Notes under the pieces: model-generated | Told to the model about the DNA's origin: nothing | Database searches by the model: none | What the model saw: only the letters and a program-made list of their open reading frames with translations | Shown: positions 1 through 64,000 of the stretch, one piece after another | Layout: every line of letters begins with the position of its first letter | Numbering within the stretch: the stretch's first letter is position 1 | Program-made: the position numbers and the translations under genes | From: Waterburya sp. | Lineage (GTDB): Bacteria > Cyanobacteriota > Cyanobacteriia > Cyanobacteriales > Xenococcaceae | Assembly (NCBI GenBank): GCA_965217895.1 | Contig: CBDCJV010000002.1 | Location: 832,001 to 896,000 of the forward strand | Direction of reading: 5' to 3' | DNA length: 64,000 nucleotides

Positions 1-1340
1 CGATCGCTATTTTTAATGCCAGCATCGGCTTTGATATTGAATTGATTGAGTACGATTTAACTGGCTCAATTGCTCATGCTAAAATGCTAGGTAAAACTCA
101 AATAATTGCTGATAGTGAAGCAGAACAATTAGTTGCTGGCTTAGAACAGATTCGTACTGAATACCAGCAGGGAAACTTCAATCCAGGGGTAGAAGCAGAA
201 GATGTCCATTTTGCTGTAGAAAGACGACTAACAGAGATTGTTGGCGATGTGGGTAAAAAGCTGCATACGGCGCGATCGCGCAACGATCAGGTAGGTACAG
301 ATATCAGACTGTATTTGCGAGCCGAAATCAGAGAGATACAGCAATATTTAAGGCAATTTCAGGCAGCCTTGCTAGCTCATAGCGAGCAGCACATAGAAAC
401 TTTAATTCCAGGCTATACCCATTTACAAAGAGCGCAGCCAATTAGTTTAGCGCATCACCTCCTGGCATATTTTCAGATGATCCAACGAGACTGGGAAAGA
501 ATGGAAGATATTTATAAACGAACTAATATATCTCCTCTTGGCTGTGGTGCATTGGCAGGAACAACTTTTCCTATCGATCGCTCATATACCGCCCAATTAC
601 TAGGATTTGATAAAATCTACGAGAATAGTCTTGATGGAGTGAGCGATCGCGATTTTGCGATCGAGTTTCTCTGCGGGGCTAGTTTAATTATGGTGCATTT
701 AAGTCGTTTAAGTGAAGAGATGGTTCTTTGGGCATCTCAAGAATTTAGCTTTATCACTCTCAAAGATACTTGTGCAACAGGATCGAGCATCATGCCTCAA
801 AAGAAAAATCCTGATATACCTGAGCTTGTACGGGGCAAAACAGGCAGAGTTTTTGGACATCTCCAGGCAATGTTGGTAATTATGAAAGGCTTACCTTTGG
901 CTTACAATAAAGATTTACAAGAAGACAAAGAAGGAATTTTTGACGGGGTTAAAACCATCAAGGGTTGTTTAGAAGCAATGACTATTTTGTTAGCAGAGGG
1001 AATCGAATTTAAAACAGCCAGACTAGCAGAAGCCGTCGCTGAGGATTTTTCTAACGCCACCGATGTTGCCGATTATTTAGCATCTAAGGACGTTCCCTTT
1101 CGTGAAGCTTATAATTTGGTAGGGAAGGTGGTAAAAACCAGCCTAGCTGCTGGAAAACTACTAAAAGATCTAACATTAGAAGAATGGCAACAACTGCACC
1201 CTGCTTTTGAAGCCGATATCTATGAGGCGATCGCTCCTAAACAGGTAGTTTCTGCCCGTAATAGCTATGGTGGTACTGGTTTTGAGCAGGTACATCAGGC
1301 GATCGTTAGAGCTAAGTCTTTACTAGAAATCAAGGCTTAA
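1..1340 (+). CDS. argH: Argininosuccinate lyase (5' end lies outside the window)
   Basis: Motifs [21 protein letters not shown] and [12 protein letters not shown]; the frame is open from base 3 ([18 protein letters not shown]), so the true start is upstream. Confidence 0.97.
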
Positions 1341-1402
1341 AACTTGAATTTCGGCATTTAACCACTTAAATCTGACAATTAATCCTATTTGATATTTTTT
1401 TT

Positions 1403-1864
1403 ATGGGTCGTTTTTGGCGATTTTTTTCAACTGTACTTGGTATTATCTTCCGCCATCCCGTTACAGGCACAACCATTATCCCCGTGTTGCCCGATGGTCG
1501 TATTGTCTTAATTCGGCGTAGTGATACTGGGCAGTGGGGATTGCCTGGAGGCATGATTGACTGGGGAGAAGATATTCCTCATGCTGCTAGGCGAGAATTA
1601 AGGGAAGAAACAGGTTTGAAATTAACCAAAATCAAAAGTTTACGAGGTGTTTACTCAGACCCTCAGCGAGATCCCCGCTTACACTCAATTTCTATTTTAT
1701 TAGAAGTAGAAGCAGAGGCGGTCGGTGAGCTTATCCCAGAGGATAAACTAGAAGTGTTGCAGGTCAAAGCATTTACTAAAGATGAATTGCCTTTGGGTAA
1801 TCTCAGTCACGATCACGATCGACAGTTAAAAGACTACTTTAAAGGTGCTGTGGCGATCGCCTAA
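1403..1864 (+). CDS. NUDIX hydrolase
   Basis: Nudix box GGMIDWGEDIPHAARRELREETG. Confidence 0.93.
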   Translation: MGRFWRFFSTVLGIIFRHPVTGTTIIPVLPDGRIVLIRRSDTGQWGLPGGMIDWGEDIPHAARRELREETGLKLTKIKSLRGVYSDPQRDPRLHSISILLEVEAEAVGELIPEDKLEVLQVKAFTKDELPLGNLSHDHDRQLKDYFKGAVAIA

Positions 1865-1992
1865 TTCTGTTTAAAAGATTTTATTTCGTGGCGATCGAAA
1901 AACCATTTCTTGCTAGGAAGTCTCGCTACGTTGTGGCTGAAGCTAAGGAAAAGGATTTAGTTGCTAAATAATAGAGCAATTAAAACAATCTT

Positions 1993-3201
1993 TTGCCCAA
2001 CCTTTATTCTGAAATCGCTTTGAATCAATCTATCGCTTCAAATCTAACCAAGTTATACATTTTGCGAGGACTAGCTTTTGCTTGGTTTCCTATTCCGACT
2101 ATTGTTTTATTTTACGAGAGTCATGGACTGAATTTAGAACAGGTAGTCTTACTTAAAACCATCTTATCCTTATCAATTTTGGTGCTAGAAGTGCCATCGG
2201 GATACTTAGCTGATGTTTGGAGTAGAAAAGCCTGTCTAGTTGTGGGTAGTGGGGTTTGGGTTAGTAGCTGGCTAATTTACTGTTTGGGAAGTTCTTTTAG
2301 CGAATTTGCGATCGCCGAAATATTAGCAGGAGTAGCAGGAAGTCTGATTTCAGGGGCGGACACTGCTCTAAGTTTTGATAGCTTATTGCAGTTAGGCAGA
2401 GAAAAATATTATCAAATTTGGGAAGGAAGACTAGTTGCGATCGCTGGCATTACTGAGGCGGTATGTGGCATTATTGGTGCTGCGATCGCTTCTGTTAATC
2501 TAGTTTATCCTTTTTATCTCCAGACAGTTTGTTTAGTTATTTATTTTTGTTTGGCATTAACTTTAGTTGAGCCTGAGTGTCATCAGCCTATTGCTAAAAA
2601 TCAGAAATTAGGGCAGCTTAAAAGTATTATTCTTGATGTATTCAAACGTCCCCGTCTACGATGGCTGATTTTGTTGAGCGGTACTTTTTCTAGTGCTAGC
2701 TTTTTAATTGTTTGGTTGTCTCAGGACTATTTAAAACTATTAAATATACCCATTCAGGCTTTTGGTTGGGCGTGGGCAATATTTCATCTGGGTATGAGTT
2801 TGGCTTCGGTTAATACTCATCATTTTGAACGTATCTTAGGCATCAAAAAAGCTACTTTGATTTTGGTTTTATTGCTAGCTTTTGCTTATATTGCTCTGGG
2901 CAGTATTGAGCAAGTCTGGGGAATAGCTTTTATTATGATTATCTATTTAGTTAGGGGTTTTTCTTCCCCACTAATTCTTAACGCTATTAATCAGCAAATT
3001 TCCTCTTCCGTGCGTGCTACCATTCTTTCGATTAATAGCTTAGTATTTCGGATTGGTTTTGCTGTTGTTGCGCCGATAGTTGGCGCGATCGCATCACGCT
3101 ATAATCTATTTACAGGCTTAACTACTGCTGGTTGCTTGTTTCTAATTTCAGGCTTATTTTGTTGGTGGCAATTAGTTAACAACAAGGCATTTTATGGTTG
3201 A
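1993..3201 (+). CDS. MFS transporter
   Basis: About 12 hydrophobic segments; EVPSGYLADVWSRK resembles MFS motif A; SGADTAL. Confidence 0.88.
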   Translation: MPNLYSEIALNQSIASNLTKLYILRGLAFAWFPIPTIVLFYESHGLNLEQVVLLKTILSLSILVLEVPSGYLADVWSRKACLVVGSGVWVSSWLIYCLGSSFSEFAIAEILAGVAGSLISGADTALSFDSLLQLGREKYYQIWEGRLVAIAGITEAVCGIIGAAIASVNLVYPFYLQTVCLVIYFCLALTLVEPECHQPIAKNQKLGQLKSIILDVFKRPRLRWLILLSGTFSSASFLIVWLSQDYLKLLNIPIQAFGWAWAIFHLGMSLASVNTHHFERILGIKKATLILVLLLAFAYIALGSIEQVWGIAFIMIIYLVRGFSSPLILNAINQQISSSVRATILSINSLVFRIGFAVVAPIVGAIASRYNLFTGLTTAGCLFLISGLFCWWQLVNNKAFYG

Positions 3202-3605
3202 TAACCAAAAGTAACTAAAAAGCTTTCAATTTTGGTTATTCTGTCTTCTAAACTCAATTTCTGAGAGTTAGAATCAGATATTTTTTGCGCAACAGTAATA
3301 AAATCTGACCAGCTACGACCATATTTTTGCTTACCGTATCTTTTTTGATATGCTGCTTTAGCATTTTTTAAACTGCCGTACTTTTCAAGAAAATATTGCT
3401 TATCTAAACTATTGTCGGAGCTAATAACAATTACTTTTGAGTTACTAACATTTAAACCAGCTTGATGTTGCTCATTAGCAATATTATGCTCTTGTTCGGT
3501 TAATTCTTGAGCAGCGATTAAAGCTGTCTTTTTAAAAGCGCGATCGTATTTATCAGCACTGGCTTTTAACTCGTCTCTAATTTGTTTTAATTGATTGAGT
3601 ACCAT
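3192..3605 (-). CDS. Hypothetical protein
   Basis: 137-aa ORF, co-oriented with and 13 bp downstream of 3619-4023. Confidence 0.65.
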   Translation of the reverse strand: MVLNQLKQIRDELKASADKYDRAFKKTALIAAQELTEQEHNIANEQHQAGLNVSNSKVIVISSDNSLDKQYFLEKYGSLKNAKAAYQKRYGKQKYGRSWSDFITVAQKISDSNSQKLSLEDRITKIESFLVTFGYQP

Positions 3606-3618
3606 GAGTTTTAACTAC

Positions 3619-4023
3619 TTAATTTCCATCTAATAAACTACGACCTATAGATGCTTGATCGGTAAACATCCAATTTTTTTGAGGATCTATTTCCCAGTTT
3701 TTATTAATTATTTCTTCATCAAAAAGTAGTCTTTCTGCTTCTTGAATAAGATCAACCTTATTAGCATCAGTTTTCTTATTGTAGCGATAGCAAACTTCCT
3801 TGAACTCATCAATATTAGTACTTGTTACATCTAATTTTGACAATGCTCGATCTCTATCTTCTTTTGCCTGTGTAGCCTCGACTACATTTTTTAATAGCTC
3901 TTGCTGCCGCTTTAAATTGAGTGTGTTAACTCTATTTTCTAAGGTCTTTAATGTCCCTTTGATACCAATAAAATTATCTTTAAATTTATCTATTTTTTTG
4001 ATTATTCCTTTACGATCTAACAT
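3619..4023 (-). CDS. Hypothetical coiled-coil protein, paralog of 4121-4447
   Basis: MLDRKGIIKKIDKFKDNFIGIKGTLKTLENRV aligns with the neighbouring ORF. Confidence 0.7.
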   Translation of the reverse strand: MLDRKGIIKKIDKFKDNFIGIKGTLKTLENRVNTLNLKRQQELLKNVVEATQAKEDRDRALSKLDVTSTNIDEFKEVCYRYNKKTDANKVDLIQEAERLLFDEEIINKNWEIDPQKNWMFTDQASIGRSLLDGN

Positions 4024-4570
4024 AATTCTTACATTAAAATACTGTTAGTCTATCGTAAAATTTCTAATAAAGAGTATCTATGTTTAAGATCACATTTTTA
4101 GAGCGATCTGAATCTTAAAATCACTCCTCAAAAAATAATTCATTGTCAAATAATGTTTTGTTCGCGTCGAAAAGCACATCTTTTTTACTAGCATAAGTCA
4201 TCTTATTAGAATTATCGCAAGCTTTCTTAAACTCCTCAATTTTATCAATTATTACATCTAATTCTGAAAATGCTCGGTCTCTATCTTCTGCTGCCTGTCT
4301 AGCATCAACTCCAGCTTTTAATAGTTCTTGCTGGTTTGACTTGAGTGTGCGAACTCTATTTTTTAAGGTCTTTAATGCCCCTTTGACACCAATAAAATTC
4401 TCTTTGACTTTTTCTATCTCTTGTATTATTTCTTTGCGGTCTAACATTGTACTTGTAGTAAGATACTGTTAGTCCATCGTAAAAGTTCCAATCAAGAGTA
4501 TATATGTTCGCGATCGCACTTTTAAAGCGATCTGAATCCAAAATCGCTTTTCAAAAAATACTGTCGAAGC
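3720..4570. repeat. Diverged tandem duplication, unit about 424 bp (gene plus upstream region); boundaries approximate
   Basis: 4039 atactgttagtctatcgtaaaa...gagcgatctgaatcttaaaatcac matches 4463 atactgttagtccatcgtaaaa...aagcgatctgaatccaaaatcgc; start codons are 424 bp apart. Confidence 0.85.
4121..4447 (-). CDS. Hypothetical coiled-coil protein, C-terminally shorter tandem duplicate of 3619-4023
   Basis: MLDRKEIIQEIEKVKENFIGVKGALKTLKNRV; the upstream DNA is duplicated as well. Confidence 0.65.
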   Translation of the reverse strand: MLDRKEIIQEIEKVKENFIGVKGALKTLKNRVRTLKSNQQELLKAGVDARQAAEDRDRAFSELDVIIDKIEEFKKACDNSNKMTYASKKDVLFDANKTLFDNELFFEE

Positions 4571-4615
4571 ATTTTAATATTATAAAAAGGACTGTTAATA
4601 ATTAATAATTGATAA

Positions 4616-5320
4616 TTGACTTATCGTTTAGTAGTTAAATCTCAACAAATACAAGAGCATAAAATAACTTTAGATGCTCAACAGCAACACTATTTATTGC
4701 GAGTATTGCGGTTAGGGAATGGCGATCGCTTTATAGCCCTCGATGGTGCTGGAAACTCTTGGTTGGCAGAAATTACGGCTCAATCAGCACAAATTATTGA
4801 ACCAGTTGCTATCAAAACAGAACTGTCTGTATCTGTGACTCTCATTACTGCTTTACCCAAAGGAAGCGGTTATGAACAGGTGGTGCGCTGCTGTACAGAA
4901 TTGGGAGTAAACAATTTTATGCCTGTAATCAGCGATCGCACTATTCTTAAGCCTAGTCTCAATAAAGTTCAACGCTGGCGCAAAATTGCCATTGAAGCAG
5001 TAGAACAGTCTGAAAGACAAATTGTTCCGAATGTTTTTGAGCCTGAAAAGTTTACTTTGGCAATTAATCGCCTTTCAGCTAACCAAGACAAATATATTTG
5101 CGTAACGCGAGGAGATACACCGACTCTCTGGAATTGTTTACCAGCTAGAACTCAGCCAGAAATAGTTATTGCCACAGGCTGCGAAGGTGGTTGGACAGAT
5201 GAAGAATTAGAAAAAGCGATTGCCGTTGGTTTTCAACCTGTATCTTTAGGCGATCGCATTCTCCGCGCCGTTACTGCACCTATAGTTGTCTGTTCTTTAG
5301 TTGTCGCTGTTTTAGAGTAG
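4616..5320 (+). CDS. rsmE: 16S rRNA m3U1498 methyltransferase
   Basis: HYLLRVLRL, TELGV, EAVEQSER, GCEGGW, SLGDRILRAVTA. Confidence 0.95.
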   Translation: MTYRLVVKSQQIQEHKITLDAQQQHYLLRVLRLGNGDRFIALDGAGNSWLAEITAQSAQIIEPVAIKTELSVSVTLITALPKGSGYEQVVRCCTELGVNNFMPVISDRTILKPSLNKVQRWRKIAIEAVEQSERQIVPNVFEPEKFTLAINRLSANQDKYICVTRGDTPTLWNCLPARTQPEIVIATGCEGGWTDEELEKAIAVGFQPVSLGDRILRAVTAPIVVCSLVVAVLE

Positions 5321-5458
5321 AAAAAGCATTTCTTCATTCCTCATCTTTTATCTCTTTTTTTGTAACACTCAATACGAAACAATTACTAATTAAAAGAGGA
5401 CGAAATCGTAATTTTGAGCTTTAATCTAAATCGATACAGCATTTTTTCCAGAGATACT

Positions 5459-6757
5459 ATGAAATTATCAAAAAAGTTAAAGTTAGCAGCAGTTTTCTTG
5501 AGTGCGATCGCGCTAACAAGTCCTTTACCTGCTGCTTTGGCACAATTTAGTGCAGCACCTATCCCAGCGGATCAAGTAGTAGCCGTGGCAGTTCCCGCAG
5601 GGGCAATCGGCTACAGTTTAACAATAGTGCAGCAAATTCCTGGTAAACAGCAGTGTTTTGCTGAAAAAGGTTCTCAACCAACAATTATCGAGCCACTCTG
5701 GACGACTTTTGACTTTACCAATAGCTGTCTTCGTTCTACAGATAGTAATGGCTATTCAGTAAGTCTAGATGGGCAGGATAATGGACTAGACTATCGGCTA
5801 GACGTTGTTCCTAAAGGAAACGAACTCCAACTAGTTGCCAACAGCTACCAAGATCGTTCTAAACTGGTGGTAGGTCAGACCTTTGGTAAACCTCCCAAGG
5901 GAGAATATGCCAAAATTCAGTTAAATCCAGGTTGGGAATTAACCAAAAAAGTATATCAAGGAAAAGTTTTAGGAGCTTTTTTGCTTAGTGGCGATACACA
6001 GGCGATCGCAGCAGCAGGTGGTACAGTTCCCCAACCTAGTGCCAATTTTAGCGATATTGCCAACGATATCTACAAAAAAGAGATTGAACAAGCTGTCGCC
6101 CTAGGATTTATTGCTGGTTACAAGGACAAAACTTTCCGTCCTACAGAACCTCTAACCAGAGAACAATTAGTATCAATGGCTTATGGTTCATTAGAAACGG
6201 TTAAAAGCGTACAGCTTGCTCCCCTTCCTTCCGTTCCTACTCAGCCTTATGCTGATGTTGATTCTTCTCGCTGGAGTGCTGCTAAAATTCAATGGGCTAA
6301 AGAAAACGATATTGTTAAAGGTTATCCTGATGGTTCATTTAAACCAGAACAACCTGTAACTAGAGCCGAGTTAGTTGTAGTGTTACAAAATCTAGCTAAG
6401 TTTGCTAATACCAAAGAGGGCAAACCAGCAGAATTAAAACCTACTCAGCAACCCAAGGCTTTTTCTGACACCGCAAATCATTGGGCTAGTCAAACTATTC
6501 AAACTATGTCAGCCTATTGTGGAGTAGCTTCAGCGTATCAAGAAATGGGTAATGCTTTCCAGCCTGATACCCCAGCAGCCAGAGATTACGCAGCAGCAGC
6601 AACCCTCAGAACTCAAGAGTGTTTAACAGGTGGAAAACCTAAAGGGGAAATGAATATGAAAGAGGGTATGCAGGACAACATGAAAAAAGATGAGATGAAT
6701 ATGCAAGAAGGTATGCAGGACAATATGAAAAAGGATGAGATGAATATGAACAAATAA
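5459..6757 (+). CDS. Secreted DUF3747-like protein with SLH domains and a Met-rich C-terminal repeat
   Basis: Signal peptide from ATG 5459; RSTDSNGYS motif; SLH repeats (GFIAGYKDKTFRPTEPLTRE, GYPDGSFKPEQPVTRAE); MNMxEGMQDNMKKDE twice. Confidence 0.8.
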   Translation: MKLSKKLKLAAVFLSAIALTSPLPAALAQFSAAPIPADQVVAVAVPAGAIGYSLTIVQQIPGKQQCFAEKGSQPTIIEPLWTTFDFTNSCLRSTDSNGYSVSLDGQDNGLDYRLDVVPKGNELQLVANSYQDRSKLVVGQTFGKPPKGEYAKIQLNPGWELTKKVYQGKVLGAFLLSGDTQAIAAAGGTVPQPSANFSDIANDIYKKEIEQAVALGFIAGYKDKTFRPTEPLTREQLVSMAYGSLETVKSVQLAPLPSVPTQPYADVDSSRWSAAKIQWAKENDIVKGYPDGSFKPEQPVTRAELVVVLQNLAKFANTKEGKPAELKPTQQPKAFSDTANHWASQTIQTMSAYCGVASAYQEMGNAFQPDTPAARDYAAAATLRTQECLTGGKPKGEMNMKEGMQDNMKKDEMNMQEGMQDNMKKDEMNMNK

Positions 6758-6924
6758 TTAGCGTCAATCGCAGCTAATTGTTACAACCAAAAAAGAGAGT
6801 CTTTAAGTAGACTCTCTAAACGGCAATTAAGCCATTAGCTATTAATCTTATTTGCTTTGCTTTTTGTAGTCAGGGGGCAAAAAACTACTAACCACGAACT
6901 ACTCACTACCTACTTATTTTGCTT

Positions 6925-7527
6925 TTAGCCAACTGAAGAGAAATAAACTTTAGATTTTACTGGATCGGGATTCATGGTTTGATCTCCTTCTTGCCATCCC
7001 GCAGGACAAACTTCATTGGGATTATTCTGTACGTGTTGAATCGCTTTTAAGGTACGTAAAGTTTCATCGACGCTACGACCAAAGGAAAGGTTGTTAATCG
7101 TTGCGTGTTGAATTATGCCCTCTTTATCAATAATAAATAATCCTCTTAAAGCTACTCCAGCTTCAGGATCTAAAACATTATAGGCATTGCTAATTTCTTT
7201 TTTAATATCAGAAACCAAAGGATAAGCAATATCACCAATACCGCCTTCTTTGCGCTCAGTTTGCATCCAGGCTAGATGAGCAAATTCACTATCTACGGAT
7301 ACGCCCAAAATTTCTGTATTTAAAGACTCAAACTCTCCATGGCGATCGCTGAAGGCGATAATTTCAGTAGGGCAAACAAAAGTAAAATCTAAAGGATAGA
7401 AAAACAAGACAGTATACTGACCACGATAATCAGAAAGCTTTACCGTCTTAAATTCTTGATCGAATACAGCCGTAGCCATAAATTCAGGTGCTTCTTGCCC
7501 TACTCTTAAACATCCTTCACTGTTCAT
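6925..7527 (-). CDS. 2-Cys peroxiredoxin (AhpC/TSA family)
   Basis: [14 protein letters not shown] and EVCPAGW; likely start [11 protein letters not shown] at 7527. Confidence 0.96.
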
Positions 7528-8631
7528 AATTAACACAATATTTTTTTAGCAATCTGTAAAGCCAACGAGCCGTGTAGCCAGTTGTTTTTCCAATAATCAA
7601 TTTACCAAACTTTCGCTTGACTTGGTTTTTGTTTAGTGAACCAACGCTAACATTATTGTTCCAACTAGCTTTAAACATGGCTTCCATTAACATTAATTGA
7701 TTAGTTAATTCTTGTCCATCGATATAAGGCTTAAGATTAGTAGACACTTAAATGCTGCCATACTCTCAAACTTTTCGATGGGATAAACCTGAGATAGCAG
7801 TAACGCTCTTAATGTCAAATTAAAGTTGAATTGGTCAAAAACCAAGTTGTATTGTTTAAATTGAGAATTGTAAACTAGGATAAACAATTCTTTCTCAATT
7901 GCTAAATGCTGCAAATCAATGTCATCAATAGTTTGCGCTAGCCAGCGGGTAAATTGACTGATAGAAATGCCATAGCTCTTTGCCACACTTTTTTTGTACC
8001 TACTACCCCAATAGTTACTATGGTTTTTTAACTGTCTTTTTCTACCAGCTAGCCAGCACCACAACGCCCGTCTACCATCGCTTAGACGATTTGTGGCAAC
8101 ACCAATAGCTTCTGGAAACTCACGAGCTCACTGTTGTCTTGCACGATTAAGCAACGGGTTTTGAAACCTAGCCAAAGATTTTAACTGCAAAAACAGTTCT
8201 CGCATACGTGCTATTGGCGTAGGATTAAAAGAGATAAAGTAATTTTGTTTGCCATAATAAATATGAGCATAGCAAGCGATCGCCATCGCCTCTGCTAAAT
8301 CGTTTTTATCAGGTAAGTTGTTTTGTCGTCTGTAGCTAACAGCTTGGGTATGTCCTACCCAAAGAACTTCTACCTTTTCTCGTTCGGCAATATGCGCTAC
8401 TAACCATGAGTAGTGCATACCTGTCGGTTCTAATGCAATCGCATCAGGCTTTTGAGCTAATAAGCCAGCTATACCACTGTCGGTGAAATAAAACGTAAAC
8501 TCATCTAGTTTAGGATCTTTACTGCGTTGCTTTGATTCTTTTTTCCAATAAGCTTTTACGTCATTGGGTAAAGTCTCAAGTGACCAACAAACAGCACGAT
8601 CCTTGCAAATATCAATGCCGATAATTTTCAT
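7517..8631 (-). pseudogene. IS110-family (DEDD) recombinase/transposase, degenerate
   Basis: MKIIGIDICK...IALEPTG...PDKNDLAEA is a DEDD RuvC-like domain; the in-frame TGA at 8128-8130 reads on as AREFPEA...LWCWLAG; frameshift or deletion near 7745 after AAFK; C-terminal KRKFGKLIIGKTTGYTARWLYRLL helix. Confidence 0.8.
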
Positions 8632-8964
8632 ATTTAATTGTCGTGGTGCTACATAACACAGGGATTTATCGCGTCTTACCAATGTCAATAAGGTCAAGAA
8701 TCTCCCTAGATCACTCGTTGCGATCAATTCACTGTCAAACCTAGACATGGAGTAGCCAGAAAAAAGTAGCTCAGTCAGGAAGGATGAAAACCTTACGCTC
8801 ACTTCTGTAGGAAACTTACACTACTTTTTTTAAGGCGGCTTTTTGAATGATTAAAAACGCGCCTTGCTACTAACTGAGATTACTCCCAGGCGAAAAGAAT
8901 CGCGAACACTTCCCGCGACATCAAATATCTTGATGTTTTGATCGCCCGTCCAAGGCAAATCTCA
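8632..8964 (-). ncRNA. Structured non-coding end of the IS110 element (candidate bridge/seek-type RNA)
   Basis: Many nested stems (8889-8893/8942-8946, 8900-8906/8912-8918, 8918-8924/8930-8936, 8770-8778/8870-8878, 8832-8837/8860-8865); G-U pairs fit a minus-strand transcript; lies directly 5' of the IS110 gene. Confidence 0.55.
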
Positions 8965-9159
8965 TCAGGCGGTTATTTTTGTTGTGGCTTTAATACGGGA
9001 GATGATTGATACATCAATATCATTTTCTGTGATGGTTAAAAAGCCTTCATCAAAAGCAATGCAGTAAACCCATTTACCTTGATATGAATAAGTTTTGCTG
9101 ACAACCTTTCCTACAGTTCCAGGAATGCGATCGCCAATCTCATATTTCGGTTTGTTCAT
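8965..9159 (-). CDS. Small hypothetical protein (MNKPKYEIGDR...)
   Basis: 64-aa ORF; its N-terminus recurs at 10522. Confidence 0.5.
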   Translation of the reverse strand: MNKPKYEIGDRIPGTVGKVVSKTYSYQGKWVYCIAFDEGFLTITENDIDVSIISRIKATTKITA

Positions 9160-9164
9160 ATCCG

Positions 9165-9326
9165 TTACTGTTGTCGAAGCTTGCTTAACATAAATTTGAT
9201 TTCAGCTAAACGCGATCGCTTTTGTTCGATTGTCAAAAATTGAAGTTCTAGTAGAGCATCAATATATGCCTCCTGGACTACTTCAGTTGTTTGATACGGA
9301 AGATGTTCAATTACAGTTACCAGTAA
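9165..9326 (-). pseudogene. 3' part of a small ORF cut by the IS630 insertion
   Basis: The ORF-track start (9350) lies inside the IS630 terminal repeat; the remaining frame reads LLVTVIEHLPY...KLRQQ. Confidence 0.4.
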
Positions 9327-10450
9327 TACCAATTCTCCATGAAGATGCAATAAATTAATAATGGTGACACGGTGAGGAAAAATGGGAAATAAATTTCAGG
9401 TAGAAGTTAAAGAAAGTAAAGAAGAATTGAGACATCGATTGCATCATTCAGTTACCGCTAGCAGTAGAGAAAGATTACAGATGCTGTATTGGCTAAAACA
9501 AGACGCGATCGCGCTCGTGAAAAGAACTATCTCAAAAATTGAGTAGGGATGAATCCACCGTATATCGATGGCTTAAAAGATATCGCCAAGGAGGTCTTTC
9601 AAATCTACTGTCTGTAAAAACTCCTCCAGGCAAGAAAAGTAAAATTGACGCTCAAGAAATGAATCAGCTCAAAGAACGTTTAAGTCAACCTCAAGGATTC
9701 AAAAGTTATGGAGAAATTCAAGAGTGGCTCAATCAGGAACTTGGTATAGATCTTGCTTACAAAAGCGTACATAAAATTGTTCGCTATAAACTAAAAGCCA
9801 AACCGAAAGTACCACGTCCACAAAGTCCCCAAGCCAAACCTCAAGTTCAAGATGCCTTTAAAAAAAACTAAAAGACATCATAAAAGTGTTAATTAACTAT
9901 TTGGCTACAGGTCAACCAGTTCGTTACTGGTGTCAGGATGAAAGCCGTTTGGGACTTAAGACATTAGCAGGAAAAATAATTACTTTACAAGGTATCAAAC
10001 CTCAAGGAACTATGGGATGGCAGAGAGACAACTTTTATCTTTATGGGCTAGTCGAACCTTTGAGCGGAGAAAGTTTCTTTTGGGAGTTTTCTCATCTTGA
10101 TAGTCTTTGTTTCCAGCATTTTTTAGATCTGTTTTCTCAAAACTATGCCGATAGCCTAAATTTAATTCAAATGGACAATGGCAGCTTTCATAAATCTCAT
10201 CAATTAAAATGGGCTGATAACATCATTCCAATTTTTCAACCTGCTCATAGTCCTGAACTTAATCCCATCGAACGTTTATGGGAACATATTAAAAGTAAAT
10301 TAGCTTGGGAATACTGCGATAGCTTAACTCAGTTAAGAACAAAATTAAAGCAGGTTCTTGATTCTATTTCCGAAGAAATGATTGCTTCTATTTGCGGATG
10401 GGACTATATTAAATCCGCTTTATTAAGTGCAACTTCATAGAGAATTGGTA
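9327..10450 (+). mobile_element. IS630-family insertion sequence; transposase 9382-10440, frameshifted
   Basis: TIRs TA-ccaattctccatgaagatgca and tgcaacttcatagagaattgg-TA; HTH ORF plus DDE ORF (QDESRLG, MDNGSFH, PAHSPELNPIERLW); A8 slippery site 9860-9867; extra frameshift at about 9510-9522. Confidence 0.92.
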
Positions 10451-10529
10451 TAACAAAATATTTTCTTCGTATTCGCTAATTTGAAAGCTGCGATCGCCTA
10501 GTTCATATTTTGGTTTATTCATCTTCACC

Positions 10530-10986
10530 ATTATGACATCCAAAGCTGTGATGCAAACACCTATAGCTAAGGGAATGCCGAACAATAGTTCTAAAGCGAT
10601 CGCACTGCAGACTAACTCTGCTGAATCACAAGCGGCGATCGCAATCTCACACAAAATCCACAGGAAAAAGCTGACGCGCGGACTGTAGTTGTCACGACAG
10701 GCTTGTGCCAAATCTCGTCCCGTTGCCACGCCCAGCTTGACACAAAGAGCCTGCAACACGATCGCCATCGGTTAGAGAGTAAGATAACACTCAGCAGCAT
10801 ATAGCCAAATTGAGCGCCGCCAGCTAAGTCAGTTGCCCAGTTGCCAGGATCCATGTAGCCTACCGCAACGAGGTATCCAGGTCCTGCATAAGCCAACATT
10901 TTGCGCCAAAAGCCTTTACCGTTGGGAATAGCAATCGTGCGATGTACTTCTGGCAAACTGGGTTGCTGTTTAGAAACGTCATTCAT
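10530..10986 (-). pseudogene. mntH: Truncated, frameshifted NRAMP Mn2+/Fe2+ transporter
   Basis: [19 protein letters not shown] signature; frameshift near 10770 into [22 protein letters not shown]; similarity stops after ITALDV (about 150 aa). Confidence 0.9.
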
Positions 10987-11339
10987 TTCTTTCTCATATT
11001 CTTCTCATAATTTAATCTAACATACCTGATTGTCTGAAACACTAATTTTCTAAAAGACAATGATTACAAAAAGATTTGATTTACCTTCTTTTAATTAGCG
11101 ATCGCCTTTGAGTTTTGTAAGAATCATGTTTCAGAAGAATAAAAAAAACCAAAAAGAGCAGCTTGCGTATGTCTTTGCTCTGGTAATCTAGACCTGATAG
11201 GGAATGAAAATTGCGATAAATGTTATCATCTTTAAGTTGTAATCAATGCAGAATATAGCTACAAAGTAAGAAGAGCTATTCCGTTGTTCTGGAATTTCAA
11301 TTATCAATACAATAACTACAAGAGTAAAGATCGCATACC

Positions 11340-12671
11340 ATGATTCACGATATATTTATGCCCGCCCTTAGTTCCACCATGACCGAAGGTAAAATCGTTG
11401 AGTGGACAAAATCTGCTGGAGACAAAGTAGAAAAAGGGGAAACGGTATTAGTTGTAGAGTCGGACAAAGCCGATATGGACGTTGAGTCTTTTAATGAAGG
11501 TTATCTGGCCGTGATTATGGTCGAAGCAGGACAAGAAGCACCTGTAGGTAGTGCGATCGCTTTGATAGCCGAAACTGAGGCAGAAATTGAAGAAGCTAAA
11601 AAACAAGCTGCATCTCATCAAGGAGGCGCAAGCGCACCCTCCCAAGCGGCACCTACAGCAGTCACCGCACCTCCAAGTGTAGAAATGGCTAAGGATACCA
11701 CTACCACTACCGCACCAAGCAACGGTACTAGCAATCACTCTGGCAGGACTGTTGCTTCACCCAGAGCTAAGAAACTAGCAAAACAACTAGGAGTTGACTT
11801 AAAAACCCTTCAGGGAAGTGGTCCCTATGGCAGAATTACCGCAGGTGATGTAGAACAAGCATCAGGAAAACCTGTTACTGCTCCTGCTGCAACTCCCATT
11901 GGTGTTGCTCCTATGGCTACTGCTAATGCTGCTCCTGCGGTAGTGGCTGCTGCTGTCCAACCTGTTGGTGTTTCTGCTCCTGCTATAAGTGCTGGATCTG
12001 GTGAAACTGTACCTCTTAATACTTTGCAAAAAGCAGTGGTACAAAACATGATGGCAAGTCTACAGGTGCCTACTTTTCATGTGGCATATACCATCACCAC
12101 TGATGCTTTAGATCGGCTTTACAAGCAAATTAAGCCTAAAGGTGTGACTATGACGGCTTTGTTAGCAAAAGCGATCGCCGTTACCCTGCAAAAGCATCCA
12201 GAAGTTAATGCTAGCTACACTCAAGACTCCATTAGCTATAATTCTCAAATTAACGTCGCAGTAGCGGTAGCAATGCCTGACGGTGGTTTAATTACCCCCG
12301 TATTACGTAATGCGGATCAAATGGATATTTATTCTCTATCTCGCACCTGGAAAGACTTAGTAAACCGCTCTAGATCTAAGCAGCTTCAGCCTGAAGAATA
12401 TAGTACTGGTACATTTACTCTTTCTAACTTAGGAATGTTTGGAGTAGATAATTTTGATGCCATTTTACCTTCAGGACAAGGTTCAATTTTAGCCGTTGGT
12501 GGTTCAAAACCTCAGTTAGTTGCTGATGATTCAGGCATGATGGGTGTCAAACGTCAGATGAAGGTCAATATCACTTCTGACCACCGTATTATTTATGGCG
12601 CACAGGCAGCAGCTTTCTTAAAAGATTTGGCAACTTTGATTGAGACTGATGCCCAGTCTTTAACGCTTTAG
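11340..12671 (+). CDS. pdhC: Pyruvate dehydrogenase E2 dihydrolipoamide acetyltransferase
   Basis: Lipoyl domain VESDKADM, E3-binding ASPRAKKLA...GSGPYGRI, catalytic DHRIIYGA. Confidence 0.97.
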   Translation: MIHDIFMPALSSTMTEGKIVEWTKSAGDKVEKGETVLVVESDKADMDVESFNEGYLAVIMVEAGQEAPVGSAIALIAETEAEIEEAKKQAASHQGGASAPSQAAPTAVTAPPSVEMAKDTTTTTAPSNGTSNHSGRTVASPRAKKLAKQLGVDLKTLQGSGPYGRITAGDVEQASGKPVTAPAATPIGVAPMATANAAPAVVAAAVQPVGVSAPAISAGSGETVPLNTLQKAVVQNMMASLQVPTFHVAYTITTDALDRLYKQIKPKGVTMTALLAKAIAVTLQKHPEVNASYTQDSISYNSQINVAVAVAMPDGGLITPVLRNADQMDIYSLSRTWKDLVNRSRSKQLQPEEYSTGTFTLSNLGMFGVDNFDAILPSGQGSILAVGGSKPQLVADDSGMMGVKRQMKVNITSDHRIIYGAQAAAFLKDLATLIETDAQSLTL

Positions 12672-12769
12672 GATAAAAAGCTATTAGCCCTTAGCTTTTA
12701 GCTTTTAGCTTTGATTTAACTATTATATGCAAAGCGGTATCCTTATCCGAAGGTGTGCCCTTTAGATGG

Positions 12770-12918
12770 GTAGGGTGGGCATTGCATAATACGCAGAAAG
12801 AAAGCGACAAAAATTTTCTAATGCCCACCGCAATTATATTTTGATGTTGATTATTTATTTGGTGGGCAATTATATCCTGAAACATTAATTTGCTCTGGTT
12901 ATTCTATGCCCACCCTAC
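12770..12918. repeat. REPIN-like inverted REP doublet
   Basis: GTAGGGTGGGCA (12770)...atgcccacc (12821)...ggtgggca (12861)...TGCCCACCCTAC (12918); GTAG/CTAC ends. Confidence 0.75.
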
Positions 12919-13003
12919 AGGCGATCTAACAATTGTATATAATCTATTGGATTAAAAATTGTCTGTGAATTTTAATTATAAATATTGATACATCTGGAAG
13001 ATA

Positions 13004-13384
13004 ATGGACGTAATCTTTAAGGAGAGAATTATTTTGTCTAGATTCATCACTCTTGTTACTGTTTATTTTGTTTTATGTACCTTATTTATTTCTCCTGTCC
13101 ATGCCGAGATAATAAATAATCTTGACAGTGGCGCAAAGGTATTCAAAGCCAACTGTGCTGGTTGTCATGCCAAGGGGGGAAATATTGTACGACGGGGCAA
13201 AAACCTAAAGTTAAAAGCTCTTCATAAATATAAAATGGATAGTCAGGAGGCGATCGCATCTATCGTAACCAATGGCAAAGGCATTATGTCAGCTTATGGA
13301 GATAAGTTAACTCCACAAGAAATAGCAAATGTTAGTACCTATGTTTTGCAAAGAGCAGAACAAAATTGGCAGCAATTAAATTAA
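13004..13384 (+). CDS. petJ: Cytochrome c6-family protein
   Basis: Signal peptide, GAKVFKANCAGCH heme motif, NGKGIMSAYG axial Met. Confidence 0.85.
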   Translation: MDVIFKERIILSRFITLVTVYFVLCTLFISPVHAEIINNLDSGAKVFKANCAGCHAKGGNIVRRGKNLKLKALHKYKMDSQEAIASIVTNGKGIMSAYGDKLTPQEIANVSTYVLQRAEQNWQQLN

Positions 13385-13926
13385 TTTTGTTTAAAGGCAT
13401 GACGACAATCATTAAAAAGACTGTTTAACTGTTGTTTAACTCGATAAGGATTTTTTCCTCTCAACATGGCAGCAATTAGTGCTTCATGAGGATTTCTTTT
13501 ATTTTGTTTTACAGCATATATAGCTTCTTGATTAGAAAACCCGCGCTGACTAACTAACCAACAAGCCAAGACTATTCCAGTCCTTCCAATCCCTCCAGAA
13601 CAATGAACTACTATTTTTTGATCTTGTTTGTCTGCTGAAATTAAAAAAGGAATAATACGCTTGATTAATATTTTTGATGAAGGAATCTGAAAATCTTTAA
13701 TTGACTGCCATAATACAGATTCAGAATTAAATTTTTGCCTGTAGGTTGCCAATAAGTTTATTGGGTAGCGATCAAGTTGCTTACTCTCCAACAAACAGCA
13801 AACTCTACTGACTTGCTTTTGCTGCATAAACTCGATCCACTGCTCAATCGATCTTTGTGTATATTTAGGTCTGGCAGCACCGAATACTATTGATTCATCT
13901 TCAGCAGCAGGAGCAAATTTATACAT
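13381..13926 (-). CDS. Dual-specificity/tyrosine protein phosphatase
   Basis: P-loop VHCSGGIGRTG. Confidence 0.9.
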   Translation of the reverse strand: MYKFAPAAEDESIVFGAARPKYTQRSIEQWIEFMQQKQVSRVCCLLESKQLDRYPINLLATYRQKFNSESVLWQSIKDFQIPSSKILIKRIIPFLISADKQDQKIVVHCSGGIGRTGIVLACWLVSQRGFSNQEAIYAVKQNKRNPHEALIAAMLRGKNPYRVKQQLNSLFNDCRHAFKQN

Positions 13927-13994
13927 ACAATAATGGTCTTTCCAATATAATGACCATAAGAGAAAGTAATATTTTTAAATCTTAATTAATATAA

Positions 13995-15143
13995 GTGGTT
14001 TATCAAGCTCAGGATACGAGTACAGTTACAGATATTTTAGAACGGGCAGAAAAAGGGGAAGATATTTCGGTAGAAGAGGGAATTTATCTTGTCAAACAAG
14101 AAGATCCTAAAATCAAAAAAGCGATCGCCACAACTGCTAACAATCTCCGACAAAAGCAGGTAGGAAATACCGTAACCTATGTAGTTAACCGCAATATTAA
14201 CTTTACCAATATCTGCGAACAGCACTGTAGTTTTTGCGCTTTTCGTCGGGACGCTGATGAAGCGGGATCGTTTTGGCTTGATAGTTCTCAAATTATTGCT
14301 AAAGCAACCGAAGCAGTCGAAATTGGCGCAACAGAAATTTGTATGCAGGGGGGTTTAAATCTCCAGGCAAAAATAAACGGCGAATCTTTAGCTTACTATC
14401 TCAATCTTGTTAGAGAAATTAAACATAATTTTCCGAGCTTACATCTTCATGCTTTTTCCCCCCAAGAAATTCAGTTTATTGCCAGAGAAGATAGCATTAG
14501 CTACGAAAAAGTGCTGTTAGCTTTGAAAGAAGCTGGTTTAGGTTCAATGCCTGGCACAGCAGCCGAAATACTCGACGATAAGGTAAGAAATGTTATTTGT
14601 CCCGAAAAGATTAACAGTGCGACTTGGTTAGAGATAATTAGTTTGGCTCATCGTTTGGGCATACCTACTACCAGCACCATGCTATCGGGTCATATTGAAA
14701 CCAAACAACAGCAAATAGAACATTTAGCCAAATTGCGATCGCTCCAGCAAACTGCCGTTGCTAATAATTATCCAGCCAAAATCACTGAGTTTATTATTTT
14801 ACCTTTTGTCGGACAAGAAGCCCCTGCCCCCATTCGTCATCGCGTCGGTAGAGATCAACCAGATGTAGCAGAAGTATTGCATTTAACTGCCGTTGCCCGC
14901 ATCTTTCTGGGTAACTGGATACCCAATCATCAACCAAGCTGGGTCAAAATTGGTCTAGAAGGAGCGCGAAAAGCCCTGGAGTGTGGCTGTAATGATATTG
15001 GTGGAACTTTAATGGAAGAGCATATTACCACCATGGCAGGGGCGCAGGGAGGCACCTGTATGTCAGTAGAGAATTTACAACAGGCGATCGCCACTTTAGA
15101 TCGACCTTACCAACAAAGAAACACTGTCTATACGTATTTATAA
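13995..15143 (+). CDS. cofH: FO synthase subunit 2 (radical SAM)
   Basis: [41 protein letters not shown]. Confidence 0.92.
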
Positions 15144-15252
15144 TTATGGAGTGTATTTTGTTTCAATTCTATGAACAAACTTAAGTATCCCAAATAGGCC
15201 AAGGTTAGTTTAGTATTGTTATCTGAAATAGTAAAAAGTAAAAAATAGTTAC

Positions 15253-16191
15253 ATGAGAGTATTAGTAACTGGTGGTGCTGGTTTCCTTGGTTCCCATCTA
15301 ATCGATCGCTTGATGAAACAAGGTCACGATGTAATCTGTCTAGATAATTTTTTTACTGGTCATAAGCGTAATATTCGGCACTGGCTGGACAATCCCTATT
15401 TTGAGTTGATTCGTCATGATATTACCGAGCCAATTTCTTTAGAGGTAGATCAAATCTATCATCTTGCCTGTCCTGCTTCTCCAGTTCACTATCAATATAA
15501 TCCCGTCAAAACTATTAAAACTAATGTCTTGGGGACATTAAATATGCTTGGTTTAGCCAAGCGAGTTGACGCTAGGTTCTTACTAGCTTCTACTTCAGAA
15601 GTATATGGCGATCCTGATGTGCATCCTCAGCCCGAAGAATATCGCGGCAACGTAAATCCTATTGGTATTCGCAGTTGTTATGATGAAGGCAAAAGAGTAG
15701 CTGAGACTTTAGCATTTGATTATCATCGTCAAAATAACGTAGACGTGCGGGTAATGCGAATTTTTAATACCTATGGTCCAAGGATGTTTGAAAATGATGG
15801 TCGTGTAGTCAGTAACTTTATTGTTCAAGCTCTCAAAGGCATACCTTTAACTGTTTATGGCGATGGTTCACAAACCCGCAGCTTTTGCTATGTTGGGGAT
15901 CTCATCGAAGGTATGATGCGATTGATGAACGGTGAACACATAGGGCCAATCAACATTGGTAACCCTGGAGAATATACGATCCTGCAACTGGCTGAAACTA
16001 TTCAAAAAATGGTTAATCCTGATGCGAAATTAACTTTTGAGCCACTTCCTCAAGACGATCCTTTGCAAAGACAACCTGATATCACCAAAGCTAAAAATCT
16101 TTTAGGTTGGGAACCTACTGTTGACCTAGAAGAGGGACTGAAAATGACTATTGAAGACTTTCGTTCTCGAATCGCCAGTGGAAAAGCTTAG
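15253..16191 (+). CDS. UDP-glucuronate decarboxylase (UDP-xylose synthase)
   Basis: [29 protein letters not shown]. Confidence 0.93.
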
Positions 16192-16314
16192 ACAAAATTG
16201 GTAAAAGAGAAGTAATATATATCCTTCCTTTCGAGTTTTTGATGTATTTAATTTTTATTAATGTACATATATCAAAAAAATTTCAGTAAATAATACAAGA
16301 GGTTAATAAGTTCT

Positions 16315-17661
16315 ATGCGTGTTTGCGTTATTGGTACGGGATATGTCGGTTTGGTTACGGGTGTATGTTTGTCTCATATCGGACACGATGTAATCTGTGT
16401 CGATAACAACGAAGAAAAAGTTAAGTTGATGCAGTCTGGACAATCACCTATTTATGAGCCAGGTTTATCTGAACTAATGAAGTCTTCGTCTGAGTCTGGA
16501 AAGTTAACCTTTACCGCCGATTTGGCAAAAGGTGTAGCTCATGGAGAAATCCTTTACATAGCTGTCGGTACACCGCCTTTACCTACAGGAGAAAGTGACA
16601 CTCGCTATGTCGAAGCCGTAGCGCGGGGTATTGGGACTCATTTGAACAGTGAGTATAAAGTAATTGTCAACAAGTCAACCGTGCCAATTGGCTCTGGTGA
16701 CTGGGTAAGAATGCTGGTATTAGATGGCAACAAAGAAGCTGGAAGCAATGTAGAACCTGTTTTTGATGTGGTTAGTAATCCTGAATTTTTGCGTGAAGGT
16801 TCAGCAGTATATGATACCTTCAACCCCGATCGCATTGTTTTAGGTGGTAATAGTGATAAGGCAATTTCGATGATGCAGGAACTTTATAGTCCCTTGGTAA
16901 AGCGCGAGTATGCTGAAGATAAGTCCGCCCCTCCTGTACCAGTCGTAGTCACGGACTTGAGTTCAGCCGAAATGATTAAGTATGCTGCCAACTCTTTTCT
17001 GGCAACCAAAATTAGCTTTATCAACGAAGTAGCCAATATATGCGATCGCGTTGGTGCCGATGTGACTCAAGTTGCTGCGGGAATTGGCTTGGACTCTCGC
17101 ATCGGCGGTAAATTTTTAAGTGCTGGTATTGGTTGGGGTGGCTCTTGTTTTCCCAAAGATGTTTCGGCTTTGGTTCATACTGCTGATGATTATGGTTATG
17201 AATCCGAACTACTCAAAGCAGCAATCAACGTTAACCAGCGTCAACGCTTGCTAGCTTTAGAGAAGCTGCAAAATGAGCTAAAAATTCTTAAGGGTAAAAC
17301 CATTGGTTTATTGGGTTTGACCTTCAAGCCAGACACTGACGACATGAGAGATGCTCCTGCACTAGACTTAATTGAACAACTCAATCGTCTTGGTGCTAGA
17401 GTCAAAGCCTACGATCCCATTGTCTCTCAATCAGGCTTAAGTCATGGTCTTTCAAATGTCAGAATTGAAACCAATGCCGAAATGCTGGCAGACTGTTGTG
17501 ATGCTTTGGTCTTAGTTACCGACTGGAAAGAATTCCTTAAGCTAGACTTTACCAAAATGGTCAAGTTAATGAACAATCCTCTAATAATTGATGGACGAAA
17601 CTTCTTAGATAAAAATGCTGTAGAAGCTGCTGGGATGCGCTATATTGGCATGGGCAGATAA
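16315..17661 (+). CDS. ugd: UDP-glucose 6-dehydrogenase
   Basis: GTGYVGL, SNPEFLREG, GWGGSCFPKD, FKPDTDDMR. Confidence 0.95.
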   Translation: MRVCVIGTGYVGLVTGVCLSHIGHDVICVDNNEEKVKLMQSGQSPIYEPGLSELMKSSSESGKLTFTADLAKGVAHGEILYIAVGTPPLPTGESDTRYVEAVARGIGTHLNSEYKVIVNKSTVPIGSGDWVRMLVLDGNKEAGSNVEPVFDVVSNPEFLREGSAVYDTFNPDRIVLGGNSDKAISMMQELYSPLVKREYAEDKSAPPVPVVVTDLSSAEMIKYAANSFLATKISFINEVANICDRVGADVTQVAAGIGLDSRIGGKFLSAGIGWGGSCFPKDVSALVHTADDYGYESELLKAAINVNQRQRLLALEKLQNELKILKGKTIGLLGLTFKPDTDDMRDAPALDLIEQLNRLGARVKAYDPIVSQSGLSHGLSNVRIETNAEMLADCCDALVLVTDWKEFLKLDFTKMVKLMNNPLIIDGRNFLDKNAVEAAGMRYIGMGR

Positions 17662-17665
17662 ACAT

Positions 17666-17766
17666 TAGACTTCCTTGCATAAATCATAATGAACTACTTA
17701 GAAACGAGGAAAAAAGTTAAAGGTTAAAGGGAAAATGATTTATCTTATATTTACGCAAGAGGTCGA
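17666..17766. mobile_element. MITE-like element, about 100 bp
   Basis: Imperfect TIRs tagacttccttgcataaat and atttacgcaagaggtcga; flanking (a/t)taaacat direct repeat. Confidence 0.55.
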
Positions 17767-17886
17767 TTAAACATTAAAGTGAACAAAAGACGCTGATGAT
17801 TTAAGCTAAATATTTTGTTAATAGTGCAAAGTAGAATTATCTGCTTTGCATTTTTTTGAGTAAGATTGTACATTCATTTTTTGTTT

Positions 17887-17992
17887 TATAGCAGTCGAAG
17901 TAAAGGTCAAGACTATAAATAATTATCTCGCGCAGAGGCGCAAAGACGCAAAGAAATTAAAAGATGTCCTGATCTATGATTCGATTGCTATA
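17887..17992. mobile_element. MITE-like element with TA ends (IS630-type)
   Basis: tatagcagtcgaagtaaaggtcaagac versus gtcctgatctatgattcgattgctata, an imperfect inverted repeat of about 27 bp. Confidence 0.65.
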
Positions 17993-18123
17993 AATGGATA
18001 TTTCGCACCTAAAAAAACATTTTTGAGAGTTAAATTTAAGAGGGTGTGTAATTCAGATTTGCTGTAATAAAATTTTGGATAAGGATTGAACTGAGAAAGC
18101 TTGTGTCAGTTCCAAACTAAAAT

Positions 18124-19950
18124 ATGAAGCTTAAAAGCAAAATTTTGCTGGGCTATGGTCTGTCTTTGACTTTAGTTGTCTTAGTCGGTGGTTGGGGTAT
18201 AATCAACCTGCGTCGCTTGGGTAGAGCTAGCGACGCAATTTTAAAAGAAAACTACCGCAGTATTCTGGCTGCGGAAAATACTATTGATGCACTTGAGCGA
18301 CAAGATAGTGCAATTTTATTATTTCTTTTAGAAAATAAAGAACAAGGTAGCCAGCAGTTTCGCCAGAATCAAATTGAATTTCTCAAGTGGCTAGGAAAAG
18401 CAGAAAGCAATATTACCATTCCAGGAGAAGCAGAAATTGTTGCCAGTATCGAACAGTCTTACGAAGATTACCTTACGGCTTTCTTTCGGCTACAGCAGCA
18501 AGCTAATCCTAGTACCGAAGACTACTACGAAACAATCGTACCTATCTTTGAACAAATACGCGATCGCTCTTCTCAACTGCGGAATATAAATCAAGCAACC
18601 ATGGAAGCAGCCTCGGAAAATGCTCAACAGGTGTCCCAACAGGCAATTTGGTCTATGGCGATCGCTGGAGCAACCGCAGCAGGAATTAGTTTGGGATTTA
18701 GTTTATTATTAACCCGTCGCATTGTTCAACCCCTGACAGAAATGACCACCGCTACGGAAAAGATTGCTAGGGGCGAATATGATATTGCCCTTCAGGTTAA
18801 ATCCAAAGATGAATTAGGGTTGCTAGCGCGAGAAATAACCACCATGAGTCAGAAACTTAAGGCATTTCGCGATCTCAACGTGGGTAAAACGATTATTGAG
18901 AAGCAGCGTAGCGAAGCAATTGTCCAGAGTATTGCCGATGGCATTATTGTAGTTGATAGCGAACTGAGAATTATAGCGATCAACCCTATTGCAGCCAGTA
19001 TTGCCAATGTTAAGTCAATGCTGGCGACTAACAATCATTTTCTGGATGTCTTTGATAATCGCCAACTGTATCAACATCTTAGACATACTGCCGAAACAGG
19101 AACACCTCCTCAGTTAGAAGACGATATTTTGACCGTTGAGCGAGAAAAATATACTCTGTACTATAAGTTTGCTATCACACCCGTAATTAGTGAGACAGAA
19201 AAGGTGATTGGAGCAATTTTATTGTTGCAGGATATCACTAAGCTTAAAGAATTGGATAATCTCAAGAGCGAATTTGTGGCTACAGCTTCCCATGAGTTAC
19301 GTACTCCCCTTACGGGAATGGCAATGAGCCTTAATTTACTTGCAGAAACTACAGAAGATAAGTTATCTGAGTCGGAATCAGAGCTATTAGATACCGCAGT
19401 CGAAGACGTGGAAAGGTTGAGAGGTTTAGTAAACGATCTGCTGGATTTATCTAAGATTGAGTCGGGAAAAATAGAGCTAGACTTTATAGATGTTGAAGTT
19501 GATTTCTTGTTAGATAAGGCAATTTCCGCTCTGCAAATACAGGCAGAACAAAAAGAAATCACCCTGGCAAAGCAATCTCTATCTGAGGAGATACGAGTAA
19601 AGGTAGATGCTAACAAAATCATTTGGGTATTAACTAATTTAATTGCTAATGCACTGCGCTATAGCGAACTAGGAGAAGAAATTAAAATTGGTGCAACCCC
19701 TAGAAATAGCTGGGTAGAAATATTTGTTACCGACAAAGGAGCGGGTATTCCTTTAGAATTTCAAAGTAAAATATTTGATAAATTCGTTCAGGTAGAAACA
19801 GAGAAAGATGTCGGTGGTAGCGGTTTAGGATTGGCTATTTGTAAAGAGATGGTTCAAGCTCATGGAGGTAGAATATGGGTAGAATCTACTGTTGGTCAAG
19901 GAAGTACTTTTACCTTTACTGTACCCAGAAGTCATAGCGAATCAAATTAG
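18124..19950 (+). CDS. Sensor histidine kinase (TM-HAMP-PAS-HisKA-HATPase, KinB-like layout)
   Basis: ASHELRTPL H-box, NLIANALRY, DKGAGI, GSGLGLAI. Confidence 0.93.
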   Translation: MKLKSKILLGYGLSLTLVVLVGGWGIINLRRLGRASDAILKENYRSILAAENTIDALERQDSAILLFLLENKEQGSQQFRQNQIEFLKWLGKAESNITIPGEAEIVASIEQSYEDYLTAFFRLQQQANPSTEDYYETIVPIFEQIRDRSSQLRNINQATMEAASENAQQVSQQAIWSMAIAGATAAGISLGFSLLLTRRIVQPLTEMTTATEKIARGEYDIALQVKSKDELGLLAREITTMSQKLKAFRDLNVGKTIIEKQRSEAIVQSIADGIIVVDSELRIIAINPIAASIANVKSMLATNNHFLDVFDNRQLYQHLRHTAETGTPPQLEDDILTVEREKYTLYYKFAITPVISETEKVIGAILLLQDITKLKELDNLKSEFVATASHELRTPLTGMAMSLNLLAETTEDKLSESESELLDTAVEDVERLRGLVNDLLDLSKIESGKIELDFIDVEVDFLLDKAISALQIQAEQKEITLAKQSLSEEIRVKVDANKIIWVLTNLIANALRYSELGEEIKIGATPRNSWVEIFVTDKGAGIPLEFQSKIFDKFVQVETEKDVGGSGLGLAICKEMVQAHGGRIWVESTVGQGSTFTFTVPRSHSESN

Positions 19951-19964
19951 GAGAAATATAGTTA

Positions 19965-20621
19965 ATGTCCCAAGCAAAAATTCTGGTAGTTGATGATGAT
20001 AAAAACATTAGACGTACCGTAACGATCGCTTTAGAGTCTCTCGATTATTTCGTGCATACGGCATTTGATGGTAAAGATGCAATGGTGCAGCTAACAGGTG
20101 ATAAATACGATCTAATTATTACCGATCTTAAAATGCCTGGAATGAACGGCATGGAATTGCTGCAACAGGCGATCGCTAAATATCCTGAGATTAAAATTGT
20201 TTTGATCTCCGCTCACGGCACGGTAGATAATGCAGTAGGAGCGATGAAGCTAGGGGCGATAGATTTTCTGCAAAAGCCATTTACCCCTAAAGAACTAAGA
20301 AATTTAGTTCACAATGTTTTAGAAACTGAATCAGCAACACAACCAGAATCAGAATATAAATCAAGTTTAAAATCCGCTAAAAAATTAGCCAGAAAACGTG
20401 AATTCGATAAGGCGATCGCTCAAACTAAAAAAGCGATCGGTATAGACCCCTCTAAACCCGAAGCTTTTGACTTTTTAGGACAGCTACAGGAAACTTTAGG
20501 TGATTTTGATAGTGCAATTAAGAACTATCGTGTTGCAATTAGCTTAGATCCTACTTATCAACCTGCAAAAGATAACTTAGATCGAGCTACCAGCAATTTC
20601 ACTAACAGACCAAGCTTGTAA
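19965..20621 (+). CDS. Response regulator with a C-terminal TPR
   Basis: ILVVDDD, DLKMPGMNG, KPF; TPR-like tail AFDFLGQLQETLGDFDSAIKNYRVAISLDP. Confidence 0.9.
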   Translation: MSQAKILVVDDDKNIRRTVTIALESLDYFVHTAFDGKDAMVQLTGDKYDLIITDLKMPGMNGMELLQQAIAKYPEIKIVLISAHGTVDNAVGAMKLGAIDFLQKPFTPKELRNLVHNVLETESATQPESEYKSSLKSAKKLARKREFDKAIAQTKKAIGIDPSKPEAFDFLGQLQETLGDFDSAIKNYRVAISLDPTYQPAKDNLDRATSNFTNRPSL

Positions 20622-20655
20622 CATTGTTCATTAAACATTTAGCATTAAACATTCA

Positions 20656-21231
20656 TCAAAAAATATCGGCTAGATCTACAGTTAGCCCTGGTAATATATC
20701 CTCACCAGATAAATTATCGGGGTTGCTAATTACCTGTTTGTCTTGAGATTGGCAATAGATTTCTACTTGTTTCTCATCGGAATTGATTAACCAGCCTAGC
20801 TTTACGCCACAGCCAATGTATTCTGTCATCTTTTGTTGAGTTATAGATAAGTCATCAGTGGGAGACAATAATTCAATAACAAAATCAGGATCGATTGGTG
20901 CAAAACCTCTTTTTTGTTTATCGTTCAAGCTATTCCAGCGGTTGATTGCAATCCAGCTAACGTCAGGGGATCTCGTCGCACCATTAGATAATTTAAACCC
21001 TGTAGAAGAATCAAACACTATTCCTGTTTTTGACTGACGATTCCAATACCAAACTTGACCGAATAAATCTCCATTACGCTTTCCGCTTTCGCTTCCTGTT
21101 GGCGACATGATAATTAGTTTTCCCTTGGCATCGGTTTCAAATCTAAGATCGGGGTTTTCTCGGCATAATTGTTCCAAGGCGCGATCGCTAATTGAGTCAG
21201 TAAAAGCTTTTACATCGATGGTGTAAGTCAT
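20656..21231 (-). CDS. Uma2-family putative endonuclease
   Basis: FDSSTGFKLSNGATRSPDVSWI, PDFVIELLSPTD, GVKLGWLI. Confidence 0.93.
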   Translation of the reverse strand: MTYTIDVKAFTDSISDRALEQLCRENPDLRFETDAKGKLIIMSPTGSESGKRNGDLFGQVWYWNRQSKTGIVFDSSTGFKLSNGATRSPDVSWIAINRWNSLNDKQKRGFAPIDPDFVIELLSPTDDLSITQQKMTEYIGCGVKLGWLINSDEKQVEIYCQSQDKQVISNPDNLSGEDILPGLTVDLADIF

Positions 21232-21282
21232 TTCTAGAATTTAAAATGATAGAATTCAAATTATTAGTAGCCATATAGATTT

Positions 21283-21344
21283 ATATTAGCTTTGTGCAAA
21301 CCGTCATATGATATAACGCACAGAATTTACTTGTTGGCGATCGC
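21283..21344. repeat. 62-bp direct repeat, copy 1 (ends in HIP1)
   Basis: 56/62 identical to 22078-22139. Confidence 0.9.
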
Positions 21345-21417
21345 ACTTCTTCTACAACTAAGAAAAGTATCTATTAATTTGTTAATATTTTTATTGATTG
21401 TTTCTCAACTCAAAATC

Positions 21418-22065
21418 TTATTGCTCAAGGAAACGTTGATATATTAATTGTTGTAACCCTCCACCTTGTCCATTGACTGTTTTAACTATACGTTCGCGAA
21501 CCATATATTTTGTGTCTAGCCAATATTGTATTTCGTTACCAGCTTTCTCGATATCCCAATATCCACTACCATCTTCATCAAAAATTGCTGTTTCATACCA
21601 CTCTGCTGAATGCAAGATCAAATCAGTTAGGTTGTGATAACGCAATGCAAAATCCTCAAAACTGATATCATATCCATAAACTGAACTGTCTTGATTCTCG
21701 TTAAATGCAATAGTTATAAATACTCCACATTCAGATGAATTTTCAAAAAGCGGGAAACGATATTGAAAAAATTTGGCAATCTCAGGGTAATCAGCTTTTA
21801 CTTGTTCTAGTTCCTCACGATATTTGTAGACTGCTCTTTTTAAAGATAAAAATTCGTAATTTTCAAACAAGAAGTCCCATCCAAACAAGCCGTCATGCCA
21901 TTGGTACAGTTCATAAACTTCAGATGGTAATTTAAAGGGAATATCTGTGACTAAATCTTTTATTTGTGAAACAGAAATACCAGGTTCAAGAGCTTGAATA
22001 CGATGGGGGGTATGTATTGCCATCTTGTTATAAATACGATTTAAACCATCAGTAAGCTGAGACAT
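21418..22065 (-). CDS. SMI1/KNR4-like protein
   Basis: LEPGISVSQIKDLVTDIPFKLPSEVYELYQWHDG and FLSLKRA resemble the SMI1/KNR4 N-terminal pattern. Confidence 0.7.
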   Translation of the reverse strand: MSQLTDGLNRIYNKMAIHTPHRIQALEPGISVSQIKDLVTDIPFKLPSEVYELYQWHDGLFGWDFLFENYEFLSLKRAVYKYREELEQVKADYPEIAKFFQYRFPLFENSSECGVFITIAFNENQDSSVYGYDISFEDFALRYHNLTDLILHSAEWYETAIFDEDGSGYWDIEKAGNEIQYWLDTKYMVRERIVKTVNGQGGGLQQLIYQRFLEQ

Positions 22066-22077
22066 TTAATTTATATG

Positions 22078-22139
22078 ATATTAGCTTTGTGCAAACTGTC
22101 ATATAATATATCGCACAGAATTTATTTATTGGCGACCGC
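22078..22139. repeat. 62-bp direct repeat, copy 2
   Basis: atattagctttgtgcaaactgtcatataatatatcgcacagaatttatttattggcgaccgc. Confidence 0.9.
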
Positions 22140-22260
22140 TTTCATTCTCGCTTATCAATCTATATCTTTGTACGGATCTATTTTTCTGGCTCTACTGCTA
22201 TGGTTTGGTAAATTAATTTAACTTAAGCTGTAGTACTATCTTTTAACTAGTTTATTCTTA

Positions 22261-22668
22261 ATGGCATCTCAATATATAGTGGTCGTTGGTTGTGGTCGTT
22301 TGGGATCTATTTTGGCTTCTCGCCTCAGTAGTCAGGGTAATAGCGTTGTAGTAATCGATCCTCATGAAAGATCTTTTAGTAATTTGAGCAGTGATTTTAG
22401 TGGATTTCAGATTACTGGTGATGCTTCTGAGATCGAAATATTACGTAGTGCTAAAGTAGACCAGGCAGACTGTTTGCTGGCAGTTACCGACAAAGATAAT
22501 ATCAATTTGATGGTGACACAAATAGCGAAACAAATATTTCAGACTTCGATTGTTTTAGCGCGGGTTTTCGATCCTGCACGGGAAAAGATTTATCGTGACT
22601 TTGGTATCGCTACTATCAGCCCGACACAGCTTTCTGCCGATGCTTTTATGGCTAATCTTCCTAGCTAA
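22261..22668 (+). CDS. trkA: TrkA-family K+ uptake protein (RCK-N domain only)
   Basis: VVGCGRLG, ITGDA, AVTDKDNINL. Confidence 0.88.
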   Translation: MASQYIVVVGCGRLGSILASRLSSQGNSVVVIDPHERSFSNLSSDFSGFQITGDASEIEILRSAKVDQADCLLAVTDKDNINLMVTQIAKQIFQTSIVLARVFDPAREKIYRDFGIATISPTQLSADAFMANLPS

Positions 22669-22686
22669 ATTAAAAATATATAAACC

Positions 22687-23346
22687 ATGAGAATTATCTT
22701 AATCGGCGGGAGTAAATTAGCTTATTTTCTTGCCAAACAGTTTGCCAGCAAGAATTACTACACCACTATTATTAATGCGGATCTAGACGAAGCCAAGACT
22801 TTATCACGGAGTTTAAAAGCAACAGTTATACATGGACAAGGCAGCGATCCTGCTACTCTATCGGAGGCTGGTGCGTATCAGGCTGATGTGGTTTTATCTC
22901 TGACTACTCAAGATGAAGATAACTTGATTGCCTGTCAAATTGCCCAAAAAGAATATGGCGTACCTCGTACCATTGCTCTAGTTAACGATCCCGAAAATCA
23001 GCAAATCTTTGAAAAGTTAGGTATTACCGTTGCTTTTTCGGCTACCCAGATTATTGCTAGCTTAATCGAACAACAAACGGCTACAGGAGATATTCAAAAC
23101 TTACTCCCTATAGCAGAAGGAAAGGTTAATGTTACCGAGATTGCACTAGAAGCAAACAATCCAGTAGTGGGAAAAACTATCGATGAACTGCAACTGCCTA
23201 ATGGTACTTTAATTGGCTGTATTCTACGACAGGGCGAGGTGATTGTTCCTAGTGGTGAAAATAGTCTACAGGCTTTAGATCGATTGGTAGTTATCGGTCA
23301 ACCAGAAAGTTATGGACAATTGATGCGGTTGTTGTGCAGTGAATAA
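22687..23346 (+). CDS. trkA: TrkA-family protein (RCK-N plus RCK-C)
   Basis: IGGSKLA, DEDNLIACQIA, C-terminal VVGKTIDELQLP...ILRQGEVIVP. Confidence 0.88.
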   Translation: MRIILIGGSKLAYFLAKQFASKNYYTTIINADLDEAKTLSRSLKATVIHGQGSDPATLSEAGAYQADVVLSLTTQDEDNLIACQIAQKEYGVPRTIALVNDPENQQIFEKLGITVAFSATQIIASLIEQQTATGDIQNLLPIAEGKVNVTEIALEANNPVVGKTIDELQLPNGTLIGCILRQGEVIVPSGENSLQALDRLVVIGQPESYGQLMRLLCSE

Positions 23347-23394
23347 TGATGTGGAGTTATAAATCTCTAAAATTATAAATGGAGAGGGAAAAAA

Positions 23395-24894
23395 TTGTTA
23401 CTTGAACGGGAAAAAACTAATCGCTACAGTCAGTTTTTACGTCAGCGTTATCGAGCAATTTTAGGCTATACGGGTCTGATTTGGGCGATCGCAGGAATAG
23501 TTATACTTTCTCCTTTATTGGCACTTATTTTTTATCCTGAAGAAATTAACTTGGCTTGGGGTTTCGCCCTACCAGGAGTGATTTTAACCATAGTTGGTGG
23601 CTTGTTATGGCGGTTTCTCGCACCAAAAAAGATAATAAGTCTTTCTTTGCCAGAAGGTTCGGTGATTGTATTTTTAGCTTGGTTAGTAGCGATCGCCGTT
23701 GGTACAATTCCCTTTATCCTGATTCAAGGATTAAACTTCACTCAAGCTATGTTTGAATCTACTAGCGGTTGGACGACTACAGGGTTATCTGTCGTAGATG
23801 TCACCCAAGCTTCTCACCTAGTTTTGCTTTATCGCAGCAATATCGAACTTGCAGGGGGTGGCGGGTTCGCTATTATCGCCCTAAGTGCTATTTCTGGGCT
23901 TTCTGGGGCGGGCTTAACCTCGGCAGAAGGTAGAACCGAACAGCTTGCGCCCAACGTCAGGCGATCGGCTAAATTGGTTTTGAGTATTTATTCTGGTTAT
24001 GCCGTTGTTGGTATTTTAGCCTTGTGGCTCGCGGGAATGGGTTGGTTTGATGCGGTTAACCATTCTTTTGCCGCCTTGTCTACGGGTGGCTTTTCTACCC
24101 GCACCGATTCAATTGGCTATTGGGATTCTCCCGCCGTTGAGGCTGTTACTATTATCCTAATGATTTTGGGTACGCTTAATTTTCTCACTAGCTATTTCTT
24201 GTTAACAGGTAAGTTTAAGTCGGTAATTCGTAATGGTGAAGTTAAATTAATGGCTTTAATTATACCCCTGTGCGCTTTAATAATTTTTCTTAGTGTAGGG
24301 GTTAATCTTTATGAGACATTAGGAAAAGGAGTCAGAGTAGCTATTTTTGAAGTAGTATCTGCTCTTTCTACTACAGGCTTTTCTACCGTTGGCTATAGCG
24401 ATTGGAATAGCTTGGGCTGGACAATTATGATTATTCTGATGTTAATTGGTGGCGGTACAGGTGCAACCGCAGGAGGCATAAAACAGTTTCGGATTTATGC
24501 TCTGTATCGGGCATTACTATGGGAGGTAAAACGAATGTTACAGCCCAAGAATACTGTAACCGAACCTGACTACTGGCAAGGCGATCGCCGTAGCTTTCTG
24601 AATGACAGCCAGATTCGTACTGTTGCCTTATTTATATTTTTATACTTTTTGGTATTCGGTCTTGGCGTAACAATTACCGCAGCCTATGGTAATCCTATTC
24701 CCGACAGTTTATTTGAATATGCCAGCAGTCTTGGCACTGTCGGACTATCAATTGGGGTGACTTCGGCTGATGCGCCTATTGGATTGCTATGGACGCAAAT
24801 TATAGGAATGTTTCTCGGACGCTTAGAATTTTTTACCGTTGCGATCGGCATTATTCGACTGTTTCAAGATCTACCTTCAATTTTGTTTAAGTAA
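23395..24894 (+). CDS. trkH: TrkH K+ uptake membrane protein
   Basis: Four pore motifs FESTSGWTTTG, LSTGGFS, LSTTGFS, SLGTVGLS; FLGRLE. Confidence 0.93.
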   Translation: MLLEREKTNRYSQFLRQRYRAILGYTGLIWAIAGIVILSPLLALIFYPEEINLAWGFALPGVILTIVGGLLWRFLAPKKIISLSLPEGSVIVFLAWLVAIAVGTIPFILIQGLNFTQAMFESTSGWTTTGLSVVDVTQASHLVLLYRSNIELAGGGGFAIIALSAISGLSGAGLTSAEGRTEQLAPNVRRSAKLVLSIYSGYAVVGILALWLAGMGWFDAVNHSFAALSTGGFSTRTDSIGYWDSPAVEAVTIILMILGTLNFLTSYFLLTGKFKSVIRNGEVKLMALIIPLCALIIFLSVGVNLYETLGKGVRVAIFEVVSALSTTGFSTVGYSDWNSLGWTIMIILMLIGGGTGATAGGIKQFRIYALYRALLWEVKRMLQPKNTVTEPDYWQGDRRSFLNDSQIRTVALFIFLYFLVFGLGVTITAAYGNPIPDSLFEYASSLGTVGLSIGVTSADAPIGLLWTQIIGMFLGRLEFFTVAIGIIRLFQDLPSILFK

Positions 24895-24903
24895 ATGGTA
24901 CTG

Positions 24904-27114
24904 TTAATTTTTGACTAAACTATTAACCTTTTGACGTATTTCTGGGTTATATAATCTTAGATAGTTCCAATAGTTGCCGAATACTCCTTCTACATAATCT
25001 TTCGTTTCAGGAAAAGGTATTTGCTCTACAAAGCGATCGCGATTATTGATGTTATATGTAGTCAGCCAATCATTAACGTTGCTTGTACCAGCATTGTAGC
25101 TAGCTACCGCTAATAGTGAATTGTCATTGTAGCGATGATGATTGTGCTTAAGATACCAAGTACCAATTCTAATATTGTCTTCAGGGTTAGTTAAAGAATA
25201 GTTGGGCAACTGTATTTGTTTTGCTATCCAATTAGCAGTGGGTGGTACGATTTGCATCAAGCCTATTGCCCCAACCGCCGAGTCAATCTCAGGATCGAAA
25301 CTAGATTCTTTGCGCATCACTGAAAGAACTAGTAAAGGATTAATTTGCTCTTGTTGAGCATACTCGCGAATTTTTGACTCATAGGGAAAAGGAAATAAAC
25401 CCTGCCAGTAGGCGGTTGTTTTACGCAAAGCTTCCCACTGTTCTAATTCTTGGGGATCTTCGCGCTTAGTTAAATCCCAGATCTCCTGCATTCCTGCGCT
25501 GTAGTGACCTAGTTCCAGCTTTAATATCCCTTCGCTAAACTGCTCATTGACGGTTAGCTGCTGATGCTGCTTAATTTCTGACTGCAAAAGTAACCACGCA
25601 TCGTCATATTGTCCCAACAAATAAAGTTCCTGCATGGCTTTAGAACCCGTTGGCAAAGGGCTATAAATTTTAGCCAAATCTAAGGCAGGATTAAGAGAAC
25701 GTATCCGATCAAAGTCTCCCACCTGCCAATTTAGCTTAATTGCCGAACGCCATGCCCAATAAGATTGGGGATATAGTTTGATAATTTTCTCATAGACTAT
25801 CTTAGCTGCTTCAGGTTTACCCAGATCGGTTGCCCAAATTCCAGTTTGATAAAGTGCTTGAGGAGCAAAATCTAGTTCTAAGTTAGATTTAACAACAGGC
25901 TGCATCCATTGCCAAGCATCTTTTTTGTTGCCTTTATTAGCTAATTCTTGGGCTATTTTCCAGCGATACTCTACTGCTGCTGACGAATCGCTGTATTTAT
26001 TTAATAGCCGATCGCGAGCTTTATCTGCTGCTTTATTCTTGCCGAAACGTTCGTGAATAATTGCCTTAGAACGATAAGCTTGGGGGGCAACATCAGGAAA
26101 CTTGGCGATCGCTTTTTCTAAGTAAACTACCGCCACATCACCACTAGAAATGCTGGCTAAATATAATAAAGCCTGTCCCGCCTCTCTAGCATCATGGTAT
26201 TCACTAATTAGTCTTTGATAGCCAAGCCTAGCAGCATCCAGATTACCGTTACGATGAAATCCTCTAGCTACACGATAAAGATTGCGGGGCGTATTGGGAG
26301 CAAAAGCGTAAGCGTCTGCTGCTTTGCGATATTCATCCTCCCGCCAGTAGCCATCGGCGATCGCTTCCCAGTCTTTAGGGGTTAATTCTCCTGAGTATTC
26401 TAAGACAAGGCGATCGCGAATTTTATTTAAGTCGGCATCTCGACTATATTTTGCCAACAGCAGCAACAGACTAAACTGGTCAGGATTTTGCTGTAAACCC
26501 TGACGAGCCAGCTTTTGAGCCAGGGGATGATAGGGAAATTCCCGAATTAATCTGGCTTGATTTTGGGAGCGATCGCCATCTAATAAAGATATAGCATTGG
26601 CAGTAATCGGCGATCGAGGATAGTTCTCGATCAGCTCTTCTAAAGTACTTTGGGCAGCTTCTTCTTCTTTATTTTGTTGATAAGCCTGGGCGGTTTTAAA
26701 TAATATTTGAGGACGTAACAACGGGTAATCTTCAGCTAATCCCTGAAGGTAAGTCAAGGCTAGTTTGCCCTGCTGCTGTTGAATCAAATCCGCAGCTAAT
26801 AAGTAGCGAGCGCGATTACGGTTAATAATTATTTGTTGAGCAGAATCGCTATTTCCTTCAGCGTTACTCAAAAGTTTTAATTGGTTAGCTCTAGCCGTAG
26901 GTGCAAGCGATCGCAAATTGACTATAGGAGATACTGAACCAGCTTGTTCTTTTCTCGACTGGGAAAACAGACTATTTTGAACTTGCCAAACCCCCCAGCC
27001 TAAACTGCTAATCAAAACCAACAAAATTAATCTTTTGTTTTTTAAAGAAATTTGGGCTTGATGTTTTGCTGGTTTGCGTTTGGGTTTTTTCGAGCGCACG
27101 TGGGATTCTAACAT
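24904..27114 (-). CDS. slt: Soluble lytic transglycosylase with TPR repeats
   Basis: VMRKESSFDP, GAIGLMQI, ASYNAG, IPFPETKDYV. Confidence 0.93.
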   Translation of the reverse strand: MLESHVRSKKPKRKPAKHQAQISLKNKRLILLVLISSLGWGVWQVQNSLFSQSRKEQAGSVSPIVNLRSLAPTARANQLKLLSNAEGNSDSAQQIIINRNRARYLLAADLIQQQQGKLALTYLQGLAEDYPLLRPQILFKTAQAYQQNKEEEAAQSTLEELIENYPRSPITANAISLLDGDRSQNQARLIREFPYHPLAQKLARQGLQQNPDQFSLLLLLAKYSRDADLNKIRDRLVLEYSGELTPKDWEAIADGYWREDEYRKAADAYAFAPNTPRNLYRVARGFHRNGNLDAARLGYQRLISEYHDAREAGQALLYLASISSGDVAVVYLEKAIAKFPDVAPQAYRSKAIIHERFGKNKAADKARDRLLNKYSDSSAAVEYRWKIAQELANKGNKKDAWQWMQPVVKSNLELDFAPQALYQTGIWATDLGKPEAAKIVYEKIIKLYPQSYWAWRSAIKLNWQVGDFDRIRSLNPALDLAKIYSPLPTGSKAMQELYLLGQYDDAWLLLQSEIKQHQQLTVNEQFSEGILKLELGHYSAGMQEIWDLTKREDPQELEQWEALRKTTAYWQGLFPFPYESKIREYAQQEQINPLLVLSVMRKESSFDPEIDSAVGAIGLMQIVPPTANWIAKQIQLPNYSLTNPEDNIRIGTWYLKHNHHRYNDNSLLAVASYNAGTSNVNDWLTTYNINNRDRFVEQIPFPETKDYVEGVFGNYWNYLRLYNPEIRQKVNSLVKN

Positions 27115-27264
27115 GAAGGTTACTTTGCTTTGACTTATACCTTAGATTCTGACTGGATTACCAACTGCTATTACTATCTGTAAATCAATTATTTGGAACT
27201 ATGATTTATCTCTCTGCGTCAATTGCTCATAACTAATCTCTCAGAGAAATATTTTTAATTAATC

Positions 27265-28044
27265 ATGTTTAACGCAAAATACTCCAAAATAACCACCTCT
27301 ATTTTCACTACTCTTGCTATTTCGCTAACTACAGTCGCTAATTTTGCCAATACAGCCCAAGCACAGCTTTTCCCCGAACAAACACCATCTAGAGATAGAG
27401 AATATAATCCACCTAGAGACAGTGAATATTACCCACCCAGAGACAGTGAATATTACCCACCCAGAGACAGTGAATATTACCCACCCAGAGACAGCGATCA
27501 ACAACGCAGCCGTTTTCCAACTAGTGCGCCTGATACCGTCCCTGAAGGCTTTGTTATTCCTATAGAATACGACAAGGACAAAATTCTAGTAACTCCTAAA
27601 GAGACTACACCTGTAACTTTGTTGGTAGCAGCTAATGTGCGAGATAGTCGAAAAAATACTTTGATTCCTTACGGTAGCGAGATTTCAGGAAATATTCAAC
27701 CTAGTAATGATGAAACTGGCTCATTGTTTGTTGCTGATGAGATCATTTTTCCTGACGGTACAAGCCAGCCCATTGAGGCAATTTCTAATGTCATAACCCG
27801 CACAGAAACTGTCAAAAAAGGCGCAAATGCAGGGGATATTCTTAAGGGTGCTGCTATTGGTGGTGGTGCTGCTGCCGTGTTATCAGAAATCTTTGGCGAC
27901 ATTGGGGCATTAAAAGTCCTCGGCGGTGCTGGGGCTGGGGCGATCGCTGGGCTGTTGTTGGGAGGAAACAAAGCAGAGCTAATTTCTATCGATCCCAACA
28001 ACGACTTAGACCTAACTGTGCAGAGAGATTTTACAGTTCGCTAA
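27265..28044 (+). CDS. Conserved cyanobacterial secreted/membrane protein with a glycine-zipper C-terminus
   Basis: Signal peptide; GAAIGGGAAA...GGAGAGAIAG; PPRDSEYY repeats. Confidence 0.75.
   Translation: MFNAKYSKITTSIFTTLAISLTTVANFANTAQAQLFPEQTPSRDREYNPPRDSEYYPPRDSEYYPPRDSEYYPPRDSDQQRSRFPTSAPDTVPEGFVIPIEYDKDKILVTPKETTPVTLLVAANVRDSRKNTLIPYGSEISGNIQPSNDETGSLFVADEIIFPDGTSQPIEAISNVITRTETVKKGANAGDILKGAAIGGGAAAVLSEIFGDIGALKVLGGAGAGAIAGLLLGGNKAELISIDPNNDLDLTVQRDFTVR
27409..27495 (+). repeat. 24-bp in-frame tandem repeat (PPRDSEYY, about 3.5 copies)
   Basis: ccacccagagacagtgaatattac repeated. Confidence 0.92.
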
Positions 28045-28097
28045 AACTTAAGCAAGTTTTTACTATCTTGTAATATCTTTTAATATCCGCCAGACAT

Positions 28098-29126
28098 TTA
28101 ACCAAGTTGAAAGACAAAGGTTACTAAATCTCCTTTTCCTAGTGAAATGCGATCGCCTGGTCGTAGGCGATGGCGATTACCTCTTACCAAAGGAGAATGA
28201 TTGATATAAGTTCCATTAGAACTGCCCACGTCTTCAATATAGAAAGTATCTCCTTCAATCCGAATATCAGCATGAACTCGTGATACTACTTCTGAGTCAG
28301 GAAAACCAGCTACGTCTATATCAGGAGGAATTTGACCGTTTGGTTTACCAATATGAACCACATCTAGATTAAAAGGCAGTTCTATTTTAGTATTGCTTTG
28401 TAAATGAATTAGGCTGGCCGTTTGTAACTGTAGTTGAGTTGCACTTGCCCCATAATTTTCTTCTCTATTTTGAGCGGGTTTAGGTACAGACGAACCAGCT
28501 TGATTATTAAAATTAACTGATTCTAAAGGAACTCCAGGTGTTGCTGGTGGTACAGGTGGTGCTAGAGATTCTTCAAAAGGTTCTGGATCTACTTGGGGCT
28601 GCTCAAAATCTAAACTTAAGTCAGGAGTATTTGATTCCCCGGATAGAGTTTCTTCATCCGCAGTTAAATTATTGGATTTGGCTTCAGTTGCAAATTTTGT
28701 ATCTGGTACAGAAGATTCAGGATTAATTATTGTCTCTGGCTCTATTATCTCCGATACTGGGTAAGCTTGCCCAATGGTCATGTCTTCCTCTTCTTGCTCA
28801 TCCCAAGGACTTTGGATTGGTGATGTCATGGAGGTTTCAGGTAGAATATTAGAACTGGCTGCTGATAGAGGCATTTCTTCTGGCAGGGGAATTTCTTCTG
28901 GTAAAGATACTTCTTCTGATGCGAATGATGTTTCTGTTGAAGAAACTTCGGCAAGGGGGTTTTCTGCTTGTAAATTAAAACCACATTGACCACAGAAAGT
29001 AGCATCAGTTTGTACGGATGCTCCACAGTTAGGACAGCCAACTGTAGCGGGCAAAGGAGTATAACAATTTTCGCATTGCAAAGATCCTTCTGGATTTTGA
29101 TGATTGCAACTGGGGCAAGTAATCAT
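28098..29126 (-). CDS. fraH: Double zinc-ribbon plus FHA domain protein (FraH-like)
   Basis: CPSC/CENC/CPNC/CGQC; acidic Pro-rich linker; FHA VSRVHA...DVGSSNGTYIN. Confidence 0.8.
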   Translation of the reverse strand: MITCPSCNHQNPEGSLQCENCYTPLPATVGCPNCGASVQTDATFCGQCGFNLQAENPLAEVSSTETSFASEEVSLPEEIPLPEEMPLSAASSNILPETSMTSPIQSPWDEQEEEDMTIGQAYPVSEIIEPETIINPESSVPDTKFATEAKSNNLTADEETLSGESNTPDLSLDFEQPQVDPEPFEESLAPPVPPATPGVPLESVNFNNQAGSSVPKPAQNREENYGASATQLQLQTASLIHLQSNTKIELPFNLDVVHIGKPNGQIPPDIDVAGFPDSEVVSRVHADIRIEGDTFYIEDVGSSNGTYINHSPLVRGNRHRLRPGDRISLGKGDLVTFVFQLG

Positions 29127-29241
29127 AGGTATTTTTTTAAACTGACTATTACACTGCTACCGACATAGATATTTTTTTATCCCACTATATACTACCCTTG
29201 GCGTTCTAGTTTTTTACAAATCAATAAAAAAGCTTGGCATT

Positions 29242-29958
29242 TTATAGTTCGGCTGCTGCTTGACGATCCAACAGCCAGATAAGTTCTCCTTGGGGTTGAA
29301 TTAAACGTGAGGGGTAGTTTTGAGCATCGCCTTGGGCGGCAAATACTTCTTTTAAAGCAGAACGTTTATTTTCTCCAGCAACTAAAAAGACAACGCAACG
29401 AGCCTGATTGATTAAGGGTACGGTAAAAGTAAGACGAGGCTGACCGTCTTTGCTGCCGACGGTAATCAAGCGATCGCTAACCTTCAAGGCTTCAGTTTTA
29501 GGGAACAATGAGGCGGTGTGTCCATCATCTCCCATACCTAATAAGATTAGGTCAAATTTGGGCATCTCTCCCTGTTGCACCTCAAAGAAGTCTTGCAAGT
29601 CCTGTTCATGTTTTTGGGCAGCTTCAATCGGGCTGGCGAGGGTAGTATCCATGGGATGAATGTTGCCCTGGGGAATCTCAATTTTGTCTAGTAAAGCCTC
29701 GCGGGTCATAAATTGATTACTGTCATTATGGCTAGCTGGCACATAGCGTTCATCGCCCCAAAAAATGTGGATCTTCGACCAAGGTAAAGGCTGACTAGCT
29801 AAAGATTCATAAAGAGGTTTTGGGGTGCTACCGCCTGCTAAAGCGATGGTAAATTGATTTCTTGCTTCAATAGCTGCCTGTAAACGAGATAAAACAATTT
29901 CTTGCGATCGCTTTATTAAATCATTTTTGTCGGCTAAAACTTCAACAATTCTATCCAT
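29242..29958 (-). CDS. pgl: 6-phosphogluconolactonase
   Basis: ALAGGSTP, WGDERYVP, LLGMGDDGHTASLFP. Confidence 0.96.
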   Translation of the reverse strand: MDRIVEVLADKNDLIKRSQEIVLSRLQAAIEARNQFTIALAGGSTPKPLYESLASQPLPWSKIHIFWGDERYVPASHNDSNQFMTREALLDKIEIPQGNIHPMDTTLASPIEAAQKHEQDLQDFFEVQQGEMPKFDLILLGMGDDGHTASLFPKTEALKVSDRLITVGSKDGQPRLTFTVPLINQARCVVFLVAGENKRSALKEVFAAQGDAQNYPSRLIQPQGELIWLLDRQAAAEL

Positions 29959-30333
29959 AATATTTATAAGTTTATTTCCGAATTTGGCTAACACCAACAA
30001 TCTTAGTTGAAGATTACAGGCTGAGGTTTTTCAATTTCATAACCTTAACAACAAAACTATATTTTCTGGTCGGTTGAATACTGCTGAAGCAGCTTCTCAC
30101 CTCGTTCTCCCAACTCTGTCTTACGCTGTAGTCCCCAGCAGAACAAATCTACAGTTTGTAAGCAAGGGTTGTTTTGCGAACTCTCATGGTGAATCGAAAT
30201 TTGAGTTTGTGAGCCAAACTGTTCCTGTAGCTGCAATTTTATGTATTGGTCAAAATTGGCTTGTTCGTTTTTATTCTTACATCAATACTTTTAACTTGTA
30301 AAAGCGGTAGCGCAAACCAATAGCTAGATGAGC

Positions 30334-31149
30334 TTACAGTTCCTCAATTTCCATCTTTCTTTTAAGAGGTAACGACATTGGTTTATCATCAGCCTGGGGT
30401 AATTCTATTAGTTCTTTTTCCTTCTGTTTAACTTCTTTGGGTAATAAGATTGGCATAGGCTCTTGTTCGTCTACCCAATAGTTAGATACAGGCAAAGTAT
30501 GTTCTAAATCTTCTAGCAGTCGAGGAATTACCATTACTGCGTGTAGTTCGCCTATTCTTTCTGCTTCCTGCATTCCTGCATCAATAGCAATTGCCACATT
30601 AGCAATTGAACCACGGATAATTGCCGTACACAAACCATCACCAATTTTCTCGTAGGAAGCTAGCTGCACGTCAGCCGATTTGAGCATGGCATCTGCACCA
30701 CCCACCATGGCGGGAAAACCTCTGGTTTCTAATAAGCCAATAGAACGATTGCTTAAGCGACTATAGCCTCTTCTTTTTTGTGTCAGTTCAATTAAATGAC
30801 TACCAATCGGAAAAATTGCCTCTAAATTTGGCATAGGACGGGCAATTACTAACTTAGACACTAGCTGACCAAACTTTTCGGCGGTTTTTGCTCCTTCTTC
30901 TACTGCTAACCGTACATCGGCAATGTTGCCTCTAACTACAGCAGTACAGTATCCACTGCCAATTTTTTCATAACCCACCATGGTCACTTCTGCTGACTTG
31001 AGCATCATGTCTGCCGTACCGACAATTGCAGGAAAACTTTTGGTAGAAACTAACCCCAGCGCGCTGTCTTTGAAAGGATGCTCGCTAGTATAGCTTGGCT
31101 CTTTACTTACCCTACTTAGGGGTGTCTTTCTATATTCTAAATTAGACAT
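30334..31149 (-). CDS. ccmO: Carboxysome tandem-BMC shell protein
   Basis: Two BMC domains (ALGLVSTKSFPAIVGTADMMLKSA; IGLLETRGFPAMVGGADAMLKSA). Confidence 0.88.
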   Translation of the reverse strand: MSNLEYRKTPLSRVSKEPSYTSEHPFKDSALGLVSTKSFPAIVGTADMMLKSAEVTMVGYEKIGSGYCTAVVRGNIADVRLAVEEGAKTAEKFGQLVSKLVIARPMPNLEAIFPIGSHLIELTQKRRGYSRLSNRSIGLLETRGFPAMVGGADAMLKSADVQLASYEKIGDGLCTAIIRGSIANVAIAIDAGMQEAERIGELHAVMVIPRLLEDLEHTLPVSNYWVDEQEPMPILLPKEVKQKEKELIELPQADDKPMSLPLKRKMEIEEL

Positions 31150-31306
31150 TAAGTATTTCTTTCCTCTACAAATGTGCCACGACTAGCAGGTATTTATTTC
31201 TTCATATCCAGTGTAGTCAGAAAAATGAATCGTAAGCTTGCTTTTAGTTTAACTGATTAACCCTAATACAAGTTAAATATTAATGTTGAATATCATATAT
31301 TCAACA

Positions 31307-32821
31307 TTAAATTAGTTTATAATTGGCGATCGCTGTGGTCAATCCTTCTAAAGTAAATTCTTCAGCTTCTAAATCAAATCTGCCCAATAGTTCGCTACAG
31401 GTTTTTGACGTTTGTGGTCCAATTGAAGCAATGCAAACATCTTTTAAGATAGACTGAATATCAGTTTCAGATTGAACTTGTTTTAATAACTGATAAAAGT
31501 TGGTTACTGTTTTTGAGCTTGCAAAGGTTAGCACATCAATTTGCTGCTGTTGTAAAGCCTGCCATGCAGTTTTGTCTATTTGAGCGGGACATTGAGACTG
31601 ATAGGCAGCAACTTCAATTACGGTTGCACCTTGATTAGTTAATTCCTGAACCAATATTTCTCTTCCGCCAGTTTCGACGCGAGGAAAGAGAATCTTTTGA
31701 CTAGCTAAATCTTCAGGAAAATGAGCGACTAAAGAATCAGCTATATAGTCTGGAGGAATAAAGTCAGCTTTAAGATGTTTTGTTTGTAAGACAGATGCGG
31801 TTTTACGACCCACAACAGCAATTTTAATTCCTGCCAAAGCACGAGCATCGTAACCCAGAGTATTCAAGCGATCGCAAAAGTAGTCAACTCCATTAGCAGA
31901 GGTTAAAATAAGCCATTGAAACTGATTGATATTAGCGATCGCCCTATCTAAGTCTGTCCAGCTAGAAGGAGGGGTAATTGCTAAGGCTGGCATTTCAATT
32001 ACCCTTGCTCCTTGTTGTTCTAATAAAGTGGTAAATTTACTCGATTGTGATGCAGCGCGAGTAACTAATACAGTCTTATTCACCAAAGGCAGAGAAGATA
32101 GGGCAGGGAAATCTTGATTAAGTTTCACAACTTTTCCAATAACGATAACTGCGGGAGAAAGAGATACTCCAGTGGTTATTTCTACTATATCGGTTAAAGA
32201 CCCCTGAAAAATTTCTTGTTGTAATCGTCCACAGTTACGAATAATAGCAATCGGTTCATCAGGCGATCGCCCATTGTCAATTAAATTCTTAATAATTTGG
32301 CCGAGAGAACGTCCTCCCATTAAGATTACCAAGGTATCAATGCTAGCTAAAGCTGACCAATCTAGGATATTTGGCTCATGTCCGCTAACCACCGCAAAAC
32401 AGCGACTTAGATCTTTATCTGTCAGCGGAATTCCTGCTAACAAGGGCGCAGCCAATACCGAAGAAATACCAGGAATAAATTCAAAGCTGCAAGCTGCTGT
32501 TTTTAGTGCTGCAACTTCCTCGTTAGCGCGTCCAAAAATTAAGGGATCGCCACTTTTTAATCTGACTATTTGTTTACCCTGAAGACAATATTCTACCAAT
32601 AGCTGATTAATTTTCGCTTGAGGAGTGCTGGCTTTTCCTCCTCGTTTACCAACGCTGATTTTAAGACAATTTTCAGGAGCTAAATTTAACAATGACTTAT
32701 CTACTAAAGCATCATAAATTAATACATCAGCAACAGTAAGTAGTTTTTTAGCTTTAACAGTTAAATATTCTTCGTTACCTACTCCCGCACCGACTAAGTA
32801 GACCTTACCGCCAGAAAACAT
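31307..32821 (-). CDS. cobA: Uroporphyrinogen-III C-methyltransferase / synthase fusion (CobA-HemD)
   Basis: VYLVGAG, RLKSGDPLIFGR, then VLVTRA, LTSANGV, FASSKTV, IGPQTS. Confidence 0.93.
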   Translation of the reverse strand: MFSGGKVYLVGAGVGNEEYLTVKAKKLLTVADVLIYDALVDKSLLNLAPENCLKISVGKRGGKASTPQAKINQLLVEYCLQGKQIVRLKSGDPLIFGRANEEVAALKTAACSFEFIPGISSVLAAPLLAGIPLTDKDLSRCFAVVSGHEPNILDWSALASIDTLVILMGGRSLGQIIKNLIDNGRSPDEPIAIIRNCGRLQQEIFQGSLTDIVEITTGVSLSPAVIVIGKVVKLNQDFPALSSLPLVNKTVLVTRAASQSSKFTTLLEQQGARVIEMPALAITPPSSWTDLDRAIANINQFQWLILTSANGVDYFCDRLNTLGYDARALAGIKIAVVGRKTASVLQTKHLKADFIPPDYIADSLVAHFPEDLASQKILFPRVETGGREILVQELTNQGATVIEVAAYQSQCPAQIDKTAWQALQQQQIDVLTFASSKTVTNFYQLLKQVQSETDIQSILKDVCIASIGPQTSKTCSELLGRFDLEAEEFTLEGLTTAIANYKLI

Positions 32822-33109
32822 AGACTGATCTTTACTTTGAAAGCATCCAAGTTTAAGATAACTCTATTTGCGATTATAAAATCAATAAAATAAAAATCGC
32901 GATCGCGATCAAACAACATTACCGTTAGCTACAAAATTATGCTAATAGTTTTAAAAGCAGTAATTAAGTACGTTTATAGATCGCGTAGACGTGGGCGTAA
33001 ATAAGCTTACTAGGCGAAATGCTGCGAACAGCCTGTAAATTTATTCATTACCTATTACTTATTACCTATTACTTCCGCGTAGCAGTACTAGGCTATCACG
33101 ACAAAACAA

Positions 33110-33781
33110 ATGACCGAATCAACTATCGAGCATAACCATTTAGATTCTAAGCAAATATTAATCTCTCCTGATTTATTATCTTTACCAGATCGACTTCAGG
33201 TTGAATCTTTGCCTCTACAGTTAGGAATCATGGCTTCAGGTAGTGGAACGAATTTTGAAGCTATAGCTAAAGCGATCGCTGATGGTAAACTTAACGCAGA
33301 GATTCAAGTCTTAATTTACAATAACCCCCAAGCCAAAGTTAAAGAACGTGCAGAGAAATACAATATCCCTACGGTATTAATTGACCATCGACAATATCAA
33401 AAGCGAGAAAATCTCGATCACGAGATAGTTGCTGTGCTAAAAGCTTATGGTGCAAACTGGGTGGTCATGGCGGGATGGATGCGAATCATTACTCAGATTC
33501 TGCTTGATGGCTACCCCAATCGTGTAATCAATATTCATCCAAGTTTATTGCCTAGTTTTAAGGGTATTGGGGCAGTAGAACAGGCATTAGCTGCTAAGGT
33601 TAAAATTACGGGCTGTACCGTCCATTTAGTCAGTTTAGAAGTCGATAGTGGCGAAATAATCATGCAGGCTGCTGTACCTGTATTGCCTAGTGATAATTTT
33701 CAAACTCTGCACGCCAGAATACAGACACAAGAACATAATATCTTGCCCCAGGCGATCGCCCTAGCTGTATCAAAATTTTAA
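33110..33781 (+). CDS. purN: Phosphoribosylglycinamide formyltransferase
   Basis: ASGSGTNFEAI, AGWMRI, NIHPSLLPSFKG, GCTVH. Confidence 0.96.
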   Translation: MTESTIEHNHLDSKQILISPDLLSLPDRLQVESLPLQLGIMASGSGTNFEAIAKAIADGKLNAEIQVLIYNNPQAKVKERAEKYNIPTVLIDHRQYQKRENLDHEIVAVLKAYGANWVVMAGWMRIITQILLDGYPNRVINIHPSLLPSFKGIGAVEQALAAKVKITGCTVHLVSLEVDSGEIIMQAAVPVLPSDNFQTLHARIQTQEHNILPQAIALAVSKF

Positions 33782-34117
33782 ACAACATATATTTAACCTA
33801 AATTCTATAAGCTTGATTTTATTAATTATCAATCAACCTCATTTTGCCTGTTAATAACTCCTGCATCATCCCCTGCTTGATGGCTTTGTATTTGTCTGGC
33901 TTTTGGCTTTTTTCTAAGCTTTCTATCTCTGTATCTACATTGCTTAACATAGAGTGCGATCGCGCTAGATTATTATTAAACCTCTAGCTTAGTTAAATAA
34001 AAGTATAGAAACTGCAATTTATCCTATTGATATTATTATTATTACTATTATTATCCACAAAAAATTATTTATAGTTCTTATAGCAACTATGAACTAATAT
34101 TTACTAATATTTTTTCC

Positions 34118-35323
34118 ATGAGTTTATGTATAAACCTCCAATGCAAAAAAGCAAAAAACTCTGATACACTACTTTTTTGTGAAAGCTGTGGTTCAGAACT
34201 TTTAATAGATGGGCGATATCGAGTACAGCGGCTACTAGGACAAGGAGGATTTGGTTTTACTTATGAAGTATTAGACCTCAATTCTAGACCAAAAGTACTA
34301 AAAGTATTGATGGACAATCATCCTAAATATGTAGAGCTATTTCAACAAGAAGCTCGCGTATTAGAAATCATGAATCATCCTGGTATTCCCAAACTTGATT
34401 TAGATGGTTACTTCACTTACTATCCCCAAAGTTGTCAAGAGCCTTTGCACTGTATTGTGATGGAAAAGATTGAAGGCTTAGATTTAGAAGAATACCTTGA
34501 TAAAAGAGGCAACAAACCAATATCTTGTAAACGGGCTTTACGTTGGTTAGCTGAACTAAGCTTAATTCTAGAACAGGTACACAATTTAGATTTTTTTCAT
34601 CGTGATATTAAGCCTAGTAATATCATGTTACAAGCGAATGGTTGTCTAGTTTTAATCGATTTTGGCACAGCGAGGCAGCTTTCTAACAGTTATATTCAAA
34701 AATTCTCGGCAGGTAAAATTACTGGGGTAATATCTAGCGGATATACTCCTATAGAACAAATGAGAGGTAAAGCTGTTAAGCAATCAGATTTTTATGCTTT
34801 GGGAGGCACGATGATCTATCTTCTCACTGCCCTTAATCCTCTGACATTTTATAATGCTCATCGAGACAAAATAGAATGGTCTAAAGCCGTTGAAAATATT
34901 CCACCCGAACTGATTAATCTTATTGATTCGATGATGTCTTCTCTGCCTGCAAACAGACCAACGAGTGCTAGAGCTATTTTTCAAGAAATTGTTAAGATTG
35001 ATTCTAGTCTACAAAGCGTAGAAAACTACTGGTTGAAGCCATCAGGTATTGCATCTTTTGAGTCAGTTAAAGCTCGCAGTCAAACAGCTTTTTCCAATAA
35101 TAATTTGACACAACCAATTGAATCCTATCAACAAGTATCCTCTCAATTTATCGATCTCTGTTATCATAATTTAGCAGAGTTTATTGGACCGATGGCAACA
35201 ATTATTTGCAGCCAAACTTTAGCTGCTAATCCTTATTTATCGAATGAGGAGTTTGTTCAAGCCTTGGCAAAAAAAATTCCCAATGACCAAGATGCTAAAC
35301 AATTTAAACAACGTTTGCTGTAG
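34118..35323 (+). CDS. Ser/Thr protein kinase with an N-terminal 4-Cys motif
   Basis: CINLQC...CESCG; GQGGFG, HRDIKPSN, DFG. Confidence 0.93.
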   Translation: MSLCINLQCKKAKNSDTLLFCESCGSELLIDGRYRVQRLLGQGGFGFTYEVLDLNSRPKVLKVLMDNHPKYVELFQQEARVLEIMNHPGIPKLDLDGYFTYYPQSCQEPLHCIVMEKIEGLDLEEYLDKRGNKPISCKRALRWLAELSLILEQVHNLDFFHRDIKPSNIMLQANGCLVLIDFGTARQLSNSYIQKFSAGKITGVISSGYTPIEQMRGKAVKQSDFYALGGTMIYLLTALNPLTFYNAHRDKIEWSKAVENIPPELINLIDSMMSSLPANRPTSARAIFQEIVKIDSSLQSVENYWLKPSGIASFESVKARSQTAFSNNNLTQPIESYQQVSSQFIDLCYHNLAEFIGPMATIICSQTLAANPYLSNEEFVQALAKKIPNDQDAKQFKQRLL

Positions 35324-35342
35324 ATAAACTATTGTAGTTTAA

Positions 35343-35420
35343 TACTAAATCCTGTTGGCGTAGGTTACTTATATTGTTAAGTAGTAAGTAGTATAATTCT
35401 GACTACAAACCACAAACTTA
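35343..35420 (+). repeat. Dispersed repeat, homologous to 56030-56126 on the opposite strand
   Basis: ctaaatcctgttggcgtaggttacttatattgttaagtagtaagtagta versus ctaaatcctgttgggttaggttatttaactgttaagaagttagtagta. Confidence 0.65.
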
Positions 35421-35442
35421 ATGTTTAAGATATACATTTAAT

Positions 35443-36369
35443 TTATTTTGGTGATTGATTTTCAATCATTTCCATTGCCATTTTCAGACTCACCTTGAGA
35501 CGATTTAAAGAACGAGCTAAAATGCCAATTTCATCGTTACTTTTATGTTTAAACTCAACGCTAAAATCTCCAGTACTTAGATTTTTAGACTGGGAGGACA
35601 TCTTATTAATCGGGTCGGTAATAGTAAATTTAAGAAATATATTTAATAAGATGATTCCTAACACCAAAAAGATAGACACTCTGCCAAGAACTAGCCAGCG
35701 TAAATTTTGGGCTTGTTTTACTACTTGACTTGCAGGAACAGAAATAATCTGCGCTCCTACAATTTCATTCATTTTCCAGCCAAAACCATTATCTGTGCCA
35801 TAGGTAGCAATCTGGCTAGCAGGAGCATTTTTAGGGATACTATGACATCTTAAGCAACTCTCTTGCTTAATTGCCAAAGGACGAGCTATGTAAAACAATT
35901 CCCCTCCTGGTATGGTATGAAAACCATGCTGCTGCAAATCTACCATTTTCAGACCGGCAGAATTAGAGTTGTCTCGAAAAGACTCTATAATTTTAGTTTC
36001 AAACTTGTCTGCTTTATCTCTTAAATTGGTGGGGTTAAGAGTAGCTTCTTTGTAAAAAAACTGGCTGTATTCTTCATTGCTTCTAAAGTTTTCAAAAACT
36101 TCTCGCGCTGAGTAAGCAGGTACAGTTTGGGGTATAAAAAACTTTTCTGTTTCTAGTCTTGACGCTAATTCGGGATTAACCTGAGTGCTAGTATATTGAC
36201 GTACAGAGTTCATAGTTTCGATTAGCAACGATGCTCGGTCAGTAACAATCTGTTCTGCATAGTTTTGCAATATATTAGATAATATCAAGCTGATAGTTAA
36301 GGTTAAAACTAAAAGAATTATGCCTAAAAGAAGATTTAGCTTTGTACCCAAATTAATATTTCTAAACAT
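35443..36369 (-). CDS. DUF3365/Tll0287-like c-type heme membrane sensor with a HAMP domain and no output domain
   Basis: Two TM segments, YKEATLNPTN, CLRCH heme motif, C-terminal HAMP (DEIGILARSLNRL). Confidence 0.85.
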   Translation of the reverse strand: MFRNINLGTKLNLLLGIILLVLTLTISLILSNILQNYAEQIVTDRASLLIETMNSVRQYTSTQVNPELASRLETEKFFIPQTVPAYSAREVFENFRSNEEYSQFFYKEATLNPTNLRDKADKFETKIIESFRDNSNSAGLKMVDLQQHGFHTIPGGELFYIARPLAIKQESCLRCHSIPKNAPASQIATYGTDNGFGWKMNEIVGAQIISVPASQVVKQAQNLRWLVLGRVSIFLVLGIILLNIFLKFTITDPINKMSSQSKNLSTGDFSVEFKHKSNDEIGILARSLNRLKVSLKMAMEMIENQSPK

Positions 36370-36633
36370 AGAGAGTTTTACTTCAAAATGAAGCAAATAA
36401 TATTATTTTAAATCCACAATTCTAAATGTATTAACTAGAACTTCAACAATACATTAGAAATCAAAGCTCATTTTCTTAGCGATTAATAAGTTTAATAAAT
36501 AATAGTAAACTCGGCGTTACCAACTTTACTATAAAGTCGTATGTTTACTTGTAATAAAAATAACTTGATTTGTTGACTGCAAATATTAAATATTTTTAAA
36601 GACTTTTAGCTGAAATTATCGGAATAAATAACT

Positions 36634-37506
36634 ATGAGGCTGCATCGTTTATTGATAATAATACTTATTTTTGGCACAATAACAGCCTGCAATCAAGTAG
36701 AATCAGGGGTATCTCAACAATTAGCTGTAGGTGTGGTAGGTTATGGAGAAGGCGATCGCTCTTTAGATCGATACTCCGACTTACAAAACTATTTAGGTAT
36801 TCAACTAAAAAGCATTATAGAATTAGAGCCAGTTTATAATGAAATTCAAGCTTTAGATAAACTTGCCAAGCAAGAATGGGATTTAGCTTTTACTCCTCCA
36901 GGTTTAACGGCGATCGCAATTCAGCGACATCAATATAAGGCGATAATTCCCCTAGAAGGGGTTGAAGAACTACGCTCGGCAATCGTCGTTAATCAAGACA
37001 GTAGTTTGCAGAACATCAAAGATCTTACAGGTAAAACTATTGCTTTAGGACAGGAAGGTTCAGCAACTAGTTATTATTTGCCTATCTACAATCTTTATGG
37101 TTTGGCTTTAAAAAAAGTGCGTTTTGCTTCTACTCCCCAAATTAGCTTAGAATGGCTCGAACAAAGACAAGTTGATGCTGCTGCTTTATCTTTGCAAGAA
37201 TTTAATCAATATCGCCCAAATTTCCCACAAAAGCAATTTCGCATTATTGATGTTGATACTCACACTATTCCATCTGGTGCAATTATCATTGCTGACAAAA
37301 TCAAGCCAAAGCAAGCTCAAGTAATCCAAAATGTTTTGGCTCAAGCCCCCTCTAATGTTGCTGCTTCTGCAAATTTCTTACCTAACGAACCCGTTCCTCA
37401 GTATGAATATTTAATCAAGGTAATTGAAAGGGTGATACCCATTAGCAAAAGAATCAAAGAGCAGCCAGCTTTATTTTATGACTCCCACAAAAGTTTGGCT
37501 AAGTGA
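36634..37506 (+). CDS. PhnD/SsuA-like periplasmic substrate-binding lipoprotein
   Basis: Lipobox ITAC; DLTGKTIALGQEGSATSYYLP. Confidence 0.82.
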   Translation: MRLHRLLIIILIFGTITACNQVESGVSQQLAVGVVGYGEGDRSLDRYSDLQNYLGIQLKSIIELEPVYNEIQALDKLAKQEWDLAFTPPGLTAIAIQRHQYKAIIPLEGVEELRSAIVVNQDSSLQNIKDLTGKTIALGQEGSATSYYLPIYNLYGLALKKVRFASTPQISLEWLEQRQVDAAALSLQEFNQYRPNFPQKQFRIIDVDTHTIPSGAIIIADKIKPKQAQVIQNVLAQAPSNVAASANFLPNEPVPQYEYLIKVIERVIPISKRIKEQPALFYDSHKSLAK

Positions 37507-37694
37507 ACAGTTATAGCAACTATTTATTATGAAATTGCAGTCACCAAACAATAACTATAATTCTGGCTCATTAGTTATTTAAGTAGAATTGGCAAGTTAA
37601 AGATGAGACTGCTCAAATTTTAGATGATGCTATTGAGTTAATTAAAATTAGCATTGACAATACTAGAAAATATCTAATTTTAATATTTAATACT

Positions 37695-37931
37695 TTAGTA
37701 TTTGTTAAGGTTAATACCCGCTTCTTGCGCCATTGTGCCAATACCTTTTTTCTCTAAAGTTTTGATCGCTTTAGTAGATAAGCGCAATCTTACCCAGCGG
37801 TTACCTTCGGCCCACCAAACTCTTTTCCACTGCAAATTTACACCCTGCAATTTTTTGGTGCGACGATGAGAGTGTGAAACTGCCATTGCATTATTGGCTT
37901 TTTTCCCTGTTATCTGACATTTACGAGCCAT
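37695..37931 (-). CDS. rpmB: 50S ribosomal protein L28
   Basis: [29 protein letters not shown]. Confidence 0.97.
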
Positions 37932-38023
37932 AATTAGCCTCTGATTATATATTACAATCCATTATTATAGCCAAAGTTAGACTCAGACCCGAATTTTATT
38001 TTTGGGACTGTATTGTATCGATA

Positions 38024-38470
38024 ATGATAAACAATATTCAAGACTATTATCAAATAAGCGATCGCCAGGCAACTTCAGGACAGCCCACCAAGGAACAATT
38101 TGAGCTAATTGCTAAATCAAGATACCAAATCATAATTAATTTAGCCATGTCCACTTCGACCAATGCTCTAGCCAACGAAGGCGCAATTGTTACTGATTTG
38201 GGGATGGTTTATGTTCAGATTCCCGTAGTCTGGGAAAATCCTCAAATCAAAGATGTACAGCTTTTTTTCAAGACTATGCAATCTTTTGAGGAGAATCGAG
38301 TTTGGGTACACTGCGCCAAAAATATGCGAGTTTCCTGCTTTGTTTATCTCTGGCAAAAATATGTTCTGCAACTATCTGAAGCCGAAGCCAGACCTACCAT
38401 GGATCGAATTTGGCAACCCACAGGAGTTTGGCAAAAACTGATTGAGCAAGCCGAAATCAATTTTAGTTAA
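38024..38470 (+). CDS. DUF442 / tyrosine-phosphatase-like protein
   Basis: TSGQPT, IINLA, VWVHCAKNMRVS. Confidence 0.8.
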   Translation: MINNIQDYYQISDRQATSGQPTKEQFELIAKSRYQIIINLAMSTSTNALANEGAIVTDLGMVYVQIPVVWENPQIKDVQLFFKTMQSFEENRVWVHCAKNMRVSCFVYLWQKYVLQLSEAEARPTMDRIWQPTGVWQKLIEQAEINFS

Positions 38471-38532
38471 ATATGCTGAATATCAATAAATTTTTCGTAT
38501 GGTAAACAGTTGTATCTCGTAAGCGAAAACCT

Positions 38533-39382
38533 ATGAATAAATCCGACCGAGCTTTATTTGATATTCCCAGGGAGATTGTCTATCTCAACTCTGCCAGTAT
38601 TGCTCCTAGACTTAAAGAAGTTTCTAAAGCTGGACATCAAGGCATCGATGTTTTTTCTAGCCCTTGGTCGATTACTCTTGACGATAGGTTTCGCAATCCA
38701 GAGATACTCCGTGAAGAATTTGCCCGTTTCATCAAAGTTGATGCCGACACTGTTGCCCTAGTTCCCTCTGCAAGCTATGGCATCGCGATCGCAGCCAAGA
38801 ACATTCCCCTAGAAGCAAATGCAAATATCGTCGTTCTCGAAGACCAATACCCTTCAAACATCTACGCTTGGAAAAGACGAGCCAACGAATCAAGAGCAAT
38901 CATACGGGTTGCTCAACGAGGGACAAATAATTCTCTGACTGAATCAGTGTTAAACCTCATTGATTCAAATACCGCCGTAGTTACAATTCCCAACTGCCAC
39001 TGGACGGATGGTGAACTGCTTGACCTTGTTGCTATTGGTGAAGCAGCTAGAACTGCGGGTGCTGCATTGGTTGTTGATGCTAGCCAATCTTTAGGGGCTT
39101 TGTCCATCAATTTTGATAGGGTTCGACCTGATTTTGTTGTTTCAGTTGGTCATAAGTGGCTACTGGGTTCTTATGGACTTGGATATTTATACGTTGACCA
39201 GAAATGGCATAGTTGCGGAATTCCCATAGAAGAATCTTCGCTTACCCGTCGGGGGAGCGAGGACTTCTCGCAACTAGCTAACTATGTCGATGAATACCGC
39301 CCAGGCGCACGCCGATTTGACTTTGGAGAGTTCACTCAATTTATTTCAATACCTATGGCTATAGCCGCTATTTCACAACTCA
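38533..39382 (+). pseudogene. Class V aminotransferase (cysteine desulfurase/kynureninase-like), 3'-truncated by IS630
   Basis: YLNSASIAP, VDASQSLG, GHKWLLG; the frame runs into the IS TIR at 39383 and no continuation follows 40543. Confidence 0.82.
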
Positions 39383-40543
39383 TACTAAATCCGATTTATA
39401 AAGTATGTAAACAACAAGCGTTTTTTAGCCAATGATAGTTAGTCAATTTACGAACTTCATCTTTCATTTCACTGACTACACAACAACGCTCAACTAAAAT
39501 GTCCTCTATCTCATTGATAGTTTCAAAATATTGATTTACCAGAGGTTCATCTACTAACTGCCATAACCTTTCGGCTGGCTGTAACTCTGGAGAATAAGGA
39601 GGTAAAAAATCAATCTTTATTCCCTCTGGAATAATCGCTTTTTTGCTGTGATGCCATCCTGCATTATCTTCTATCAAAAGAATTTTTTTTGATTATTAAT
39701 TCCAGCATCAATAGCAAACTGTTGATAAACCAGATTCAGCCAATTTGTATTAACTCTGGGAATTAGATACCATAAAGTTTCTCCAGTTTTTGGCTTAACG
39801 AACCCATAAACATACAACCATTCGTATCGATGTTGTACTATTGCTTCTGGTCGATGACCAACTTTTGACCAAACCTTTTTTAGTATTGGTTTTAATCCTA
39901 CTCTATGCTCGTCGAAAAACCACAGTTCTACCTCCACATCTGGATTTTCTTGTTCAAGTTGCTTAAGTTTCAATGGCAAGTTACTTTTGAACATCTCTTG
40001 CTCTAATTTATTGGCTTTTTTATGTGTTGGTCTTGGACTTTGCCAAGAGTAACCGCACTTTTTTAAGTAGTCCCATCCTCTCTGATTCCCGACTTTTTCT
40101 CTGCCCGTTTCTTTTTCAATCCAGCGAGCTACCTTAGTTCCTGTCCAGATTCCTCCGTCTGGTAACTCTTTGGCGATCGCTTTTGTTAGTTTTTCTAATT
40201 GTGGTTGTGATAGTAACCTTTTTTTTCCTCTAACATGATTGCTGGTTTTATTTTGGCAATTTTTGACCCCTTCCTCTCCATAGAGGTTGTACCGACCGAG
40301 AATCTTTTGAGCATAAGAATAAGAACATCCCACAGCGAGCGCACTATTTTTAATCGTCCATCCCAAAGATATTTTCGCGATTCAGATGCCATCTTCTCAC
40401 TTCCACTGAGTTTTGACTCTTCAGATACTTTTCTTTTAGTTCAGAAGAACTAAAATGTTTTGCTAAATAAGCTGTTTTTGGCATTTAACATTTTTAAGTT
40501 ATTCCTCACTATTTTATACACACTTTGGTAATCGGATTTAGTA
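39383..40543 (-). mobile_element. IS630-family insertion sequence; transposase 40484 to 39396 with two frameshifts
   Basis: TIRs TActaaatccgatt-tataaagtatgtaaa and tttatacacactttggt-aatcggatttagTA; MPKTAYLAKH...; FDEHRVG, DNAGWH, PPYSPELQPAERLW; frameshifts near 40380 and at the A8 run near 39690. Confidence 0.92.
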
Positions 40544-41591
40544 TAAGTCCCCTTTTCTATCTCGAAGAGATGAAAAGTCGCACAACGCGACTCAACGCTT
40601 CGCGTCTGCGACGCTCTGGGCGGTATCCCGCCCTGCATTAAAAGTAGTTTAAATCTACTTTTAATTAAGCTCTGAAGCTCATGACCCTGAAGCTCATAGC
40701 TACCGCGAAGCGGTTTTAATTATCCAAAAAGTAATTAAATAGTTTTTTGGAACTACTTAGCTGACAAAACTTGAGTAAAATGTGAACGCTTAGAAGATAG
40801 ATTCCACTAAGGAAAGGAATAAGTAGTGATGGAGCAATGTGCATATCGTCTGGTGTAATTTAATTATTGTGCATTCAGGTTCGAGCATTGCTGAACATAG
40901 CAGCAAAACTTTAGTAGTAAGAGTTTTTAGACCACTGTTTTTAGATCTCGATCGTAAACCAACAAGACCTGCATAAATCGCTTTGCGGGTTTTACTTCGC
41001 GATCGTAACCTTCAGTACTCAAGGCAAAAATAAGTTTTTGCGACCTAAAGTCGTTTGATTCGAGGTTTTTCCAGCGACCAAGAACTTTGTTCTTTTTTAC
41101 AGTTGCCTGTAGATGATAGCTAAAAGCTAACAGTTTCGTCATAAACGATTCCTATTAAAGCAATACTTGCAAAAAAATGCAACTAAATTTATCTTATGAA
41201 CAATATTGGACTTTGGTGAATCAAAATATATATAACTTAAATCATGATTTTGATATTTTGATAACTGAATATATGCCATAAATCTAATATAATCTTGTGG
41301 TTTTCAATACTGAAAAATAAAGTAAGGAAACGTCAACTATCATTAAAGATGAGCAGTTTACAAGCTAGCGAAAAGCTAGTTATATCTAGAGATAGATAAC
41401 AATTGTTAATTGCAACTAGTAAGTTATATAGACAAGCGATCGCTTTTTTTACCTATAAAATTACGAAAAGTAAATTATAAATTGTCTAAAAGATTTTTTA
41501 TGTATATTCATACTGCATATCTACATTATTTTTCGTGACCTGTAGCAAAATCAGCTTGCGAATAATAATTTTTGTTTAGGGAAAAAATAAA

Positions 41592-41981
41592 ATGGGTGGT
41601 TTGCCAACTCGTGGACAATTAGAGAGAAGAATATCCCAAGATATCCAAGCATTTTATCGTCGTTATCTCGGACATCAACCTTCTAAAGTAACTTGTCAAA
41701 TTTTTACTAATAAAATAACTTTGATTCTTGAAAATTCAATCACTAATGCTGAACTAGTTTTAATTGATGAAGGGAAAAATGAGCTAGCTAAAAAAGTTCG
41801 CCTCAATTTAAATGAGGCTATTCAACCAAAACTAAAAGAGTTGATTGAAGAAATAACCGCAGCTAAAGTTGCTGACATATTAAGTGCTGCTACTTTAGAC
41901 ACTGGTCGAACAGCAATTATTTGTATTTTAAGCGATACGCCCAAAGTTCGTAATTTAGACAGTATGTCTAAAATTAAATAG
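41592..41981 (+). CDS. DUF2294 (MpsC-like) protein
   Basis: PTRGQLERRISQDIQAFYRRYLGHQPSKVTC...TGRT pattern. Confidence 0.8.
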   Translation: MGGLPTRGQLERRISQDIQAFYRRYLGHQPSKVTCQIFTNKITLILENSITNAELVLIDEGKNELAKKVRLNLNEAIQPKLKELIEEITAAKVADILSAATLDTGRTAIICILSDTPKVRNLDSMSKIK

Positions 41982-42098
41982 ACCTCCTGTATAAGTCTTC
42001 ACAACTCTGGCTGGGTTAAGTTAAAAGTCACAACTGACTCTCATAAGCTAAGTTTTTAAACTTTATTTGTCTATTTTCAAGACAGTTCTATTAGGCGA

Positions 42099-43694
42099 TT
42101 ACGCTTTACTTAACCTGAGAATCTCATTCACCTTTTCAGGATAGACTGACCTCAGTTGCTTTTCCTGTGCTTGAAATTCGGCTAGCTGTGCTTCAATTTC
42201 ATCTTTGACAATTTGACGATATTCGAGGAAATGCTCATTATGGGCGCACATGGTTAGGTAATGTTCCCAAACTCTAGGATTATGGCGGAAAATACCAAAT
42301 AAATGATGCCAAAACTTCCAGCGAGTATTTCGTTTAACGCCCTGTCGCCAAATAACAATACCTAAAGCGCGAATGTCCACCCAATTGGGCATAGTAAAGG
42401 ATGTTTCGTGTTGAGGTGAGCCTAGCTTGAGGAAACAGCGATATACACGGTCTAGGTATGTTTTTGGTTCGTAAAGCGTCCAAAATGCCAGAATGTACTC
42501 TTGGGCAATTTCTTCAATGGGGCGAGTCGGCATAAAGTTCATCAAGGTAGTTTGGTTGATGTCTTGCTGCTTACTATCTCGCAAACGATTTTCTTGTTCC
42601 AAACGCGCCCATAAAGCAGTTAAGGGCAAAGCCTGCAACATCCCAAACATAGCCGTGGGAATAGCTGCTTCCTCTACAAAATTAATAATTCTTTGACCTG
42701 CACCTGTTTTCTCGCCATCAAAACCGATAATAAATCCCGCCATCGGACGAAGCCCCGCCCTAATCATGGTATCGACAGTTTCTGCTAAAGAAGTACGGGT
42801 ATTTTGGAATTTTTTGGTTAGCTGCAAGCTTGTTTCATCAGGAGTTTCAATTCCTAAAAAGACAGCATTAAAATTACACTGCACCATCAATTCCATCAGT
42901 TCAGCGTCAGCAGCTAAATCTACCGAAGCCTCGGTATTAAAATCAAAAGGATATTGATGTTTCTCTTGCCAGACTTTCAATTCTTTGAGAAACAGCTTAA
43001 CATTACGTTTATTGCCAATAAAGTTATCGTCTACCATAAATACTGAACGTCGCCAGCCTAATTCATAGAGGTGATCTAATTCTCGTAACAGCTGTGCTGG
43101 TTCTTTGGTACGGGGTTTGCGACCATAGAGAACAATAATATCGCAGAACTCGCACTGAAACGGGCAACCACGGGAAAACTGTACCGACATAGAGTCATAA
43201 GCATCAAGCTCTAGCAAATCGTAGCGAGGGACAGGAGTGGTAGTCACATCAGGCTTTTCAGCAGCGCGGAAGACACCGCTGATTTCACCTTTGGCTATAG
43301 CTTCGACAAACATCGGCAAAGTTAACTCTCCCTCATCTAAAATGAGAAAATCTGCTCCTGCTGCCTTTGATTCATCAGGTAAAGAAGTTGAATAGGGACC
43401 ACCTACAGCTACTAATTTCCCCCGTCTTTTTGCCTCTTGAATTTGCTTTAGCAGGTCTTGCTTTTGGACAATCATGGCGGAGAAAATTACTAATTCTGCC
43501 CAATCCCATTCTGCTTCGGTAACTTCTCTGATGTTACGGTCTACTAGCTTAAATTCCCATTCTTGGGGCAATATAGCAGCAACGGTAAGCATTCCTAAAG
43601 GCGGTAACAACACTTTGCGATTAACTAGTTCTAAAATTTTGTCATAAGACCAAAAAGTCTTAGGAAAAACAGGATAAATTAATAAAGTTCGCAT
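42099..43694 (-). CDS. B12-binding radical SAM protein (DUF4070-type C-terminus)
   Basis: PPLGMLTVAA, SRGCPFQCEFCD, VDDNFIGN. Confidence 0.92.
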   Translation of the reverse strand: MRTLLIYPVFPKTFWSYDKILELVNRKVLLPPLGMLTVAAILPQEWEFKLVDRNIREVTEAEWDWAELVIFSAMIVQKQDLLKQIQEAKRRGKLVAVGGPYSTSLPDESKAAGADFLILDEGELTLPMFVEAIAKGEISGVFRAAEKPDVTTTPVPRYDLLELDAYDSMSVQFSRGCPFQCEFCDIIVLYGRKPRTKEPAQLLRELDHLYELGWRRSVFMVDDNFIGNKRNVKLFLKELKVWQEKHQYPFDFNTEASVDLAADAELMELMVQCNFNAVFLGIETPDETSLQLTKKFQNTRTSLAETVDTMIRAGLRPMAGFIIGFDGEKTGAGQRIINFVEEAAIPTAMFGMLQALPLTALWARLEQENRLRDSKQQDINQTTLMNFMPTRPIEEIAQEYILAFWTLYEPKTYLDRVYRCFLKLGSPQHETSFTMPNWVDIRALGIVIWRQGVKRNTRWKFWHHLFGIFRHNPRVWEHYLTMCAHNEHFLEYRQIVKDEIEAQLAEFQAQEKQLRSVYPEKVNEILRLSKA

Positions 43695-44038
43695 TTTTGA
43701 TAAATTATCTTATATTAAGAAACGTAATCTATCTGAGGGTAACTTAATCTTGGTAAGTTTTAGAATTAAGATTTTAGCAAGTAGCAAGGATTTAACTAAT
43801 CAACAAAAAGTTTTAGAGTGGGCAAATATTAAAAATGACTGCTAAATGAGCGACGCGATCGCTAGAAAATAAGTCTGTCAAAGAGCTTACCGATTTTTTG
43901 ATATGTATTCCCGACAAAAAACCCGAACATATTTGTGGTGTTCGTTCAATGGATCGAAGAAAAGAATTAGAGATATGCTGAATTGTTAACTGATGAATGG
44001 CGAAGTAAGTAAGGCAAATAACCGCTTGTCCTGAAGCA

Positions 44039-45379
44039 ATGGCAAAATCTAAAACTAAAAATGTCTCCGCAAAACAATTAACGGCTGCTCAAAGGCAAGC
44101 TTTAACTCAATTAAAATTATTTGTTAAAAGTGACGAAAGATGCGACGCGATGCGACCCCGCATTTTTCGCCTGAGTGGATATGCAGGGACAGGTAAAAGC
44201 TTTCTGATCTGTCATTTTATCGAGTGGCTTCGAGCAAATAACTTAGAATTGGTAGCAGCAGCACCAACAAACAAAGCAGCTAAAAGCCTAATGCAGGTGG
44301 CAGTGTCGATGGGCCTTAATATCGAGGTAAAAACTATTGCCCAATTATTAGGTCAGCAGCCAGAGATTAATGAAGAAACTGGCTTAGAAGAGTTTACTTC
44401 GATGGGGGAAGCAGAATTTGACCATTATGAAGTGGTGATCATCGATGAATTTTCGATGATTAATCGCAGTAACTTTGAAGAAATAGTCAAGGCGATCGCT
44501 TTAACTATAGATACTAAAGTGGTGTTTGTAGGAGATGAATCACAATTACCGCCAGTAAAAGAAAACGAGCCTGTAGTTGCTGTTTCCAACCAGATTGACA
44601 GTACATTTACCCTCAACGAAATTGTCCGTTATGAGGGTGAAATAGCCGTAGTTGCCGAGCAGATCCGCAGTGATGCTCAATATAATCGCCTTATTTATCC
44701 TTTTCAAAGCAGCGAGGATCGAACAATTGTCTGTCAGCCAAGAAAGCAATGGTTAGAAACGGTAGTTGAATATTTTCAGTCTGATGGTTATAAAATTAAC
44801 CCTGATTACGCCAGATTGCTAGTTTGGCGCAATAAAACAGCAAAATCTGCCAATAAATTCGTGCGATCGCGCTTGTGGGGTCAAGATGCACCGCTTTATG
44901 TACCAGGAGATAGATTAATCGCCAAAAAACCTCTATTTCGCTCTCGTCCTGGGCAAAAAGGTAAAAATAAGTGGAGTGTGCTAATTAATAATTCTGAGGA
45001 ATGTTCTGTCATTGAATCTGCATCAATTAAGCAGCTTTCTTTTGACAGGGTAGCTTATCAATATTGGTCAGTACCAGTCATAACTGATGCTGGGTTTGAA
45101 GTGAATTTATCTATCTTAACCGAGGAAGGAGAACAGCTAAAAAATGAACAGGCTAAATATTACGTAGAAAAAAAGCAGTGGAACAAATATTTTGATCTAT
45201 CACGGATGTTTGATGATGTTACCTACGCCTATGCCTTGACCGTACATAAAGCTCAAGGCTCTAGTATTGATTATGTCTTTTTGGACACCGAAGACATGAA
45301 AAATTGTCCAGATTTACAGAAGATGCTTTATACTGCTTTGACTCGTGCCAAGGTAAGAGCCTTTATTCCCGTAGATTAA
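44039..45379 (+). CDS. SF1B Dda/RecD-like DNA helicase
   Basis: GYAGTGKS, AAPTNKAA, IIDEFSM, GDESQLPPV, YALTVHKAQGSS, YTALTRAK. Confidence 0.92.
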   Translation: MAKSKTKNVSAKQLTAAQRQALTQLKLFVKSDERCDAMRPRIFRLSGYAGTGKSFLICHFIEWLRANNLELVAAAPTNKAAKSLMQVAVSMGLNIEVKTIAQLLGQQPEINEETGLEEFTSMGEAEFDHYEVVIIDEFSMINRSNFEEIVKAIALTIDTKVVFVGDESQLPPVKENEPVVAVSNQIDSTFTLNEIVRYEGEIAVVAEQIRSDAQYNRLIYPFQSSEDRTIVCQPRKQWLETVVEYFQSDGYKINPDYARLLVWRNKTAKSANKFVRSRLWGQDAPLYVPGDRLIAKKPLFRSRPGQKGKNKWSVLINNSEECSVIESASIKQLSFDRVAYQYWSVPVITDAGFEVNLSILTEEGEQLKNEQAKYYVEKKQWNKYFDLSRMFDDVTYAYALTVHKAQGSSIDYVFLDTEDMKNCPDLQKMLYTALTRAKVRAFIPVD

Positions 45380-45384
45380 TATAT

Positions 45385-45816
45385 TCATTGTTCAGATGAA
45401 GATGTAAACATAGCGAATAACTCTTCCCCTGTCATGTTCTTAGTTTCATTAGCGAAAGAGTAATACTCAGGTTTCTCTTCAATAAAAACCTGAAGATCGA
45501 AAACCAGATTTTCATCATTATCGAAAATTCCCACTGGTATGTAGTAATGATTATTGTCTTTTAATCTATAAAAGAGATGGCTACCACACTGGTTACAGAA
45601 TCCACGCTCTGCCCATTCTGAAGATTGATAAACTCCGATATTTTCTTCGCCAGAAAAACTAACGTCACTCTCACACTCAACTCCTAATAAAGCTCCTCCA
45701 CCCCATTTACGACACATACTACAATGACACGCTGCTACATGAGGATTCATGGTGGTTGTAGAAATCTCTACCGCCCTACATAGACAACTACCTTTTGCCG
45801 TACTCAATTTAGACAT
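45385..45816 (-). CDS. GFA/CENP-V family zinc-binding protein
   Basis: GSCLC, ACHCSMCRK, RGFCNQCGSHL. Confidence 0.9.
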   Translation of the reverse strand: MSKLSTAKGSCLCRAVEISTTTMNPHVAACHCSMCRKWGGGALLGVECESDVSFSGEENIGVYQSSEWAERGFCNQCGSHLFYRLKDNNHYYIPVGIFDNDENLVFDLQVFIEEKPEYYSFANETKNMTGEELFAMFTSSSEQ

Positions 45817-46000
45817 ATTATTTTCTCGCTTGAATCTTGAATAGAGTGAGATCATTTTTAGTATTTTATCTTTAATCGTCTATTATGAGGCTGTGCGATC
45901 GCTTTAATCTCTGCATGAGATCACAGAAATAAGTTTTAGCTTGAGTTAGCTTTGAACAACAAATATAAAGTTTGAATAAAGCAAATATCAAGGTTTAACC

Positions 46001-46174
46001 ATGAATAATTTAACTGTTCTACAATTTTGTCAGCTAGAAACTTTAAAAACCGATCTTGATTTCTTAATTAATTCTGAATGTGAATGTCAAGAAAGAATTG
46101 AAGGTAATTTGACAGTGCTTGAACTCAAAGATGCTGAAGGGAAAATAGTTCAAGAATTAATTTTAGTAGTTTAA
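46001..46174 (+). CDS. Small hypothetical protein, 57 aa (not in the ORF track)
   Basis: ATG preceded by aagg; MNNLTVLQFCQLETLK...VQELILVV; fills an intergenic gap. Confidence 0.4.
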   Translation: MNNLTVLQFCQLETLKTDLDFLINSECECQERIEGNLTVLELKDAEGKIVQELILVV

Positions 46175-46212
46175 ACTAAGGCTTTTTATCATCATCCTTT
46201 TCCCAAGATTGT

Positions 46213-46764
46213 TTATTTTAATCCTAGCTTCTTACGTAGTTCTGTTGCACCCATAAATAGCAATGGTGTAACAATGAAGCCTGTAATAATCAAGTGCAAA
46301 GGAAAGTGAAAATAAAAATACCAGAGAATCAAAACTCCATAGGTAGAATCCATATGATCGATAAAATAAAATATTCTACTGCTTTCATCTCCAGGAGGTA
46401 TTTCTAAGCGACGCTTGACAAAAGAATTAGGTAATTCTGATAAGTTAAAAACAAATCCTACTAATAAGCCAAACTCTAAAAGATTAAGATTAGAAAATAA
46501 GATTGCTGATTGGGGTAAATTAGGAGTGAAAATTTCAATGGTATTTAATAAATAAACGCTAGCTACCATTGCTATGGGTAAACTAATCAATCCTCGCCAC
46601 TTTTTGTTTGCCCCAAACCATTGTGTTTGAATAGGAATATTTAACATTTGAAATAAACTAGTTTGCCATAAAAAAGATTCAATAACGCCAGCAAAAAATA
46701 GGCTAAGAGCCAGCCAGAGTAAATTTAGAGTATCTAGAATAAAAATTTGCGTCCAGCCCATCAT
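46213..46764 (-). CDS. CDP-archaeol synthase (CarS/DUF46)-like cytidylyltransferase
   Basis: FGANKKWRGL, SELPNSFVKRRLEIPPG and IDHMDS resemble CarS-family motifs; multi-pass membrane protein. Confidence 0.75.
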   Translation of the reverse strand: MMGWTQIFILDTLNLLWLALSLFFAGVIESFLWQTSLFQMLNIPIQTQWFGANKKWRGLISLPIAMVASVYLLNTIEIFTPNLPQSAILFSNLNLLEFGLLVGFVFNLSELPNSFVKRRLEIPPGDESSRIFYFIDHMDSTYGVLILWYFYFHFPLHLIITGFIVTPLLFMGATELRKKLGLK

Positions 46765-46971
46765 ATATTTAAAGAAACAGCTTTTATTTTAATTTGATCG
46801 CCTATAATTGCTTGTTTTTAGCAAATAGAAAAATTGTCAATTACCCACTTTTAATTGTCAATGAATTCTTTACCAAACCTGATTTAATTCATATTCTTAA
46901 GTTAATCTCAATTTTATCTAAAGTGTTTATATTAAATGCGTTGGTTATTTTAAAGAACAGCCTTAACGCTA

Positions 46972-48255
46972 ATGAAAATTGCAATTATTACTTCAGGTTT
47001 CTTGCCAATTATTGACGGAGTAAGCATTAGTGGACTACAAAGATTAACAAGATTAAGTCAGTGGGGACACGAGGTTATCTTGTTTTGTCCAGACTATAGT
47101 AGCTTAGAAGCAGACTATCCTAATTGGCGGGACTACACAGGAAATATTTTACCTGGGGTCAAGGTTGTTAATTTAAACAGCAGTTCCTTTGTGGGTTTAG
47201 ACTATGAACCAAATGTGAGTAAAAAGTCATATCAAACTGTCTTAGAAGAATTAGAGCAGTTTCAACCAGATATAGTTCATGTTGACGAACCTGAAAGACT
47301 CTTTGTTGGTTTTTGGCGAGTTGCGGGGATAGATTATGCAAAACGTGTTGGTGTTCCTTGCGTGAGCTTTTTTCGTACCAATTTCTTAGATTATCTAGAG
47401 GATTATTTTCCTCTACCAAAGCCAATTTCCATTGCCGTCAAATTTTTACTGCAACAGCTAATTGTTTGGGTATATAACTCCTATGATCTCACATTAGTTA
47501 CAAGTAAGATTACCTATCCCAAAGTTATTGAACTAGGTATTAAAAATGCTCAGTATAGCAATTTAGTCGGTTTTGATAGCGATCGCTTTAGTCTTTATTC
47601 ACCTCAAGCAGATTTTTTTAAGTCTAACTATGGGCTAGAAATAGACAAACTAACAAAAGTTATCTTTCTGGGGCGTTTATATCCAGATAAGGACTGGGAT
47701 TTTACCTTAGATGCGTTTACAGCCGTTTCTCAGCAAATTGATTTAAACAAGGTGGCAATAATTGTGGCAGGGGACGGCCCAATGCGTCAAGAAATAACCG
47801 ATAAATTAAGTAAGCTGACTTCTAATTTACACTTACTCGGCAGAGTAGCACCTGAAGATATACCCGCTTTATTAATTAACTGCGATCTCCACGTAACCAC
47901 TTCTGAAAAAGAAACTAGAGGCTTAACGATTTTAGAAGCATTTGCAGCGGGGATTCCTGTAATTGCGCCCAACTCAGGGGGAGTAGTCGAAAATATCCAA
48001 GCTGGTAGTAATGGATTTCTTTACACTCCAGGCGATCGCCTGGACTTTACTAGTAAACTAAAAATTCTCATTGAAAATCCTAGTTTAAGAAAAGAAATGG
48101 GCGATCGCGCTCATGATTCAATTCAAGCATACAGTTGGGAGCAAGCGATTCAAAATTTAGTTAATGTTTGGCAAGAGGCGATCAATAAACAATTATCAAT
48201 GACCAATGAACAATTTACGCCTCAACTAGCAACTAGCCTAGCCGATAGCAAATAA
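46972..48255 (+). CDS. GT4-family glycosyltransferase
   Basis: FLPIIDGV, FLGRL, AGDGPMR, ETRGLTILEAFAAGIPVI. Confidence 0.9.
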   Translation: MKIAIITSGFLPIIDGVSISGLQRLTRLSQWGHEVILFCPDYSSLEADYPNWRDYTGNILPGVKVVNLNSSSFVGLDYEPNVSKKSYQTVLEELEQFQPDIVHVDEPERLFVGFWRVAGIDYAKRVGVPCVSFFRTNFLDYLEDYFPLPKPISIAVKFLLQQLIVWVYNSYDLTLVTSKITYPKVIELGIKNAQYSNLVGFDSDRFSLYSPQADFFKSNYGLEIDKLTKVIFLGRLYPDKDWDFTLDAFTAVSQQIDLNKVAIIVAGDGPMRQEITDKLSKLTSNLHLLGRVAPEDIPALLINCDLHVTTSEKETRGLTILEAFAAGIPVIAPNSGGVVENIQAGSNGFLYTPGDRLDFTSKLKILIENPSLRKEMGDRAHDSIQAYSWEQAIQNLVNVWQEAINKQLSMTNEQFTPQLATSLADSK

Positions 48256-50049
48256 CTAATCACTAAAAAACTGCCCTGCTAAATCGGTAATATCAGTATC
48301 GGCTATTTCGGACTGTTGCCACTGCGCCACTGTATTTAAGCTGCCATCCAAAAACATACTCTGACAAGCGCGACGCTGTATTTTACCGCTAGAAGTTTTA
48401 GGAATGCTGCCCGTTTTTAGTAAAGATACGGCAAATACATTGGCTAGGTTTTGTTCGCCGACTGCCAGACGAATTGCGCCGATGACTTCTTCGGCGTTAA
48501 GATTTCGTAAGTCAGCACGATTTATTTCGTGGGCAATTACTAATTGTTCCTCCCCACCGACTTCTACGCTAAAGGCTGCACCATGATTGGCACGCAAGGC
48601 AGGATGACAAGTTTCGACAGTTTCTTCAATGTGTTGAGGGTAATGATTGCGTCCCCAAAGAATCATCATTTCTTTGATACGCCCTGTTATATATAGTTCC
48701 CCGTCTTTGATAAAGCCAAGATCTCCTGTGCGGAGGTAGGTTTTATCTGGTTTGTCAGCTAAAGTTGCTTGAAAAGTTGCTGCTGTTTGTTCTGGTTTTT
48801 GCCAATATCCTTTGCCAATTCCTACCCCTGCTACCCAAATTTCTCCTACCTGATTACTTTTACACTCAGTTTTTGATTCGGTATTGACAATAATAATTTC
48901 ATCCTCCAACCAAGTATGACCACAGCTAACCACAGCTTTTGAGTTGGGGTGATCTGGCGTTACGGTGACAACTTCGTCTTTAGTTAAAGCTGTTTTATCT
49001 AGATAAGTAACTTTAGGGGATTCTGCTGCATTACCCCCCGTGATAAATAAAGTAGCTTCAGCCATGCCATAACAGGGATAAAAGGCTTCTGGTTTAAAAC
49101 CGCAGGGTTTGTATAACTCGGCAAATTTGGCTAGAGTTTGCGCCCTTACAGGTTCAGCACCAGTGAAAGCTACCTGCCAATGGCTTAAATCTAAACTAGC
49201 TCGTTGTTCTTCCGTAACTTTCTGACACAATAGGTCATAGGCAAAATTTGGGCCACCACTAGTGGTTATCTGGTATTTAGACAACGCCTGTAGCCAAAGA
49301 AAAGGCTTTTGTGCCAGAGCAATAGGAGACATTAGCACCGCAGGTAATCCTGTATATAAAGGCTGCATCACGCCACCAATTAAACCCATGTCATGAAACA
49401 TCGGCAGCCACATCAAAATTTTAGTGCGATCGTGATGTCCGAAAGACTGATAAATAACCTCTGAATTGTGGAGTACATTCCCATGAGTGACCATTACACC
49501 CTTGGGATCTCCTGTTGAACCAGAAGTATATTGTAAAAAAGCTAAGGTATCGCCGTCGATATTTGGTTTTTGCCACTTAGACGCTAAATTTAAATCAACT
49601 TTGTCACTGGCAATCCAGGGTAAAGCTTTTAGCTTTAGTGCCATGCCAGGATGGGCAACTAACTGTCCTTTAACGCGATCGCCAAATTCTTGAGTGGTTA
49701 AAATAATTCCAGCTTGACAATTATCGATCCGATCTTGATACTGACTCAAAGATTTAATATGCTGTCGGGGATAGTCGGTAACGGCGATAACTCCAGCATA
49801 GAGACAACCCAAAAAACTAGCGATAAACTCTAAACCAGAAGTGTAGGGATAAACCAACAAAGCGCGATCGCCTGGTTTAACTTTATCAAGGAGTTGTACA
49901 GCGATCACTCTTGCTTGAAGATCTAATTCTTGGTAAGTACAGCTACCCGATTCTTTCTCTCCATCGGCTAAAAAGGTATAGGCAGTCTGCTTGGGTTGGC
50001 ATACCGATTTATCAAGCAAAACATCTACTATGGTGGAATAATTAACCAT
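48256..50049 (-). CDS. Stand-alone fatty acyl-AMP ligase (FAAL)
   Basis: AFLQYTSGSTGDPKGV, WLPMFHDMGLIG, YPCYGMAEATL, LRTGDLG, IPKTSSGKIQR. Confidence 0.9.
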   Translation of the reverse strand: MVNYSTIVDVLLDKSVCQPKQTAYTFLADGEKESGSCTYQELDLQARVIAVQLLDKVKPGDRALLVYPYTSGLEFIASFLGCLYAGVIAVTDYPRQHIKSLSQYQDRIDNCQAGIILTTQEFGDRVKGQLVAHPGMALKLKALPWIASDKVDLNLASKWQKPNIDGDTLAFLQYTSGSTGDPKGVMVTHGNVLHNSEVIYQSFGHHDRTKILMWLPMFHDMGLIGGVMQPLYTGLPAVLMSPIALAQKPFLWLQALSKYQITTSGGPNFAYDLLCQKVTEEQRASLDLSHWQVAFTGAEPVRAQTLAKFAELYKPCGFKPEAFYPCYGMAEATLFITGGNAAESPKVTYLDKTALTKDEVVTVTPDHPNSKAVVSCGHTWLEDEIIIVNTESKTECKSNQVGEIWVAGVGIGKGYWQKPEQTAATFQATLADKPDKTYLRTGDLGFIKDGELYITGRIKEMMILWGRNHYPQHIEETVETCHPALRANHGAAFSVEVGGEEQLVIAHEINRADLRNLNAEEVIGAIRLAVGEQNLANVFAVSLLKTGSIPKTSSGKIQRRACQSMFLDGSLNTVAQWQQSEIADTDITDLAGQFFSD

Positions 50050-50119
50050 TCGTTTACTATTTTTTAAACAATGACTGTAAGATTTCCTATAATGTAGTCC
50101 AATAATGGAGGAAGGTTAA

Positions 50120-51217
50120 ATGGTGGGGAGCGTAAAAATTGCAATTGTCGGTGTAGGGAACTGTGCTAGTTCACTCATCCAAGGAATTGAATACTATCGA
50201 GACAAACAAGAGACAGATGCGATCGGCTTAATGCACTGGGAAATCGGCGGCTATAAGCCTTACGATCTTCAGGTAGTTGCTGCTTTTGATATTGACCAAC
50301 GTAAGGTAGGAAAGGATGTTGCTGAGGCAATTTTTGCTCCTCCTAACTGTACAACGGTTTTTTGTGAAAACGTCCCCAAAACGGGGGTTACAGTGGAAAT
50401 GGGAGCAGTGTTAGACGGTGTGGCAGATCATATGAAAGATGCTGATGAAAAATACACTTTTGTGATCGGCGATCGCCCAGAACAGTCAAAAGCAGATGTT
50501 GTCAACAGTCTTAAGACATCTGGTGCAGAGGTTTTAGTTAACTATCTTCCCGTTGGTTCACAAGAAGCTGTAGAGTTCTATGCTGAATGTGCCTTGGATG
50601 CAGGAGTAGGCTTTGTTAACTGCATTCCTGTCTTTATTGCCAGCAAGCCATTATGGGCAGATAAATTTAAACATCACAATATTCCGATCATTGGCGATGA
50701 TATTAAATCTCAGTTTGGAGCAACTATTAGCCATCGTACTCTAGTCGATCTTTGTAAAAAGCGCGGAGTTAAGGTTGAGCGTACCTATCAGCTAAATACT
50801 GGCGGTAACACTGACTTTCGCAATATGCTCGATCGCTCTCGCTTAGATTCTAAAAAAGAGTCAAAAACTGAAGCAGTACAGGGAGTAATTGCCAAACGCC
50901 TAGAAGACGAAAATATTCATGTTGGCCCTAGTGACTATGTACCCTGGCAAAAAGATAACAAAGTGGCATTTATCCGCATTGAAGGTAAATTGTTTGGCGA
51001 TGTGCCAATGAACCTGGAGATGAGACTTTCTGTTGAGGATTCTCCCAATTCGGCAGGGGTAGTGATTGATGCTATTCGCTGCTGTAAATTGGGCTTAGAT
51101 CGAGGCGTTGGTGGCGTTTTAACTGCTCCTTCTGCTTATTTCATGAAGCATCCTCCTCAACAGTTTACCGATGACGAAGCTTATCAAATGACAGAAGCGT
51201 ATATCAATGAACAATGA
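50120..51217 (+). CDS. ino1: myo-Inositol-1-phosphate synthase (short bacterial/archaeal type)
   Basis: IVGVGNCASSL, NYLPVGS, GDDIKSQFGAT, QLNTGGNTDF, DSPNSAG. Confidence 0.93.
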   Translation: MVGSVKIAIVGVGNCASSLIQGIEYYRDKQETDAIGLMHWEIGGYKPYDLQVVAAFDIDQRKVGKDVAEAIFAPPNCTTVFCENVPKTGVTVEMGAVLDGVADHMKDADEKYTFVIGDRPEQSKADVVNSLKTSGAEVLVNYLPVGSQEAVEFYAECALDAGVGFVNCIPVFIASKPLWADKFKHHNIPIIGDDIKSQFGATISHRTLVDLCKKRGVKVERTYQLNTGGNTDFRNMLDRSRLDSKKESKTEAVQGVIAKRLEDENIHVGPSDYVPWQKDNKVAFIRIEGKLFGDVPMNLEMRLSVEDSPNSAGVVIDAIRCCKLGLDRGVGGVLTAPSAYFMKHPPQQFTDDEAYQMTEAYINEQ

Positions 51218-51481
51218 ACAAACTCGCGCGTACATGCGGCTTAAGCCTTTGTCTTGCGCCTGTCGGCGACGCGGGGGCGCTCGTCAATTATCAACAAATA
51301 ATTGCTGATCGAGAAAAGTAATAGAATTAGTGATTTTGATCAGTTGCTAACCAATATTAAGAAGCTAGAATTCGCTTAAATAGTGAGTCTAGCTTTTTTT
51401 CTTGAACCTAAATCTTTATCAACTAAAAGCTAAAAGCTAATACTGAAAATAAATCCTGTCTCAAAACCCAAAATTATAAAA

Positions 51482-52612
51482 ATGGATATAGTTGATTTTT
51501 TAAATGTATCAATTCACAACATCACTACTGCTGAGTTGTTGCAAGATTTGAACATTAATGGTGGGGTTGTGGTGACTCCAAATGTCGATCATTTAGTTAA
51601 AATACAAAGCGATCGCGAATTGCTCAAGGCTTATTATCATGCAGATTATCGAGTTTGTGATAGCAAAGTTCTGCAATATATTTCTTTGTTATTAGGTAGT
51701 CCAATCAAAGAAAAAATTTCGGGTTCTGATTTATTTCCCGCCTTTTATGAATACAACAAAGATAACGAAGATGTTCGCATATTTCTTTTAGGTGCCAAAG
51801 AAGGAATTGCTCAACAAGCATTAGTTAATATTAATCAAAAAGTGGGCAGAGAAATAGTAGTAGCTGCTCATTCTCCTTCTTTCGGCTTTGAACAAGATGA
51901 ACAAGAATGCCAGGCTATTATTGAACTCATAAATCATTCTGATGCTACGGTTTTAGCCGTGGGAGTTGGCGCACCCAAACAAGAAAAATGGATTGCTAAG
52001 TACCGAGATCGATTACCAAAAATAAAAATATTTCTGGCTATTGGCGCAACCATTGACTTTGAAGCGGGAAATGTTAAGCGATCGCCTAAAATAATGAGCG
52101 AGATGGGCTTAGAATGGTTATATCGTCTTTCTAGCGAACCTAATCGCCTCTGGAAAAGATATTTAATTGATAGCCTACCTTTATTTTATTTAGTAGGAAA
52201 ACAACGATTTCATCAATATAGATTTTCGCCTCAATTACAAACAGAAAATTTGCCTTTAGGAGAACTTTTACTTCAGGCGGGTTTGTTATCCCCCCAAAAT
52301 ATTAGACAGACTCTAAAACTTCAACAACAATACGCAGATTATCGTTTTGGCGAAATTTTAATTCAAGAAGGTTATCTTCCTTCAAAAACAGTTGGCTTTT
52401 TTGTGAATGAGCTACCAACGCTAGTTCACTCCCATGATAAGCTACGTTTGGGAGACTATTTAAACAATGCAGGACTTCTTTTGCCCGAACAAATCAGCGA
52501 TACTTTGCAGCAGCAATCTTTAACACATCGCAAATTTGGCGAAATCATCACTCAAAAAGGCTGGGTTAATCCCCGAACTCTTGATTGGTTTGTCAATTTA
52601 CAGCATGGGTAA
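51482..52612 (+). CDS. WecB/TagA/CpsF glycosyltransferase with C-terminal MshEN-like repeats
   Basis: VTPNVDH, SGSDL, GVGAPKQE, GLEWLYRL..EP.RLWKRY; four (R/K/P)(L/F)G...G(L/Y/W)(L/V) repeats. Confidence 0.88.
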   Translation: MDIVDFLNVSIHNITTAELLQDLNINGGVVVTPNVDHLVKIQSDRELLKAYYHADYRVCDSKVLQYISLLLGSPIKEKISGSDLFPAFYEYNKDNEDVRIFLLGAKEGIAQQALVNINQKVGREIVVAAHSPSFGFEQDEQECQAIIELINHSDATVLAVGVGAPKQEKWIAKYRDRLPKIKIFLAIGATIDFEAGNVKRSPKIMSEMGLEWLYRLSSEPNRLWKRYLIDSLPLFYLVGKQRFHQYRFSPQLQTENLPLGELLLQAGLLSPQNIRQTLKLQQQYADYRFGEILIQEGYLPSKTVGFFVNELPTLVHSHDKLRLGDYLNNAGLLLPEQISDTLQQQSLTHRKFGEIITQKGWVNPRTLDWFVNLQHG

Positions 52613-52834
52613 ATAAAGTGCTTCGCCCTAGCTATAAGCCGCAAGCTAAGAGGGTTTCGTAATCCCCATCAAAATTAAGGTTTTGAAGAGTAAGTAGTTG
52701 GTAGTTTGTCGTAGGTAGTTTCCCGACTAATAACTACTTACTTAAAAAGCTTACAGCTATTGAACTAAAACCTAGATTAAATTTATGCAGCCAATAGATA
52801 TAATACAAGCAATTATTCAACATCTATTCAGATT

Positions 52835-53197
52835 TTAACTATTCATTATTTGACAATAATTAATTAATTTAGCAACTCGCTCTTTGATACTTTGTAATCG
52901 TTTATCAAGAGTAGAGCTTTGGCGTGCAGAAGCCAAAAACAAAATATCTGTAGCTAATAACTTAAATTCGCGCTTGATTTCGGTTTGTACCGACTGCCAT
53001 CTCAGAATAACATCTTGTTCTAAATTTTCACCCTCAAGCTCGGCAATATTCCTATCAAACCATGGCTGTAAATGCTGAAACTGCTGTTTTATCTGCAATT
53101 GGTTAACCTCTTCTTCAGAATTAATTAAGAAGCCGTTGAACTTTGTTAACAAATTCGAGAAATCCTGATATGCTCGATGATGTGATGCAGGCAACAT
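52835..53197 (-). CDS. patD: PatD-family protein
   Basis: RWQSVQTEIKREFKLLATDILFLASARQ pattern; start MLPASH at 53197. Confidence 0.7.
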   Translation of the reverse strand: MLPASHHRAYQDFSNLLTKFNGFLINSEEEVNQLQIKQQFQHLQPWFDRNIAELEGENLEQDVILRWQSVQTEIKREFKLLATDILFLASARQSSTLDKRLQSIKERVAKLINYCQIMNS

Positions 53198-53516
53198 TAT
53201 TAGCTTTATAATTTTAAGATAAGGTAAAATTCTAATAAGTGGGCTTGACTTTTTAGTTGGTTTAACATCTGAAAAATATCCTACCAATATAGATATTTAC
53301 CTTTTAAGAAATACACTTAATTTTATATCTCAGTAACAAAAAAGGTAGCAAGCTTAGTCCATACTTTAGTTTAGCTTTAAGCGTATGGCTGTTATTTAAG
53401 CTACCCAAATCAGATTTTAAAATGTTTTTTTAAAATGTTTCGGCAAAAATAGCATAAATCAAAGGTTTTCTCACTTTATCTCGTCCTTACACACTTAACT
53501 TATAATCTTAAAATCT

Positions 53517-55769
53517 ATGACCGCTATTTCTATCTCTATCATAGAAAGCAAATCTAACAAAGTTGAGCTTCCTCGCTGGTTAGAAGAATGTTTGCTCAAT
53601 CAGCATTCAGACCACTCAGAGCCAGATGCGACTTTAATTTGCCGTGCATTTAATTTCGCTTATGAGTTACATGAAGGACAGCTTCGTAAATCGGGAGAGC
53701 CTTATATTGCCCATCCCATAGCAGTAGCTAGTCTGTTGCGAAATTTGGGCGGAGATAGTGTAACTATTGCTGCGGGTTTCCTTCATGACGTGGTAGAAGA
53801 CACTGAAGTAACCCCAGAAGAAATTGAAGAAATGTTTGGGGGACAAGTAAGGCAGCTAGTTGAAGGAGTAACCAAGCTATCTAAATTTAACTTTTCTAGC
53901 ACCACTGAACGTCAGGCTGAAAACTTTCGACGAATGTTTTTGGCAATGGCAACGGATATCCGCGTCATTGTAGTCAAACTAGCAGACAGACTGCATAACA
54001 TGAGGACTCTAGATCATCTAAAACCTGAAAAACAACGACGCATCAGCCAAGAAACCAGAGAAATTTTTGCTCCTTTGGCAAATAGATTAGGTATTGGTCG
54101 CTTTAAGTGGGAACTAGAAGATTTATGCTTTAAATACCTAGAACCAGATGACTATAATCAAATTAAGGCGTTAATTGCCGAAAGAAGAACCGATCGCGAA
54201 GCGAGAGTTACTCAAGTTACGGAGACATTGCGATCGCGCTTAGAGCAGTTAAAAGTCAATGTGGTAGAGCTAAAGGGGCGACCCAAACATCTTTACGGCA
54301 TTTATCAAAAAATGCAGCGACAGCAAAAGGAATTTAGTCAGATCTATGACATTGCTGCCTTTAGAATTATTGTGGAAACCAACGAGGAATGTTACCGCGC
54401 CTTGGCGGTAGTTCACGATGCTTTCAAACCCATCCCAGGACGTTTTAAAGACTATATTGGATTACCCAAACCTAATCGTTATCAGTCTTTACATACTACT
54501 GTAGTTGGCTTAAATGGTCGTCCGATTGAGATCCAAATTCGCACCCTAGAAATGCACCAAATAGCCGAATACGGGATCGCAGCTCACTGGAAATACAAAG
54601 AGACAGGCACAAGCAACCCAGAGCTATCTTCTGAGGATACCAAATTTACTTGGCTGCGCCAGCTATTAGAATGGCAAAAAGATCTTAATGACGCTCAGGA
54701 ATACATGGAGAGCGTCAAAGATAATCTATTTGAAGATGATGTTTATGTCTTTACTCCCGATGGCGATGTAGTCTCTCTCGCTCAAGGAGCAACTCCTGTT
54801 GATTTCGCCTATCGCATTCATAGCGAAATTGGCAATCATATGAAGGGAGCGAGGGTTAACGGTCGCTGGTCGATGCTCTCAAAACCCCTAGAAAACGGCG
54901 ATATTGTCGAGATTGTTACTCAGAAAAACAGCCGTCCTAGTTTAGACTGGCTCAACTTTGTTGTCTCCCCAACAGCTCGTAACCGTATCCGTCAATGGTA
55001 CAAGCGATCTCACCGTGATGAAAACATCATCAGAGGTAGAGATTTATTAGAAAAAGAAATGGGCAAAAGTGGTTTTGATGCTTTGCTCAAGTCTGAGACA
55101 ATGCAAACTGTAGCACAACGCTGTAACTATCATTCTGTAGAAGACTTACTTGCGGCTTTAGGATATGGCGAAATTACTCAAAACCATGTAGTTAACCGCT
55201 GGCGAGATGTTGTCAAAGAGCAGCAGCCCATAGAAGAGGCAGAAATTATCACCGAAGAAGAGGTGGAGATTTCTAACTACACATCAAACAATGTTACAAG
55301 CAAAGGAAAATCTCCAATCATTGGCGTAGAGGGAATGCTTTATCATATCGCGGGATGTTGTAAACCTTTGCCAGGAGAATCGATTATTGGCGCAGTAACT
55401 TTAAGCTCTAGAGGCATTTCAATTCACACTCAGGGTTGTCATAACGTCAAAAAAGTTCCAGGAGAGCGGATTATTCCTGTTGATTGGAATACTCAAGGAG
55501 AGCCAGGAAAGCCTTTTACCTACCCTGTAGATATTCAAATTGAGGCAATGGATCGAGTGGGAGTTTTAAAGGATATTTTAGCCCGTCTAAGCGATCGCGG
55601 TATTAATGTGCGTAATGCAGGGGTGAAAACTGGTCGCAACAAGCCTGCCTTAATTTCTTTGAGTTTGGATATCAGGGATCGCCAGCAGCTAGAGTATATT
55701 TTCCAGGGCATTAAAAGTATGAGCGATACTTTACACATTCGTCGCGTAATTGATTCAGGCGATCGCTAA
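53517..55769 (+). CDS. relA: Bifunctional (p)ppGpp synthetase/hydrolase (RelA/SpoT homolog)
   Basis: HD motif LHDVVEDT, KLADRLHNMRT, YQSLHT, TGS (DFAYRIHSE) and ACT domains. Confidence 0.96.
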   Translation: MTAISISIIESKSNKVELPRWLEECLLNQHSDHSEPDATLICRAFNFAYELHEGQLRKSGEPYIAHPIAVASLLRNLGGDSVTIAAGFLHDVVEDTEVTPEEIEEMFGGQVRQLVEGVTKLSKFNFSSTTERQAENFRRMFLAMATDIRVIVVKLADRLHNMRTLDHLKPEKQRRISQETREIFAPLANRLGIGRFKWELEDLCFKYLEPDDYNQIKALIAERRTDREARVTQVTETLRSRLEQLKVNVVELKGRPKHLYGIYQKMQRQQKEFSQIYDIAAFRIIVETNEECYRALAVVHDAFKPIPGRFKDYIGLPKPNRYQSLHTTVVGLNGRPIEIQIRTLEMHQIAEYGIAAHWKYKETGTSNPELSSEDTKFTWLRQLLEWQKDLNDAQEYMESVKDNLFEDDVYVFTPDGDVVSLAQGATPVDFAYRIHSEIGNHMKGARVNGRWSMLSKPLENGDIVEIVTQKNSRPSLDWLNFVVSPTARNRIRQWYKRSHRDENIIRGRDLLEKEMGKSGFDALLKSETMQTVAQRCNYHSVEDLLAALGYGEITQNHVVNRWRDVVKEQQPIEEAEIITEEEVEISNYTSNNVTSKGKSPIIGVEGMLYHIAGCCKPLPGESIIGAVTLSSRGISIHTQGCHNVKKVPGERIIPVDWNTQGEPGKPFTYPVDIQIEAMDRVGVLKDILARLSDRGINVRNAGVKTGRNKPALISLSLDIRDRQQLEYIFQGIKSMSDTLHIRRVIDSGDR

Positions 55770-55787
55770 ATGGTATATGGCACTTGT

Positions 55788-55919
55788 TTATAGCCAGCCT
55801 AGGTAATTGCCAATCATCAGCCCCAGACCGACCCCTGCCAAAGCACTAAAAGCAGTTGGCAGAAAAGACCAATTGTTGTGGTTATATAAACGAGTCTGGT
55901 ATTTGTGGTTAGTAATCAT
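55788..55919 (-). CDS. Putative 43-aa membrane microprotein (not in the ORF track)
   Basis: MITNHKYQTRLYNHNNWSFLPTAFSALAGVGLGLMIGNYLGWL; one hydrophobic Gly-rich helix. Confidence 0.45.
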   Translation of the reverse strand: MITNHKYQTRLYNHNNWSFLPTAFSALAGVGLGLMIGNYLGWL

Positions 55920-56029
55920 GTTAATAAACTCTTTTTAGTTCAACTGATTACATCCTAAATATGCTCGACACTAGATAGTGTGATCTACTGCATACTAGTA
56001 GAGAGATTGTCCTCACATTTTAGTTTATT

Positions 56030-56126
56030 CATAAGTTTGTCGTTTATCTCAAAAAAACTACAAACTACATACTACCTACTACTAACTTCTTAACAGTTAA
56101 ATAACCTAACCCAACAGGATTTAGTC
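56030..56126 (-). repeat. Dispersed repeat, homologous to 35343-35420
   Basis: The reverse complement begins ctaaatcctgttgggttaggttattt. Confidence 0.65.
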
Positions 56127-56144
56127 TCAGTAATTTTATACTTG

Positions 56145-56206
56145 TTGACAATATTTTTCATTAAATGTATTCTGAAAAGTCTGAATACTAATAAGAACTA
56201 TTATCA
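56145..56206 (+). promoter_or_regulatory. Sigma70-type promoter overlapped by Fur/Zur-like boxes
   Basis: TTGACA (56145) - 17 bp - TATTCT (56168); tgacaatatttttca (56146-56160) and taagaactattatca (56192-56206) each match 11/14 positions of TGATAATnATTATCA. Confidence 0.6.
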
Positions 56207-56208
56207 AT

Positions 56209-56931
56209 ATGAAATCCGTAAAATTATTTTTAGCACTTAGTTTAGCTACTAGTGTTGGTCTATCTGGCACGGCAATAGTTAATGCTGATGAATCGAGAGA
56301 AGTAAGCACTTTCCTGATGGCAGAAGGTGGCGAAGGCGGGGAAGGTGAGACAGAACTTAGTCCTGGAGAACAGGCAAACGAAGATTTTCAGGACAAAATG
56401 AGTAGTGAAGAACTATTGAGTGAGCTACAAAATGGTGGTTATGTAATCTATTTCCGACACGCCCAAACAGAAACAGATTACGCCGATCAAATTAAAGCAG
56501 ATGTCAATGACTGTGCGACTCAACGAGTTCTTAGTGAAGAAGGTTGGCAACAAGCAATATTAATTGGCGATACTTTTGACGCTGCCGAAATACCTATTGG
56601 AAAAGTAACTACCAGCGAATATTGTCGTGCTTGGGAAACCGCTAGTTTAGCTTTTGGTCAATACCAGAAAGATTCTGCACTTAACTTTCTGCCTTTTGAA
56701 GACTACACCGATGAACAAGTAGAGCAAATGAAAGCTAATGTCACTCCTTTTCTAACTGCTGTACCTGAAACTGGAACTAATAATATCATCGTCGGACACG
56801 ATGACATATTTGAGGCAGCAACAGGCATTTATCCCGATCCTCAAGGAATGGCTTATGTGCTTAAACCAGATGGTGACGGTGGTTTTGAGGTTATTGCCAA
56901 TATGCTCCCTGAAGAGTGGGCAGAATTGTAA
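56209..56931 (+). CDS. Secreted histidine-phosphatase (PGM-like) family protein with an EGGEGGEG motif
   Basis: Signal peptide; YFRHAQT (RH motif), TSEYCRAWET, IVGHD. Confidence 0.8.
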   Translation: MKSVKLFLALSLATSVGLSGTAIVNADESREVSTFLMAEGGEGGEGETELSPGEQANEDFQDKMSSEELLSELQNGGYVIYFRHAQTETDYADQIKADVNDCATQRVLSEEGWQQAILIGDTFDAAEIPIGKVTTSEYCRAWETASLAFGQYQKDSALNFLPFEDYTDEQVEQMKANVTPFLTAVPETGTNNIIVGHDDIFEAATGIYPDPQGMAYVLKPDGDGGFEVIANMLPEEWAEL

Positions 56932-56960
56932 TAAGCTAGAAAACGTCGATCCCAGCGCAG

Positions 56961-56996
56961 CAGCTTCAGAAAAGGCGATCGCCTTTTCTGAAGCTG
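56961..56996. repeat. Perfect 36-bp palindrome centred on HIP1
   Basis: cagcttcagaaaaggcgatcgccttttctgaagctg is its own reverse complement. Confidence 0.95.
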
Positions 56997-57071
56997 AAAA
57001 TAGACTGGGCATTGCTCAGTAACGAGAATCAGAATCATTAGCGTAATTTTATTTAGTGTGTGAGGATAATC

Positions 57072-58733
57072 ATGAAGAATATTTTGGTCAAAACCGCTCC
57101 TATTATTTTTGCGGCATTAGTTACAGGGATTTATGGCAATCCTGCCCAAGCCGAAACAAACGAGCTTATCGATCAGATCGAAAAATACGACCAAGAAGGC
57201 AAAGGCAATGGTATGGGGCAGGTAACTAACGTCAATCAGCTACGGGATGTATCGCCTACAGACTGGGCTTATGAAGCCTTAAGAAGTTTGGTAGATCGTT
57301 ATGGTTGCATTGCTGGCTATCCCAACCAAACCTATCGGGGCAACCAATCCCTAACTCGTTATGAGTTTGCTGCGGGCTTAAACTCCTGTTTAAATCAAAT
57401 TGAACGCCTAATTGCTTCTCAGGGATCTGTAAGTCAAGAAGATATTGATACCATTAATCGTCTATCTCAGGAATTTGAGGCAGAGTTAGCAACTTTAGGT
57501 GGCAGAGTTGATGAAATCGAGAGTCGTACAGCAGTATTAGAAGACAATCAGTTTTCTGCTACTACTAAGTTAGAGGGAGAAGTAGTATTTGGTCTTGCTA
57601 GCGTAGTAGCAGGTTCTAATCAAGAACTTATCGCCACAACTGGTGATGATAAAATTGATCGAGTACCTGTATTTGGTTATCGTACCCGTTTAGAGTTAAA
57701 TAGCAGCTTTACTGGTGAAGATTTACTGTTTACTCGTTTATCTACGGGCAATTTTCCTGAGTTGTCCGATACCACAGGCACATTTGAGGGAGAATTAGCT
57801 TTTGCCCAACCTGATGATAATAATTTAGCTTTAGAAGTTCTATTTTACGATCGCCCGATTGGCAAAAATACTAATGTCCTAATTGGTGCGACAGGACTAA
57901 AAGCTGATGATATTGCTGATACCGTAAGTGTTCTCGATGGTGATGGGGCTTCGGGGGCAATTTCTGCCTTTGGTACTCGTAGCCCTATTTATTATCCTCC
58001 TGGAGAAACAGGCTTGGGTATCATTCATCGCTTTGGCGAGAAACTGGAGTTGAGCGCGGGTTATCTAGCAGGGGAAGCCAGCGATCCTGCTAATGGTAGT
58101 GGTTTATTTAATGGTTCATATAGTGCTTTGGGACAACTAACTATTACTCCTATTGAAAAGTTAAAAATTGCTCTAACCTACGTTAATGGTTATGACCAGA
58201 GCGATACTGGGGTAGGTAGCGATTTAGCCAACATTAAATCTTTAACCGCAGCAGGTGACGATGCCGATCCTCTTCAACCTGGAGTTTTTGAGGGTGGAGT
58301 GCCTACATCTAGCAATTCCTATGGCGCACAGTTTTCTTTTGCCTTGAGCGATCGCCTTGTGATTGGTGGTTGGGGTGGTTTAAGTAAAGTCAGGACTCTT
58401 GAGAGCTTTGTTGTCGATGGGCAAACTATAGAGCGAGGTAGTCAAGACATTTGGAACTGGGCAGCTACTTTAGCCTTTCCAGACTTGCTTAAAGAAGGCA
58501 GTATGGGCGGTATCATTGTTGGTATGGAACCCTGGGTAGCTAGTTCTACTATTAATGCCGATGGATTTGGTGAAGATGCCGAACAGTCCCTTCATGTCGA
58601 AGCTTTTTATCAGTATCAGCTAAGTGACAACATTGGCATAACTCCTGGTGTAATTTACGTCAACAAACCTGATAACAACGATAATAATGACGATTTAGTT
58701 ATTACTACCCTGCGGACTACCTTTACCTTTTAA
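57072..58733 (+). CDS. Cyanobacterial SLH/OprB-type outer membrane porin ('iron uptake porin' family)
   Basis: VTNVNQLRDVSPTDWAYEALRSLVDRYGCIAGYP; C-terminal LRTTFTF. Confidence 0.93.
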   Translation: MKNILVKTAPIIFAALVTGIYGNPAQAETNELIDQIEKYDQEGKGNGMGQVTNVNQLRDVSPTDWAYEALRSLVDRYGCIAGYPNQTYRGNQSLTRYEFAAGLNSCLNQIERLIASQGSVSQEDIDTINRLSQEFEAELATLGGRVDEIESRTAVLEDNQFSATTKLEGEVVFGLASVVAGSNQELIATTGDDKIDRVPVFGYRTRLELNSSFTGEDLLFTRLSTGNFPELSDTTGTFEGELAFAQPDDNNLALEVLFYDRPIGKNTNVLIGATGLKADDIADTVSVLDGDGASGAISAFGTRSPIYYPPGETGLGIIHRFGEKLELSAGYLAGEASDPANGSGLFNGSYSALGQLTITPIEKLKIALTYVNGYDQSDTGVGSDLANIKSLTAAGDDADPLQPGVFEGGVPTSSNSYGAQFSFALSDRLVIGGWGGLSKVRTLESFVVDGQTIERGSQDIWNWAATLAFPDLLKEGSMGGIIVGMEPWVASSTINADGFGEDAEQSLHVEAFYQYQLSDNIGITPGVIYVNKPDNNDNNDDLVITTLRTTFTF

Positions 58734-58942
58734 ATTCTCAACGGCTCGATATATTTCAGCAGTTTTCAACAGCGTGGTTGGATATGCCGACGCAGGTTCG
58801 GCATCCCCCACGCTCAATTGGGTAGACTATGGTCATTCCAATTAATTTCCTTATGGTAGTTTTGTATTGATTGTAAGGTTAAATATTATTTGCTACTTGC
58901 TACTTGCTACTTTTTTCAAAGATAATCTGGTTGCTATTTAAA

Positions 58943-59100
58943 ACGACTATACGTTCGGGATTAACTGATTTTTAGCTATTAGCTTCTTAATAAGCTCAAC
59001 AGGGCAAACCCCCGCAACGGTTTTGCCTCGCTACGCAGGTACTTTACTTAATTAAAGCTAAAAGCTAATGGCTAAAAGCTAAAAGCTAACGTAAAGTCGT
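58943..59100. mobile_element. MITE-like element containing gctaaaa heptamer repeats
   Basis: TIRs acgactatacgtt and aacgtaaagtcgt; inner hairpin gggcaaacc...ggttttgcct. Confidence 0.55.
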
Positions 59101-59254
59101 CCTAGAATGGACTTGCGCTTTAAACCCAGAACGACGGTAATTGCTATCAAAAAAGCCGAAAAATTTTAGCCTATGTTAGAAACCGTACATATATAAAATA
59201 TGAAACCGTTAACAATGAAATTAAATAGAACAACTCAAGCTAGCTATTATCAAA

Positions 59255-59665
59255 ATGGTTACTAAACGGCTCTTAATTATTGACGATAACGAAGATAATA
59301 GGATACTAGTTCAATTGGCTCTCGAAATGAACTCTGATTGGGAAGTGTTAACAGCGATCGATGGAGTAGAAGGCATTACCAAAGCAGAGTCAGAACGACC
59401 TGATATTATTCTGTTAGATTTTATTATGCCAGATTTAGATGGATTAACTGTTTGTGAGATTTTGAAGTCTAATTTATTTACCTGTTCGATTCCCGTCATT
59501 TTTATGACAGCTATAACTCAAGCTAAGGTACTTTCTCAATTAGAAACTACTTTGGCTGAGGGCATAATCATTAAGCCTTTCGATATTACCAGCCTAAATT
59601 CCCAAATTATGCAAATATGTAATTTTGAAAGAGGGTGGAGTTTGAGCAAAATAGGGTTCAATTGA
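59255..59665 (+). CDS. Single-domain response regulator
   Basis: LIIDDN, ILLDFIMPDLDG, KPF. Confidence 0.9.
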   Translation: MVTKRLLIIDDNEDNRILVQLALEMNSDWEVLTAIDGVEGITKAESERPDIILLDFIMPDLDGLTVCEILKSNLFTCSIPVIFMTAITQAKVLSQLETTLAEGIIIKPFDITSLNSQIMQICNFERGWSLSKIGFN

Positions 59666-59859
59666 CTTAAAATAAGCGAATCATAGGCTTTTGCTTTTCT
59701 AATCTATAGAATGCTCAAGTTTAGTTGAAGCTGGTGTCATAAACATTTTATGATCTTTCAGCTTGTTTAAAAAATTAACGGCATGAGATTGAAAAATTTG
59801 TTTTTCTCCTTGTACTGTTGGCTTTTTTCAGAAGCAGTATAATCAAGAGGAGATTTGCA

Positions 59860-60567
59860 ATGTTTCGCGATCGCTCGAGTTCAGCTAATCGTCTCCTTGC
59901 AGCTTTGCCAGAGGTTGAATATCAACGTTTAGAGCCTCACTTAACCTCTGTCTCTCTTCCCATAGGAAAGGTTTTCTACGAAGCTTCAGAAAGGATTGAA
60001 ACCGTTTATTTTCCTAAGAAGGCACTAATTTCTTTGGTTTCTACTTTAAGCAACGGTTCGACTACTGAAATTAGTTTGGTTGGCGGCACGGGAATGATAG
60101 GACTGCCAGTTATTTTTGGCAACAACTATAGTCATAGTCGCGCCATAGTCCAAATGGCAGATGGTGCTATGAAAATTTCTGCCCTGGTTTTAAAACGGGA
60201 GTTTGATCGCGGCGGAGAATTGCAAAAGCGTTTGCTTATATATGCCGACACTAGACTAAAAGAGGTTGCTCAACTAGCAGTTTGTAATCGCCATCACACA
60301 ATTGAAGAAAGGCTTGCTCGTTGGCTACTGACTGTTCGAGATTTAACTCAATCCAATGAGCTACCGCTGACTCAGGAATTTATTGGTGATATGCTTGGGG
60401 TTCGTCGTTCTGGGGTGACTATAGCAGCAGGAACTTTACAAAAGGCAGGATTGATTCGTTACTCCCGTGGCACAATTAATATCCTGGATAACCAAGCTTT
60501 AGAAGACTCTGCCTGCGAGTGTTATCAGCTTTTTCACGATAACTTTTATCGGCAAGAAGAAAGTTAA
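59860..60567 (+). CDS. Crp/Fnr-family transcriptional regulator
   Basis: NRLLAALP, RHHTIEERLARWLL, LTQEFIGDMLGVRRSGVT HTH. Confidence 0.92.
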   Translation: MFRDRSSSANRLLAALPEVEYQRLEPHLTSVSLPIGKVFYEASERIETVYFPKKALISLVSTLSNGSTTEISLVGGTGMIGLPVIFGNNYSHSRAIVQMADGAMKISALVLKREFDRGGELQKRLLIYADTRLKEVAQLAVCNRHHTIEERLARWLLTVRDLTQSNELPLTQEFIGDMLGVRRSGVTIAAGTLQKAGLIRYSRGTINILDNQALEDSACECYQLFHDNFYRQEES

Positions 60568-60692
60568 AACATAAAGCTTTTTTACCTTTAAAAGCTATAA
60601 GCTTTTGAAATACGCCTAATGTGAATCAAAAAAGGTTTATTCTATTCTTTCTTTATATTCTGAGATTTTATCTGTACAAACCATATTCAATC

Positions 60693-60752
60693 CTGGGGGA
60701 ACTTTCCCCCAGACCCCCTGTTGGAGACGTTACGCCGTCCCCAAACCCCTCA
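60693..60752. repeat. GC-rich REP-like hairpin
   Basis: ctgggggaactttcccccag followed by accccc. Confidence 0.5.
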
Positions 60753-61155
60753 CGTAAACATTAACCTTGATTTTTTTTCCAATTAACTACAGTCTCATTA
60801 TTCACATAAACGTTTAAATTTGCCTAAGTTTAATTTGAAGAGAAAATCTCTCTCTTCACTGATGCATTAAAGTTTTTAATGAGATAAGAGAGAACAGGTT
60901 GATTCACATCAGACGTGAAATATTTTCGATTAAACTACACTACGAAAGAACAGCGAACAATGCTATTTTTCAAATGCTTTTGTCACAAAGGTTTCTGCTT
61001 ATCCCGAACTCAGCTTGCTTTAGGCTCTAAGCTCTTGAGTTTAATGCCCCCGACAAACCACGTTTGGTGGTTCATAATTAAGAGAAGATTAAAGCTTCTT
61101 CGGTCTTATGCTTATAACTTGTGGCTTATAGCTTATAGCTTATAGCTTTGCTCGT

Positions 61156-62763
61156 TTACCAATCATCTTCAAGTTGTGCTGCCATTTCCTCAACTACTTC
61201 TAATTTCTGCGCCTCTTCCATTTCTTCAAGATCTTCCTCGCCCCAGGCTTCAGATAGAGGTTGAACTACTTTAGAGATTGCATCTTGGACAAAGGACTTG
61301 ATAAATTCATCCCGCCGACTAAGTTGAAACTGCTGCTGCACAACTTCGGTTATGCCTCCATCACCCCAATCTAAATTACGTTTAAAATACTCAATAAAGC
61401 TTTTACCAGCAATGCGAGTTAAATAAGCCGCCGAGACTGCCTGAATAGCTTTGCCCACAATATAGGTAGCAACATTAAACTGTAGGGCTTTAGCTAGAAT
61501 ATCCACCGCACCTTTGACAACTCCCAAACTCACAAGGGTTTTGCCTAAAGACAAAGCCAATTCTTTACCCTGTTCGAGATCTAGCTCTACGTTATAGACT
61601 CTGCCAATTTCAATTACCATCTGCGCATTAACCGCAGCAGCAGCCAGCATATCGACCACGGGGACGGGGGTTACGGCAATAACTCCTGCACCAATCCATT
61701 GATAGCGGTCAATGATTTTATCTGATTCCCTACGCCTTTGATTTTCTATTATTTTGCGTGCTTCTTCTCCTAAACGATGGGACTGAAGCAAAATATTATC
61801 GGCAATTAAATCTTCTCCTTCTGCCCGCAATACTGCTACTAGCCTTTTGATTAAAGGTAGAATTTCCACGCTGGGTTCAATGATTTCGCCAGTGGGTAAC
61901 TGTACTGGTTGAGGGTTAGCACAGATAGCCGTAACGTCACTAGGAGGAATAAAAGGCTTTACTCTTTCTTTAAGTCTGCCTAAGATTATTTCGCGATCTT
62001 CATCGGTATAGAGATCGGTTTTATTAAATACTAAAAGCGATCGCTTGCCAATCTCTGCTAGTGTCTTTAGAGGCTCGTATTCTGACTGTCGCAAATCGTT
62101 ATCCACGGTAAATACCAGCAAATCTGCTTCTGTGGCTAACTGTCTGGCTAGTTCTCCTCTCTCTGTCCCTGCTATTCCCGCTTCTAAAATACCAGGAGTA
62201 TCGATAATTAAGATTTCTCTACCCACCCCTCGCAGCTTGAGGCTATAGGTTTCTCCTTTGGTAGTTGTCCCCATAATGGGGTTAACTTCGCCTACGATCT
62301 CGCCGATTAGAGCGTTTACCAAAGAGGTTTTACCTGCCGATCCTGTACCAAAAATGACTACCTTAACTTCTCCCCGCTGTAAATCTGCCTCAATCTGCTG
62401 AGATTTGTTTAATAGGGCTTTTTGAGCAATTTTGTCCTGTATTTTTCCTACGTGCTGTCTTAAAGCCTGAAGATTTTGGGCAGCTACCTGAGTTTTTTCT
62501 TCGGGTATTCTGGCTTTGATTACCCCGCGTTTGCTTTTCTTGCGCCTAGATCCCTTTCTAGTGTATTTATTAACGTAATAAATATATCCGCCCATCATCG
62601 AGCCAATCAAGACTATGACCAGCAGCAGCAGCAAGTTAGCTAGAATTGGTGCGGTAAATGAGATCTGCATATATAGGTGAGACAAAGATGTCACCAACCA
62701 GATCGATAGCCCCAAAATAAGACTAAGACCAAGAAATAAAGCTACTAGACGCAACAAAGGCAT
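61156..62763 (-). CDS. Membrane GTPase with a DUF697/YcjF domain
   Basis: GTGSAGKTS, DTPG, NKTD; PVPVVDML DUF697-like region. Confidence 0.88.
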   Translation of the reverse strand: MPLLRLVALFLGLSLILGLSIWLVTSLSHLYMQISFTAPILANLLLLLVIVLIGSMMGGYIYYVNKYTRKGSRRKKSKRGVIKARIPEEKTQVAAQNLQALRQHVGKIQDKIAQKALLNKSQQIEADLQRGEVKVVIFGTGSAGKTSLVNALIGEIVGEVNPIMGTTTKGETYSLKLRGVGREILIIDTPGILEAGIAGTERGELARQLATEADLLVFTVDNDLRQSEYEPLKTLAEIGKRSLLVFNKTDLYTDEDREIILGRLKERVKPFIPPSDVTAICANPQPVQLPTGEIIEPSVEILPLIKRLVAVLRAEGEDLIADNILLQSHRLGEEARKIIENQRRRESDKIIDRYQWIGAGVIAVTPVPVVDMLAAAAVNAQMVIEIGRVYNVELDLEQGKELALSLGKTLVSLGVVKGAVDILAKALQFNVATYIVGKAIQAVSAAYLTRIAGKSFIEYFKRNLDWGDGGITEVVQQQFQLSRRDEFIKSFVQDAISKVVQPLSEAWGEEDLEEMEEAQKLEVVEEMAAQLEDDW

Positions 62764-62893
62764 TTTACATTTATTAAAACTAAAACACAGGTATTTTACC
62801 TATGGTAACTACTTTAGATCTCTTGCACGAATTAGAAATGTCGGTTGAAGCAGCTTGAATTTATAAGCTAATATAAATTTTATTATTTACTTC

Positions 62894-63526
62894 ATGAAAA
62901 ATAGCGATCGCCGTATAGCCTATACTACTTATATCTTAATCGCTTTAAATATCTTAGTATATGGTCTAGAAATAAAATTTGGAGGCAGCGAAAATGTTAT
63001 CACTTTAGAACATCTAGGTGGATTAGTTCCTGAAAAAGTTCTGGCGGGTGAATGGTGGCGATTAATTGAGGCTAATTTTTTGCACTATAACTTAATTCAT
63101 TTAGCGACTAATATGTTGTCTCTATTCTTTTTAGGACGTTTAGTTGAATTAAGTCTCGGTTCTAAATATTATCTAACTATTTACTTTTTTAGCGGTGTCG
63201 GCTCAATGCTGACATTTTCTTTATTATCCTTCAGGTTGGGTTTTGACAATGTTCTTCTAGTTGGTGCTTCGGCTGCCATTATGGGCTTGATGGGCGCAAT
63301 TTTAGCAATTTCGCTTCATATCTGGTTACGTAAAAGATATTCTCCCTCTGCCAAACGTCGCGTATGGCAAGTACTGTTAATTGTTTTAGTCCAGTTTATT
63401 TTTGATAATTTAATACCTCAAGTGAGCTTCCATATTCATCTTTTTGGTTTTATCATTGGCTTTTCGATCGGTAGTATTTTGATTTTTTATAAATATAATT
63501 TTAAGCAAGCAAGAGGCAATAAGTAA
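62894..63526 (+). CDS. Rhomboid intramembrane serine protease
   Basis: WWRL...FLH...HLATNM, GASAA, HLFGF. Confidence 0.92.
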   Translation: MKNSDRRIAYTTYILIALNILVYGLEIKFGGSENVITLEHLGGLVPEKVLAGEWWRLIEANFLHYNLIHLATNMLSLFFLGRLVELSLGSKYYLTIYFFSGVGSMLTFSLLSFRLGFDNVLLVGASAAIMGLMGAILAISLHIWLRKRYSPSAKRRVWQVLLIVLVQFIFDNLIPQVSFHIHLFGFIIGFSIGSILIFYKYNFKQARGNK

Positions 63527-63716
63527 CTGATTGTTACGCATTTATCGATCTGTGAAGACTGGGTAGTGGGGTGTTTGGGGTAATGAGGTATTTGTGGTGG
63601 TGAGGTGTTTGAGGTAATTACTCCTCATATCGACCCTACTCCTCTATCTCCATCACTCCTCTGTCTTCTTATACTCCTTACTCACTACTCCATGACCCCA
63701 TGCTGCGTAACGTCAG
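63527..63716. mobile_element. MITE, 190 bp, with a 7-bp target duplication
   Basis: TIRs ctgattgttacgca and tgcgtaacgtcag; direct repeat taagtaa at 63520-63526 and 63717-63723. Confidence 0.75.
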
Positions 63717-63753
63717 TAAGTAATTAAAGGGCGATCGCCCCTACTAAATAGTA

Positions 63754-64000
63754 CTAGCGATCGCGATGGGTAAAAGGTTTAGCATCTGCGCCTGTGTAGG
63801 TGGCTGCAATATGACCATCGCCAGTTACCTTGTATTTATAGGTTACTAAGCCTTCTAAGCCAACAGGACCACGAGGAGGCATTTGTTGGGTGCTGATGCC
63901 AACTTCTGCACCAAAGCCATAGCGAAAACCATCGGCAAAACGGGTTGAACAGTTATGATAGACTCCAGCAGCATCGACGCGATTTTGAAATATGACTGCG
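63754..64000 (-). CDS. proA: Gamma-glutamyl phosphate reductase, 3' end
   Basis: Own translation: [44 protein letters not shown]. Confidence 0.95.

Follow-up and report, generated by a model that had tools for sequence, protein, structure and literature searches.

What kind of RNA precedes the IS110-family gene at this locus, and what does that RNA serve? The window analysed here is a stretch of 64,000 nucleotides from Waterburya sp., in which an earlier note had proposed that roughly 330 nt upstream of the gene form a bridge RNA of unusual, multibranched architecture. We consider it probable that this region is the 5′ non-coding part of an IS110 bridge recombinase that acts as the integrase of a provirus-like element, and that a hammerhead ribozyme at the tail of an operon frees the guide RNA from the transcript. 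Our sequence comparison establishes the hammerhead fold and core, the two-loop fold, the matching of guides to junctions, the element ends and the phage-type cargo; from these we infer transcription, cleavage, the dependence of recombination on cleavage, and virion formation. The features of the locus are collected in Table 1.

Table 1. Features of the locus in window coordinates, in minus-strand order from the operon tail to the host gene, followed by the inserted transposase pieces
Feature	Positions	Strand	Remarks
Early-operon last small gene, 64 aa	8965..9159	-	ORF; stop codon is the UGA within the hammerhead core 8968-8962
Type I hammerhead ribozyme	8913..8972	-	Predicted cut 8917|8916; A instead of core G12 at 8939
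First hairpin 3′ of the cut	8890..8916	-	Loop predicted to form a pseudoknot with hammerhead loop II
GTAA-loop hairpin	8874..8889	-	Pair probability 0.90-0.98; paired changes in L018
Inserted dispersed repeat hairpin	8832..8865	-	Outside the conserved RNA; 8 genome copies; gap in L018
Target-binding loop domain	8760..8831	-	Left target guide 8811-8803, right target guide 8787-8780
Donor-binding loop domain	8690..8743	-	Left donor guide 8736-8728, right donor guide 8707-8699
3′ tail able to pair with right donor guide	8660..8666	-	Directly before recombinase start; pair probability 0.89 uncut, 0.40 cut
IS110-family recombinase pseudogene	7520..8631	-	Stop at codon 168 (8130-8128); ~90-codon internal deletion at 7747
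Right junction	7510..7527	-	Element end, AA core (7517-7516), right target
Host gene, presumably peroxiredoxin-like	6925..7527	-	ORF; target site is its first codons
IS630-like transposase pieces	9382..10440	+	DDE_3, HTH_32, HTH_33; interrupt early operon of window copy

With respect to the gene itself, the IS110 assignment made earlier holds: the window gene is an IS110-type DEDD recombinase (profile match PF01548, E 0.002), and its intact relatives match both PF01548 and PF02371. The element copy in the window is nonetheless a dead remnant, because G12 of its ribozyme is A, its gene contains a stop, and the catalytic serine is absent, the corresponding motif having been lost through the internal deletion. 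Contigs from the same sample are identical to the window across 7565-9012, which confirms the sequence of both the recombinase pseudogene and the hammerhead. Three such recombinase loci are present in this genome, and while their proteins are only ~28% identical to each other, identity rises to 87-92% in the upstream gene and over the first ~55 bases of non-coding sequence; near-identical copies of the 64-aa gene precede the two other loci. The interrupted host gene we take, from its sequence and without a family scan, to be peroxiredoxin-like. Beside the IS630 pieces, a truncated gene on the minus strand (10986-10409), presumably metal-transporter-like, continues into another fragment of the small operon gene, and this site is probably where the rearrangement that split the element had its breakpoint.

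The first departure from the RNA as originally outlined concerns its 5′ boundary, since a start at 8964 cuts through the core of a hammerhead that the earlier note had missed. On the minus strand the elements follow in the order stem I, CUGAUGA, stem II, the GAAA position, stem III and GUC, ending at the predicted cut. Taken alone (61 nt), this segment folds into the hammerhead form; in the full-length thermodynamic model, the pair probability of stem I is only 0.05. Rfam gave no match at gathering level anywhere in the window, and an E-value scan returned RAGATH-1-hammerhead weakly (18.4 bits, E 2.3, gathering 56.3), with a second sub-threshold hammerhead match at 29.8 bits against a gathering score of 56.3.

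The case for the hammerhead comes from relatives, for which we assembled 106 distinct loci whose sequence upstream of the gene reaches 380 nt or more. A strict descriptor, loosened to admit a bulged stem II, recovered a hammerhead in 80 of these loci (67 plain, 13 with a branched stem II) and in none of 530 base shuffles. Relaxed inspection of 24 remaining loci added seven intact and two degenerate cores, bringing the loci with an intact core (C3 U4 G5 A6 N7 G8 A9, G12 A13 A14 A15, U16 H17) to 87 of 106. An alignment of 35 hammerheads has 88% of its cells paired, with changes on both sides at 12 of 19 pairs; none of 500 shuffles was as high, and slid controls reached 31-47%. Stem I contributes little covariation because it is mostly invariant. 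The predicted pseudoknot between loop II and the loop of the first hairpin is paired in 69% of cells, with two-sided changes at three of its four pairs, and in a weaker test a run of at least five pairs occurred in 41% of 49 loci, as compared with 18% for swapped and 10% for shuffled partners. Loop contacts of this kind speed hammerheads, according to the available text of PMC3088659.

The placement of the motif is also specific. A scan of 596,774 upstream bases from 64 loci gave one loose match, as did 19 ordinary IS110 loci from seven genomes, and the whole of this genome holds 18 matches, three of which are the recombinase loci. In a quick tree with only four outgroup rows, the hammerhead is present on all main branches of a recombinase clade that is separate from those four ordinary IS110 proteins. 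Nonetheless, the hammerheads of L058, L062 and L090 look decayed, as judged by eye, and about 12 of the 106 loci show no trace of one. Several of the latter (L046/L075) have intact genes and matching junctions, and the hammerhead therefore seems dispensable in some lineages.

In terms of catalysis, G12 is the general base of the hammerhead. It forms part of the strict core (PMC3088659, available text) and is A in both the window copy and copy B, whose ribozymes are thus probably inactive; copy C (C2:3923811, minus strand) is canonical. A third such tag, at L168, proved to be a false call on re-inspection. Separately, in six hammerhead-less loci (L049, L051, L057, L139, L153 and L168) the position ahead of the target loop is taken by a long hairpin with imperfect pairing. 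These hairpins have no Rfam match, and an Rfam E-value scan of 10 hammerhead-less loci found no other ribozyme family; RNase III may cut here, or the hairpin may be a cleaving motif of another kind.

The folding energy of the region is only slightly better than that of shuffled controls (z -1.75, 5 of 100 as good) and unconvincing alone. It did not distinguish the strands, the opposite one folding equally well (z -1.87, 3 of 100 shuffles as good). A covariation-supported structure was found among homologs. Specifically, two internal-loop domains pair in 91% of cells in 17 sequences of the window's sub-clade, a value reached by none of 500 shuffles. The target-loop fold was also recovered by unaided prediction, and the outer stem of the donor loop has a pair probability of 0.01-0.24 in the full-length thermodynamic model. 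From first to last guide the core occupies 8811-8699, or 113 nt (family median 116 nt), and is, on this comparative evidence, of the standard two-internal-loop form rather than a new loop architecture. The additional length of the RNA is accounted for by the 5′ hammerhead, two small hairpins, the dispersed repeat hairpin and the 3′ tail.

These results bear directly on the reading of the region as one multibranched guide RNA of 330 nt, its middle domain containing a switch or pseudoknot, which we regard as highly improbable. It is true that every arm named in the earlier note occurs on the minus strand, and that the RNA region exceeds the 177-nt IS621 guide (PMC11208160, in the part available). 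The helices said to close the domains, however, have pair probabilities of 0.00-0.09 and are lost in the closest relative, one of the enclosed hairpins is a dispersed repeat, and the fold that is conserved consists of the two internal loops. In the first proposed domain, acatcaa/ttgatgt does form, as hammerhead stem III, and ggcga/tcgcc (0.00-0.09) and tcgcggg/ttcgcga (0.01) do not. The closing helices of the second fare no better (ggagta/tactcc 0.00-0.02, ctcagttag/ctgactgag 0.00); the ggagta and ctcag arms of the closest relative pair instead within a GTAA-loop hairpin, where paired changes are seen. The A-rich/T-rich pairing thought to compete with them exists (0.94-0.96) as the outer stem of the target loop and not as a competitor. 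In the third domain the helices are supported, with gatcgc/gtgatc at 0.87-0.93, aggga/tccct at 0.89 uncut and 0.40 cut, and cttatt/ggtaag at 0.36-0.72.

The dispersed repeat, a hairpin with a variable loop (window 8863-8834), has eight copies in G000:C2; it has been inserted repeatedly in non-coding regions of this kind (five of the examined loci) and is absent from the closest relative, L018. Its insertion explains the 105 nt that separate the cut from the first guide in the window copy. At the other end of the RNA, the 3′ tail covaries with the right donor guide: among 47 loci with guide T, the tail has CACC in 36 and CTCC in none, and CTCC is found in 15 of the 26 with guide A. The tail is perhaps a switch between message and guide states. 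For the handshake dinucleotides, counts of 18 versus 15 and 13 versus 10 of 49 loci show no clear bias toward pairing after strand exchange.

If the two loops are those of a bridge RNA, their guides should spell the ends of the element that carries them, and this was found across the family. Guides were called from the RNA alone, with junctions unseen, in 85 of 110 loci; calling failed in the other 25, and in several loci the calls were out of register. In a first pass, four or five of five right-flank bases agreed with the locus's own guide in 40 of 64 loci, as compared with 3.7% for swapped guides. With register tolerance the agreement was 45 of 56 loci (73 testable) against 4.6%, and a perfect match was seen in 38 of 56 against 0.3%. 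Of 19 loci with 19 kb of upstream sequence, 14 had a left end that matched their own guide (0.63% for swapped guides), at distances of 9.3-17.6 kb from the gene; among loci with at least 8 kb, a set in which many ends fall past the flank, the figure was 16 of 43. The five left-end misses comprise three miscalled guides (L063 and L064 were found otherwise) and two swapped halves in G020. The tolerant junction rules (T at -7, the left-end motif) were learned from earlier output and relatives are non-independent samples; even so, the margins between own and swapped guides are large. The element ends have only the AA core in common and, across many unrelated host sites, vary with the RNA guides. 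Thus the proposal that this RNA is the element's bridge RNA, with loop sequences that vary together with insertion sites, is borne out. A further observation is that the base seven before the core is nearly always T in both target and donor, whatever the first base of the guide (A in the window's sub-clade), which suggests a position read by the protein.

For the window element, the left donor guide matches the right end at 7524-7516, and together with the right target guide it spells the junction at 7523-7511, which is unique in the genome and has AA as its core dinucleotide. Three relic ends elsewhere in the genome stop at the same donor sequence. No left junction was found with contiguous right-donor pairing; one emerged when a single bulged guide base was allowed, the right donor guide then matching a left end at C2:4439468. 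This left junction (C2:4439461) is on the opposite strand at a distance of 3.6 Mb, with lysis genes after it, and the gene before it is also the gene before the empty site in 4 of 30 loci, those of the closest relatives. The distance, the opposite strand and the shared upstream gene together indicate that the element has been split by rearrangement.

The target itself can be seen in related genomes, where the window's guides match the empty site. Orthologues of the peroxiredoxin-like gene are present in 34 of 38 genomes of the genus, and the site at its start, compared in 29 other genomes of the genus, is empty and exact in 16 and slightly different in 10, with an insertion of the same kind in two and one ambiguous case. 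At the right end of the element (window 7527-7510; also G000:C2:3749360, L204 and L214), the interrupted host gene is given a new start codon. The empty-site contig of a related strain departs from the window at 7518; we rejected it as evidence of excision, as it is closer to related strains than to the left flank of this genome.

Several smaller observations concern occupied sites and rearranged ends. In two other genomes an insertion also sits in the peroxiredoxin site, and L196 combines the element-type start of the host gene with the native promoter region, perhaps as a scar. A 330-bp mini-element consisting of left and right ends only lies at G000:C2:3749048-3749374, and left ends are nested ~25 bp apart at C2:4439461-4439530; these arrangements suggest that a new end was added on exchange of the recombinase module. 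In G020, the left end of L058/L091 and that of L062 each match the target guide of the other: two proviruses have swapped halves, and the chromosome was rearranged in the process.

Bounded in this way, the elements measure about 8-19 kb and share a conserved gene order: a lysis/structural block, a tyrosine recombinase, a repressor, the early operon, the hammerhead, the bridge RNA, the recombinase and then host DNA. Family scans identified endolysins of four kinds, a repressor and fibre-like proteins. One element, L066 (G160:C1), is of inovirus type, with Rep_trans and Zot/pI and the same module of hammerhead, bridge RNA and recombinase, and the module therefore appears to move between unrelated viruses. 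Because the bounded elements carry endolysin, repressor and in one case inovirus genes, we take the recombinase to be a proviral integrase. Family scans and structure search identified no capsid, portal or packaging motor in most elements, L066 alone having Rep_trans and Zot/pI. For two conserved element proteins, Foldseek comparison of predicted folds with viral models gave no match at E <= 0.001, and a protein atlas search gave no usable match. A search of viral contigs returned no relative with single-protein queries and one with an alignment query. The recombinase is present in 58 of 251 genomes of the order, and the 80 named loci kept from 264 species-collection matches are all cyanobacterial. 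Carriers in culture include Calothrix sp. PCC 7716 (L158, L159) and Scytonema hofmanni UTEX 2349 (L189).

An alternative is that the elements are cargo-laden IS110 transposons or phage satellites, with the small tyrosine recombinase (190-217 aa, in 14 of 15 elements) as perhaps the real integrase. Most of them yielded no capsid gene, and large cargo-bearing IS110 loci have been described (10.64898/2026.08.14.744561, available text). We judge this explanation improbable, although the elements may yet be phage satellites. The ends track the RNA guides at many unrelated sites that share the AA core alone, and the inovirus-type element has guide-matched ends even though it has no tyrosine recombinase. 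Moreover, the conserved order of endolysin, repressor and fibre-like genes is unlike plasmid cargo.

Taking the recombinase as the integrase of a provirus-like element, we envisage the following sequence of events. The early operon would be transcribed through to its far end, ~10 kb inside the element, where the hammerhead at the stop of the last operon gene would cut itself. This cut would release an RNA of defined 5′ end that holds the guide and, after it, the recombinase message. Its two loops could pair with a 6+AA+5 target and with the element ends as they meet in the excised circle; crossing over by the recombinase would take place at AA. In such a scheme hammerhead cleavage would couple recombination to transcription of the operon.

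This type of role must be weighed against a more conventional one. Hammerheads are known near prophage integrase genes, and the link may therefore be to the integrase message and not to the guide. The ribozyme would then be an ordinary prophage message-processing element that uncouples integrase expression, through stability or translation, from the early operon, and the bridge RNA, situated between ribozyme and gene, would work whether or not the cut is made. We think this unlikely, yet it has real points in its favour. Prophage integrase genes commonly have hammerheads nearby, and blocks of genes are flanked by them (PMC3088659), and extended IS621 bridge RNAs are still active (PMC13626964), as far as the available text of each source goes. 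In 69 of 80 loci the ribozyme starts where the last operon gene ends (the upstream frame stopping within -40 to +60 of the core), and pairing with the 3′ tail can hide the right donor guide close to the start codon, a hint of control at translation. On the other side, the 64 loci measured place the cut 32-75 nt ahead of the first guide; its distance to the start codon is 148-311 nt, and the pseudoknot partner sits in the first hairpin of the released RNA. In addition, other element genes have no flanking hammerheads, and in one lineage the ribozyme stands between the two loops.

How the guide would be made also sets these elements apart from IS621. There, in the available account, joining of the ends in the circle creates the promoter from which the guide is transcribed (PMC11208160), and read-through bridge RNAs work too, about two-fold less well when extended 5′ and 3′ (PMC13626964, available part). 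The bridge RNA here lies 9-18 kb from the left end, typically ~10 kb inside the element, a position that does not suit an IS621-type circle-junction promoter, and such a promoter cannot directly start the guide. A weak test for sigma-70-like sites on the bridge RNA strand across 7400-9500 found none. The two systems are otherwise alike in general plan. As with IS621 and ISCro4 (IS622) (PMC11208160, in part; PDB 8wt6, 9t56), DEDD and Tnp domains are accompanied by a bridge RNA 5′ of the gene with two internal loops, a variable target loop and a conserved donor loop, 9-nt left guides, a 2-nt core and discontinuous right-donor pairing. The protein is very distant from the solved ones (profile E 2e-5 and 2e-3), the core is AA and not the CT of IS621, the element measures 8-19 kb as compared with about 1.3 kb, and a hammerhead stands at the 5′ end of the guide.

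Several of these components have been described separately, at least in the portions of the literature available to us: IS110 genes at phage ends, hammerheads near prophage integrases, and large IS110 elements. In Neisseria Nf and Thermus filamentous phages, an IS110 gene at the provirus end is thought to integrate and excise the phage (PMC11437467), and the inovirus-type element L066 resembles these; most of the elements here differ in having endolysins and no Zot/pI. The accessible text of that source mentions neither a guide RNA nor a ribozyme, whereas here the ends are tied to guides by covariation. The ribozymes resemble the bacterial and prophage hammerheads of PMC3088659 (RF00163, RF03152) in their full core, three stems, predicted pseudoknot and nearby integrase gene, but fall below Rfam gathering scores and are fixed directly before a guide RNA; transposases and cyanobacteria go unmentioned in the available text of that paper. 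The expanded IS110 elements of 10.64898/2026.08.14.744561 are likewise IS110-bounded and far above 1.5 kb, their cargo being, in the text available, mostly plasmid-derived with resistance genes, unlike that found here; the words ribozyme, hammerhead, prophage and cyanobact have 0 occurrences in the accessible main text. As far as their available text shows, 10.64898/2026.10.21.760802 covers bridge RNAs and hammerheads without joining the two, and PMC4524478 is unrelated to the pairing. In the literature searched, with subscription papers outside its scope, we found no publication that combines a hammerhead with a bridge RNA. The new part thus appears to be a ribozyme-capped guide serving a putative proviral integrase.

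We give roughly even chances to a broader proposal, namely that these elements are undescribed and widespread cyanobacterial proviruses with an RNA-programmed integrase and a hammerhead-matured guide, in which the cut ties integration and excision to the early operon, ~11 guide bases set the site, and one lineage splits the guide into target and donor RNAs. If true, this would assign a definite function to many bacterial hammerheads, the roles of which are mostly unknown, and would provide a natural route to a bridge RNA without a junction promoter. The loci also supply dozens of natural guide/site pairs for a distant, AA-core recombinase clade that moves 8-19 kb in cyanobacteria, pairs that are useful for cyanobacterial genome engineering, and they point to an unclassified group of cyanobacterial proviruses.

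The lineage with a divided guide is represented by two Coleofasciculus loci, L127 (9270-9991) and L149 (580-984), in which the hammerhead separates the target loop from the donor loop, accompanied in L127 by a small reading frame. Cleavage by a hammerhead at this position would yield a naturally split bridge RNA.

Follow-up and report, generated by a model that had tools for sequence, protein, structure and literature searches.

A scattered cyanobacterial gene set predicted to make an inositol-phosphate sphingolipid via a CDP-activated lipid

Bacterial inositol lipids are described as rare (PMC9246714) and, as of 2022, cyanobacterial sphingolipid enzymes and free long-chain bases were presented in PMC8895605 as uncharacterised. 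How could a cyanobacterium build a lipid combining both features? Several described systems share parts with the gene set reported here. The phosphosphingolipid pathway of Caulobacter crescentus (CpgB/CC_1160, a ceramide kinase, and CC_1161), as set out in PMC11324152, has the kinase-first order proposed below, but its head group is phosphoglycerate; the present set has instead CarS-family activation, an SphK1-like kinase and a TSC10-like reductase, and a YghO/Aca-type N-acyltransferase was not found. In that account, a CDP-activated sphingolipid intermediate is so far only proposed. In Bacteroides thetaiotaomicron (BT_1522-1526) and the B. vulgatus-type CDP-inositol cluster, as described in PMC9246714, a bacterial MIPS feeds an inositol lipid or sphingolipid, as is predicted here; the source of that head group is PI-DAG, via BT_1522, or a proposed CDP-inositol, whereas the present set is predicted to activate the lipid instead. 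The rhodobacterial AasR-AcpR-Spt system (as reported in PMC9386255) and Pseudomonas SgaAB (as reported in bioRxiv 2024.02.06.579051) combine a FAAL-type acyl-ACP synthetase, an ACP and an AOS to give a long-chain base, a combination also present here, and SgaAB is reported to yield sphinganines that carry a phospho head group and have no N-acyl chain. Compared with these two accounts, the present set has in addition a second, ACP-less FAAL clade and a eukaryote-type reductase, kinase and PI synthase.

The archaeal archaetidylinositol route (CarS, 5GUF; AIP synthase; Ino1) shares a CarS-fold CTP-transferase, Ino1 and a CDP-alcohol phosphotransferase with the present set, and an AIPS-like transferase also occurs in genomes G034 and G378 and loci L252 and L266; in contrast to that route, linked genes here indicate a sphingoid backbone and the PI synthase of the genome studied (G000) is of the eukaryotic family. 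The proteobacterial Spt-bCerS-CerR ceramide pathway has a YghO/Aca-type N-acyltransferase that a single-query search did not find in G000. Eukaryotic PI synthase (PIS1/CDIPT) and sphingosine kinase share sequence family and key motifs with the G000 proteins. In eukaryotes these two enzymes belong to separate branches and IPC is formed by transfer from PI; here, in contrast, PI synthase and kinase are co-inherited with a CarS-like enzyme. Our literature searches returned nothing on 'CDP-ceramide', only unrelated work on Pleurocapsa and phosphatidylinositol, nothing relevant by title on bacterial CDP-archaeol synthase and sphingolipid, and nothing describing the gene set; no characterised enzyme of a CDP-activated route to an inositol sphingolipid was found.

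The locus and its conservation

The window, a stretch of 64,000 nucleotides from Waterburya sp., holds four genes that an earlier note had proposed as a candidate inositol (glyco)lipid locus:

46213-46764, minus strand: CarS-like gene, 183 aa, PF01864
46972-48255, plus strand: GT4 glycosyltransferase, 427 aa, PF00534 and PF13439
48256-50049, minus strand: stand-alone FAAL, 597 aa, AMP-binding with FAAL models on top
50050-50122, no strand: FAAL/ino1 intergenic region, likely a shared divergent promoter
50120-51217, plus strand: ino1, myo-inositol-phosphate synthase, 365 aa, PF01658, probable start GTG at 50123

The four reading frames and the gaps between them (207 bp for CarS-like/GT4, 0 bp for GT4/FAAL and 70 bp for FAAL/ino1) are as that note gave them, and profile searches agree with its family assignments (CarS-like, GT4, FAAL-type AMP-binding, Ino1). 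The conservation of the neighbourhood, which it proposed as a check, holds for the FAAL/ino1 pair and mostly for the CarS-like gene, but not for GT4. Among the 22 same-genus genomes having ino1, the divergent FAAL/ino1 pair lies on one contig in 19, and in the other three ino1 sits at the end of its contig, on the FAAL-facing side. In 17 of the 22 the CarS-like gene is linked to the locus; it lies elsewhere in four and is unresolved in one; GT4 is within the locus in nine, one copy being broken. The grouping is more than chance, and the window retains the core of a larger gene set whose other members are dispersed. The adjacent wecG, recD-like, GFA and patD genes were rejected as members, since in relatives they do not accompany the module.

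The CarS-like protein, of the CarS family (DUF46), matches PF01864 with 37.9 bits (cut-off 22) and does not reach the archaeal CarS equivalog NF003114, whose substrate is DGGGP (33.8 bits, cut-off 148). It has no solved-structure relative by sequence, but its AlphaFold model (pLDDT 92.6) has 5GUF as top Foldseek match, with probability 1.0, TM 0.55/0.62 and 18% identity at an E-value of only 0.043. Across 34 homologues there is no variation in G51-x-N-K54-x-W-x-G58, E110-L-P-N-S-x-x-K-R-R118, D136 or D139; CTP-dependent lipid-phosphate activation is presumably the role of the acidic and K-R-R motifs. G000 encodes its own CdsA, which would account for CDP-DAG without a second CTP-transferase. 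The protein is predicted to be a membrane CTP-transferase that CDP-activates a sphingoid 1-phosphate. A search of plasmids gave no match to it.

Ino1 scores 123.7 bits against PF01658 and 459 bits against TIGR03450, below the latter's cut-off of 638, and exceeds the Pfam cut-off in seven of 401 genomes of the cyanobacterial phylum; G350 and G358 have ino1 but not the module. All 13 aligned sequences have the GTG that follows the ATG at 50120, while the ATG itself is not conserved, so that ino1 probably starts at 50123. The intergenic stretch 50050-50122 holds a TATAAT, plus a GGAGG ahead of the ino1 GTG, and mean column identity over 13 genus sequences is 92% for this region, a figure that includes about 30 coding bases on each side. 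These features make it a likely shared divergent promoter.

The earlier note saw in GT4 a PimA-like enzyme glycosylating an inositol lipid, a claim that finds no support: GT4 is not co-inherited with inositol genes, and its similarity to the solved PI-mannoside transferases 3okc/3oka is weak (E about 2e-10). PF00534 and PF13439 are both above cut-off, among NCBIfam models the longest match is to alpha-monoglucosyldiacylglycerol synthase, at 82 bits against a cut-off of 400, and all solved-structure matches are weak, the best at E 4e-17. Fifteen of 25 genus genomes have a close homologue (at least 69% identity). Two of these genomes, G006 and G012, have none of ino1, CarS-like gene, kinase and PI synthase. 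At E<=1e-60, GT4 was not found in G034, G312 or G378, all of which have the module. The locus has no GT4 in two very close relatives (L027 and L028) and a broken one in L035. GT4 is thus accessory and not tied to the inositol module; its acceptor is possibly a lipid.

The window FAAL groups with FAALs, not with acyl-CoA ligases, by profiles, solved matches and tree. It is an AMP-binding protein whose top profile matches are FAAL models, none at its NCBIfam cut-off, and the best solved match is 7R7E-G, a FAAL (E about 1e-176). In a quick tree it falls in a clade of 14 (SH-aLRT 99) with a two-residue insertion in 14 of 14 members and in none of 16 others, and W465 in 12 of the 14. Aligned to EcFAAL, for which BL21 numbering differs by 14, R95 of the window FAAL meets P107, Y69-T70 are inserted before the equivalent of T83, and the small residues (Pro/Thr) guarding the holo-ACP pocket are absent. 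The R95 position is R in 25 and K in one of 26 genus variants, and P in L110 and L111. In EcFAAL, according to PMC8460268, transfer to ACP is almost lost with P107R or T83F/R. The clade occurs in sphingolipid gene clusters and its acceptor side appears remodelled, and the window FAAL is tentatively a candidate for direct N-acylation, that is, for adding the second chain. The enzyme is not tied to ino1, with which the earlier note grouped it, since G006 and G012 keep FAAL at 80-82% identity without ino1; it follows the sphingoid core. The view that the gene is the split-off start of an olefin synthase was rejected, as the genome has a separate 2764-aa FAAL-PKS of a different clade.

Might another enzyme add the second chain? 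A search for LAG1/TLC ceramide synthases gave no match in the genome, but none in control genomes either. A search of G000 with E. coli BL21 YghO (ECD_02850) as single query, itself also the sole positive control, found no match by either phmmer (E<=0.01) or tblastn (E<=0.1). ECD_02850 is named aca in PMC9386255.

Partner genes elsewhere in the genome

The earlier note had found no CDP-alcohol phosphotransferase or ACP in the window and predicted both; they are in the genome, unlinked to the window, together with further candidates:

G000:C2:4630765-4631424, outside the window: eukaryote-type PI synthase
G000:C2:1447168-1448469, outside the window: SphK-like kinase
G000:C2:3710204-3711841, outside the window: ACP-fused SPT-like enzyme (ACP-AOS)
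G000 C2:2869462, outside the window: TSC10-like reductase (KDSR)
G000:C2:4788306, outside the window: FAAL-b

Against eukaryotic PIS clusters the PI synthase reaches scores of 0.96-0.97. It shares 32-39% identity with named PIS from eukaryotes, at E-values down to 1e-46, compared with E 2e-4 for PgsA and 2.5e-5 or none for PIPS-like proteins; it has no solved-structure relative by sequence. In the motif D-x-x-D-G-x-x-A-R...G-x-x-x-D-x-x-x-D, as given in PMC9246714, residues D48, D51, G52, A55, R56, G65, D69 and D73 are invariant in 10 of 10, and the enzyme is predicted to use a CDP-lipid and free myo-inositol. After removal of two long-branch rows, an AU test did not reject a single clade of the 23 non-cyanobacterial PIS rows without cyanobacteria (p 0.23), so transfer of the gene from a eukaryote is not demonstrated. 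In viral contigs, PIS has a single homologue (37%), which sits in a giant-virus MAG, and the kinase has two weak matches. G034 and G378 are without the eukaryote-type PI synthase and have an AIPS/PIPS-like transferase instead. Cultured strains that carry the PI synthase gene include Waterburya agarophytonicola KI4 and Pleurocapsa sp. CCALA 161.

The kinase has human SphK1 as best solved match (E 1e-50), ahead of AGK (1e-22) and DgkB (3e-11). Its D-x-D-x-E-S-E segment is common to SphK1 and absent from AGK, and D268, invariant in eight of eight, aligns with SphK1 D178, which AGK does not share and which we take to be an SphK-type functional site. PF19280, presumably the C-terminal domain of ceramide kinase, is present in 14 of 120 kinase homologues, so the substrate may be the free base or ceramide; the solved matches include no ceramide kinase for comparison.

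For the reductase, TSC10 is the only solved match at E<=1e-25. The AOS domain has LCB2a and SPT as best solved matches and hits a PKS-adjacent Pseudomonas AOS at E 1e-137 (8e-63 for the genome's BioF-like AOS). The fusion is distinct from BioF and linked to ACP and KDS reductase in gene neighbourhoods, but it stays below the SPT models (316/640, 294/500 and 238/670 bits, score/cut-off) and scores higher on BioF (343/426, also below), which leaves serine only the presumed substrate.

Do these genes travel together? Of 45 genomes, 25 have the CarS-like gene together with the kinase and 20 have neither (the same pattern in 45 of 45), and the close CarS subfamily and the kinase occur in the same five of 401 genomes phylum-wide, although most carriers belong to one genus and the counts are not independent. 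G001, G006 and G012 are without ino1, PI synthase, CarS-like gene and kinase together, and G002 is without PI synthase; completeness is 99% for G006 and 81-88% for G001, G002 and G012. In other cyanobacteria the genes are clustered: FAAL, ino1, PI synthase, radical SAM and kinase in L110 and L111; PI synthase, kinase, CarS, AOS, ACP and desaturases in L114; kinase, CarS, KDSR, FAAL-ACP-AOS, FAAL and ino1 in L118; FAAL, hydroxylase, FAAL, ACP, AOS, KDSR and CarS in L155; and kinase, inositol-phosphate transferase, ino1 and KDSR, with CarS divergent, in L266. The L264 cluster additionally holds a PF08557 sphingolipid Delta4-desaturase, of which G000 has no orthologue. A kinase or KDSR lies near CarS in 13 of 17 more divergent metagenome loci, some of them near-duplicates. 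Among sequencing runs, no RNA run was listed as a carrier.

Predicted pathway and competing readings

Since three window genes travel with an SphK-type kinase, an inositol transferase and long-chain-base genes, an inositol-phosphate sphingolipid is a likely product. Read from sequence and gene neighbourhood, the scattered set probably makes such a lipid via a predicted CDP-sphingolipid from the CarS-like enzyme, and the backbone is likely sphingoid. FAAL-b would load a fatty acid onto the ACP of the ACP-SPT-like fusion, which would condense the acyl group with serine, and the TSC10-like reductase would yield sphinganine. The window FAAL would provide the amide-linked second chain, perhaps by direct transfer from acyl-AMP to the amine, an option we hold with some reserve; alternatively, ACP and a further acyltransferase could do so. 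The SphK-like kinase would phosphorylate C1, before or after N-acylation, and the CarS-like enzyme would convert CTP and the sphingoid lipid phosphate into a CDP-sphingolipid. Ino1 and an inositol monophosphatase-family enzyme (G000 has four IMPase-family genes) would supply myo-inositol, with which the eukaryote-family PI synthase would displace CMP to give an inositol-phospho-sphingolipid; GT4 would be an optional add-on. No full-length AUR1-like match was found in the genome. The stronger version, a true inositol phosphorylceramide made in one cyanobacterial lineage by a route not known from any organism, is doubtful: a FAAL without ACP pocket would form ceramide in a new way, CDP-ceramide would come from a eukaryote-type kinase together with a CTP-transferase of an archaeal family, and a eukaryote-derived PI synthase would now serve as sphingolipid synthase. 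Of the earlier note's proposal, an inositol lipid pathway with a non-standard backbone gains support from the unlinked partner genes; the glycosylation role of GT4 does not.

Is the product a glycerolipid instead? The module could make an ordinary or unusual phosphatidylinositol from di- or monoacylglycerol via a CDP-glycerolipid, the sphingoid genes being a separate branch. CDP-DAG is the known substrate of the eukaryotic PI synthase family and a glycerol-ether phosphate that of CarS, and G006, G012 and G036 keep AOS and KDSR without the module. Set against this, the genome already has CdsA, the kinase is far nearer SphK1 than AGK or DgkB, CarS adjoins KDSR or AOS in several independent lineages, and KDSR and ACP-AOS accompany the module in all four checked non-genus or complete module genomes (G000, G034, G312 and G378), which makes a glycerolipid improbable. 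A backbone other than sphinganine, an amino-alcohol lipid from another amino acid or with a very long or branched PKS chain, possibly anchoring a surface polysaccharide, would follow the same kinase-CDP-inositol logic. The nearest plasmid relatives of the AOS adjoin PKS and capsule genes, the genome encodes a 2550-aa PKS-AOS fusion, ACP-AOS meets no SPT equivalog cut-off, and the L114 and L118 clusters include glycan-type genes (GT2, GT10, GT25, Stealth, LicD and sulfotransferase). We nevertheless regard this backbone as quite improbable, as the kinase step needs a C1 hydroxyl, which favours serine, one cluster (L264) has the Delta4-desaturase gene, and the Pseudomonas PKS and AOS pair, as reported in bioRxiv 2024.02.06.579051, uses serine and gives sphinganines. 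Very unlikely is the earlier note's own version, four genes as one unit in which GT4 glycosylates the inositol head like PimA: GT4 does stand between the CarS-like gene and FAAL in nine of 22 genus loci, and unrelated GT4 genes lie in the L118 and L264 clusters, but the distribution of GT4 across genomes and loci and its weak 3okc/3oka match, given above, speak against it.

With this gene set, a sphingolipid and an inositol lipid in a cyanobacterium become directly testable in cultured strains. The same holds for the role of a CarS-family protein in bacteria, for a sphingolipid intermediate activated with CDP and, possibly, for a FAAL whose acceptor is an amine rather than ACP. Controls are built in: natural strains in which only the head-group module is lost, and lineages with an archaeal-type inositol transferase in place of the eukaryote-type one.

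The window also holds a B12 radical SAM gene, which was rejected as part of the set: it scores 67% to the radical SAM of the L110/L111 clusters, against 71% for the one at C2:3994651.

The window locus and its conservation

The gene set is real and restricted to its lineage. Its product is likely an inositol-phospho-sphingolipid, and we infer the chemistry of the whole pathway from sequence. Four genes lie in the window:

46213..46764, minus strand, CarS-like gene
46972..48255, plus strand, GT4 glycosyltransferase gene
48256..50049, minus strand, FAAL gene
50120..51217, plus strand, ino1, with a start that is probably the GTG at 50123

An ORF check bore out the strands and the gaps of 207, 0 and 70 bp in the earlier note, and Pfam and NCBIfam its CarS-like, GT4, FAAL-type AMP-binding and Ino1 assignments. 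Where relatives of the genome's genes carry a name, it is Waterburya or Pleurocapsa. How constant is the arrangement? The divergent FAAL/ino1 pair lies on a single contig in 19 of the 22 genus genomes with ino1, and in the remaining three ino1 sits at a contig end, on the FAAL side. The CarS-like gene is linked to the locus in 17 of these 22 genomes and GT4 in nine. The FAAL–ino1 spacer aligns with good conservation, uncalibrated against neutral DNA. Ino1 itself occurs in 21/24 genus genomes and 7/401 phylum genomes. GT4 had been read as PimA-like, a role that its distribution does not support: close homologues occur in 15/25 genus genomes, two of them without inositol genes, and none was found in three non-genus carriers of the head-group module (ino1, PI synthase, CarS-like gene and kinase). 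GT4 is an accessory gene.

Two neighbours deserve mention. A WecG/TagA glycosyltransferase fused to MshEN-type c-di-GMP motifs (51482-52612, plus strand; NF053729 over cut-off) also lies 3' of ino1 in eight relatives' loci, though it is absent there from most. At 38533-40366, an aminotransferase-like ORF has its 3' end apparently cut by two transposase-like ORFs (translations only).

A probable inositol head group

Which enzyme would transfer the lipid to inositol? The window indeed lacks a CDP-alcohol phosphotransferase, as first noted, but the genome (G000) has two, PgsA and a 219-aa protein at C2:4630765 (C2, contig coordinates). Eukaryotic PI synthase (PIS) makes up 98-100% of the clusters to which this second protein scores 0.96-0.97; its identity to named eukaryotic PIS is 32-39%, and it has scarcely any similarity to PgsA or PIPS-like proteins. 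A quick tree unites six cyanobacterial copies in one clade (99) among eukaryotic PIS. An AU test with two long rows left out did not reject the non-cyanobacterial rows as a single clade (p 0.23); thus family membership is established and the direction of transfer is not. PIS is found in 20/24 genus genomes (19 full length, one cut by a contig end) and 4/401 phylum genomes, and at loci L110 and L111 it immediately follows ino1, with FAAL divergent as in the window. Genomes G034 and G378 carry the module without eukaryote-type PIS and with a transferase best matching archaetidylinositol-phosphate synthase (~120 bits, cut-off 180), which adjoins the kinase in L156 and lies between kinase and ino1 in L266. 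Because two unrelated inositol transferases occupy one slot, inositol is supported as the head group.

Related genes also occur in other settings. A giant-virus MAG contig (L277:5992-6636) holds a full-length eukaryote-type PIS gene whose product shares 37% identity with that of G000. G378 has a divergent Ino1 (L119:9478-11771) without a BLAST match to the window Ino1, adjoining a GFO/IDH/MocA oxidoreductase and apart from its sphingolipid cluster. In G350 (L116:6009-13503) an ino1 76% like the window's lies in a glycosyltransferase/sulfotransferase/carbamoyltransferase cluster without the lipid module, by gene content a further cyanobacterial use of inositol.

The CarS-like protein gives a confident structure model (pLDDT 92.6) that best matches the fold of archaeal CarS (5GUF; probability 1.0, though E 0.043). 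Across 34 homologues its acidic and basic motif residues do not vary, and it scores below the archaeal CarS equivalog cut-off. We infer its substrate from the kinase gene that partners it: the two are jointly present in 25 and jointly absent in 20 of 45 genomes, and phylum-wide the same 5/401 genomes hold both the kinase and the close CarS subfamily. Two further phylum genomes have distant CarS-like genes only; these (L224, L225) have another kinase partner, a PEP-utilising (PPDK-like) gene on whose 3' side they lie. Around 17 more divergent metagenome CarS loci, the kinase is close in 10, the reductase KDSR in six, either in 13 and neither in four. Kin and near-duplicates are among the genomes and loci counted here, and the counts are not independent tests. 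G000 also has its own CdsA, four IMPase-family genes and a partial PAP2_3 match only.

Three genomes (G001, G006, G012) miss ino1, PIS, CarS and kinase together, and G006 (99% complete) and G012 retain KDSR, ACP-AOS and the window FAAL. There are thus two modules: a core for the long-chain base, and a head-group module, losable as a unit though its genes are far apart in G000. At 2.5 kb from the window's CarS-like gene there is a B12-dependent radical SAM gene (DUF4070; 42099-43694, minus strand), and such genes stand beside the module in several lineages (L110:5907-7481, L111:4098-5672, L252:10704-12320, L249:3-461); the L110 and L111 copies match a G000 paralogue (C2:3994651) slightly better than the window gene. 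The enzyme could methylate the lipid chain.

A likely sphingoid backbone

Gene clusters of other cyanobacteria likely name the backbone as sphingoid. At L118, the genes between the CarS-like gene and ino1 are a GT4 unrelated to the window's, Stealth, LicD, an SDR, a FAAL-ACP-AOS fusion of 1078 aa and another FAAL, and CarS is divergent from a lipid kinase gene. L114 holds PIS, kinase, CarS, AOS, ACP and desaturases together. G000 has orthologues of all core cluster genes, scattered. The best solved match of its kinase (C2:1447168) is human SphK1 (E 1e-50; AGK 1e-22, DgkB 3e-11), and it keeps a D-x-D-x-E-S-E segment that is absent from AGK. TSC10 is the only solved match of the SDR (C2:2869462) at E<=1e-25. 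The ACP-AOS fusion (C2:3710204), separate from G000's BioF-like AOS, best matches LCB2a and SPT among solved structures; it reaches no curated SPT cut-off, and the BioF model scores higher than the SPT models. Its closest plasmid relatives adjoin a PKS, a likeness in arrangement to SgaAB, reported to make serine-derived sphinganines (bioRxiv 2024.02.06.579051). Metagenome cluster L264 carries a PF08557 sphingolipid Delta4-desaturase, for which a search of G000 found no counterpart.

G000 further encodes a single-module reducing PKS of 2550 aa that carries an AOS domain at its C-terminus (C2:3885488-3893140), a fused version of the SgaAB arrangement that may make very long sphingoid bases; L160 has a similar fusion, with a sulfotransferase gene and another KDSR-like gene nearby. 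Two small fatty-acid-hydroxylase-family genes (C2:736878-737366, C2:95697-96179), 49-51% identical to that of the L155 sphingolipid cluster, are candidate sphingolipid hydroxylases. A close homologue of the SphK-like kinase (P0217) is named from the non-cyanobacterial Thiorhodovibrio winogradskyi.

Proposed order of steps and N-acylation

The order that we consider most likely, with reasonable though far from full confidence, would begin with condensation of acyl-ACP and serine and reduction of the product, followed by N-acylation and C1 phosphorylation in either order; the CarS-like enzyme would then CDP-activate the lipid for transfer to inositol. Caulobacter offers the nearest precedent: PMC11324152 describes a demonstrated ceramide kinase and NDP-activated ceramide as a proposal only; the Bacteroides inositol sphingolipid is reported to be made by other routes (PMC9246714). 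A search of openly accessible literature found no publication on CDP-ceramide and, at listing level, none describing the present gene set. The enzyme families are known; for their combination and order no characterised example was found.

What would acylate the amine? A quick tree places the window FAAL in a 14-member clade of stand-alone FAALs (SH-aLRT 99). Every sphingolipid cluster sampled in the tree has its ACP-less FAAL in this clade, which is apart from ACP-AOS-adjacent or fused FAALs, olefin-synthase and PKS starters. A two-residue insertion marks 14/14 members versus 0/16 others, and W replaces R in the A8 region in 12/14. Direct alignment with E. coli BL21 FAAL (numbering offset 14) places the insertion just ahead of the T83 equivalent and R95 at P107; according to PMC8460268, P107R and T83F/R variants still adenylate but transfer almost nothing to holo-ACP. 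All 26 genus FAAL variants have R or K at the P107-equivalent place, but L110, L111 and the majority of the remaining clade members have P. One query found no Aca-type N-acyltransferase like YghO (so identified in PMC9386255) in G000. Because of R95, the insertion by T83 and this negative search, we tentatively propose, while thinking it somewhat improbable, that the sphingoid amine receives its acyl group from the window FAAL. A counter-argument is the statement in PMC12820801 that every characterised FAAL loads holo-ACP, and another acyltransferase may exist for N-acylation instead. The same remodelled clade includes another stand-alone FAAL of G000 (C2:1717632-1719485), which keeps the insertion and the W, with Pro at the P107 place.
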